Shown piece after piece: positions 1 to 40,732 of a stretch of DNA of 40,732 nt. The position numbers were made by a program, and so were the translations under genes. This DNA is from an uncultured virus (IMG/VR IMGVR_UViG_3300021400_005597) (Duplodnaviria; Heunggongvirae; Uroviricota; Caudoviricetes): IMG/VR virus record IMGVR_UViG_3300021400_005597; one strand, given 5' to 3'. Position 1 is the stretch's first letter, and each line of letters begins with the position of its first letter. The notes under the pieces are model-generated. The model was given only the letters and a program-made list of their open reading frames with translations, was not told the origin of the DNA and did no database searches.

Positions 1-3000
1 ACCAACCGATAAATGTATATCCGTCCTTTTCAGGAACTTTATCTACATCGCTCTGTGGTAATTCGTAATCTTGGTCAAATGTAACATTAAGTGGAATATT
101 AGGGGTATCTGCTTCGTTTGTGTTGTAGTAAACTACATAATCATTAGCAGTATATGTTGCCTTTGCATTTACATCCTGTGTATATTTCCAAAGGTTTCCA
201 CTTACATTATCACCATTTTCGTCAAAAATCTGACCTAAATTATCATCATACCAACCATTGAATGTATAACCACGATAAGGCTTAAGTGATGATTTATCTG
301 CATCTGATAAACCAAAGTTTTCATTGTAAGTCATATCTCTCTGGTCGGAAGCTACATCGTCTTCTTTATTGAAGTTGATGCTTAATGTGTAATGGTTAGG
401 TGTGTATCTTGGATAAACATTAGTGTTATATAACAAATTCCAAGCACCATCTACTAAAGTACCATCAGCGTTATATACCTTACCTACCCATTTATTCATT
501 ATTGTACCTCTAACTGGGTAACCATCTGGGTAACCATCAACATTATCTAAATAACCGATAATAGTTTGATTTGGCACTTGTGGATTGCCGTCATAAGGTG
601 GTAATACTTCATGTTCCGGTGGTGTAGCATCCATATCTGTCAATGTATCAATTACATTATTTTCATAGTTATGTCTTTGGTTATTCCAACCGTGTCCATA
701 GAAATCACACTTATTTACTCTGTATGTCTTACCATTTATGTACCAATTGCTGCCATAGTCATTAGGTCTTCCGTAAGGGAATGACAATACACCATAATAA
801 CCATCAAGCGTATAACCTTCATATTCTCTGATAGTACCTGGAAATGCATCGGTGCTGTCATAAAGTACATTTGTTTGCTGTGTTCTAATAAAGTCTTCGC
901 TTGTACTTGGGTTATTATTGCTATCCCAAGCAGTTGTTAATGACTCCATAGCTTCCGGATCAACTAAATCGCCATTAGCATCTTTCAACAAAATATGATC
1001 TGAATAATATAAATGATATGTTTTTGGCTCATAGACGGTTTTTATTGTTCTATCATTAGTCCACTTCCAAAGAGAAGTGTTACCATTTGCTTCAACTGTG
1101 CTATCATTTATGCGTGTATCATAATAATCATGTCCAGCAATTGAATGGTCAAAATATGGTCTTACTGCACTATTGCCGGTATCTTCCCAATCCCAACCGA
1201 TAAACTTATAGCCCGTTACAATTTCAGTTCCTAAAGGTTGGAAACCGCCACCTTCTACTGTACTACCTGTACCGGTTATATCCCAATAATACTGTTTTTC
1301 ATATGGTACTCTTTGGTAATGATCTGTAGAATAATCATTATACTGATACCACATAATTTCTACAGGACAGTCATAATATACTGTCTTTGAAGCCAACTGT
1401 GTATTTGCCTTATCAAGATAGTAATACAATGTATAAGCGTTAGGCACATATCTTGGATATACCGTTGTATCGGTTGCAAGTTTGAAAAGTCCTGTAATGT
1501 TATTACCTAAACCTTTTAACTTACTACTTCCATTATATGAGCCATCGGCATTAAAGATTTTAGTACCGCTACCCATATCGCCCATACGACCGTTTTCCCA
1601 AGCGTGTGTATTGCCGCTGCCTTGTGTTGTACTGTACCAACCTTCAAAAGTATAACCGTCATATACTTTTGCACTATTGCTTAATGATGTTACTGTATCA
1701 TAAGTTATTACATCTGTTTTAACATCAGGGTAATCTACACGAGTTCCAAACTTATTTGGAACAGTTACACCCATATCACCATCAAAAAGCTCATTTGTGT
1801 TATGTGTATCATATGTAATAGTGATATCTTTTGGAGCATATAAGCAATATAAATCAACTGCACCACTTGATGCAGGCAAGAATGAACCATCGCCACAATA
1901 TAAACCATTTGAATCATATACCTTTGGTGAAGATGTGGTTGTTCCTGCATAAATACCAAGTAAAGTATAGCCTTGATATTCAGGATACATATTCATTTTA
2001 CTGTTTGCTATATTTGTAATTTTAATACCACTTGCTGTATAAAATGGGCTCGTTGGTAAATTATTAGGGTATTCAGGTAATCTATAACCGTCAAAAAGTC
2101 TAAATGAATAACTGTTTTCAGAATATTTAGCGACCAAATTATATGTTGTGCCTGTTGGGTTACCTGTCCATAAATCTTTAACTTTTGTTTTTGAGCCATT
2201 ATAATACTGTGTAGTACCAATATAATAACCATTAAAACTATAACCTGTTTTTGTAGGAGCATTAGGAACTGAAATACTTGCTACTGATGTATATTTAGCT
2301 CCACTAATAAGTGTAGTGCCATTTTCTTGGTAAAAATTAACAGTATTATCAATTGTAATATTATTTGCAGTTAATGTCTGATTTGCCCATATAGCCGTAT
2401 ATGTTGTACCGCCAACTGTTCTAGTTGCCTTCGGTTTAACGGTTACGCTATAGTTACCAGATTTAGTACAAGATTGTGTCTTACCTGTACCAGCAGATGC
2501 AACACCGGATGGAACAGACCAAGATACAACATCGAAACTAAGTGTAGCACCACCAGCTGTAGCACCGCTTTTATTCTGAACAGTTAACTGTTTTGTCTGA
2601 TCATTATATACAAGCTCAATTGGATAGGAAATATTACCTGTAAAAATTTTTGAATCTGCTTCTGATGTCTTTGATGTTCTGCTTGGATTTGTAGATGCAC
2701 CTGATGTTGTGCAATTCCATTGTGTTGCTTTATCTTCCCAAGCTTCGCCAGTATTATATAAAAGTGGTTTATTATAGAAATAATTACCATTTCCACCATT
2801 AAGATGAATTCCTTTTACATTAGCTGCCTGAGCATCAGTCATTTTATAACAAATAACATTTAAACCATTAATTGTTTTGGTTTTTGTAGTATAAGATGAC
2901 AAATTATGGCCATTGGACGCAGCATCTCCATTACAACAACAACCAAAAGTTACTATTTCTGGGTAATGTACATTCATTCCGTTATCATAATATGCTTTAG

Positions 3001-3634
3001 AATGACTGTTGTCTTGTGGATATCTTACCCAATCTCTTGTTTGTAAATCATACCAAAAAAGAGGTTCTGAATCAGATTGAGTATCGCTGTTTATATAAGT
3101 TGCCGTATGTACTATTCCACCGCCGGAAGGCCATTCGTCTACCCAGCAATTACCATCGCCATGTAACTGCCAAACATATTCAACCTTACAACCTTTAATA
3201 GTTGATCCGCAATAAGGGCAATTTCCACCATCTGGCATATAACGCCAACCCCAATGTGTTGGTGGATTTAAATGCCAAACATAACCATCATGTGTGGAAT
3301 GATTTTGCATTTGAGCTTCTACATTATAAGTTCCATCAACTTTATCAATACCACCATATGAAGCATTTGCATCTGCAAATTGGTACATTTGGCAATCTGG
3401 ACGATAATATGTAACAAAAGCATATTTTGCTGTCCAATAATGGCCACTTGCTTTGACATATTGTGATGTATTTACAGACTGTGTTAAAGAAAGCGTTTTG
3501 GTATCTTTAACAGTTGTAGCGGCATTTACATTGATTGGCGGTAATAATGAAATATAACTACTCATTATCAAACCAATAATCAAAACTGCTGCAATTTTTT
3601 TGAAAGATTGGCTTTTTTTAATAATGTGTTTCAT
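1..3634 (-). CDS. Giant secreted surface protein, Cys-rich N-terminal tip plus Listeria-Bacteroides (InlB B/Flg_new) repeats; >1211 aa, runs off the left edge
   Basis: Not in the ORF track because there is no stop in the window. ATG at 3634 overlaps the upstream TGA (ATGA). Translates MKHIIKKSQSFKKIAAVLIIGLIMSSYISLLPPINVNAA (signal peptide). Same frame spot-checked at ~2940 (FGCCCNG), ~2250 (PTKTGYSFNGYY), ~1970 (EYQGYTLLGIY) and 2-40 (VPEKDGYTFIGW). Confidence 0.9.
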   Translation of the reverse strand, partial: MKHIIKKSQSFKKIAAVLIIGLIMSSYISLLPPINVNAATTVKDTKTLSLTQSVNTSQYVKASGHYWTAKYAFVTYYRPDCQMYQFADANASYGGIDKVDGTYNVEAQMQNHSTHDGYVWHLNPPTHWGWRYMPDGGNCPYCGSTIKGCKVEYVWQLHGDGNCWVDEWPSGGGIVHTATYINSDTQSDSEPLFWYDLQTRDWVRYPQDNSHSKAYYDNGMNVHYPEIVTFGCCCNGDAASNGHNLSSYTTKTKTINGLNVICYKMTDAQAANVKGIHLNGGNGNYFYNKPLLYNTGEAWEDKATQWNCTTSGASTNPSRTSKTSEADSKIFTGNISYPIELVYNDQTKQLTVQNKSGATAGGATLSFDVVSWSVPSGVASAGTGKTQSCTKSGNYSVTVKPKATRTVGGTTYTAIWANQTLTANNITIDNTVNFYQENGTTLISGAKYTSVASISVPNAPTKTGYSFNGYYIGTTQYYNGSKTKVKDLWTGNPTGTTYNLVAKYSENSYSFRLFDGYRLPEYPNNLPTSPFYTASGIKITNIANSKMNMYPEYQGYTLLGIYAGTTTSSPKVYDSNGLYCGDGSFLPASSGAVDLYCLYAPKDITITYDTHNTNELFDGDMGVTVPNKFGTRVDYPDVKTDVITYDTVTSLSNSAKVYDGYTFEGWYSTTQGSGNTHAWENGRMGDMGSGTKIFNADGSYNGSSKLKGLGNNITGLFKLATDTTVYPRYVPNAYTLYYYLDKANTQLASKTVYYDCPVEIMWYQYNDYSTDHYQRVPYEKQYYWDITGTGSTVEGGGFQPLGTEIVTGYKFIGWDWEDTGNSAVRPYFDHSIAGHDYYDTRINDSTVEANGNTSLWKWTNDRTIKTVYEPKTYHLYYSDHILLKDANGDLVDPEAMESLTTAWDSNNNPSTSEDFIRTQQTNVLYDSTDAFPGTIREYEGYTLDGYYGVLSFPYGRPNDYGSNWYINGKTYRVNKCDFYGHGWNNQRHNYENNVIDTLTDMDATPPEHEVLPPYDGNPQVPNQTIIGYLDNVDGYPDGYPVRGTIMNKWVGKVYNADGTLVDGAWNLLYNTNVYPRYTPNHYTLSINFNKEDDVASDQRDMTYNENFGLSDADKSSLKPYRGYTFNGWYDDNLGQIFDENGDNVSGNLWKYTQDVNAKATYTANDYVVYYNTNEADTPNIPLNVTFDQDYELPQSDVDKVPEKDGYTFIGW

Positions 3635-4473
3635 TCTTCTTCCCTCTTATCTTCGTTTACATTGGCATTTTCTATCGTTACAGCATTAGTTGTATTTTCG
3701 TTTATTTGTTCTGTTACTATATTTTTTGTTCCATCAAATTTTTCATATTCTTCTTTAGTAACAATAACTGTATAATCATCAATTTTATAATTATCAATTT
3801 GAGTTTGAATCTCAGCTAGTTCTTGTTTCTTTGCTTGAATAAATTGATGTAATTCTGCAGCTCTCATTATTTCTTTTCGTATTTCTTCGTCATTTATTTC
3901 TTCTTCTGAATACGGATAATATAACTCATAGATATGATTTAATTCTGGTTTTGCTATTTCGATTTCATCATATATTTCATTGTATTTATTTAATAAATCA
4001 TCATAATCTGTAGTAACAATAGTATATGTAACAGTTGTGCTGTCAGTATCTTCGATTACGGTGCCTTCTATTGCTGTATCTTCTTTGTCTGATACAACAT
4101 CTATTGGTTCTTTGGTTTCTTCTGGCACTTCTTTTTCTTCTAAAATCTCGGTGTTTGTTGCATCTTCGGTTATTGTTATATCTTCAACTGTTTCTTCAGA
4201 AGTAGTAATTTCTTCTGTAATTTCCGGTAATTCAGGAATTTCTGATGTTTCAAAATCTTCAGTATTTGATATCTCAATTTGTGCTGAGGTATCTTTTTCA
4301 ATTACTGATTCTTCATTTTCAGAAGGTGTTTCTTCTGAAAATTCTGTAATTACAGTAGGCTCTTCTGTTTCAAATTCTTCTGCATTTGTAATAACTCCGC
4401 CAAAAATTGCTGGTCCAAGGAGCATATAAGCAGATGTAATAAGTGCGATTTGTTTTTTAAAAGTTTTTTTCAT
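3631..4473 (-). CDS. Secreted, highly acidic (E/T-rich) protein with coiled-coil region
   Basis: Signal peptide MKKTFKKQIALITSAYMLLGPAIFGGVITNA; GGAGG SD; translationally coupled to the giant repeat protein. Confidence 0.8.
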   Translation of the reverse strand: MKKTFKKQIALITSAYMLLGPAIFGGVITNAEEFETEEPTVITEFSEETPSENEESVIEKDTSAQIEISNTEDFETSEIPELPEITEEITTSEETVEDITITEDATNTEILEEKEVPEETKEPIDVVSDKEDTAIEGTVIEDTDSTTVTYTIVTTDYDDLLNKYNEIYDEIEIAKPELNHIYELYYPYSEEEINDEEIRKEIMRAAELHQFIQAKKQELAEIQTQIDNYKIDDYTVIVTKEEYEKFDGTKNIVTEQINENTTNAVTIENANVNEDKREEE

Positions 4474-4535
4474 AGATTTTTCCTCCGCTAAACTTTAACT
4501 ACTGTATATATGTAAAAAATAATTATTTATTTTTA

Positions 4536-5198
4536 TTATGGATATTGTCTTGTAGAGAATATTTCCTGAGCGAGTTCTAACGACTCTTCTTCAGAATACC
4601 CATAAGTTGCTATAGATGTGTAATATGTCTCTCCATCTATCTCTTTAAAGAAAATGTACCAATAGTGGTCAAAGTGATCACTTGGGCAAATTGTAAGGGT
4701 ATATTCGCCTTTTTCATCTTCTTCTGCGAACTTTACTACTGTATATTCCTTTGAAATGGTCTCAAAACTGCCATTTGCAATGGTAACAGCAGAATCATCG
4801 GTTTTATCTATTTCAACAGATACCATTTGTTCTTTTTGTTTACCATCATAGTTTTTAGTGCCTGTAATAGCATAAAACACATTGCCTGTACGGTAGATAT
4901 CATCGTAGTTAAACTCAATTTCGCCTACTGTTGGGGAATATATCTTTGTGGTGCTATCATTTGATAAGATAACTGTTCCGGCTGCATAGGCTGATGCGTC
5001 TAAGGAATATACATCAGCTTCTTCTGTCATGACTGTATATTCAGCATTTTCAGCGACATATTCTCTTAAAGATACCGCAACTGATGATAAACCAAGGTTT
5101 TCAAAGCCCTGAGCTATATTGTTTGCAGTTTCTGTTGAGATTGTGCAGCCTGATAATAAAAAGCAAAGTGGTAAAGTACATAGTAATAATTTCTTCAT
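4536..5198 (-). CDS. Lipoprotein of unknown function
   Basis: MKK, hydrophobic stretch and lipobox LSGC; AGGAGG upstream. Confidence 0.8.
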   Translation of the reverse strand: MKKLLLCTLPLCFLLSGCTISTETANNIAQGFENLGLSSVAVSLREYVAENAEYTVMTEEADVYSLDASAYAAGTVILSNDSTTKIYSPTVGEIEFNYDDIYRTGNVFYAITGTKNYDGKQKEQMVSVEIDKTDDSAVTIANGSFETISKEYTVVKFAEEDEKGEYTLTICPSDHFDHYWYIFFKEIDGETYYTSIATYGYSEEESLELAQEIFSTRQYP

Positions 5199-5284
5199 TA
5201 TGGGGGTAATCCTCCTTATTTTTATATGTATATGTAAAAAATCTAGTAATATATGTAAAAAATAAAAAGAATTTTGAGCATAGA

Positions 5285-5311
5285 AAAAGCACCTGCTTCT
5301 GCAAGTGCTTT
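5285..5311 (-). terminator. Intrinsic terminator
   Basis: AAAGCAC...GTGCTTT stem followed by T-run on minus. Confidence 0.6.
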
Positions 5312-5332
5312 ACAAAGAAAATGCTATTTTAT

Positions 5333-6451
5333 TTATAAATTATTAAGGTATTCTTCCCAATCAGATTCATCCCATTCTTCCATGTTCCATTCTTGTATTT
5401 CACCACGAGCTTTCTTAATGGCTAAATCAACATTGACCATTTTTTCGTGTAAAATTGACTTAAAAATGCCATAATCAAACTCTGTAATAGGGCCTAAATC
5501 TATCCAATGGGCAAATGGTTGAAGATTATTTAGAGCATCTACTCTGCCTTTAGCAGAAATAATACCAAAATCCCAACCTGTATTATAATAACGCTCATAT
5601 TCAGTAGGTTTATTTGCCGGTTCAAAATCAAAATAATCAAAGGTGATATGCCTGATATTATTATTATTCTTAATAAAATAATTTATCGCTTCCTGATTAT
5701 TTTTGGTTTTCTCAGTATTTCTGAATTTATTATCATCTAAAACAATATCTGTGTACTTTTCAACATTGAAATAGTCTAAATGTACATTAAAATCGGTAAT
5801 GCCATGATTTTTAAGTGCTTGTTTTTCTGCCCAGAGAGCTTCAATAGCTTCTTTTTTGGCATATTCGTTCATTGAATTTAAGATTGCGTTCTGGTCATAT
5901 TTGCCTTCATTAATTCTTGATGCAATTATATTTAGTCTTGGATCTTTATAATAATAATAGCGTTCCTTCGAAGAGTTTCCACTTTCATTGGTAGGAAAAC
6001 GATGGGTAAATTGACCGGTATTATATTGATAAGTATAAAGTAATGACTCAGGGAACGGCTGTTTATACTTATCTGTTAATTCATCACTTATGGTAATATA
6101 ACAAATATCTGTTACATTTTGATAATGTTCCATAAAATTAATAGCATCTACAGGGCTTACCTCTGCAAAATAGTTTTTATCAGGTTCTAAATCTGTCTTT
6201 TTGAAACCATAATATACAAACTGTTTCTTTGTAGAGCCAAAGAAAGCCTTGTAAATAAAATATTCATCATTATCAAGGTTTTTATTGAATTTATCTGCTG
6301 TTATATAATTATGATTGATTTTGGCATATAAATCATCGGATATAGTGTCAGTTGTATCAATTTGTAATGGAATTGCATCATAATCTTGCTGTAAAACGGT
6401 TGTAATAGATGTTTTACCGCTATATTTAGCACCGTCAACTAAGAATAACAT
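5333..6451 (-). CDS. Divergent guanylate-kinase-like P-loop protein with long unknown C-terminal extension
   Basis: N-terminal GAKYSGKT Walker A; HNYIT..F, YFIY and YYG segments match the Gmk NMP-binding layout; the TTR motif is degenerate (DTTDT). Confidence 0.55.
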   Translation of the reverse strand: MLFLVDGAKYSGKTSITTVLQQDYDAIPLQIDTTDTISDDLYAKINHNYITADKFNKNLDNDEYFIYKAFFGSTKKQFVYYGFKKTDLEPDKNYFAEVSPVDAINFMEHYQNVTDICYITISDELTDKYKQPFPESLLYTYQYNTGQFTHRFPTNESGNSSKERYYYYKDPRLNIIASRINEGKYDQNAILNSMNEYAKKEAIEALWAEKQALKNHGITDFNVHLDYFNVEKYTDIVLDDNKFRNTEKTKNNQEAINYFIKNNNNIRHITFDYFDFEPANKPTEYERYYNTGWDFGIISAKGRVDALNNLQPFAHWIDLGPITEFDYGIFKSILHEKMVNVDLAIKKARGEIQEWNMEEWDESDWEEYLNNL

Positions 6452-6545
6452 TTATTTTTTTCCTTTTTATTTTGTAATAATAGTCTTTAAAACTTATTAT
6501 ATAACACTACTTTATATATATGTATATTTTTTACAAAAAAATATA

Positions 6546-6580
6546 AAAAACACTCAAATCTTATAAGAAATGAGTGTTTT
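6546..6580 (-). terminator. Intrinsic terminator
   Basis: AAAACACTCA...TGAGTGTTTT inverted repeat. Confidence 0.7.
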
Positions 6581-6601
6581 GATAATATTTTATGATTATA
6601 A

Positions 6602-7216
6602 TTACTCTATTTCTGGTTCTTCTGTTTCTATTGGTATTTTCTTTTCAGCAAGTAAAACCTGGTAAACATCATATACATCTTCGAAATTTGATACCAAATC
6701 TTGTAATGTGCTCGTATTTTGCAAAGATGCTACACATGTTGCTTTGACATTGTCTTTTGAAAACTTAATATTATCGTCTTTAAGCCGTCTGTTCCATTCA
6801 GTCTTATCAAATGAACCTCTCTCGGTTGCACGGGCTGTTCTGATTGAATCCGGAACATCTACATAGCAAGGAAAACAGTTCTCTTTGCCATAATAGTCGA
6901 TAAATGATTTAGCACCATCAAGGTCTAAGATAACCACATAGTTTTTTTTGGTATCTAAATCCATTTTCGGCATTCCATAATACCAGGTATCCTTTTCTCC
7001 ATTTACCAAGGTATCGTATTTTCGGTATTCAAGAAAATCGTTCAGATGCGACTTAAAATAATTTTTAGATACGAAATTGTACTCTCTACCGTTTTGTTCA
7101 CCATCTCGCATTGGTCTTGATGTGGTTGAAATTAAGGGCGTAAAACCCTTTTTAATGAGTTCTCCTTGTAGTGTGTCTTTACCACAGGCAGATTTGCCGC
7201 AAAGTATTGTAATCAT
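6602..7216 (-). CDS. gmk: Guanylate kinase-like protein
   Basis: GKSACGKD P-loop, TTSRPMRDGEQNGREYNFVS, WYYG, LDLDG, RATERG. Confidence 0.85.
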   Translation of the reverse strand: MITILCGKSACGKDTLQGELIKKGFTPLISTTSRPMRDGEQNGREYNFVSKNYFKSHLNDFLEYRKYDTLVNGEKDTWYYGMPKMDLDTKKNYVVILDLDGAKSFIDYYGKENCFPCYVDVPDSIRTARATERGSFDKTEWNRRLKDDNIKFSKDNVKATCVASLQNTSTLQDLVSNFEDVYDVYQVLLAEKKIPIETEEPEIE

Positions 7217-7230
7217 TATATTTATCCTTT

Positions 7231-8094
7231 CTAACCTAATTCTTCATTTTCTGCTTCGATATTCTTATTATAAAGAGCATCAAAATGCTCATATAACATT
7301 TTGCCAGCTTCTGCATCCATCAGAGCAACACTTTCAAAATCTATATCAAAACAGTCTTTATTTTCGATTAAATTATCAATTATTTCTTTAATAGTCGGGT
7401 TTTTCTCACTTAAAGGCTCTGGTAATAGAAGTACCCCGGCAAAAGTCTGCTCTGTTTCAGTTAATAAATCGCAATATAGGCTATCTACACAGCCATTACT
7501 CATTTTTGCAACAAAAGTTTGGTCTTCATTTGTGAAATATAAAGATGATGTACAGTAATTTTCAGAGTAATCATTCCATTTCATCTCGTAAAGATTGGGC
7601 GGGTTTAATTTGGCATATTCTTCAAATTTTAACTCGATACCCTCATATTTTGCGATATTTGAAAGTTCTTCAGTAATAAGCTGTCTTTCCTGTTCATTTA
7701 ACGACATAGTAATCTCATTAAGAACCTTTTTACCCTCTTCTAAAGTAATAGGGCGTTCCTTGTTTTCAAACTCTTCCATATATTTGTCAGGATAATTTGC
7801 TGCAAGAAATGTGAAAATTACATCTCTTTCAAGGTCCGGAGTCTTAACTGTATTCATATACTTATCATTTAAGAAAATATCAATGCCATATTCGCCGGTT
7901 GTTAGTTCGTTATCTACATACATTATTTCATCTGTTAAGCCACGCCAATGGTCAAATCTTGAAATAAGGTCTTTTTTATCTTCTTTTGATAAGTTGTCGT
8001 TGTTAAGCACGGTAAATACTTCATTGTTATCATACATTTTCACAAAATCTTCATGTGATATAGGAAATGTGTACTTATTAAGAATATTGTCCAT
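7231..8094 (-). CDS. Hypothetical acidic protein
   Basis: Long ORF, AAGGAG SD, operon context. Confidence 0.75.
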   Translation of the reverse strand: MDNILNKYTFPISHEDFVKMYDNNEVFTVLNNDNLSKEDKKDLISRFDHWRGLTDEIMYVDNELTTGEYGIDIFLNDKYMNTVKTPDLERDVIFTFLAANYPDKYMEEFENKERPITLEEGKKVLNEITMSLNEQERQLITEELSNIAKYEGIELKFEEYAKLNPPNLYEMKWNDYSENYCTSSLYFTNEDQTFVAKMSNGCVDSLYCDLLTETEQTFAGVLLLPEPLSEKNPTIKEIIDNLIENKDCFDIDFESVALMDAEAGKMLYEHFDALYNKNIEAENEELG

Positions 8095-8104
8095 AGTTAT
8101 CTCC

Positions 8105-8683
8105 TTAATCTAAATCATAATCATTATCTTCCAAATATTCGTCCAAACCTTCTACTGAAATACCCTTATGACAAAAGCCATATTCATCTGAAACCCAGTC
8201 AGCAAGATAGTCAAGTAGTTCATCTTCTGTTTCACATTTATTTGCATAATGGTTAATTACATCAGATGGAATAGCGATTTCATCAGAAAGATCAAATAAA
8301 TCATTTACATTTATACGGTTATGGCGTATTTCATCTTCGATATAATCTATTTTTTCATCAATTTGCATTGTTTCATACTCATATGGTGAAATAGATAAAT
8401 GGCTTTTAGCCTGATTACTTAATCCATCTGCAATCAGGTTTTCGATATCTTCTTTTGTGATATCCCATTCAACTGTTGCCATGACGAATTCTTTATTAGC
8501 ATCCACTACTGCCTTACAGAAATCTTCAAGGCTGTAGTAATAAGTTCCTGCACTCCACATACGGCCAATTCTCTGTGTCGGATCAAAGCCACTTGCTAAA
8601 ATAAACTCGAAACGACCGCCTTTTTCAATCAAAACTGCATTCCTGCCATCTTTTAATTTTCCTAAATCTGCTTTAAATTCCAT
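8105..8683 (-). CDS. Hypothetical protein
   Basis: SD, operon context; contains phage/plasmid-type 'DWVSDEYGFCHKG' segment. Confidence 0.75.
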   Translation of the reverse strand: MEFKADLGKLKDGRNAVLIEKGGRFEFILASGFDPTQRIGRMWSAGTYYYSLEDFCKAVVDANKEFVMATVEWDITKEDIENLIADGLSNQAKSHLSISPYEYETMQIDEKIDYIEDEIRHNRINVNDLFDLSDEIAIPSDVINHYANKCETEDELLDYLADWVSDEYGFCHKGISVEGLDEYLEDNDYDLD

Positions 8684-8694
8684 TATTATTCTCC

Positions 8695-9159
8695 TTAATA
8701 ATCTAAATCCATATCTTCTCTATCTTGCATTGTGCCAAGGGTAGGCAGATATTTAGCAATTAAATTATCAATATTATCCCAATAAGATAACTCACAATCA
8801 CCTTCAGCTTCATAAGCATGATGCCAAGCAATTTCTTCAGCCTGCTTATCTGATAAAGGAATGTTAGTTTCTGCTGCTCTTGCAATGACATCTTCTTTTG
8901 TATAGTTCCAAAGAACCTCACGATAAATCTGTTCTTTTAACTTATCAGGTAAAAAAGGGATAGGAATATTGACTTTATAATCAGTAGCAAAGACTTCAAA
9001 AAAGCGTTTCCCGGTAAATTCATCATAAGTTCCGTCCTTTTGCTTGATACCAAAAGTCTTAAAGTCGTCTGTAGTAATATTTACTCTTTCACCTTGCCTA
9101 TAAGATGTTTTGAAAGAGGTTGTATTAGCAATAACTGTTCCTGTAAATTCAAATTTCAT
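8695..9159 (-). CDS. Hypothetical protein
   Basis: SD, operon context. Confidence 0.75.
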   Translation of the reverse strand: MKFEFTGTVIANTTSFKTSYRQGERVNITTDDFKTFGIKQKDGTYDEFTGKRFFEVFATDYKVNIPIPFLPDKLKEQIYREVLWNYTKEDVIARAAETNIPLSDKQAEEIAWHHAYEAEGDCELSYWDNIDNLIAKYLPTLGTMQDREDMDLDY

Positions 9160-9161
9160 TG

Positions 9162-9458
9162 TTAATCTCCTATTTCCATATCATTATCTTTTGATTTTAT
9201 ATATTCACTAACTGTGCTTTCGATTATGGATACAAGTGCTGTATAATAATTAGAATTAACATACTCATTAATATACTTTTCTGCAGCATCTTCGCACATT
9301 ATTGTAAGCATCTGGTCATCATCTTTATGTTCGTTAATAAAATTTCGGGTTTCTTCATTAAAAATGGCATTGTTGTTTACCATATCATATATATCTAATA
9401 AAATATGATACTTAAAAAATGATACTAATTTATTGTCTGTTGATCGTATTTTTGACAT
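9162..9458 (-). CDS. Hypothetical protein
   Basis: AAGGAG SD, operon context. Confidence 0.7.
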   Translation of the reverse strand: MSKIRSTDNKLVSFFKYHILLDIYDMVNNNAIFNEETRNFINEHKDDDQMLTIMCEDAAEKYINEYVNSNYYTALVSIIESTVSEYIKSKDNDMEIGD

Positions 9459-9469
9459 ATTTTTTCTCC

Positions 9470-10102
9470 TTATTCTAAACTCTCATCGATATTTTCAAGA
9501 TAATCGAGCAAACTATCATCAAAGGTTTCATCATATAAATCTCTTATTTGTTCCTGTGATAAATACTCGATATCGCTATCGTATTTCTCAATATATCTGC
9601 CCCAGCCCTGATACGGATCACTTTTAGATGGATTACATTTTTCATATACAGCGTTAGGGTTATGGGTTATTTTGATAGGAAATTTAAGTCTTGCATTTTG
9701 TTCATTACCGCAAGCAATATCTATCCCTATTTCACGAAGCCAGGTAGAAGAATATTTGGCATTCATCTCATTAGTGGATAAAATCTTAAAATCATTTAAT
9801 CTTTGGCATTTACGCTCATATTCTTTTAAGGCATATTCGAAATATTTATTATCTTCTTTAGTATTGCCCCATTCTATTCTTCGTGGCTTTCTGATATTAT
9901 CTTGTGTGATATAATCTTTATTCCAAGATGCGACAAGATCATAAATATCATATTCACCGAATCTGCCATATCCGTCATAGCACTCTTCTTTAATATTCCG
10001 GCCACCAAATTCCTTGGGAACAAGTACATAAACATCTTGGTAAACATTGTCGATAACTGCTCTTTTTTCGTTGCAGCAATCAAGCCAGCTAAATTGTCCC
10101 AT
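9470..10102 (-). CDS. Hypothetical protein (MGQFSW...YDGYGRF...DPYQGW)
   Basis: SD; conserved-looking motifs typical of phage/plasmid hypotheticals. Confidence 0.75.
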   Translation of the reverse strand: MGQFSWLDCCNEKRAVIDNVYQDVYVLVPKEFGGRNIKEECYDGYGRFGEYDIYDLVASWNKDYITQDNIRKPRRIEWGNTKEDNKYFEYALKEYERKCQRLNDFKILSTNEMNAKYSSTWLREIGIDIACGNEQNARLKFPIKITHNPNAVYEKCNPSKSDPYQGWGRYIEKYDSDIEYLSQEQIRDLYDETFDDSLLDYLENIDESLE

Positions 10103-10113
10103 TTTATTTCTCC

Positions 10114-10575
10114 TTAATCTAAATCTTCACCAACATCGTCATCTTCTATACCTTCAAGAAGTATATCTAAGTTTTTAGAGATTTTTGAATCTCTCACTAC
10201 ATATTCATTGCCATTTTCACGGATAATAGTAAGTGGCTCTTTTAATAAGGCTGAAAAGTATTTAAGTGTTTCTTTACCTAATTCTTTGAATTTAGTAGCA
10301 TTTCTTTTTTCGTTTGCTTCGATATATTTCTTCAAATCATCTAATGTATTGATATTATTGTCTTTACATATATGATGGGCTCTTACATCAACATAGGCTA
10401 ATCTTTCAATAGGGTTTTTTACCTTTGAGATATCTGCTGTAGGTATAAGTTTATCTAATTTCCGAACAATTTCTCTTGCTCTGCCCGGTGTGATATTATA
10501 TTCCCTTGCAATGCTTGAGTAAGTATTTCCTTGCTGTCTTTTTTTATAAATTTCTAAATTTCTATTACTGACCAT
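10114..10575 (-). CDS. Helix-turn-helix protein (sigma-70 region 4-like N-terminus)
   Basis: Start re-called to ATG 10575 (GGAG SD, coupled to upstream stop); RNLEIYKKRQQGNTYSSIAREYNITPGRAREIV is an HTH. Confidence 0.65.
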   Translation of the reverse strand: MVSNRNLEIYKKRQQGNTYSSIAREYNITPGRAREIVRKLDKLIPTADISKVKNPIERLAYVDVRAHHICKDNNINTLDDLKKYIEANEKRNATKFKELGKETLKYFSALLKEPLTIIRENGNEYVVRDSKISKNLDILLEGIEDDDVGEDLD

Positions 10576-10768
10576 ATTCATCTCCATATTCTTCTTTAAT
10601 AAGTTCGTTAATTTCTTCTTTGACCTTATTTCTGTTATATTTTGTATCGCCCATAACACCATGACCTGTCTGATATGGGTTATATCTTGGTTTTTGTAAG
10701 TCAAAGGCTTTATTTTTGGATATTACTGTTATTTTTTCTTTACTCATAATCGTAATCTTCTTCGTCAT
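10565..10768 (-). CDS. Small basic hypothetical protein
   Basis: TAATG coupling to upstream gene; KPRYNPYQTGHG...KYNR. Confidence 0.65.
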   Translation of the reverse strand: MTKKITIMSKEKITVISKNKAFDLQKPRYNPYQTGHGVMGDTKYNRNKVKEEINELIKEEYGDEYGQ

Positions 10769-11409
10769 TATTGTTCATATTCATCTTCTTCAGATGTTTC
10801 TTCAAATTCGTCATAATCACGATATTTTTCTTGGTTTATTGATCTCATTGTTTTATTTAGGCTTAAAATTTCTTCTCTTTGTACTTCAAGGAGCTGCTCT
10901 TGAGTATCTTTTTGATATCTAATTTTTTCTTCTACAACGGAATGCAATCTTTCCATAAGTTCGTCTTTTCTTTCAATAAAATCTAATGCTGAATCAACGA
11001 TATTGTTGTTGATTTTTACCGTTGGTTCATTTGTGTCATACAAAAAAGAAACCGTTTTTTGAGCACCAAATTGAACATTTTCATAATTGCAAACAATAAA
11101 TTTCTGTTCTTTTGATAAAAAAACTTGCCAAACCGGGTAATAATGATTTTCCGGGTTTTCTAAAGAACCTGAAAAGATATGAGCAGTTTCTTTAGATGTA
11201 AATTTTATTCTGCCACTTGGGAATAAATTGCTGAATTCCAGATATTTTGACATTTCTTTAATAATATCTGTTATACTGTTTTCTAAATCAGACTTGCTAT
11301 CCACGATAGTTTGTTTTAGACCATCGATTGTTGCTTTTTGTTTCTCTGTTGTTTTATTTAATCTCTCTAAATCTTTGTATTCTTTTGTTAATTCTTCAAA
11401 TGTGCTCAT
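10768..11409 (-). CDS. Coiled-coil hypothetical protein
   Basis: AAGGAG SD; heptad-like ends. Confidence 0.75.
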   Translation of the reverse strand: MSTFEELTKEYKDLERLNKTTEKQKATIDGLKQTIVDSKSDLENSITDIIKEMSKYLEFSNLFPSGRIKFTSKETAHIFSGSLENPENHYYPVWQVFLSKEQKFIVCNYENVQFGAQKTVSFLYDTNEPTVKINNNIVDSALDFIERKDELMERLHSVVEEKIRYQKDTQEQLLEVQREEILSLNKTMRSINQEKYRDYDEFEETSEEDEYEQ

Positions 11410-11653
11410 AATCTTCTCCTTTAATCTCTTCGTCAGTTAACTTTATTACATTTTTATCATTTTGTAGCCGTTTTATTGTTTGTGGCAGAGCATTATAACC
11501 TGATACACTCACCTTTGGCTTACTACTTGATACATCTATTCTGTGTTCGTTATGGAGACTTTGTACTTTTAGAATGGCATCTGGCAGATTTTCTGCATTT
11601 AGCAATACTATTCTTTCCTTAGTCTCCGTAACTCTGACTGCGAATATTTCCAA
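11396..11653 (-). CDS. Small hypothetical protein
   Basis: TTG start with AAGGAG SD. Confidence 0.65.
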   Translation of the reverse strand: MEIFAVRVTETKERIVLLNAENLPDAILKVQSLHNEHRIDVSSSKPKVSVSGYNALPQTIKRLQNDKNVIKLTDEEIKGEDYEHI

Positions 11654-11665
11654 AGTTATTCTCCT

Positions 11666-11857
11666 TTACATTTCTATTTCATCTTCTTCGATGACAATTT
11701 TTGGCTTAGGCTTAGTAAAGAACATCTTTTGCCTTGTAATATTCTCTTTTGCTTTAATATCTTTTATTTCTTCTTCATCCATATCACCATCGTGATAACG
11801 CTCATCATATTTCTCGAGGTCATCTAAATAACGGTTATATTCATCATAAGTATCCAT
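11666..11857 (-). CDS. Small acidic hypothetical protein
   Basis: AAGGAG SD. Confidence 0.65.
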   Translation of the reverse strand: MDTYDEYNRYLDDLEKYDERYHDGDMDEEEIKDIKAKENITRQKMFFTKPKPKIVIEEDEIEM

Positions 11858-11896
11858 AAAAAATCTCCTTTTTAAGAATAAGCATGAGGACGCATA

Positions 11897-12205
11897 TTAT
11901 CTTTTTCCTTTACCACACCATATTCCCACACCATATTCCCACACCGTAAGGCATATTGTTCCATTTTCGAAATATCTTTCTTCATATTCCTCGTACAAAT
12001 CATCAAGAGAGTATGTATCGCCGTCAAAATGTTTAAGTTCTCCGGTCTTTGCATCATACGCACATCCCCCATAAAATTCATCATTATCTCCGTTTTCATC
12101 CGCCCATTTACATCTGCATTCAATAAACGGATAGGATTTGTTTCCAAGTTCTGCGATGATATCCCGAAGTTTCTTTCCCTTTGTCCCTGTTTCTAGGATA
12201 GGCAT
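11897..12205 (-). CDS. Hypothetical protein, C-terminus probably frameshifted by a 13-bp tandem duplication
   Basis: AAAGGAG SD; promoter motif upstream; see finding at 11872-11945. Confidence 0.7.
   Translation of the reverse strand: MPILETGTKGKKLRDIIAELGNKSYPFIECRCKWADENGDNDEFYGGCAYDAKTGELKHFDGDTYSLDDLYEEYEERYFENGTICLTVWEYGVGIWCGKGKR
11913..11945. repeat. 13-bp tandem repeat CCACACCATATTC x2.5
   Basis: Direct reading of the sequence. Confidence 0.9.
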
Positions 12206-12282
12206 GTCAATTCTCCTTTCCTTTAATTTCCATCAGTCTTTTCTTTTGAGGTGTCCATGTATATATGTAAAAAATAATAAAA

Positions 12283-12310
12283 AAAGTGCTAACTGAATTT
12301 AGTTAGCACA
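12283..12310 (-). terminator. Intrinsic terminator
   Basis: GTGCTAACT-aaattc-AGTTAGCAC plus T-run. Confidence 0.75.
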
Positions 12311-12429
12311 TTTTAGAACATAATGTAATGATTTTAGGTAATAAGAAGACAACTAGTTTTAATTCATTTAAAACAAAACTGTTTTATTGAACATACATAT
12401 ATGCAAAATAAAAAATAAAAAAAATTTAT

Positions 12430-12455
12430 AAAAAAAGAACCGGTTAAGGTTCTTT
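12430..12455 (-). terminator. Intrinsic terminator
   Basis: AAAAGAACC...GGTTCTTTT. Confidence 0.7.
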
Positions 12456-12463
12456 TAATGCTT

Positions 12464-13009
12464 TTAACTCCAATCATCAATAGTATAATTAGTTTCTTGA
12501 ATATTATTTTTATGCAGTTTTAATTGCTCTGCCAATCCTTTATAAAGCCTATAGGTTTGAGTTTCCAATCTTCTATAATTCCTTTGAAATGTTTCAAAAT
12601 CAAAATTAACTGAAAATCTTGCAGGAGTATATGAAGGCTGTAATTCTTCATATATCGTGGAATATATATTATTATAAACTTCTGGGGTATCCGCTAAAGG
12701 AATCACACTATTGATAATATTTGCGTATCTTGCAAAATGATGTGGGTGAGATTGTCCTACGCCGGCCACTTCTTCATCAGATACAATAATATTTACTGCA
12801 CCTATATTGCGTAATTCTTTATAAATTCCTTTATATAATCTTTCAAAACATAAAATCAATATATGATAATCGTCTTCAGTATATTCAATTTCCTGATCAT
12901 ATATTTTCTTTAATCTTGCCATGCTGTTTTGATTTTTTAATAAATATATATCAGTTATATTGATTTTAGGGATTTCTTTATGTTTATATGGTTTAGGCGT
13001 GGACGGCAT
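12464..13009 (-). CDS. HEPN-domain-like protein (putative toxin/RNase), paralog of 26622..27167
   Basis: CFERLYKG ... SHPHH ... LQPSYTPARF follows the E-x-x-(L/Y)-K / H / Y-x-x-x-R-(Y/F) layout of PF05168-type HEPN; overlaps a small upstream gene. Confidence 0.6.
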   Translation of the reverse strand: MPSTPKPYKHKEIPKINITDIYLLKNQNSMARLKKIYDQEIEYTEDDYHILILCFERLYKGIYKELRNIGAVNIIVSDEEVAGVGQSHPHHFARYANIINSVIPLADTPEVYNNIYSTIYEELQPSYTPARFSVNFDFETFQRNYRRLETQTYRLYKGLAEQLKLHKNNIQETNYTIDDWS

Positions 13010-13283
13010 AACGGTAACCCTTTACTTCTTCAGCTTCTTGTTCAGATATCACTTCGATTAAAAAGCAGTCATTACTTGCTAATTCTGAAACAAAATCAAT
13101 TATATCAGAAGAAATATTATTGTTTAATACTATCCACAATGTTTGATGCCCAGGGGTAGGAGCAATAATATATTCGATTGAATTAAATGATTTTGCCTGA
13201 TTATATATCTTTATTAAGGTTTCTTTTTGGTTTTCATTCAAAAAAGATGGAATATTGTTGATAGATGTTGAAAACATAAGCAT
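12993..13283 (-). CDS. Small partner of HEPN-like gene (degenerate MNT-like antitoxin candidate)
   Basis: 96 aa, own promoter motif, overlaps HEPN start, MNT-like end (EEVKGYRY); no GS/DxD motif. Confidence 0.45.
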   Translation of the reverse strand: MLMFSTSINNIPSFLNENQKETLIKIYNQAKSFNSIEYIIAPTPGHQTLWIVLNNNISSDIIDFVSELASNDCFLIEVISEQEAEEVKGYRYAVHA

Positions 13284-13406
13284 ATTCCTTTCTATGTGTT
13301 TATGTTATATGTAAAATAAAAAATAAAAAAATTGTTAGGGTATAATATTCTTATGTTTATTTTATTTAATTCTAATTAAAAAGACAAGTTTGGTGATTAT
13401 ATTTCA

Positions 13407-13583
13407 TTAAACTTCGTCAAAATCAACATCAGCTGAATGCAAAAAATCCAACGATTCTTGATTTAACATCATTCTGTTTCCAGAATCATAATCAAAATCT
13501 AATCCTTCATTTTCTAATAACTTGGCTGCATTACTTTCTTCTTCTTTATCAGAAAAAATTATTCTAATGTCTTTTTCTGTCAT
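13407..13583 (-). CDS. Small acidic protein (58 aa, below ORF-track cutoff)
   Basis: AAGGAG SD; MTEKDIRIIFSDKEEESNAAKLLENEGLDFDYDSGNRMMLNQESLDFLHSADVDFDEV*. Confidence 0.7.
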   Translation of the reverse strand: MTEKDIRIIFSDKEEESNAAKLLENEGLDFDYDSGNRMMLNQESLDFLHSADVDFDEV

Positions 13584-13594
13584 AATGGTTCTCC

Positions 13595-13792
13595 TTATAA
13601 TTCATAATTGTCTTCTTGAATGAGATGCTTGAATGTGTCTTCGATTTCTGTAGATACTGTTGTAGAATAATCACCTACTACCTTATCTCCTATAAAGCAA
13701 TTGCCACGATATACGCAGTCTGCATCACTAAAATTGATATCTATTGATGTTACATCTTCGATTTTATCACCATACCACATATCAACTGTCAT
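13595..13792 (-). CDS. Small hypothetical protein
   Basis: Operon context, SD. Confidence 0.7.
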   Translation of the reverse strand: MTVDMWYGDKIEDVTSIDINFSDADCVYRGNCFIGDKVVGDYSTTVSTEIEDTFKHLIQEDNYEL

Positions 13793-13794
13793 AA

Positions 13795-14007
13795 TTATTG
13801 TCCTTTCTTTTTATAATGAAGAGTATCTCTGCTTCTTCCGCCTTTAAACTTTTGTATTTCCTTTTCAAAATCAAATGATTTGGTTTCTTCTTTAGGTATT
13901 ACCGCACCTTCATCACCAAAATATTTGATATTTTTAATAGGATCGCTATCCCAGAATGTTGTTCTTTCTTCGAGAACTTCGTCTCTCCAATCTTCATCGA
14001 ATTCCAT
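13795..14007 (-). CDS. Small hypothetical protein
   Basis: GGAG SD, operon context. Confidence 0.65.
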   Translation of the reverse strand: MEFDEDWRDEVLEERTTFWDSDPIKNIKYFGDEGAVIPKEETKSFDFEKEIQKFKGGRSRDTLHYKKKGQ

Positions 14008-14009
14008 AT

Positions 14010-14228
14010 CTATAACTCCATTTCATCAAGAATATCTTGTACGGACATCTGCCCTTCTATTTGTCTTTCTTCTTCAAGCATGTATCTTGCCTTATTACAT
14101 AGGCTTTTTGCTCCGGACAATGAATTTTTGATTTTTTGTGGCAAATTATTAGTATTTCTTACATTTTCGATACGCTGTAAGATATCTGCTAATTCTTCTT
14201 TACAGCAATCTATACCTTCGTTGGTCAT
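14010..14228 (-). CDS. Small hypothetical protein with QIEGQMS motif
   Basis: AAGGAG SD, promoter motif upstream. Confidence 0.7.
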   Translation of the reverse strand: MTNEGIDCCKEELADILQRIENVRNTNNLPQKIKNSLSGAKSLCNKARYMLEEERQIEGQMSVQDILDEMEL

Positions 14229-14285
14229 TTTTCATATCTCCTTTAAGGAATATATGTAAAAAATATAAATAAAAATGCAAAAAGA

Positions 14286-14312
14286 AAAATGCCATCTATA
14301 AGATGACATCTT
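14286..14312 (-). terminator. Intrinsic terminator
   Basis: ATGTCATCT-tat-AGATGGCAT plus T-run. Confidence 0.65.
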
Positions 14313-14396
14313 TCCGAGGTAAAAAATGTGTAATTACTTGCTCATAACAAGAGACAAAAACCTATGAAACTAATTATATATGTAAAAAATAATTTT

Positions 14397-14555
14397 TTAT
14401 TTTAGTGTCATACGCTTAACAATGTGATTATGTCTATGAATTAAATCATTAATTGCTGCAATATTAGGAAAGCGTTCTTTCTTAAGTCTGTATATTTCAT
14501 TATCTACTTTGTTAAGTGCTGCACGAAGCTTGAATAATTCAATCATCAATCTCAT
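14397..14555 (-). CDS. Small basic protein (52 aa, below cutoff)
   Basis: AAAGGG SD; MRLMIELFKLRAALNKVDNEIYRLKKERFPNIAAINDLIHRHNHIVKRMTLK*. Confidence 0.55.
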   Translation of the reverse strand: MRLMIELFKLRAALNKVDNEIYRLKKERFPNIAAINDLIHRHNHIVKRMTLK

Positions 14556-14566
14556 ATTTTCCCTTT

Positions 14567-14812
14567 CTAAAAGAAGATAAACTTTGCAATAATAATGAAA
14601 ATGCCAAGAATGATAATAAATAATGTTGTCCAGAAATCCTGCCGTTTAGATAACATTAAAAACTGCTGTTTTAATGGTTTTCCACGAAGACTGGCATTAA
14701 GTTTCTCTTCTTCAGCCAATTTTGCCATTCTTTTTTCTTTTCTTTCGGCTTCTTTTTGCTGTCTTTGTTCAAGTCTTTGAAGTTCATAAACTGATGGTCT
14801 AAATAATCCCAT
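14567..14812 (-). CDS. Small membrane protein (C-terminal TM helix)
   Basis: GAGGAG SD; hydrophobic C-terminus. Confidence 0.7.
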   Translation of the reverse strand: MGLFRPSVYELQRLEQRQQKEAERKEKRMAKLAEEEKLNASLRGKPLKQQFLMLSKRQDFWTTLFIIILGIFIIIAKFIFF

Positions 14813-14892
14813 TTTTAATCTCCTCGTATTATATAGTCATACCCATTCTTTACCTTTACATACAAATCAACAACTGGACTCAACATAAACAC

Positions 14893-15363
14893 TTATACGC
14901 TTAAATCAGTATAAAACCGTTGATATTCTTTTGGAATATTAGCCAAAATCATATTCAGATAATACTGATATTCTTCTTTGTAGAATTTTCCATCCTTAAT
15001 GATTTTGCTCCGCACAGAATCCAGTATCTTGAATGCCTTATCGTAGTACTCCCTTGATGTGTCATACTCTCCGTCGGCACGAACATTATATTTCACATCA
15101 TAAGCCGCATCAGAGAAGTCAATGTCCTTTGTCTGTCTTTCTTCAATTATCTCCCCGGTTTCGATGTCAGTTATTGCCCATACCGTTGGTCTATCAACCA
15201 TGCCTAATTCAATATCTTCGCGTGTAAAGAAGAACACAAAACAGGCAAGATAATATTTATTGTTTTCGTAGTAAACCATTGGATACGATGTGCTATGCGG
15301 TGATTTGGCTCCGTTTAATATACTATTTTGCAATTTGGCATTTGCCTCTTTACTTATTACCAT
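14893..15363 (-). CDS. Hypothetical protein
   Basis: AAGGAG SD. Confidence 0.75.
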   Translation of the reverse strand: MVISKEANAKLQNSILNGAKSPHSTSYPMVYYENNKYYLACFVFFFTREDIELGMVDRPTVWAITDIETGEIIEERQTKDIDFSDAAYDVKYNVRADGEYDTSREYYDKAFKILDSVRSKIIKDGKFYKEEYQYYLNMILANIPKEYQRFYTDLSV

Positions 15364-15374
15364 AAATGTTCTCC

Positions 15375-15854
15375 TTAGACATTTGATTTTTTGTATTGTT
15401 CAAATAAGTCAATAATTTCACTTGTTGAAATTCTGTTTTCAACTCTTTGAGGTGGTACGCACATGGTAGCATTTCTTTTCTTATAAAGATAAACAATTTT
15501 GGCACCTTCAATTTCGTTTATAGCAATATACTTTGTACATACATTTTTTTCTTCTGTTTTCCATCCTGGCAGAATACCCTCAGAAAATCTTAGTAAAACC
15601 TTACCATTTACATAGTCTCTACCATCAAATCCAACTTGCCAGTAAAATGGTGTATTTGGTAAACCGGTATTGAAATCTACCCAAAGTTCTACATTAAATA
15701 CATCAATCAATTCATTCTCAGAAACACTTTTATAGAAAATATCTCCATCTTTTTTAAAATCTCCATTTGCTTTCTCTGGATTCCTAGTAATTATTTCCTT
15801 TTTTCTTTTATTTGCAGCATAGAAATAAAGGTTATCATTATATTTTGCAAACAT
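15375..15854 (-). CDS. Hypothetical protein
   Basis: AGGAG SD immediately downstream of tmRNA. Confidence 0.75.
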   Translation of the reverse strand: MFAKYNDNLYFYAANKRKKEIITRNPEKANGDFKKDGDIFYKSVSENELIDVFNVELWVDFNTGLPNTPFYWQVGFDGRDYVNGKVLLRFSEGILPGWKTEEKNVCTKYIAINEIEGAKIVYLYKKRNATMCVPPQRVENRISTSEIIDLFEQYKKSNV

Positions 15855-15880
15855 ACTACACTCCTATTTATTTTATTTAG

Positions 15881-16244
15881 TGGACCTGACGGGAGTCGAA
15901 CCCGTGTCCTAAGAATCCATTTAAAGTATTCTACAAGTTTATCTTATTTTTAATAGGCTATCAGATATCTAAATAAGCAAACTTGTCTGATATCCAGCGA
16001 TTGTGGCCTTAAGTGTAAATACTTTTGCTATCCTCTTTACACCGCAAAGAGCTTCCTTTAACCATACGAAATACGCTCTTACTATTCGCTATGGATTAAC
16101 TCTCAAAGAGAGGTACCTAAAATTAGGCAACTGCTAAAACAGGTTCAGCGTTTATTTTTTGATGTCGGATTTAAGTGGTGTCCATCATCCACTACTTGCT
16201 TTCCTTTAAATGAAATTCCCAGTCGAAACCATAAAATCAAGCCC
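15881..16244 (-). ncRNA. ssrA: tmRNA, tag peptide (A)AEPVLAVA*
   Basis: 5' GGGCTTGA...GGTTTCGAC and 3' GGACACGGGTTCGACTCCCGTCAGGTCCA; acceptor stem with G3:U wobble and discriminator A; resume codon GCT after AAATAAAC, tag ORF 16149-16123; 364 nt. Confidence 0.93.
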
Positions 16245-16919
16245 TTATTCATAACTCCACAAATAACCTAAATATTGTTTCCTTTCTCCTCTGCAAGCCC
16301 TTGAAAGGTGTGGACCGCTTCCATTTACAGCTTTAGCTGCTTCTATTGTTGAATGATATTTATTTACATACTTACCGTCTAATGTTCTTTGTATGACAAT
16401 TTTAGGCGGCTTTGAATATTTTCTATGTTTTGGCTTAAATGTTTTATATTGATCTTCATAACACCAATAATAGCCATAAGCTGATATTTGTTTTCCAGTA
16501 CAAGCATTAGATATTTTGGTATTATGTTTGCCTAAATAATCGCCAGCCTCGTGCGTCGAAGAAAATCTATTAAGAATTTGCAAAGTATGTATGTCTATTT
16601 GCAAAACACTTTTCTTTAAAGAGTCGCCCGTATCTCCGCCAAGTGTTGCATTATAACCATTTTTATATGAATCATATTTCAATATATATTTCTTTTCTTT
16701 AGCATTTGCTTCTTTTTTATTATTAGCAAAATCTATTTGTTGAATTGTAAAATTATGAACACCATATTTAATCATTGCAGAATATAATGGTCTATTTGTC
16801 CATTCGGAATGCAATGCTTTATTTTTATGTTGGGCAAATCTACATTCTATTGTATTTTTTGTTTGTCCTACATAAACTTTATCGTTTATATTATTGGTAA
16901 TAACATAAATAATATACAT
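16245..16919 (-). CDS. Free-standing GIY-YIG homing endonuclease with two NUMOD1/IENR1-like HTH repeats
   Basis: IIYVITN...VYVGQT...RF.QH...E..YI...GYN; C-terminal repeats F.S..EA...I..AC.G....AYGY.W; start re-called to MYIIY (16919), track start 16979. Confidence 0.88.
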   Translation of the reverse strand: MYIIYVITNNINDKVYVGQTKNTIECRFAQHKNKALHSEWTNRPLYSAMIKYGVHNFTIQQIDFANNKKEANAKEKKYILKYDSYKNGYNATLGGDTGDSLKKSVLQIDIHTLQILNRFSSTHEAGDYLGKHNTKISNACTGKQISAYGYYWCYEDQYKTFKPKHRKYSKPPKIVIQRTLDGKYVNKYHSTIEAAKAVNGSGPHLSRACRGERKQYLGYLWSYE

Positions 16920-16975
16920 AGCTACGATAATTTTTAAATTAAACAATGAATATTTTGCTGCAAATATATTAAAAT

Positions 16976-17140
16976 GCAAGGGTAACCCTAACCCGGATAT
17001 GTATCTGCCGACACATTATCACACCTTTCCATGTTTTTTATCGGAATGCCCCCTTGCCATCTACCAACCCCTTACTCTTGAGCAGTAGCATTGGAAACAG
17101 GTTTTTATGTGAGCCTAAGTAAGCCGGACATCACAACGGA
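16976..17140 (-). ncRNA. Candidate structured RNA between tRNA-Cys and the GIY-YIG gene
   Basis: GC-richer than flanks with several complementary segments; family not recognised. Confidence 0.4.
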
Positions 17141-17143
17141 TCA

Positions 17144-17217
17144 AGTCGATGATAGGATTCGAACCTACGATTAGCAGTTTTGCAGACTGCTCTCTTTAGC
17201 CACTTGAGTACATCGAC
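17144..17217 (-). tRNA. tRNA-Cys(GCA)
   Basis: GTCGATG/CATCGAC acceptor, GCAGT-CTGCAAA-ACTGC anticodon arm, GGTTCGAATCC T-arm, U discriminator; CCA not encoded. Confidence 0.95.
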
Positions 17218-17261
17218 TATAATGGAACTAGTTCTGCCAGTTGAAATATACCTACATATAT

Positions 17262-18080
17262 TTACAGCCAGTCATATGATGTTTTTCCATCCTGATATAT
17301 GATTATGTCATTTACGATCAGGTATTTATCGTTTCCAAAGGGTACTGATGATTTTTTTAATCCCCTATGATAAGAAAAATAATATCCATTTCTTTCAAAT
17401 GTTACATTAAAACATACATCGCATCCCCCATGATTTACATAATTTACATTCTTTATATTTAAAATGCTGTTAACTATCTTACAGTCAAGGGTTTTTAAAT
17501 CTTCAGGTTTTATATACCTATAATCAGCTCTTAATGATAAAGATGTATTTTTATATTTAGACCAGCGTTTGATTTTCTCTAAAAAATCATCATTTTCGCT
17601 GGTTATTGAATTAATTTTTATAGGCTTTTCTATCTTTGTTATAAATTCATCTGATGCGATATCATTCGAGAATAATCCTCTATCCTTATCTATATTTATA
17701 CCATGCCTTGATATATTTAAAGCATCTATTCTGCTTTTATTTATATATTTAGCCAACTTTTTTTCAGTATAAACAGCTGTCGGAACAGAAGAATTAACAT
17801 ATATCTTATATTTCTTTGGAATGGCTTTTAATACTTCAGAAAGCACATCCAGATTAGCAAAAGGCTCTCCACCTGTTATAACAAAACTTTTAACATATTT
17901 TGCCAATGGATCATTTTTACAAAAATCCTTAATACTATATATTACTTTTTTAAGATCGGGCTTTTTTTCCGAATAAGAAGCCTTACTTGTACAAAATCTG
18001 CAGTTATTCGTACAGTCTGTAGGAATAAATACAGTTACAGATAAATCTTCTCTTCCCGGAATATATATCTTATCTTTCAA
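17262..18080 (-). CDS. Radical SAM protein
   Basis: CTNNCRFC (CxxxCxxC), ITGGEP, LNISRH; extra C-terminal CDVC. Confidence 0.9.
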   Translation of the reverse strand: MKDKIYIPGREDLSVTVFIPTDCTNNCRFCTSKASYSEKKPDLKKVIYSIKDFCKNDPLAKYVKSFVITGGEPFANLDVLSEVLKAIPKKYKIYVNSSVPTAVYTEKKLAKYINKSRIDALNISRHGINIDKDRGLFSNDIASDEFITKIEKPIKINSITSENDDFLEKIKRWSKYKNTSLSLRADYRYIKPEDLKTLDCKIVNSILNIKNVNYVNHGGCDVCFNVTFERNGYYFSYHRGLKKSSVPFGNDKYLIVNDIIIYQDGKTSYDWL

Positions 18081-18498
18081 AATCTTCTTCCTCTGTCTTA
18101 TCTTCTCTCATTTCTTCCTTTAATTTCTTAATCTTTTTTAAGGCTTTCTTTCCTTCTGCCCCCAGATTCTTTATTTCATCTTTATATTTGGATGTAAATT
18201 TTATTTCTCCATCCTTTTTTATCTTTATACCTGCAATTTTTATACGGGGGTTATTCTTCCGGATAGACCTTATTTCTTTAAATGAGTATTTTAAAGTATC
18301 GTCTAAAAGTTCTGCTGAATCCAATCTGCAGATAGTCTGTGATACTTTTAATGTACGGAATTTAACAGTTTCTTTTTCTGTATTTATTTTAACAGGAATC
18401 AGATAATTAACGATTCCGCAAAAAGAACCAACTATATTTCCACAACCACCCCTGTAATCATCATTTGATAAACCACAAATCGATAAACCACAAGCCAT
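18070..18498 (-). CDS. Protein with N-terminal Cys-Gly repeats and basic C-terminal domain; overlaps radical SAM start
   Basis: GGAGG SD; MACGLSICGLS...GGCGNIVGSFCG. Confidence 0.75.
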   Translation of the reverse strand: MACGLSICGLSNDDYRGGCGNIVGSFCGIVNYLIPVKINTEKETVKFRTLKVSQTICRLDSAELLDDTLKYSFKEIRSIRKNNPRIKIAGIKIKKDGEIKFTSKYKDEIKNLGAEGKKALKKIKKLKEEMREDKTEEEDFER

Positions 18499-18544
18499 AT
18501 CTATCCTCCATAAATATTTCTTTATTTACTAATCTTATCAATAC

Positions 18545-18616
18545 TGGAACCAATGGGATTTGAACCCACAACCTCTACCTTGCAAGGGTAGCACTCTCCC
18601 ATTGAGTTATGGCCCC
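18545..18616 (-). tRNA. tRNA-Ala(TGC)
   Basis: GGGGCCA/TGGTTCC acceptor with G3:U70, CTACC-CTTGCAA-GGTAG anticodon arm, GGTTCAAATCC; CCA not encoded. Confidence 0.95.
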
Positions 18617-18765
18617 AAGGCCCCAGAAACGCTCCGGGGCGGAAAGTAAAAAAATAAAGGTAGGAAATATAACAGGCGGCTTACACACGACAAACACCAT
18701 ATTAAGCTTTAACAATTGGTTACATTGCCGCCCGTAATTATATATGTAAAATAAAAAATTAAAAA

Positions 18766-19263
18766 TTATTTTTCTAAATCATCATTCTCTATCTCTGAGT
18801 GGATATCTAAATTGTCTGCCTTTTGTTTGGAATTGATTTTCCTTTGTTTTAATGCAGCGTGGTCGCATATAATTTCTACAGCCCTGTTCATTCCGTATCT
18901 AAAATCATCATCCGGCAGTTCATCCGGCTCTATGCCTAAAACTTCTTCTTTATATCTGTCAAAGTCTGCATAAGCGAAATCACTTTCTTCTATGATTTGG
19001 TCTTTTATTTGTGTAAGCATCGGATCATGAAGTCCTAATATACAGTACCCTTCGGCAATACCAAACTGACCGTCTCCTTTATGAATATAATCAACTTTGC
19101 GTTCTATTTCTTTGCCTGTATAACCTGTTTCTTTAGACCATTCTCTTAAAAGTAAAGTATCACCTACCTTATAATCACGGTCATTCTTTCTGATTTCAAA
19201 GTTCTTAATACCATTCTCAACATCATTAAAGTATTGTGGTAATAATTTAAGTTCGTGTGTCAT
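18766..19263 (-). CDS. DUF3850/ASCH-like (PUA fold) domain fused to a second phage-like domain
   Basis: MTHELKLLPQYF..V..G.K.FEIRKNDRDYKVGDTLLLREW...YTG. Confidence 0.8.
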   Translation of the reverse strand: MTHELKLLPQYFNDVENGIKNFEIRKNDRDYKVGDTLLLREWSKETGYTGKEIERKVDYIHKGDGQFGIAEGYCILGLHDPMLTQIKDQIIEESDFAYADFDRYKEEVLGIEPDELPDDDFRYGMNRAVEIICDHAALKQRKINSKQKADNLDIHSEIENDDLEK

Positions 19264-19274
19264 AGTAATTCTCC

Positions 19275-19658
19275 TTAAAGTTCTATATCTTCTTTATTTT
19301 CTTTCTCGTTTTCAGCCAAGGAAGATATTGTTTTAATATCTTTGCTATTCTCATCAGCCTCTATGATTGTATCTGCATTATCAATCGTATCTACGGCATA
19401 ATCATAACTTTCATATCTACCGCTTTCATATTCATTCCCGAAACGATTCCAATTGTCTTTTAGTGCATTAACCTCGTTTGCAATTTTATCAGCATCTTTT
19501 AATCTTCCGTGTCCTTTAGGAAGTAGTACAGCCTTTTCTAATGCTTTAATAGTTGTTATACTGTCATTCAAATCTCTAAATTCACGATAGAATACTGTTC
19601 TTTTGAACACATCTTCTGGCATCTTAATTACTAATTCAACCATATTTGTTTCTGCCAT
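19275..19658 (-). CDS. Phage-like small protein (ELVIKxPE...LPKGHGRLKDAD family)
   Basis: Paralog of the adjacent gene. Confidence 0.75.
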   Translation of the reverse strand: MAETNMVELVIKMPEDVFKRTVFYREFRDLNDSITTIKALEKAVLLPKGHGRLKDADKIANEVNALKDNWNRFGNEYESGRYESYDYAVDTIDNADTIIEADENSKDIKTISSLAENEKENKEDIEL

Positions 19659-19670
19659 AATTTGTCTCCT

Positions 19671-19970
19671 TTATTCCAATTCTATGTCTTCTCTATCTAA
19701 TGTATGCTGTGTATCGGCTTCTACGATTGTATCTGCCCAATCTATTTGAGCAACCGCAACGGCATTCTCAAATCTGTCATTATCGTGATACTTATGTTTC
19801 TTTAATTCATCAACATCTTTTAATTTTCCATGTCCTTTTGGTAGTGGCGTTCCTTTTGCTATTGATTGTGCAATCATATCCATTCCTGCATCACCAAGCA
19901 TAGGTGGTCTGCCTTTGTATGCTTCATATAATTCTTCAGGTATTTTAATTACTAATTCTATATCTGCCAT
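19671..19970 (-). CDS. Phage-like small protein (ELVIKIPE...LPKGHGKLKDVD family)
   Basis: Paralog of the adjacent gene. Confidence 0.75.
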   Translation of the reverse strand: MADIELVIKIPEELYEAYKGRPPMLGDAGMDMIAQSIAKGTPLPKGHGKLKDVDELKKHKYHDNDRFENAVAVAQIDWADTIVEADTQHTLDREDIELE

Positions 19971-20602
19971 ATTTCTTCCTCCTCATCTGTCCCTGGAGCT
20001 TCAATGTTTGATGTCAGGACATTTATTTTTCTTTCCTGCATTGGGATATAATTCTTATCTCTCTCGTGCTGTGGAATTAGCATCCACGCATCTATTTCAT
20101 TAACATCTGCTATAAAGTCGCCATTTTCTGAATAAAATCCCCAACCGCCGTCTTCAGCGTCATCATAGTCCAGATATGCAATAAAGTTATCTCCGTTATG
20201 GTTTTTAATCAGAATTTCCTTACCTGCCGGTGGGTATGTTCCACGATCTTCCGGGTAAAAGTCGTTAAATTTAGCAAATTCCTTTTCTTTAGGCTGTGGT
20301 ATGACAGGCGGTAACGCTTTGATATCATCACTCATTTGCCAAAACTTTGTCGCTCCCATATCTTCTGCATATTTTGCTTGTAATTCAAGCATAGCCTTTC
20401 TGCTGATAGCATCTTCGCAAGATAAATCTCTCTTTGCCTGTGCGTAGCCGTGGTCAAAATAAAATCGCCAATCCTTCTCGCAAGGCTCTTGCTCTAATGC
20501 TTTGATTGCTGTGCGAAAAAATCCATATGTAAGGCTACCTTCGCAATCTTCATTTAGTTCGAGCCACAAATTTCCAAATTCCAATGCTTCTTCTCTTGTC
20601 AT
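19958..20602 (-). CDS. Mosaic phage-like protein (MTREEA / ALEQEPCEDAISR / DUF551-like AWMxxP modules)
   Basis: Start re-called to 20602 (ATGA overlap). Confidence 0.7.
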   Translation of the reverse strand: MTREEALEFGNLWLELNEDCEGSLTYGFFRTAIKALEQEPCEKDWRFYFDHGYAQAKRDLSCEDAISRKAMLELQAKYAEDMGATKFWQMSDDIKALPPVIPQPKEKEFAKFNDFYPEDRGTYPPAGKEILIKNHNGDNFIAYLDYDDAEDGGWGFYSENGDFIADVNEIDAWMLIPQHERDKNYIPMQERKINVLTSNIEAPGTDEEEEIWQI

Positions 20603-20856
20603 TCTTGTTCCTCGTTTTCTGTTCTGGTTTCTTTCCAATCATCAAATGTTGGATATTTAGTTACTGTTTTGTACTTTGCATAAACACGCTCACCTTTTCT
20701 TCCCTTGCATAATTTTCGTAATGCAGAGCCTAAACCTGTTTCCAACTCGTAATTTGTGTATTCGTGAGTATCTTCGCCTTCGCCCATTATTTCTATGTAT
20801 TGATGACACGCAGATACGATTAATTCAATTTCTCGTTCAGTTAAAGATATTGTCAT
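20599..20856 (-). CDS. Phage-like hypothetical protein
   Basis: ATGA coupling at both ends. Confidence 0.7.
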   Translation of the reverse strand: MTISLTEREIELIVSACHQYIEIMGEGEDTHEYTNYELETGLGSALRKLCKGRKGERVYAKYKTVTKYPTFDDWKETRTENEEQE

Positions 20857-21035
20857 TCCTTATTCTCGCTTTCTAACAAAGGACAATTAGTATCTCTACT
20901 CCACGCTAAACAATCAACGCTTTTATCTTGCAACAAACATTTTCCGTGAGTCCCATAATCATTTGTTTTTTGATTTACACAAATCTTACATTCAGCACAT
21001 TTTTTCGGCATTTTCATATCTTTTATCTGTATCAT
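20853..21035 (-). CDS. Small Cys-rich phage-like protein (MPKxCxxC...CPL)
   Basis: ATGA coupling; Cys pattern. Confidence 0.7.
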   Translation of the reverse strand: MIQIKDMKMPKKCAECKICVNQKTNDYGTHGKCLLQDKSVDCLAWSRDTNCPLLESENKE

Positions 21036-21280
21036 ACTTTTTCACTCTCTTCTCTTATAACATGTTCGGTTTCAAAAACTCTTATACCATCCGGTGTTCC
21101 ACGCAAGTATAATGTTACTAATTTATTATTCCAGAAACATTTAGGACATAAACATCCATGATATTTCATAGGATCGTTTTCAACACTATACATTCTATTT
21201 CCGCAACAACTTGTATAGAAAAATATACCATTTCCGTGTGCCTCTTCAAGATACTGATAGGTTGCTTCTTTCGTTTTCAT
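21032..21280 (-). CDS. Small Zn-ribbon-like protein (SCCG...CPKC)
   Basis: Start re-called to 21280, directly after the upstream stop. Confidence 0.65.
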   Translation of the reverse strand: MKTKEATYQYLEEAHGNGIFFYTSCCGNRMYSVENDPMKYHGCLCPKCFWNNKLVTLYLRGTPDGIRVFETEHVIREESEKV

Positions 21281-21281
21281 T

Positions 21282-21737
21282 TTAATCAAGCTCAATATCA
21301 TCTAAGTCTAAATCATCAATAGTAACAGTACCATCTTTATGAATAGTGAACTGTTCACCTTTTGTGGTCTGTACTTCAAATTCACCATCTTCCCAAGAAA
21401 TGCGTAAAGCCGGCTCATTAAGTAATCTTTTGATTTTTTCGTCTGTATTTTGTGGTAATACTTTGCTATTAAGTAAATCAGCAGTTGTTGAATTATTCAT
21501 ATCTTTCGTCTCCCTAAAGAAAGGAAATGTCTGTTGAGCATAATCTATTGCGAATTTTTCAACTTCTGCAAAGTCATCAGTATGTAAATCATTTTTTCTT
21601 ATTGTGAAAAAATCAATTTCTTTATTCTGATTTGCATCTTCGTAGATTTGACAGAAATACAATGATGGATTGTCTTCGACATCTTCATAATAATCTTCTA
21701 CTATCGAAATGTGTTTTAATATCTCTTTATCAGTCAT
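21282..21737 (-). CDS. Hypothetical acidic protein
   Basis: AAGGAG SD directly after tRNA-Gln. Confidence 0.75.
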   Translation of the reverse strand: MTDKEILKHISIVEDYYEDVEDNPSLYFCQIYEDANQNKEIDFFTIRKNDLHTDDFAEVEKFAIDYAQQTFPFFRETKDMNNSTTADLLNSKVLPQNTDEKIKRLLNEPALRISWEDGEFEVQTTKGEQFTIHKDGTVTIDDLDLDDIELD

Positions 21738-21764
21738 ATCTTATCTCCTTTATAATATTTTTAG

Positions 21765-21836
21765 CAGGACTGGGTGGATTCGAACCACCGAATACAGGAG
21801 TCAAAGTCCTGTGCCTTACCGCTTGGCGACAGCCCT
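21765..21836 (-). tRNA. tRNA-Gln(TTG)
   Basis: AGGGCTG/CAGTCCT acceptor, GCCAAGCGGTAAGGC D-arm, CAGGA-CTTTGAC-TCCTG anticodon arm, GGTTCGAATCC; G discriminator. Confidence 0.95.
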
Positions 21837-21956
21837 ATATGCCGGGGTATATCCCCAGCAAAGTAGAAGAAAAAATTCAACGAAATAATGCTTTGCGAGG
21901 TAATGCATGAGCATCTGATTATATATGTAAAATAAAAAATAAAAAATATGTATAAA

Positions 21957-21985
21957 AAAAGATATGCCAAAAGGCATACCTTTTT
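21957..21985 (-). terminator. Intrinsic terminator
   Basis: GGTATGCC-tttt-GGCATATC plus T-run. Confidence 0.7.
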
Positions 21986-22082
21986 AAAAAATGGAAAAGA
22001 AAGAGAAAAAAACTACCTTAGGAACTTATCCTAAAGATAAATTGGCAATAATATATGTAAAAAATAATTTTTATTTCGAATA

Positions 22083-22118
22083 AAAAAGGCATAATCAGGT
22101 GGGAAGACTATGCCTTTT
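22083..22118 (-). terminator. Intrinsic terminator
   Basis: AAAAGGCATAGTC...GATTATGCCTTTT. Confidence 0.7.
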
Positions 22119-22247
22119 AGCAAAAAAATATAGAATGAAATGCGATTCTTTACGAATCTATTATTATATGTAAAAAATATTTTTTTTATTTTTGGACATA
22201 AAAAATAAGATACTACTTGGGGGTTCCTTTCGTATCTTAATTTAGGC

Positions 22248-22439
22248 TTATTCATAAATAATGTTGTAAAGAACTGTTGGTGGCATTGTATCTACTGTTA
22301 ATGGAGCGATAGATACCACCTTATGCCCCTGCTTTGCAAGGTCAAGACAAGCTTCATTAACAGCCTGCTCTACATCATCAAAGTTCTTCTTTGGTGTGAA
22401 TTTAAGTACCTTTACATTTCTGGTTGTTGTTTCTGCCAT
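22248..22439 (-). CDS. Small hypothetical protein
   Basis: AAGGAG SD; terminator-like AAGATAC...GTATCTT downstream. Confidence 0.7.
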   Translation of the reverse strand: MAETTTRNVKVLKFTPKKNFDDVEQAVNEACLDLAKQGHKVVSIAPLTVDTMPPTVLYNIIYE

Positions 22440-22468
22440 TATAATTCTCCTTTTGATTTTTTATCTAT

Positions 22469-22744
22469 CTATAAAGCGTATTTATATACGCCCTCAGATA
22501 CCTCATTTTCATCTGTTAAAACGCAAAATATCGTACCCGTATCAGGGGAATACTTAGGTTTGTCTGTCAGATCATAAAAATATTTGATATCTTCGGCATT
22601 TATACATAAAAATACTTCTGATATTGTATATTTGCCATAATCTGTTGGTACTAACATGCTGCAATGTTTACCAGCTATCTTTATCTCATTATATATCTGG
22701 TTAAGGATATTTGTGTCTGTTGTATGTTTTAATTCTTCGAACAT
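22469..22744 (-). CDS. Orphan paralog of the small HEPN partner 27157..27426 (degenerate MNT-like)
   Basis: Shares NILN, VP...SE(V/I)(F/Y), YFxDLTDKP(K/E)Y, IFCV and (G/E)VYxY with 27157..27426. Confidence 0.65.
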   Translation of the reverse strand: MFEELKHTTDTNILNQIYNEIKIAGKHCSMLVPTDYGKYTISEVFLCINAEDIKYFYDLTDKPKYSPDTGTIFCVLTDENEVSEGVYKYAL

Positions 22745-22764
22745 ATTTTGTATCCTTATGATTT

Positions 22765-22946
22765 TAGAAAGGAGTCCGTAACCGAAATTTTACTCCTATT
22801 ACGGCTATTGGTTACCTCAGGAGTTCTTCTTGTCCTATGGAGGTATAGGGCTATAGAAGTTTGTGGTCTGAAAGGAGGCTTAAAACATGACCATTTCGTT
22901 TTTTTAGCGTAACCAATAAAAAAACAAATTCACATAACGCTGTCTG
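22765..22946 (-). ncRNA. Candidate structured leader/sRNA with multiple anti-SD loops and a 3' pseudoknot
   Basis: Starts at the promoter motif; perfect 10-bp long-range stem and nested hairpins (see findings). Confidence 0.55.
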
Positions 22947-22975
22947 TATATATATGTAAAAAAAATTTTTAAAAT

Positions 22976-23728
22976 TTAGAACAGAGTGTTATCGAACATA
23001 TCACCTATAATAGGTTCTACATCTGTCTGAGTTAATATCTGTATTGGTTCTTCTTCTTTTTCTTCAGTTTTTTGCGGCGTACCATCTGCAAAAAGTATTT
23101 CTGCATTTATATAATCATCTAATTCATTAAGCATTTCTTCAAAATTCTGATTTCTTAATTTCAATAGACAATCTTTCATATTATCATCTTCTTTTAATGG
23201 GAAATGAATATTAGGCTCATTCTTTGCAATAATCTCTAAAGCCTGCTTATTGGTTTTTGTAACATAAAGCATAAGTATGCAAAATACTGCCATAGGGCAT
23301 GTTATATTGTCTGTGTCAGAGTTAATACATATAAAATCAGCTTCTTGTGCCATACAATATGCAAAATACTGTGAAAAAGGAATAGACATTATCTGCATAT
23401 CTTCAAAAGAATGCTTAATTTCCTTTTCACTTGTGTAAATTGGACAGCAAAGAGCATTTACTTCTTTATTGTCTTCATCTTCAAAGGCAATCATTCTTAA
23501 TTCAATAGCATTGTCTTTACCAAATATAGCCGTAGTAAATGCATCATTATGTCCCGAGTTCGGCATATGTTTTATAGGCACATAAATCTTCGTATCAGGT
23601 AACAAATAGTTAAACATAACTGATAAGAAATTTGTTGTTGCTGATTTGGAATCTGTCTGGTTTGATGCTGTAATCATACCTTTTATTGCATCTTTGAGTT
23701 CTTTTTCGATTAAATTGTTTATATTCAT
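22976..23728 (-). CDS. SseB N-terminal-like domain protein
   Basis: YVP...PIYTSEKE...ICINSD pattern resembles the SseB family. Confidence 0.5.
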   Translation of the reverse strand: MNINNLIEKELKDAIKGMITASNQTDSKSATTNFLSVMFNYLLPDTKIYVPIKHMPNSGHNDAFTTAIFGKDNAIELRMIAFEDEDNKEVNALCCPIYTSEKEIKHSFEDMQIMSIPFSQYFAYCMAQEADFICINSDTDNITCPMAVFCILMLYVTKTNKQALEIIAKNEPNIHFPLKEDDNMKDCLLKLRNQNFEEMLNELDDYINAEILFADGTPQKTEEKEEEPIQILTQTDVEPIIGDMFDNTLF

Positions 23729-23732
23729 ACTC

Positions 23733-24785
23733 TCAATCTCCTAATTCGATACCCGGCTGGATATCTTTATGTGTATTTTTTATATAGGTTTCTTTTATCA
23801 TCTTCGTAAAGCCTTGTCTGTCTTTGCAAAGATATTCATTTGGATCGTTATATTCTTTTGGGTATTCCTGCACAACATAAGGAACATTGTAGTGCCCAAA
23901 TGCTTCAATGATTTTTTGCTGCGTCTTCTGCCCAGGTTCATCGTTATCTAACATAAGAACGAAAGTTTTGTTCTTTAGATGCTCGTGAAAGTCTATTTCA
24001 TCGTAAAGGTGTCTCCACATGGATGTTGAGCCAAGACCAATAGCTTGGATTGCACCTTTTGTAACATCATATATGCTCATTGCATCTATTTCGCCTTCTA
24101 CAATGTAAACAATATCGGCTTTAGAACCTTTAAGACCTGTATTAAATAGTTTTGTGGCACCGTATTTGATTTTAGAAAAGCGTTTTTGGTAATCTTTTAA
24201 GTCAGAACGCATATCTCTTGCAAGGTAAGAAAATCTTGATGTAGGAATAATACATCTTGGTGATGGGTACTTTGCTCCGTTTTTAGAGTTAGGGTTTATC
24301 CATTCAAGGTCTGTTCCTACCCAGAAATGTTCCTGAGTTTCTTTTGATATACCTCTTTGTTCAAGATAGGTTGGATCCAAATTGGCCCTTACCTTGTTGT
24401 AATATTCCATCTGGTCTATTAAAGGTATATCGATGTCTAAGTCAGCATCATCATTCGTAGGTACTCTGAACATTGATACATCGGTTTCAGGGGTAATACC
24501 GTAATAATCACAAAGTTTTTGAAGTGCTGTCTTAAAATCTGTATCATAATACTTTTGAGCAAAATACAGCACATCTCCCGTCTCACCGCAAGCAAAACAA
24601 TGGTAATTGCTTTTATGTGGTATTCTGGATAATCCAGTTCTATTATGTCCCGAGCCTGACTGACAACACGGGCAGATAAATGTCTGTTGTCCATTAAAGA
24701 TACCGGCAGTACCTAAAAATGTAGGCTCTTGTGCTTTTAAGTATTCTTTTTGTTCTGTTGTTAAGCTAAATTTCTTTTTATTCAT
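23733..24785 (-). CDS. DNA primase (Zn-finger plus TOPRIM), DnaG-like, no helicase-binding domain
   Basis: CPCC...YHCFACGETGDV zinc finger; YLEQRGIS; VEGEIDAMS; LDNDEPG; DPNEYL; start re-called to MNKKK (24785). Confidence 0.88.
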   Translation of the reverse strand: MNKKKFSLTTEQKEYLKAQEPTFLGTAGIFNGQQTFICPCCQSGSGHNRTGLSRIPHKSNYHCFACGETGDVLYFAQKYYDTDFKTALQKLCDYYGITPETDVSMFRVPTNDDADLDIDIPLIDQMEYYNKVRANLDPTYLEQRGISKETQEHFWVGTDLEWINPNSKNGAKYPSPRCIIPTSRFSYLARDMRSDLKDYQKRFSKIKYGATKLFNTGLKGSKADIVYIVEGEIDAMSIYDVTKGAIQAIGLGSTSMWRHLYDEIDFHEHLKNKTFVLMLDNDEPGQKTQQKIIEAFGHYNVPYVVQEYPKEYNDPNEYLCKDRQGFTKMIKETYIKNTHKDIQPGIELGD

Positions 24786-25491
24786 ACATATAGCCTTTTT
24801 CTGTGTTTTCTGCATCTTCTAAAAAATCGTTTGTTATATCATCAATGTTATAATCAAATAATTCGTGGTTTTGTTTAAGATTTTCAAGATAATCTAAAGT
24901 AACTTTTTCGCTATTTTTTTCATACATATTGATTGTTTTGTATGTATTTGTATTTAGTATTAGTCCTTGTAAATCAAGGTCTTGAATGTATTTCTTTAAG
25001 TTTATGTGTAATTTATCTTTAAGTGTGATAATATCCTGCAAATCCTTAAACCTTGTAAAAGGTAAGCCAGATTCAACATCGAAAAGTGTGGTGTCGATGG
25101 CTATAATTTTGAGTTTAAGAAGGTCGGACTGATTGAGTATATTAAGCTTAATAGAGCCTACTTCATAATAATCAGTAAAATGCAATTTACCCGTGCAAAA
25201 CTCCAAATCTTCTAAAGAAAAACCAGTAAGAATAAAGTCATTATTTATCCAGTTTTGACCTAAATTACGCTTAATACCTATTATTCTGGCAAGTGCCTTT
25301 ACCTTTGGACTTAAATCTGGGCCTACATAATCAATATTCACATGTTCCTTATTATCTTTGATGCCATACAACATAAGGGCAAAATTGCCGATTATATTGA
25401 GTTCAAATGGGGGTATATGATTGTTCTCACACTCTTTTGCCAACTCTTTTAAGGCTTCGAGCAGTATAAAGTTCTCTTCGTTAATTTTCAT
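24778..25491 (-). CDS. DUF6036/AbiEii-like nucleotidyltransferase-fold protein
   Basis: LNIIGNFALML, NIDYVG, WINN, LKLKIIA, RFKDLQD; the GG and DxD motifs are altered. Confidence 0.6.
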   Translation of the reverse strand: MKINEENFILLEALKELAKECENNHIPPFELNIIGNFALMLYGIKDNKEHVNIDYVGPDLSPKVKALARIIGIKRNLGQNWINNDFILTGFSLEDLEFCTGKLHFTDYYEVGSIKLNILNQSDLLKLKIIAIDTTLFDVESGLPFTRFKDLQDIITLKDKLHINLKKYIQDLDLQGLILNTNTYKTINMYEKNSEKVTLDYLENLKQNHELFDYNIDDITNDFLEDAENTEKGYMYE

Positions 25492-25501
25492 AAATACTCC
25501 T

Positions 25502-25747
25502 TTAAACTATGGGCATACGAAGACGCTTACTTGCGATTTCCAAATATTTAGGTTTGATTTTAGATTTGTTATCACATAAAAATAAATAAAGTGATCTCTT
25601 ATCAATAGACTTTAATCTATCAAACAAAATAGTGAAGTCTCTGCTAGTCTCTGCAGCTAATAAATCTTTGGCTAAAGACATAAAATCTGTCTGCCTTCTA
25701 AAGAAATCATTTAAAAGATTATCAGACTGTGGTTTGGTATAATCCAT
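25502..25747 (-). CDS. Small helical protein, possible partner of the nucleotidyltransferase
   Basis: TAATG coupling, directly upstream of the NTase. Confidence 0.6.
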   Translation of the reverse strand: MDYTKPQSDNLLNDFFRRQTDFMSLAKDLLAAETSRDFTILFDRLKSIDKRSLYLFLCDNKSKIKPKYLEIASKRLRMPIV

Positions 25748-26226
25748 TATTTTACCCTCCCTTTGATTTGTCTAATATTTACAGGGCCGAAATCCCTTGA
25801 ATCGTATGAATCATTTCTGTTATCACCTAAACAGACATATTCATCTGGTTTGACTATATACATAGCATCAAACATACCGGCATTTTCGATTGTTTGTTCG
25901 TTAAGGTATGGTTCATTAATCACTTTTCCATTTACAAAGACTTTGTTATCTGTAATTTGGATGCTATCACCCGGAGCAGCGATAACTCTTTTAATGTAAT
26001 ATGTGGCAAAATCAACCTTTATTACTACTACATCGCCTTTTTCAATGGGGGCTAATTTATTAATCCATACAAGCTGTTTATCTTTATATGTCGGATACAT
26101 TGACACACCTGATACCCTAAATGGCTCTATCGGTGATATTATTTTTATTAAATACAGAGCAATAATAATAACGGGCAATATAACCATAAGGTGTGTTAAA
26201 AATCTTTGGTCTTTATCTTCAGACAT
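25747..26226 (-). CDS. lepB: Signal peptidase I
   Basis: TM helix, GVSMYPT (Ser), YIKRVIA (Lys), GDNRNDSYDSRDFG. Confidence 0.95.
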   Translation of the reverse strand: MSEDKDQRFLTHLMVILPVIIIALYLIKIISPIEPFRVSGVSMYPTYKDKQLVWINKLAPIEKGDVVVIKVDFATYYIKRVIAAPGDSIQITDNKVFVNGKVINEPYLNEQTIENAGMFDAMYIVKPDEYVCLGDNRNDSYDSRDFGPVNIRQIKGRVK

Positions 26227-26320
26227 AATTATCTCCTTTGTTCGTTAACATATTATTTATATATGTAAAATAAAAAAAGAAAAATAAGTATAAGAAAAAG
26301 AGCCTTGTGGCTCTTAATCT

Positions 26321-26521
26321 TTAATGTCTTGATTTCTTTCTTTTAACTGCTTTAATAATTTTAGGTTCATCAATAGCATATTCTAGGGATTTTTTCTCTC
26401 TTATCTCGTCTCTTTGCTTAATATAGGCGTTTCTCTCTGAATTGTATTCTTTACAGGTGGAATGACAGCCTACAAATCGTTTAGTACAGTTTTTGCAGGA
26501 AAATATTGCATTATTACTCAT
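26321..26521 (-). CDS. Small Cys-rich protein (CxxCxxRxxGCHxxC)
   Basis: Own promoter motif and terminator (26295-26315). Confidence 0.75.
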   Translation of the reverse strand: MSNNAIFSCKNCTKRFVGCHSTCKEYNSERNAYIKQRDEIREKKSLEYAIDEPKIIKAVKRKKSRH

Positions 26522-26621
26522 AGATATACCCTCTCTTTTGAATAAAGATTGTAAAAGTTACATCTATATATGTAAAATAAAAAAGACATATTTTTATGCC
26601 TTTTTATAAAACTATGTTATT

Positions 26622-27167
26622 TTACAGAAGGTCTAAATCATTATGGTCTATACTATTATCAATCTCCATAATTTCTTTACAACTATGCTTGATAATTTCG
26701 GCACTTAATAATTTACCCACTCTTTCTCTTTGGATTTCTAAACGCCTAAAATCCTTTTCAAAGTCCTGATATTGGTAAATATCTGTATATCTTGAAGCTG
26801 TATATCCTTTATGTATTCTATTAAGATTATCCAAAGTTACATAATAAGCTTCTTTATTAGTGGCAATAGGACAAAATCTATTAACTTTTTGAGCAATAGG
26901 TGCGATATAATGCCCACTATCAATGTCATTTGGAACAATGGATTCATTTGGGAATAACTTTTGCAATTCTATTGCATAACCTTTATACATTCTTTCAAAG
27001 GTATTGGCTAACATCGCATATATTCCAGATGTAAATAGTTCTTTGTGGTTATAAATATGCTTTAATAATTTATAATCTTCTTCTGAATGCCACAAATACA
27101 TATTATTTACAGTAGTATCTGAACCCGGAACGGTTACAGTAAACTCTGTGCAAATATTAGAGATCAT
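26622..27167 (-). CDS. HEPN-domain-like protein, paralog of 12464..13009
   Basis: TFERMYKG ... SGHY ... IHKGYTASRY; start re-called to 27167 (AAGGAGG SD). Confidence 0.6.
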   Translation of the reverse strand: MISNICTEFTVTVPGSDTTVNNMYLWHSEEDYKLLKHIYNHKELFTSGIYAMLANTFERMYKGYAIELQKLFPNESIVPNDIDSGHYIAPIAQKVNRFCPIATNKEAYYVTLDNLNRIHKGYTASRYTDIYQYQDFEKDFRRLEIQRERVGKLLSAEIIKHSCKEIMEIDNSIDHNDLDLL

Positions 27168-27426
27168 AAATATAGACCTCCTTTGGCATGATAAAATCAT
27201 CTTTTTTGCATACACAGAAGATAATATTTTTATTTGTAAGGTATTCTGGTTTATCTGTTAAATCTATAAAATAATTAAAATTATCATCAGATGTTAAAAT
27301 ATAGATTTCAGATGTAGATAAAGATGCTACATTTTTAGGTACAATAATTGTACATGGCTTTTCTGCATCTTCTACGAATTTATTAAGAATGTTTATTCCA
27401 TTGTAATCGTTTAAATTATCAAACAT
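27157..27426 (-). CDS. Small partner of HEPN-like gene (degenerate MNT-like)
   Basis: Overlaps HEPN start; SEIYIL and KEVYIY resemble MNT SDIDL and KEGVxLY. Confidence 0.5.
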   Translation of the reverse strand: MFDNLNDYNGINILNKFVEDAEKPCTIIVPKNVASLSTSEIYILTSDDNFNYFIDLTDKPEYLTNKNIIFCVCKKDDFIMPKEVYIYDL

Positions 27427-27458
27427 TCTATTATTCTCCTTATTTTTATGATTGTGTG

Positions 27459-27716
27459 TTAGATGTAATAAACATCTCCTTGAGTCTTCTCTCTATCGGA
27501 GATAAAATCCAAAATCAAAAGATGGCTACCATCATTATAATCTTTAGCTGCATTTTTCTGAGTATCGGTTATATCGCCACTTATTTCAGCGAGTACATAA
27601 CCACTTCCGTCTTCTACGATTAGAGTATGAGCACCAACATTGCTAGCAACATTGCGGATTTCATTAAAACAGTTCTTTTCATCTTCATTGTAATTGTTTG
27701 GATATAATTTACTCAT
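27459..27716 (-). CDS. Small hypothetical protein
   Basis: Variant promoter motif upstream. Confidence 0.65.
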   Translation of the reverse strand: MSKLYPNNYNEDEKNCFNEIRNVASNVGAHTLIVEDGSGYVLAEISGDITDTQKNAAKDYNDGSHLLILDFISDREKTQGDVYYI

Positions 27717-27764
27717 ACTGTTCTCTTTTCTTACTATATATGTTAAATAAAAATTGAAAAAATT

Positions 27765-28160
27765 TTATATTATTTCTTTTTCATCGTCCATTGTTTTATA
27801 CGAAAGTTCCGTATATTCGGTTACGATATTTTGGGAAATAATGTCATATGTGAGTTGTTCTGTGAGTGTAAGGTTGGAATAGTTATCTTTTATAGCACTA
27901 TATACCATTAAAGCCATATCACCGTATGCATTTATAAAACGCCTTGCTATTTCATCAGCAGAGGTTTTTTCGTCTAACAGTTCCGGTCGTATGGCCAGCA
28001 TTTGGTACTTAAACGGGAAAGAATGATAGGTTTCATATAAATAATCATCTATCTGTTCAATGGCTAACTCATTAGGTATAAGTGCATATCTTGGTAAAAG
28101 GAAATTGCTCTTATCTTGCCATTCTATATGAGTGGCATAATGAGTATAGTGTTTATTCAT
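27765..28160 (-). CDS. Hypothetical protein
   Basis: Coupled to the upstream gene. Confidence 0.7.
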   Translation of the reverse strand: MNKHYTHYATHIEWQDKSNFLLPRYALIPNELAIEQIDDYLYETYHSFPFKYQMLAIRPELLDEKTSADEIARRFINAYGDMALMVYSAIKDNYSNLTLTEQLTYDIISQNIVTEYTELSYKTMDDEKEII

Positions 28161-28653
28161 CTTTTAGTCTTTCTTCTGTCAATAAAACGGCGTTTTTATA
28201 ACCATCTTCATATTTTTTCTTACACTCATCATATTCTTCGTCGTCCATATTGTCAATGAATGAGACACCAAGTTCATCTCTCTCAAGTTCTGCGTCAATC
28301 ATAATTGATGTGATGCTTTCCAAAATAACACGAACAGTATTATCATTTATATTTTCATCAAAATCAAAGTCCTGACCATTCTTAAATGACTCGACAAATA
28401 ATGGAATAATTTCAGTTAATTCACGATATTGTTTATTAGTAAGCAGGTCTTCATCATTGAGTCTGTCGGCCATACTATAAATGAATGAAGATAAAAGCTG
28501 CTCAGCAAACCAATCATAGCCGGTGATAAATTCAGCATCTCTGTCATTTAAGTAACCTTGGTAATAAGCATTTTCCTTATCCTTTTCCTGACTGCCCTTA
28601 GTGTTTTCATATAAAGGCTCAACTATTTTGTTTCTAATGTCTGGGATTATCAT
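28153..28653 (-). CDS. Hypothetical acidic protein
   Basis: AAGGAG SD. Confidence 0.75.
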   Translation of the reverse strand: MIIPDIRNKIVEPLYENTKGSQEKDKENAYYQGYLNDRDAEFITGYDWFAEQLLSSFIYSMADRLNDEDLLTNKQYRELTEIIPLFVESFKNGQDFDFDENINDNTVRVILESITSIMIDAELERDELGVSFIDNMDDEEYDECKKKYEDGYKNAVLLTEERLKDE

Positions 28654-28665
28654 ATAAACTCCTTC

Positions 28666-29031
28666 CTACCAGTTCTTTGGCATTGGGTATTTTTGTTCGT
28701 AAGCACTACGCTCCATATTATTCAATGTGAATTTGAACAATTTATATATGCCGTTATACTCTGTCATTGCTATCTCGCTTGGTTTCTTTTCAGGATAAGC
28801 AAGCCATGGGGGAAGTACATACTTAATATCCATCAGGTTTTCTTTTAATTCGCCATCTCTTTGGGATATTTTCTTTATGGTTTTGCGGTATTTTTCAAGG
28901 ATTTTTCTATCCTTGATTATATTTTTTGCTGTTTCTTTGTCTACTGATTTTAAATCAACCTCCTGACCTAAGTCATATGACTTGACAATGGTCATTATTT
29001 CGTCATAATTCTTTATAATCTCCGGTTTCAT
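28666..29031 (-). CDS. Hypothetical protein with PPWLAYP...YP.P..W motif
   Basis: AAGGAG SD. Confidence 0.7.
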   Translation of the reverse strand: MKPEIIKNYDEIMTIVKSYDLGQEVDLKSVDKETAKNIIKDRKILEKYRKTIKKISQRDGELKENLMDIKYVLPPWLAYPEKKPSEIAMTEYNGIYKLFKFTLNNMERSAYEQKYPMPKNW

Positions 29032-29078
29032 TAACTAACTCCTTACTATTTAATTGTTTTTTCTTATTCATATACTCC

Positions 29079-30701
29079 TTATCTGCCAAGTTCACGGTCA
29101 TCGTGGATATCTTCTATTTCTTCTGTGTTAAAGGCTGCGTAGTTCATACCTCTAAATCCATCAAGATGAATGTTTCCTATGGCTTTGAAATTGTTCTTAT
29201 CTGATAATTCATTTGGATCGTGGAAAAAGTGCATAATCTTATAACCGCCATCATCTTTTCTTGAATTATCAATAATTAAGTGGTTTTGTTCGGAACCGAC
29301 CATTTTTGCTTTATCAGAATGCATATCAATAATAATGCTGAAATATGGTACAGGGTTTCCTTCACCAAATGGGGCAAAACGCTCAACTACATCAAGCATA
29401 TTAGGGATTTCTGTCTTATCAATTTCCATTGATGGAATATGATATTTTTCTGTAGGTCTGTTAATTTTAAGCTGTGCTTGCTGTAATGCCTTGAGATTTT
29501 CTTTCTTTATGGATAATCCGGCAGCACCAGCATGTCCGCCATACTTATAAAGTAAAGAGTCGTTGCTTTGTAAATATTCAAAGATATTTACATCAGGAAT
29601 TGACCTTGCAGAGCCCTTATAGATGCCCTCTTCTTTTGAATCTGTTAATACTATGGCAGGTACATGATAATTTTCTGTTACCATACCGGCTAAAATACCA
29701 ACAATTCCCTCGTGAAGATTAGGTACATATATCCAGATTGGACAAGCATTGGTTTGGTTTGTGTTTTCAATCTGCTCTTTTACAAGTTCGTATTCACTAT
29801 CACGGATTGATTTACGCTCGTTATTATATTCAACGATTTTGTTCTTGCGTGCTTCATTAGGAGCGAAAAGATACTGTAAAATAAGATTTGGTCCATCATC
29901 AAATAAACGGCCCGCTGCATTAAATGCTGGTCCTAAATAATAACCGTATGTATCTTCATTAGCATATTCAGGCTGTTGTTTCATAGCTATTAAGAGTTCG
30001 TTTAGAGCAACAGGTGATGTTTTTCTTCTGAACTGTTCAATACTACGCTTTACTAGGCCCCAATTACCTTCAGTAAGTTTCATACAATCGGCTATAGTGG
30101 CAAGACCTGCATAACACTCAAATTCCTTTGCCAATGGCTTTGGAATAACCTGCTCGACTAATTTATAGGCTACTGCTGCACCGCACCAGTATTTACCGAT
30201 AAATGCTTCATTATGGCCATCTACTGTTGGGTTTAAGATCATATCGACATCAGGAAGTTTATTACTACCAAGTTCGTGATGGTCGGTTAAAAGGACTGTA
30301 TAACCAGATTTCTTTAAGTCTTCAAGTAACGGGGCTGCTGCTATACCATTATCGACAGTAATAATAACGCCACCCTTTGGTACTTTTTCTTTTATCTCGG
30401 ATATGATTGCCGGATTTATGCCATAACCTTCCGTGTGTCTTTTTGGGATACGAATAGAACATTTCTTGTCCGGATATTTTGTCTTAATGGCTTTTGACAT
30501 AATATATGATGCTGTAATACCATCACAGTCATAATCGCCTACAATAACAACATGCGATGTCTTATCGATATAATCCCAAAATTTAAGTACGGTGGCTGAG
30601 TCCATTAGAAACGGATCTTTTGCCCAACGGTCTAAATCTTCATTTGATACGGCAAGTTGTCCTAAAAGTTGTTTTTCTAATTCTTTCTGATGTCTGGTCA
30701 T
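29079..30701 (-). CDS. recJ: Single-stranded-DNA exonuclease RecJ (DHH/DHHA1)
   Basis: GDYDCDG, TVDNG, TDHH, TIAD, NAAGRL, GSARS, GGHAGAAG, PFGEGNP. Confidence 0.95.
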   Translation of the reverse strand: MTRHQKELEKQLLGQLAVSNEDLDRWAKDPFLMDSATVLKFWDYIDKTSHVVIVGDYDCDGITASYIMSKAIKTKYPDKKCSIRIPKRHTEGYGINPAIISEIKEKVPKGGVIITVDNGIAAAPLLEDLKKSGYTVLLTDHHELGSNKLPDVDMILNPTVDGHNEAFIGKYWCGAAVAYKLVEQVIPKPLAKEFECYAGLATIADCMKLTEGNWGLVKRSIEQFRRKTSPVALNELLIAMKQQPEYANEDTYGYYLGPAFNAAGRLFDDGPNLILQYLFAPNEARKNKIVEYNNERKSIRDSEYELVKEQIENTNQTNACPIWIYVPNLHEGIVGILAGMVTENYHVPAIVLTDSKEEGIYKGSARSIPDVNIFEYLQSNDSLLYKYGGHAGAAGLSIKKENLKALQQAQLKINRPTEKYHIPSMEIDKTEIPNMLDVVERFAPFGEGNPVPYFSIIIDMHSDKAKMVGSEQNHLIIDNSRKDDGGYKIMHFFHDPNELSDKNNFKAIGNIHLDGFRGMNYAAFNTEEIEDIHDDRELGR

Positions 30702-30762
30702 AAGGGTATTGTCCTTTCTACATATTATTAATATATGTAAAAATTATTTTTAAATTTGGGGT

Positions 30763-30793
30763 AAAAGAACTCATATATAAATATGAGCTCTTT
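30763..30793 (-). terminator. Intrinsic terminator
   Basis: AAAGAGCTCATAT...ATATGAGTTCTTTT. Confidence 0.75.
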
Positions 30794-30939
30794 CGAATAA
30801 TAATTTATATGCCAAAGATAGTCATATTGCGACTTGGTATTTGTAGAAAAATGGTCGTATATTGGCTATGTTTGTGTTGGATATGATGTGGATTTAAATT
30901 GGCGTGGAGAAAATAGTATATTATTCCTTATTATACTTT

Positions 30940-32001
30940 TTATAAATAGTCTTCATTCTTTTTCTGATAGATTTTAAGACCAATAAATGTGCCAATAATA
31001 ACTACTAAAAATACTCCGACGAAAACACCAAGTTTAATATACTGCTGTGTTTTATCAACAGGTTCTGGTCCAGAACTTTGTTCAACAATATTTGGTACAG
31101 AGATAGGTACATCTTCATCATCGATAAATTCTGTTTCGGTAAGGTCTGGTACTTCTTCAGTTTCTGTTACAGTTTCTTCTGAAACTTCTAATGCCACATT
31201 AGCTTCTTTTGCACCTATCCAATTAGTAAAGGTATTATAATTGTCATAACACCAATCTGATGTACCACGCATAACATATATTTCAAGTGGTGTATCACCA
31301 TTTGATAAAGTAACCCATTCTGTATCAAGATTGCTTTCGGTATAACCATTTTGAATGAAAGGTGATGTCTGTCCATCTAACGGAACAACAACATATTCCT
31401 GATACTGTGATATCGGATCGTCTTGATTAGAACGCATTTTATCTTTAGAAACTAATCTTGTAAACTGATAATCTCCATCTTCAAGATAGAACTCACTCTT
31501 TACAAGGTAAAAATCGTCCATATTGCCATACTGTTTGATATTGGCACGAAGATAATCAAAGTTAGCATCTTGTCCATCGCCATCAGAATAATGATACTCT
31601 TTAAGAGAGTTGACATACTCATGATGAAATACTATTCTGCCCTCTGTATCTTTCTGCCCGGAATCATAATTAAATGATGTATTTCTTGCATTAAAACCAA
31701 AATCAAGGTCAGAATCATTCTTAAGAGCTGTTGCTACAAAATGTGGGTTATTTTCTTCCTTGCCATCAACAGTAACTTTGGAATTCTCATTTTGCCATAA
31801 TTCCCATACTGTAACTCTGTTTGGTCCAGGGGAAAATTCATCTACACTAAAATATGTAATGTTATTTTCTCCATTTTTATCAAACACATCTGTTTCATAA
31901 TAAGAAGACTCTTCTTCGTAAGCAAAAGTCGTTACAGGTGTTAAAATTGCGGTTGTTAAAGCCAGAGTTCCAAGTAAAAGTTTATATTTATTCATTGACA
32001 T
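30940..32001 (-). CDS. Secreted, C-terminally membrane-anchored protein
   Basis: Signal peptide, acidic linker, C-terminal TM helix followed by KK. Confidence 0.8.
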   Translation of the reverse strand: MSMNKYKLLLGTLALTTAILTPVTTFAYEEESSYYETDVFDKNGENNITYFSVDEFSPGPNRVTVWELWQNENSKVTVDGKEENNPHFVATALKNDSDLDFGFNARNTSFNYDSGQKDTEGRIVFHHEYVNSLKEYHYSDGDGQDANFDYLRANIKQYGNMDDFYLVKSEFYLEDGDYQFTRLVSKDKMRSNQDDPISQYQEYVVVPLDGQTSPFIQNGYTESNLDTEWVTLSNGDTPLEIYVMRGTSDWCYDNYNTFTNWIGAKEANVALEVSEETVTETEEVPDLTETEFIDDEDVPISVPNIVEQSSGPEPVDKTQQYIKLGVFVGVFLVVIIGTFIGLKIYQKKNEDYL

Positions 32002-32468
32002 ACCCTCTCTTTACATTTTTTTAGTATTGACTGAATTAGTGCCACATATTCCTTTTCAGTTGCAAGTTCTGCTTTTTCTTTACAAAGAATAGCCAGATTG
32101 ATTGTGGTTTCATTCTCTTTTAGGTAATCAGGAAGTGCTGACTGTGTTAAATCGACAATAAATGGTTTAGTGTTGTATTTATCCGAAATATTGCCAACAA
32201 AAATACTGTGTCCTGAAATATCAGACGGAATAACCAATCCTGCTGCATAGAATGAGCGTTTTTGATTGTTTACAGTTACATAGTATATTTTATCTTCGCC
32301 TTCTACGATTTTTCTGAATTCATCAAAATGAATATTTAAGTTAAAGTCTGAAAAACAAGACTTAAGACCTAATATTTCATCAAGTGCTTCATCAGAAAAC
32401 AGAAAAGAAATATAATCAATCTTTCTGAAATCTTCTGGTGATAGTTTGTTATTATCAATATAGTGCAT
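31992..32468 (-). CDS. Hypothetical protein
   Basis: AAGGAG SD, promoter motif upstream. Confidence 0.7.
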   Translation of the reverse strand: MHYIDNNKLSPEDFRKIDYISFLFSDEALDEILGLKSCFSDFNLNIHFDEFRKIVEGEDKIYYVTVNNQKRSFYAAGLVIPSDISGHSIFVGNISDKYNTKPFIVDLTQSALPDYLKENETTINLAILCKEKAELATEKEYVALIQSILKKCKERVCQ

Positions 32469-32650
32469 TATTTAATTCTCCTTTAGATATGTTTGTTTAT
32501 AAACAGGTGTTCGTGTTTATAGTTATATATGTAAAATAATATTTTTTATTTACATAACAATATGTTGTATATGAGAAAAAATATAAGCACAATAAAAAAT
32601 ACCCCAAATGTTTGTTTGACATTCAGGGCATAATTTAACAAGTATTTTAA

Positions 32651-33037
32651 TTAGTTTTTAGGCACCCTATTTAATTTAAGCGTGATATATCTGTTGTTTT
32701 TAGGATATTTATACGCTATAAACACACCACGCAGATCGCAACAGGTAACCGTGATGAAAAACTGTTCTGAAAGTGTCCTTAAATACTTAAAGAAACTTAT
32801 TTTTAAGGCGAGTTTCCCATCAATTTGCAATAATTCGTAATACTTGTGTAAGTATTTACTTAAATTAATCACATAATCATCTTTAGACTGTTTCTCATAT
32901 TTAACATGTATTATTTTGTCTATCCTATACCTCTGCTTATTAGCATCATAAACACAGATATAGGATTGTGAACCAACAAAATATATTAAAGCCAATACGA
33001 TAATGTGAATTACTATGATTATAAAAAATAATATCAT
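32651..33037 (-). CDS. Small basic membrane protein
   Basis: N-terminal TM; ATGA-coupled to the giant surface protein. Confidence 0.7.
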   Translation of the reverse strand: MILFFIIIVIHIIVLALIYFVGSQSYICVYDANKQRYRIDKIIHVKYEKQSKDDYVINLSKYLHKYYELLQIDGKLALKISFFKYLRTLSEQFFITVTCCDLRGVFIAYKYPKNNRYITLKLNRVPKN

Positions 33038-36000
33038 TTTTCTTCTTTATCCTTTCGCTCTTTTCTCTTCTTTCCAAAGAATAATAACCAGAGGTTTATG
33101 TGGAAGAAATTAAGTAATACTAAATAAAGCGTGCCTACGCAAGGGACTGCAACTGCTCCCGTTATTGTAAGTGTTTTAATTGTCGGGTTTTTCCAAAGCA
33201 TTGTACCCCATGATACATTTTCTTCTCCTAAATATTCATCAGGGAAGACAAGATTAAGACTTGCATTTGTTAAATCAAGTACAGTATTTTTAATCTTTTC
33301 CTGCTGTGTATCTTTAATGGAAGCAGCAAGATCATTAGTATCATCATCTGAAGGAGCTACTGTAACACTTGTAATGATTTCAGCAGTAGTTTCTGCTATT
33401 TTCTTTGCAAGGTCTTCTTTCTTTTCTTTTGGTGTTATCTGCTTTGGTTCTTCTACTATAGGCGTAAATGTTGTTTCTGTAATATTTGATACACCGGCAG
33501 CAGGTGTTTCTTGTGGAGTTTCCTGCTTTGGTATTTCGGTTTTGGTTTCTTTGAATTGCGGATTGAGTGTGATACTGTCTTTATCTAATGCTATTGTCCA
33601 AGTATCGCCGATAAACTCTCCTACTTCATCAAAGATACGCTCATCACCTAAATACCAGCCGTCAAACTTATAAGAGTAAGTATAAGTGTCATCACTTGTT
33701 GTTTCCTTTGTAGGAATTGGAGCTTTGATATCTACTTTTTCATCGAAAACTACATTAAAAGTCTTATCGCCAAGTACAATACTATAGGTTAATGCTTCCC
33801 ATACAGGTTCTACTTCAATATCTTTTGAATATGTATAAGTTTCATTTACACAGTCGCCGTTTTCATCATAAATATAATCATCTGATGTGGTTAATTTATA
33901 ACCCTTAAAGATGTAACCATCTTTACTTGGGATTTCGCATTTGTTATATGCAAGGTCATAAATTGTCTCTATTTCATCTTCTGAATTTGTAAATGTAATT
34001 TTATATGTATTAGCATCGAAATGGTCTTTAAGGTCTATTTCTGTATCTGCAGGACCCATATCATAAAGCCATACATTACTTGTAAACTCTCCATCAGCAT
34101 TAAAGATTGCTGTATCAGTTCCAAGATAGTCAAAACTGTAACCCGAGAATGTATAACCATCTTTTGACATTGCATCAATATTATTTACACTCTCATTAAA
34201 GGTAACTGTTTCAGTTTTGTTTTTATCATATTTAAGCACATATGTCTTTGGTGTCCAAAGTATGTTAAATAAGGCGATATCATCTTCAATATATTGCCAT
34301 ACTTCCATTGTGGCTTCGCCATTTTCGTCCCAAATAAGATTGCCATTTCCATCTTCTATTCCACCAAAGATATATCCTTCTTTTTCAGGGATGAATGGTA
34401 AATCTTCGTAAACACTATCATAAGTTTCGCTTATTTCAATATTATGCTCAGTTTCTGTATCTGTTTCATAATCATACTCATTAGCATTAATAGTGCCTGT
34501 AATGGTATTTGGTGTAAATACTGATTTAATGATTACTTTTGTATTATTTATTGTTGGAAGCCAAAGGAATGTATTTTCGAGGCTCTCACCATTTTCATTC
34601 CAAATATGTTCCGCTTCACCATCATTTTTTGGATCAACAACATAGCCATTAAAGGTATATCCTCTTTTTTGTGGTACTGTTATATTGTCATAAGCAGCAT
34701 CATAAGAGAATGTTTCGGAGTCTACTGTAAATGTATAATTGTCATACTCGCCTACAACTGTGCTAGTTTCTTTATCACTTGTTTCTGTATAGATATCTGC
34801 ATCAACATCATCATGGATAAATCTTGCAACAACATCGAATGTGCCAGTATAACTTTCAGTATTCCAGTCAAGGCCATCGTCCCAAATCCAGTTATTAGAG
34901 AAGTAAGTTAAAGTATCGTTAACTTCATCATAATCTGCAATTAGGGTGTCTGTTCCAGCAATATAATAGCCATCTAATGTAAGACCAGGTTCGTTAATGT
35001 TATCAAGACTTAATGTAAATGGAGCATCAAAGGTTACTGTATCGGTTGCTGAATAATTATAACCAGACGGCAGATTTTCAGTATCAATTACACCATCTTC
35101 GTTATAATCAAGACCGATGTTAACAGTAAACTCTTTAGGCTCATAGATTTTATAAACATTAAGTTCTGATGCATCTGTGCCGGCATTATATTGCCATGTG
35201 TTATTTACAGCGTTAGCATTTCTATCCCATAAAAGAGTGCCATTATCAAGGCTTGTGGTATATCCTTCAAAAGTATAACCCTCTTTATATGGTGGTCTTT
35301 CAATATTTTCATATGCTTCGTCATATTTAACAGCTATACTATTTGGTAATGTGCTATCTGATACAGATGTGCTGTTGTAATGAACTGTATAGTCATTACT
35401 ATGGTATCTGACATATACTGTTCTATCACCTTCAAAGTCATATGTACTCTCACCTGTTGGTGTACCATCTGTATTAAATATCTTTGTGCCATCAGCTAAG
35501 AACCAACCATCAAATGTATAACCTTCTTTGTCAGGAACACTAGCCACTTTATCTGACGGAATAGCATAATCTTCATCAAAGGTTACATCAAGTTCCAATG
35601 TTGGATCATTATTTTCGTTTGTGTTGTAATATACCGTATAATCGTTAGGCTCATACTTCTTATAAACGCTTATACCTGAATTGTCAGCACCAAGAGTGAA
35701 GTCAAGTACATCTCTTGTCTTTTCACCGTTAGTATTATAAATTTGCTGTTCTTCATTATTAGCATCTTTGAAGTAATAACCAAGTGATGTATAGCCATAT
35801 TTATGTGGCTGTGTGCCTATATACGGATATGCCTGATTAAAGGTTGCAATATTATACTGTAAGATTTTGTCCTCAGGAATATCAATCTGCATTCCATTTA
35901 CGCCATAATCAGTATGAGTATTGCCGGCAGTTCTTATTTCACCCAAATGTGTAGTTAATGGTAAATATACTGCGTTATAACAAATAAGTGGATAGAAAAA

Positions 36001-39000
36001 TGTGTTTGGATAAGGTGCCTGTTCATCTAAATAAATGTAAAAATTCTGGTTATTCCACCAATCACCGCCCCAAAGCTGTGTACTAAAGTAGTAATATGTA
36101 CTTGGATCACCAACAACGGCAACACCTGCAGGCTTATTATTTTCATCTAAACAAACCATACTAGCGTATGCTGAGCCATTTTCACTTAATACAACAAGAT
36201 TTTCCTCTCCATTTCTATTGTAGAGCATTAAAATATGGTTAATGTCTGCTCCGGCATTTAAGAATTTTACGATTGAATTGGTAAATGTAGGATTAAGTTC
36301 AGTTGTATCGTTATAGCATACAAAATACTTATTTGCGTGCCATTTTTTTATTAAGGTTAAATCAGAATGTGTGTTGTCATTCCAATCAATATTATCGTCC
36401 CATACCCAAGTATCAGATGTCTTTGTAAGAGTATTGTTATTTGGATTGTATCTTGCTACGAAAGCGTCTAATTCAGGGCAATAATAACCATCAAATGTAT
36501 AGCCATTTCTTGCACTTGGAATGCTTAAATCAAAGAAAGTGTTATCAAATGTTGCATTTTGTGTATCTTCAACGCTATCAATTACATTATCACTATTGGC
36601 ATCATCACCGATTTTAACTGTAAATGTTTTAGGTTCATATACCTTAACAGCATTTACTTCAGAACCATCTTCTCCGCAAAGAAAATCCCATATAGCGTGA
36701 GTTTTAGAGCCATATCCGTCCCAGATAAAACTCATAGTACCCTCTAATTTATGGCCCATAAAGACATAGCCCGGTTTATATGGAGCTTCATCAATATTAA
36801 GGTATTCCATGTCAAAAGTAACTGTCTGAGTTCTATCCAAGTATTCATCAGGGATTTGGCTTGTATTATAGTGAACTATGTAATTATTCTTATGATATGT
36901 TGCATAAACCGTGATATTATGGTCAAACTTATATACATCTGCTACGCTGGTACCATTTTTATTAAAGATTTTGTTGTTATTACTATCAAACCAACCATCA
37001 AATGTATATCCAGGGATTGACGGAACTGATGCTGCGTCTTCTGATGGAATGGAATAAGCAGAGTCGTAAGTAACATCTAATGTCTTACTAGGAGCGTCTG
37101 TTTCGTTTGTATTGTAATTAACAGTATATGGATTAGCTGTATATGTGGCTGTTGCGTTAATATCAGATAAATAACGCCATTTACCTGAGTCTGTGTTATT
37201 ACCTTCTGCATCGAATATTAAGGTATCACCATCGTACCAGCCATTAAATGTATAGCCTTCATACTCTGTTCTTCCTGAAATTGCTGCTGCAGGAAGACAA
37301 TAATTGTCATTATAGTTAATTTCAATGCTGTTTGTGGTTACGCTATCTTCTTTATTATTATTGTAATAAAGTGTATATGTATTTGGTGTATAATGTGGTG
37401 CCACATCAATATTTTCAGTAATATCCCACTTATCTCTTACAAACGAGCCGTCGTTATTAAATAATTTAGCATCTCCGTAATAAAAACCATCTGTCTGCCA
37501 GCCATCATATTCTTTTTGAGCTGCGATATTAAGACCTGTTGTCTGGTCATATGTGAAGTCTTTTTGAGTATTATTAACAGCTTCTTCGATGGAATTCTCA
37601 ATAAAATATGATACTGTAAAGGTTTCCGGCACAAATTTTGCATATAAATTAACCGTTCCACCATTAAGCGGACAGAATTTTTCCATAACTTTAACACCTG
37701 TAGAACTATATACAAGTGTATTTTCATCATTTAAGTCTGTATAATAACCTTCAAATCTATAACCTGTCTTTGTAGGAATTGATATTACATTATTTTCTTC
37801 ACCTTTAAGCATAGTTATTGTATTTTCCAAAGTATTTCCATCATAGAAATTAACGGATGTATCTTTGGCAACCGTAGTAAATTTAAAGGTTAATGTGTCG
37901 TCATCTGTTAAAGTATCTCGAATATAACATTTACCATTAAGAATTGCCGTGTATTCGCCTATTTGAGTACAATAAAAATCTTTATTATAAAAGTCGGCAC
38001 TTTCTTTAATAATAGTATTGCCATCAGGTTCAATGATCGTGATTTTGCATTCTCTTCTAACATTTTGCAAAGAGCCATATTCTATTCTGAGATTATAATA
38101 AAATCTGTTTACATCATAATAAAAAGCTGCACTACCACCATAATAAGAGCCATTTGTACTGTTTGTTCTAAATGGGCAGTTTTCAGGGTAAATTACTCCC
38201 GTGTAGTATGGGCAAGTAGTTTTTAATTTATAACCATCAATTGTGCTGCCTGCTGTTTTTCCACAAGTAATGGTATCTGAATCTATAGACACACCCGGGG
38301 TTTTGTAACATTTGTATGTTCCATCCCAATAAGTTTCTGTCGAATAAGGAGCTTCTTGAGTTGACGGAGTGCTTTTACCACAACAACAAGAATATTCAGT
38401 CTGGCCAATAAAAACATTATTTTTCTTATCTTTCATTGCCATTTGAAGTTTATAATCAGTATTAGCACCAATAGGTGTAGAATATATACTGCCCATATCT
38501 ACGAGATACATTATATAAGTACAACCACTATATGTTGCTTCTAAACGAGCTGCATAGGGGATAGTTTTATGGCATTTGGGACAAGTAAAATTACTGATTA
38601 CCTGTTTTTTAACATAAGAAGGATAAGGACTCGGCACCAGCATTATTACATATCTGTTGGTATAATTTTTACAACTATCTGTATGAGTGTGATAAACAAT
38701 AGTATGACAAGCAGATGTATGTTGATGATAAATAGGATCATAACAAGCACCACCAGAAGTAGTATTGCCTTCGTGAACATGAGCAGGAGCTGGTTCGCTA
38801 CAACAACAATCTGGTGTTGTCCAACCATATACATTATTATTTTTTTGAATTAATTTAGTCGAAGGAGAAGCACCCGTATAATCATTTTGATAATGTGGGC
38901 ATTTATGTCTAAAAGAAATATTATTACAATATGAATGTTCAGGTGTAAAAGTATAAGTATAATTATTTCCCAAATCGCTGCCATATGTTCCAATTTGTAC

Positions 39001-39105
39001 ATAAGCAATTGTATTTATAGGCAATAAAGAAAAAACTGTTAGAAAAAACATAATAACAGTTAAAACTGATGCTATATATGATTTAATAAACTGTTTCTTA
39101 TTCAT
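33034..39105 (-). CDS. 2023-aa surface protein: signal peptide, Cys/His-rich tip, Ig/PKD-like domain, Listeria-Bacteroides (InlB B) repeat stalk, C-terminal TM
   Basis: Many GY(T/I/R)F(D/E/N)G(W/Y) repeats; HVH/HQHTSAC/HTHTDSC and CCC motifs; TM plus basic tail. Confidence 0.9.
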   Translation of the reverse strand: MNKKQFIKSYIASVLTVIMFFLTVFSLLPINTIAYVQIGTYGSDLGNNYTYTFTPEHSYCNNISFRHKCPHYQNDYTGASPSTKLIQKNNNVYGWTTPDCCCSEPAPAHVHEGNTTSGGACYDPIYHQHTSACHTIVYHTHTDSCKNYTNRYVIMLVPSPYPSYVKKQVISNFTCPKCHKTIPYAARLEATYSGCTYIMYLVDMGSIYSTPIGANTDYKLQMAMKDKKNNVFIGQTEYSCCCGKSTPSTQEAPYSTETYWDGTYKCYKTPGVSIDSDTITCGKTAGSTIDGYKLKTTCPYYTGVIYPENCPFRTNSTNGSYYGGSAAFYYDVNRFYYNLRIEYGSLQNVRRECKITIIEPDGNTIIKESADFYNKDFYCTQIGEYTAILNGKCYIRDTLTDDDTLTFKFTTVAKDTSVNFYDGNTLENTITMLKGEENNVISIPTKTGYRFEGYYTDLNDENTLVYSSTGVKVMEKFCPLNGGTVNLYAKFVPETFTVSYFIENSIEEAVNNTQKDFTYDQTTGLNIAAQKEYDGWQTDGFYYGDAKLFNNDGSFVRDKWDITENIDVAPHYTPNTYTLYYNNNKEDSVTTNSIEINYNDNYCLPAAAISGRTEYEGYTFNGWYDGDTLIFDAEGNNTDSGKWRYLSDINATATYTANPYTVNYNTNETDAPSKTLDVTYDSAYSIPSEDAASVPSIPGYTFDGWFDSNNNKIFNKNGTSVADVYKFDHNITVYATYHKNNYIVHYNTSQIPDEYLDRTQTVTFDMEYLNIDEAPYKPGYVFMGHKLEGTMSFIWDGYGSKTHAIWDFLCGEDGSEVNAVKVYEPKTFTVKIGDDANSDNVIDSVEDTQNATFDNTFFDLSIPSARNGYTFDGYYCPELDAFVARYNPNNNTLTKTSDTWVWDDNIDWNDNTHSDLTLIKKWHANKYFVCYNDTTELNPTFTNSIVKFLNAGADINHILMLYNRNGEENLVVLSENGSAYASMVCLDENNKPAGVAVVGDPSTYYYFSTQLWGGDWWNNQNFYIYLDEQAPYPNTFFYPLICYNAVYLPLTTHLGEIRTAGNTHTDYGVNGMQIDIPEDKILQYNIATFNQAYPYIGTQPHKYGYTSLGYYFKDANNEEQQIYNTNGEKTRDVLDFTLGADNSGISVYKKYEPNDYTVYYNTNENNDPTLELDVTFDEDYAIPSDKVASVPDKEGYTFDGWFLADGTKIFNTDGTPTGESTYDFEGDRTVYVRYHSNDYTVHYNSTSVSDSTLPNSIAVKYDEAYENIERPPYKEGYTFEGYTTSLDNGTLLWDRNANAVNNTWQYNAGTDASELNVYKIYEPKEFTVNIGLDYNEDGVIDTENLPSGYNYSATDTVTFDAPFTLSLDNINEPGLTLDGYYIAGTDTLIADYDEVNDTLTYFSNNWIWDDGLDWNTESYTGTFDVVARFIHDDVDADIYTETSDKETSTVVGEYDNYTFTVDSETFSYDAAYDNITVPQKRGYTFNGYVVDPKNDGEAEHIWNENGESLENTFLWLPTINNTKVIIKSVFTPNTITGTINANEYDYETDTETEHNIEISETYDSVYEDLPFIPEKEGYIFGGIEDGNGNLIWDENGEATMEVWQYIEDDIALFNILWTPKTYVLKYDKNKTETVTFNESVNNIDAMSKDGYTFSGYSFDYLGTDTAIFNADGEFTSNVWLYDMGPADTEIDLKDHFDANTYKITFTNSEDEIETIYDLAYNKCEIPSKDGYIFKGYKLTTSDDYIYDENGDCVNETYTYSKDIEVEPVWEALTYSIVLGDKTFNVVFDEKVDIKAPIPTKETTSDDTYTYSYKFDGWYLGDERIFDEVGEFIGDTWTIALDKDSITLNPQFKETKTEIPKQETPQETPAAGVSNITETTFTPIVEEPKQITPKEKKEDLAKKIAETTAEIITSVTVAPSDDDTNDLAASIKDTQQEKIKNTVLDLTNASLNLVFPDEYLGEENVSWGTMLWKNPTIKTLTITGAVAVPCVGTLYLVLLNFFHINLWLLFFGKKRKERKDKEEK

Positions 39106-39718
39106 TATACTCTCCTTCAGTCTCTACTTCTATTTGCTCAGCCTCTTCTTTGCTTAATACGGTGCCTTCGTGGTCAAATGCAATACCTTCTACTACAATA
39201 ACATTGGTATTTGGATCGATTATAGGCTCATAATCAGGTACATCTGTGAAATAACCATCTATATCAAACGGTCTATCCTGATTTGCGATATACCAATCAA
39301 AATAGTCATCATAGCAATCAAAATCTGCCTCAGTAAGAATATGTTCTCTGCCTGCTAATGCGTTAGGATTGATATATTCTTGTGGGAGACTAGATGATAC
39401 TTCGTCCGCTATCTCTTGCCTATATTCCATTTCTTCGCCAGATGACAAGATTTCATCATAGTTTTCAGCGATAGGAAGTTCTGAACTTTCATCTACTATA
39501 GGAATGATGTCTGTATCCGCTACGGGTTCAGATTCTTCAGTATCTGTCAATTCGGTACTTTCTTCAGTATCCGGTAATTCAGAACTGGCAGTAACCGGCT
39601 CTATATTGGATTTTTCATTATTATTTGTAAGTGTAAGTGGATTTGCCAAAAATAAAATTGCTGCTAAAAAGAGCATTACAGTTGCAAGTCCTAAAATACT
39701 TGGAATAAGATTTCTCAT
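39098..39718 (-). CDS. N-terminally anchored/secreted acidic protein coupled to the giant surface protein
   Basis: Hydrophobic N-terminus, E/T/S-rich linker, ATGAATAA overlap. Confidence 0.8.
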   Translation of the reverse strand: MRNLIPSILGLATVMLFLAAILFLANPLTLTNNNEKSNIEPVTASSELPDTEESTELTDTEESEPVADTDIIPIVDESSELPIAENYDEILSSGEEMEYRQEIADEVSSSLPQEYINPNALAGREHILTEADFDCYDDYFDWYIANQDRPFDIDGYFTDVPDYEPIIDPNTNVIVVEGIAFDHEGTVLSKEEAEQIEVETEGEYNE

Positions 39719-39771
39719 AAAATATGGTCTCCTTATTAGTTAATTTTATATAAATCGTTATTTGACATAAA

Positions 39772-39798
39772 AATAAGAAGTGGAAATGCCACTTCTTA
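39772..39798 (-). terminator. Terminator-like hairpin abutting the promoter motif
   Basis: TAAGAAGTGG-cattt-CCACTTCTTA plus TTTTT. Confidence 0.6.
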
Positions 39799-39830
39799 TA
39801 TATGTAAAAAATAATTTTATTATATAGGTA

Positions 39831-40415
39831 TTAATCTAAATTAAGGTCATTATCATGGTCAGCCTTCCAATGCTCTAAAAATTCATTAAAGGATTCTATT
39901 TCACGGTCTAAAGCATCATATACTATATCATGTATAACCATAACTGATGCGTCTTCTACTTCTAATGGATTACCTTTTATTTCAGCGTTTTTAAGCGTTG
40001 TTTTAAGGTTTTCTTCATACAAATCATTTAAACTGCCATCAAAATCATAACACAACTTATATTTCCACACATCTTCCATAGAATATAAAGCTTCCATCAT
40101 ATAAGGGGACAATCTATATGCCGGATAAGTAACGAAACCCGATGTTTTAGATGCTCCGATTGGGAAAGCAATTTCATTTTCTTCCAAAAATTTACAAATA
40201 TCAGGATTATTGTTAATATCTGCAAAAAATGCTCCATATTGCCCAACAAATTCACCAAATGATACTGTTAGACGGTTAGACTCTCCATCTGGGAACTCTA
40301 ACTCAAGGGCAATAAGCAGTTTTTCTGTGTTTATAAAATCTCTTACTTCATAAAAATAACCCTTTAAAATACATTCTTCACCTTGATAAGTTACTTTTTT
40401 GTCAAAATCAATCAT
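39831..40415 (-). CDS. DUF4313-like protein
   Basis: DINNNP...FLEEN.IA...G....SGFVTYP.Y. Confidence 0.65.
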   Translation of the reverse strand: MIDFDKKVTYQGEECILKGYFYEVRDFINTEKLLIALELEFPDGESNRLTVSFGEFVGQYGAFFADINNNPDICKFLEENEIAFPIGASKTSGFVTYPAYRLSPYMMEALYSMEDVWKYKLCYDFDGSLNDLYEENLKTTLKNAEIKGNPLEVEDASVMVIHDIVYDALDREIESFNEFLEHWKADHDNDLNLD

Positions 40416-40426
40416 ATTTTACTCCT

Positions 40427-40732
40427 TTATAATTCAAATTCTGATCCTGTGTCTATTTCATCGCCATATTCGTCTTTAAACTCTTCATAACTATCAGCTA
40501 CTTTCTTGATAGTGTAATTAGTACCTTCAAAACCAAAACAGTATTCATAATTGCTATCATATCCCGTGCTTTTTCTTTCAGCCTTTTCAATCATATCTCG
40601 TACTCCGTCTTTATTTTTGGCTTCAACGAATACTGTTTTCTTCTTATCACCAAGACATTTATCATACATAAGGTCGCTAAAAGCTTCTTTTGATTCTTTT
40701 ACATCGAATTTAATTTTGTAAACTTTTTTCAT
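40427..40732 (-). CDS. Hypothetical protein (start at window edge)
   Basis: ORF in operon context. Confidence 0.7.
   Translation of the reverse strand: MKKVYKIKFDVKESKEAFSDLMYDKCLGDKKKTVFVEAKNKDGVRDMIEKAERKSTGYDSNYEYCFGFEGTNYTIKKVADSYEEFKDEYGDEIDTGSEFEL

Follow-up and report, generated by a model that had tools for sequence, protein, structure and literature searches.

In SD-sequestering riboswitches, the end of a long leader can adopt alternative pairings that exclude each other, and in one of them the Shine–Dalgarno (SD) sequence of the first gene is covered. The Cia-dependent csRNAs of streptococci carry sequences complementary to the ribosome-binding site (RBS) and the AUG, according to two reports (PMC4507080, PMC8186281), and RsaE uses two C-rich motifs to act on many RBSs, as described in PMC8334554. 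The element described here occupies 22925–22762 on the minus strand (about 160 bases), and it is probably a real structured RNA that has not been catalogued. Its predicted fold exposes several anti-SD copies and would therefore likely dampen the translation of other genes. Our first choice among the explanations, held tentatively, is that it is a plasmid-encoded antisense RNA of the csRNA/RsaE kind, lowering translation via the ribosome-binding sites of other mRNAs. This trans-acting RNA is ranked ahead of a switchable leader; both are minus-strand options and they are not mutually exclusive.

The record and the architecture of the element

The window, i.e. the whole stretch of 40,732 bases that was analysed, comprises bases 124001–164732 of a record of 164,732 bases with a G+C content of 32%. 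A Pfam scan of 33 large proteins of the record detected a VirB4-type ATPase, two coupling proteins, a secretion ATPase, a Mob_Pre relaxase, a ParM-like actin, DnaE and a topoisomerase. Given these conjugation, partition and replication proteins, the phage origin implied by the IMG/VR label 'provirus' was rejected, and we read the record, from its gene content, as a conjugative megaplasmid. The window itself encodes a Toprim primase, a tmRNA and three tRNAs. Since the VirB4 belongs to the CD1110 family and the nearest ParM proteins in PLSDB are those of Ruminococcus albus and Butyrivibrio plasmids (34–36%), the host is probably clostridial. The sequencing run that best matches the record is a gut metagenome, and the run that contains a relative of the element (X2) is from bovine gut. 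Public collections hold at least 120 ParM relatives at ≥62% identity, yet the closest ParM among 72,556 PLSDB plasmids reaches at most 36%, so the RNA inventory of this group appears largely unexplored. A related 244-kb element, G406, is virus-labelled as well, yet has conjugation and ParM genes in common with the record.

A ClpP-like protease gene (L005:342-2179, plus strand) lies directly 5′ of the second coupling-protein gene, a pair kept in G406. An arrangement characteristic of homing endonucleases is seen at window 15878–16979 (minus strand), where a GIY-YIG/NUMOD endonuclease gene stops one base short of the tmRNA gene (tag AEPVLAVA*). A 237-aa protein (window 24778–25491, minus strand) has a faint AbiEii match (E 0.004), and an ORF resembling it, as judged by eye, begins at contig position 61670.

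A sequence check found all the segments named in a first-pass annotation, made from the letters alone, on the minus strand where that annotation had placed them. The features of the locus, in the direction of minus-strand transcription, are as follows.

22949–22965, minus: copy of a promoter-like motif (T-run followed by TTTTACATATATA), one of 79 plasmid-wide copies
22895–22928, minus: A/U-rich hairpin competing with P1, pair probabilities about 0.5
22909–22918, minus: 5′ arm of P1, pairing with 22815–22806
22864–22893, minus: P2 hairpin TGGTC/GACCA with loop 1; stem probability 0.66–0.87, CUCC unpaired at 0.82–0.99
22826–22859, minus: P3/P3b hairpin (CTTCT/AGAAG, inner CCTAT/ATAGG), probability 0.73–0.81, with P3 at 0.75 and P3b at 0.8
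22819–22824, minus: junction ACUCCU, the third anti-SD motif, unpaired at 0.4–0.6; alternative partner of the P4 loop
22806–22815, minus: 3′ arm of P1, pairing with 22918–22909
22776–22804, minus: P4 hairpin CCGTAA/TTACGG, probability 0.66
22766–22775, minus: 3′ anti-SD tail ACUCCUUUCU (ACTCCT at 22775–22770), pairing with the P4 loop or the ORF91 SD
22753–22757, minus: ORF91 SD, AAGGA, paired with the tail in the nested model
22469–22744, minus: ORF91, with a weakly MNT-like fold and the catalytic motif not seen; paralog at 27157–27426
22248–22439, minus: ORF63, probably co-transcribed

Loop 1 of P2 consists of CAU, a U-rich spacer and GCCUCCUUUC, which together are the complement of an SD–spacer–AUG start region. 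Loop 2, in P3/P3b, presents ACCUCC at 22844–22839, its CUCC being predicted open (0.82–0.99). The P4 loop carries an SD-like AGGAGU (22797–22792), on which an anti-SD motif could be parked and with which the junction ACUCCU pairs at a probability of about 0.29. The last 9 nt of the tail (CUCCUUUCU) match a 16S tail of the Lachnospiraceae family. The 10-bp stem P1 that the first-pass annotation had proposed is present in the sequence, but its ensemble probability is only about 0.5 because the A/U-rich hairpin at 22928–22895 competes with it.

An H-type pseudoknot had also been proposed. Its crossing stems S1 and S2 are possible by sequence, but the geometry of the full-length form, with loops of 1, 10 and 0 nt, is questionable: the minor groove of S1 would have to be spanned by the 0-nt loop, and for such loops 3–50 nt are used in PMC3835772. 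The full 6+6 knot is therefore doubtful, and the two stems are better read as alternative pairings, with a shortened knot (at least three pairs opened), a long-range pairing of the junction motif and an intermolecular pairing as plausible forms.

The rarity of these features was assessed post hoc, by criteria set after the element had been seen, against 2000 dinucleotide shuffles and 3292 windows of the record. Stems of at least 10 bp were found in 31 shuffles and 101 record windows, and crossing 6+6 stems within 45 nt in seven shuffles and three record windows, all three overlapping the element. Four [AC]CTCC motifs occurred in none of the shuffles and in a single record window, that of the element itself, so that the four anti-SD CUCC motifs are present, as had been claimed, and beyond chance (0/2000). 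Clusters of four CTCC within 130 nt number one on the minus strand of the 164,732 bases, namely the element, and one other on the plus strand. The minimum free energy (MFE) was not significant for either strand (z −1.53 on minus, at least matched by 15 of 200 shuffles; z −0.53 on plus).

Promoter-like motif, strand and relatives

The motif TTT[TA]ACATAT is present in 79 copies on the record, 73 on the minus strand and 76 outside long ORFs. The median distance from a copy to the next start codon is 46.5 nt, and tRNA-Gln and tRNA-Ala are also preceded by copies; by position, the motif is presumably a promoter element. The copy at 22961 lies directly before the element, with the next start codon 217 nt on, and would place a minus-strand transcription start near 22946. 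Within the window, copies (T-run followed by TTTTACATATA) are located at 4517, 5239, 5260, 12272, 13316, 14261, 14387, 18751, 21932, 22062, 22175, 22961, 26270, 26577, 27747, 30742, 32536 and 39809. The orientation of the motif strongly follows that of the genes on the record, a strand bias that is absent from G406. The motif may be read by a multi-HTH protein (L004:11071-12348). A sigma-70 scan remained at chance level (10 found against 11.6 expected), and a terminator scan called no terminator between the element and ORF91; the RNA would thus need processing or would act within a longer transcript.

Other possible RNA elements follow copies of the motif. At window 21840–22240 (minus strand), upstream of tRNA-Gln, three copies are packed into 250 bases. 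Short hairpins follow each of them, in two cases with U-runs and without a convincing ORF, and one has a C-rich loop; this is possibly a small-RNA cluster. Two further long leaders behind the motif, at 78366–78147 (219 nt) and 79987–79687 (300 nt) of the G000 contig (minus strand; window-relative −45634 and −44013), lie near the secretion ATPase gene and are predicted to fold, with no Rfam match at the gathering score.

Relatives were sought in contigs from four of the nine listed runs (X2, X4, X5 and X8). One was obtained, an X2 contig covering 22480–22922 at 94% identity and differing over 445 bases by 27 letters and 2 gap letters. Within the element it has eight substitutions and one 2-nt insertion, the insertion and six of the substitutions being at positions unpaired in the model. 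The two changes at paired positions, 22846 in P3/P3b and 22753 in the pair formed by the ORF91 SD, convert A-U to G-U if the minus strand is the RNA, whereas a plus-strand RNA would have A-C mismatches there. All four CUCC motifs and the CAU are kept, while a change at 22844 could, by inspection, close loop 2 to 4 nt. No changes fall within the 83 positions of 22761–22843, which include P4, while the ORF has 16 in 265 (p 0.016, post hoc); over the whole 150-nt body, conservation does not significantly exceed that of the ORF (4/150, p 0.15). The most variable part is the 16-nt spacer holding the ORF91 SD, with four changes, the SD included. Six bases upstream of P1, at 22924, a second X2 contig departs from the window sequence. 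No two-sided compensatory change was found in this one relative.

The minus strand is preferred as the transcript because of the motif upstream and because both paired-position changes in the X2 relative give G-U on this strand and A-C on the other. The first-pass annotation had also considered a plus-strand RNA, a CsrA-type sponge, and had pointed out a six-codon ORF on that strand; a leader with this ORF behind a strong RBS is the other plus-strand option. The RBS and the ORF (MTISFF) do exist: GAAAGGAGG, 8 nt and an ATG form a good start region, of the type that marks real plus-strand genes elsewhere, GGAGGU lies in a 6-nt loop and the mini-ORF has no listed change in X2. Moreover, the CAT–spacer–anti-SD pattern has 13 other minus-strand matches, nine of which are the starts of plus-strand ORFs of at least 76 aa, so the pattern alone is also compatible with a plus-strand mini-gene. 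However, none of the six plus-strand motif copies of the record is close to the element, the MFE of this strand is unremarkable (z −0.5), and both paired changes would break pairs. The sponge is further disfavoured by the number of ANGGA motifs, three instead of the four claimed (the fourth is CAGGA), on the strand that lacks the promoter-like motif, and no CsrA gene was found on the record, though the host may have one. We regard a functional plus-strand RNA as most unlikely.

Searches for more distant homologues of the minus-strand RNA gave no usable match. Runs X4 and X8 contained no matching contig, and X5 only short pieces within or at the edge of the ORF; the same-sample RNA run had 0 contigs over the element, contigs showing presence but not absence. 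With blastn, phages gave no match and plasmids gave 31 records with short A/T-rich matches only. Two pattern searches of viral contigs returned 0 loci, and a third returned seven, which were rejected as all lay inside G+C-richer coding-type sequence and the other parts of the element were missing. The single locus from a metagenome pattern search is 100% identical over 6023 bases and hence not independent. Neighbouring genes used as bait in viral contigs yielded nothing usable (one search gave 80 loci, all at ≤35%), and the 80 primase loci in genome contigs had no BLAST or nhmmer match to the element. A DNA search of 401 genomes of one family found 14 with short matches, none usable; the best match to the 3′ domain among them, in L171, had a model E of 0.4 and was rejected. 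A pattern search of 401 genomes of one order gave 0 matches, as did the ORF91 profile in 401 genomes, and G406, pCY360 and pRUMAL01 contained no real match. Model R1 is insensitive, since it was built from two identical sequences. No Rfam 15 family matches 22745–22946, either by gathering score or with the E limit relaxed to 10. No description of the element was found in the article texts covered, which include PMC11109978 and PMC2864571.

These empty distant searches, together with the lack of an RNA contig, the non-significant conservation of the whole body, an MFE z of −1.5 and a P1 probability of 0.5, are what would be expected if there were no functional RNA, or a decayed remnant, in which G+C-rich words pair by accident. 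Such an origin is nevertheless unlikely: the features are jointly rare in the shuffles and the 3292 windows, the element comes straight after the promoter-like motif, the two paired changes in X2 preserve the minus-strand pairing and the likeness to X2 ends beside P1.

Trans-acting and cis-acting readings

As a trans-acting RNA, the element would be transcribed on the minus strand from the promoter-like motif. P1 is predicted to close the junction, holding open loop 1 (anti-AUG, U-rich spacer and anti-SD), loop 2 and the junction motif, while the AGGAGU of the P4 loop would park the junction motif or, alternatively, the 3′ tail. The RNA would be freed from, or act inside, a transcript that continues into ORF91–ORF63, and its pairing with plasmid or host mRNAs would be broad rather than directed at a single target. 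In line with such pairing, loop 1 pairs at −10 kcal/mol or better with 115 of 190 plasmid start regions, compared with 8% of 400 random windows, an enrichment that is partly circular since the start regions were picked for SD-like words. In 100 of 178 cases the pairing extends over the AUG as well as bases preceding it. A search for individual targets gave none that stands out: loop 1 scores best at the start of a ClpP-like gene, but 5 of 60 shuffled loop-1 sequences equal that score and 4 of 60 have the same median, so that no specific target is indicated. The start of ORF91 itself ranks 154th of 190 for loop 1 and 186th of 190 for loop 2; with so poor a fit, neither loop is needed in cis, and three of the four anti-SD motifs have no evident cis use.

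ORF91 and ORF63 are followed by an 8-bp hairpin with a U-run (22239–22200), which was read by eye and did not appear in the terminator scan. The first-pass annotation had described ORF91 as an orphan, antitoxin-like and MNT-like gene. A paralog on the same plasmid (ORF89) lacks such a leader, and the record yielded no HepT-like partner gene. ORF91 matches nothing in Pfam or PADLOC and nothing meaningful in NCBIfam, and a search of 1.84 billion representatives gave four proteins at E 0.001, namely ORF91 itself and its paralog on the plasmid, a protein of 104 aa and a repeat protein that seems spurious; an atlas search gave no usable match. A model from four sequences (pLDDT 65) has an alpha-beta-beta-alpha-beta-beta order and, in VIA, Z scores of 6.2 (2rff, rmsd 3.6, 83 aligned), 5.9 (1ylq) and 5.6 (1no5). 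MNT proteins are thus among the top fold matches (Z 5.4–6.2), but they are tied with unrelated folds and the best Foldseek E is 0.14. The catalytic motif of MNT proteins is G-S...DxD, and it was not seen in the ORF91 alignment. A degenerate MNT-like fold, as yet unproven, is the most that can be said from this model.

The 3′ tail could nonetheless link the element to ORF91. In a cis-acting switchable leader of ORF91–ORF63, the tail on the P4 loop would be the on state and the tail on the ORF91 SD the off state, with the junction ACUCCU as a competitor for the P4 loop and the balance tipped by a ligand or protein. The proposed pairing of TCCTT with the AAGGA of ORF91 has a probability of 0.84–0.98 in folding without crossing pairs, and the SD becomes free (unpaired at 0.3–0.8) once the two crossing strands are barred from nested pairing. 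The absence of a terminator before ORF91, the length of the leader (217 nt, against a median of 46.5 behind copies of the motif) and the X2 relative, in which leader and ORF91 stay linked and the SD pair persists as G-U, are all consistent with this switch. On the other hand, the tail–SD hairpin is weak, at −2.5 kcal/mol compared with −7.0 kcal/mol for the helix of tail and P4 loop (loop costs uncounted), the SD-holding spacer is the most variable part in X2, loops 1 and 2 are left unexplained and the paralog ORF89 has no such leader. We consider the cis switch the main rival, possible but less likely, and the trans-acting RNA remains our first choice.

The likeness of the tail to 16S rRNA invites another explanation, a decoy of the 16S rRNA 3′ end (helix 45 plus anti-SD tail) that would titrate a protein or nuclease and form a counter-defence cassette with ORF91. 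The 3′ third of the element is the best match on the plasmid to a 16S tail, with a score of 32 that was reached by 7–11 of 2000 shuffles with the anti-SD tail fixed; toxins that remove the anti-SD reportedly exist, and MNT proteins are among the top fold matches of ORF91. However, a coding site on the same plasmid scores 31, the alignment has several gaps and the comparison was post hoc, the 5′ two thirds are left unexplained and the ORF91 fold match is under the tool's meaningful level. A 16S decoy therefore appears quite unlikely. More generally, mobile elements might encode a recurring uncatalogued RNA class, with multiple 16S anti-SD tails on a multi-stem scaffold with a parking loop, serving as a ribosome competitor or 16S decoy; we think this unlikely, but if true, a plasmid RNA would reallocate host translation or blunt anti-SD nucleases.

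Comparison with described RNAs

The ROOL RNA is present in G406 (RF03087, 332 bits; L192:17442-18044) within a tRNA cluster (L192:16998-20000), and the element lies about 0.9 kb from a tRNA gene. However, ROOL measures about 580 nt compared with about 160 nt for the element, and no ROOL match was found at the element or on the record (the control of that search was likewise silent). Kinship was rejected, given that the few shared 8–9-mers fall in non-conserved ROOL positions and that there is no RF03087 match. SD-sequestering riboswitches differ in that the element matches no known aptamer, ORF91 gives no clue to a ligand and three extra anti-SD motifs are present.

The csRNAs are similar in size (87–151 nt) and, as in loop 1, are complementary to the RBS and AUG, but they are described as chromosomal multi-copy siblings with a CiaR site upstream and a terminator at the 3′ end. 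The element is instead a single megaplasmid copy that combines four motifs in one multi-stem RNA, with no terminator, no csRNA-family match and a different, plasmid-wide promoter-like motif upstream. RsaE/RoxS and other C-rich sRNAs of Firmicutes also use several C-rich motifs to pair with many SDs (PMC8334554). RsaE is chromosomal, 93 nt long and has two UCCCC motifs, whereas the element has CUCC(U) and an SD-like parking loop and gave no sequence or model match to RsaE/RoxS. Compared with the unpaired C-rich motifs of those RNAs, CUCC is predicted to be unpaired in two of four places and partly in a third, and the motif is not UCCCC.

The multi-target anti-SD sRNAs compared here (csRNAs, RsaE/RoxS) are chromosomal regulators. 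If our preferred explanation is true, a conjugative megaplasmid with its own tmRNA and tRNAs would be directly tuning translation initiation. The claim is based on one locus and one close relative, and its present value is that of a well-defined, cheaply testable candidate. The element most likely works like the known anti-SD sRNAs, yet it is a member of none of their families.
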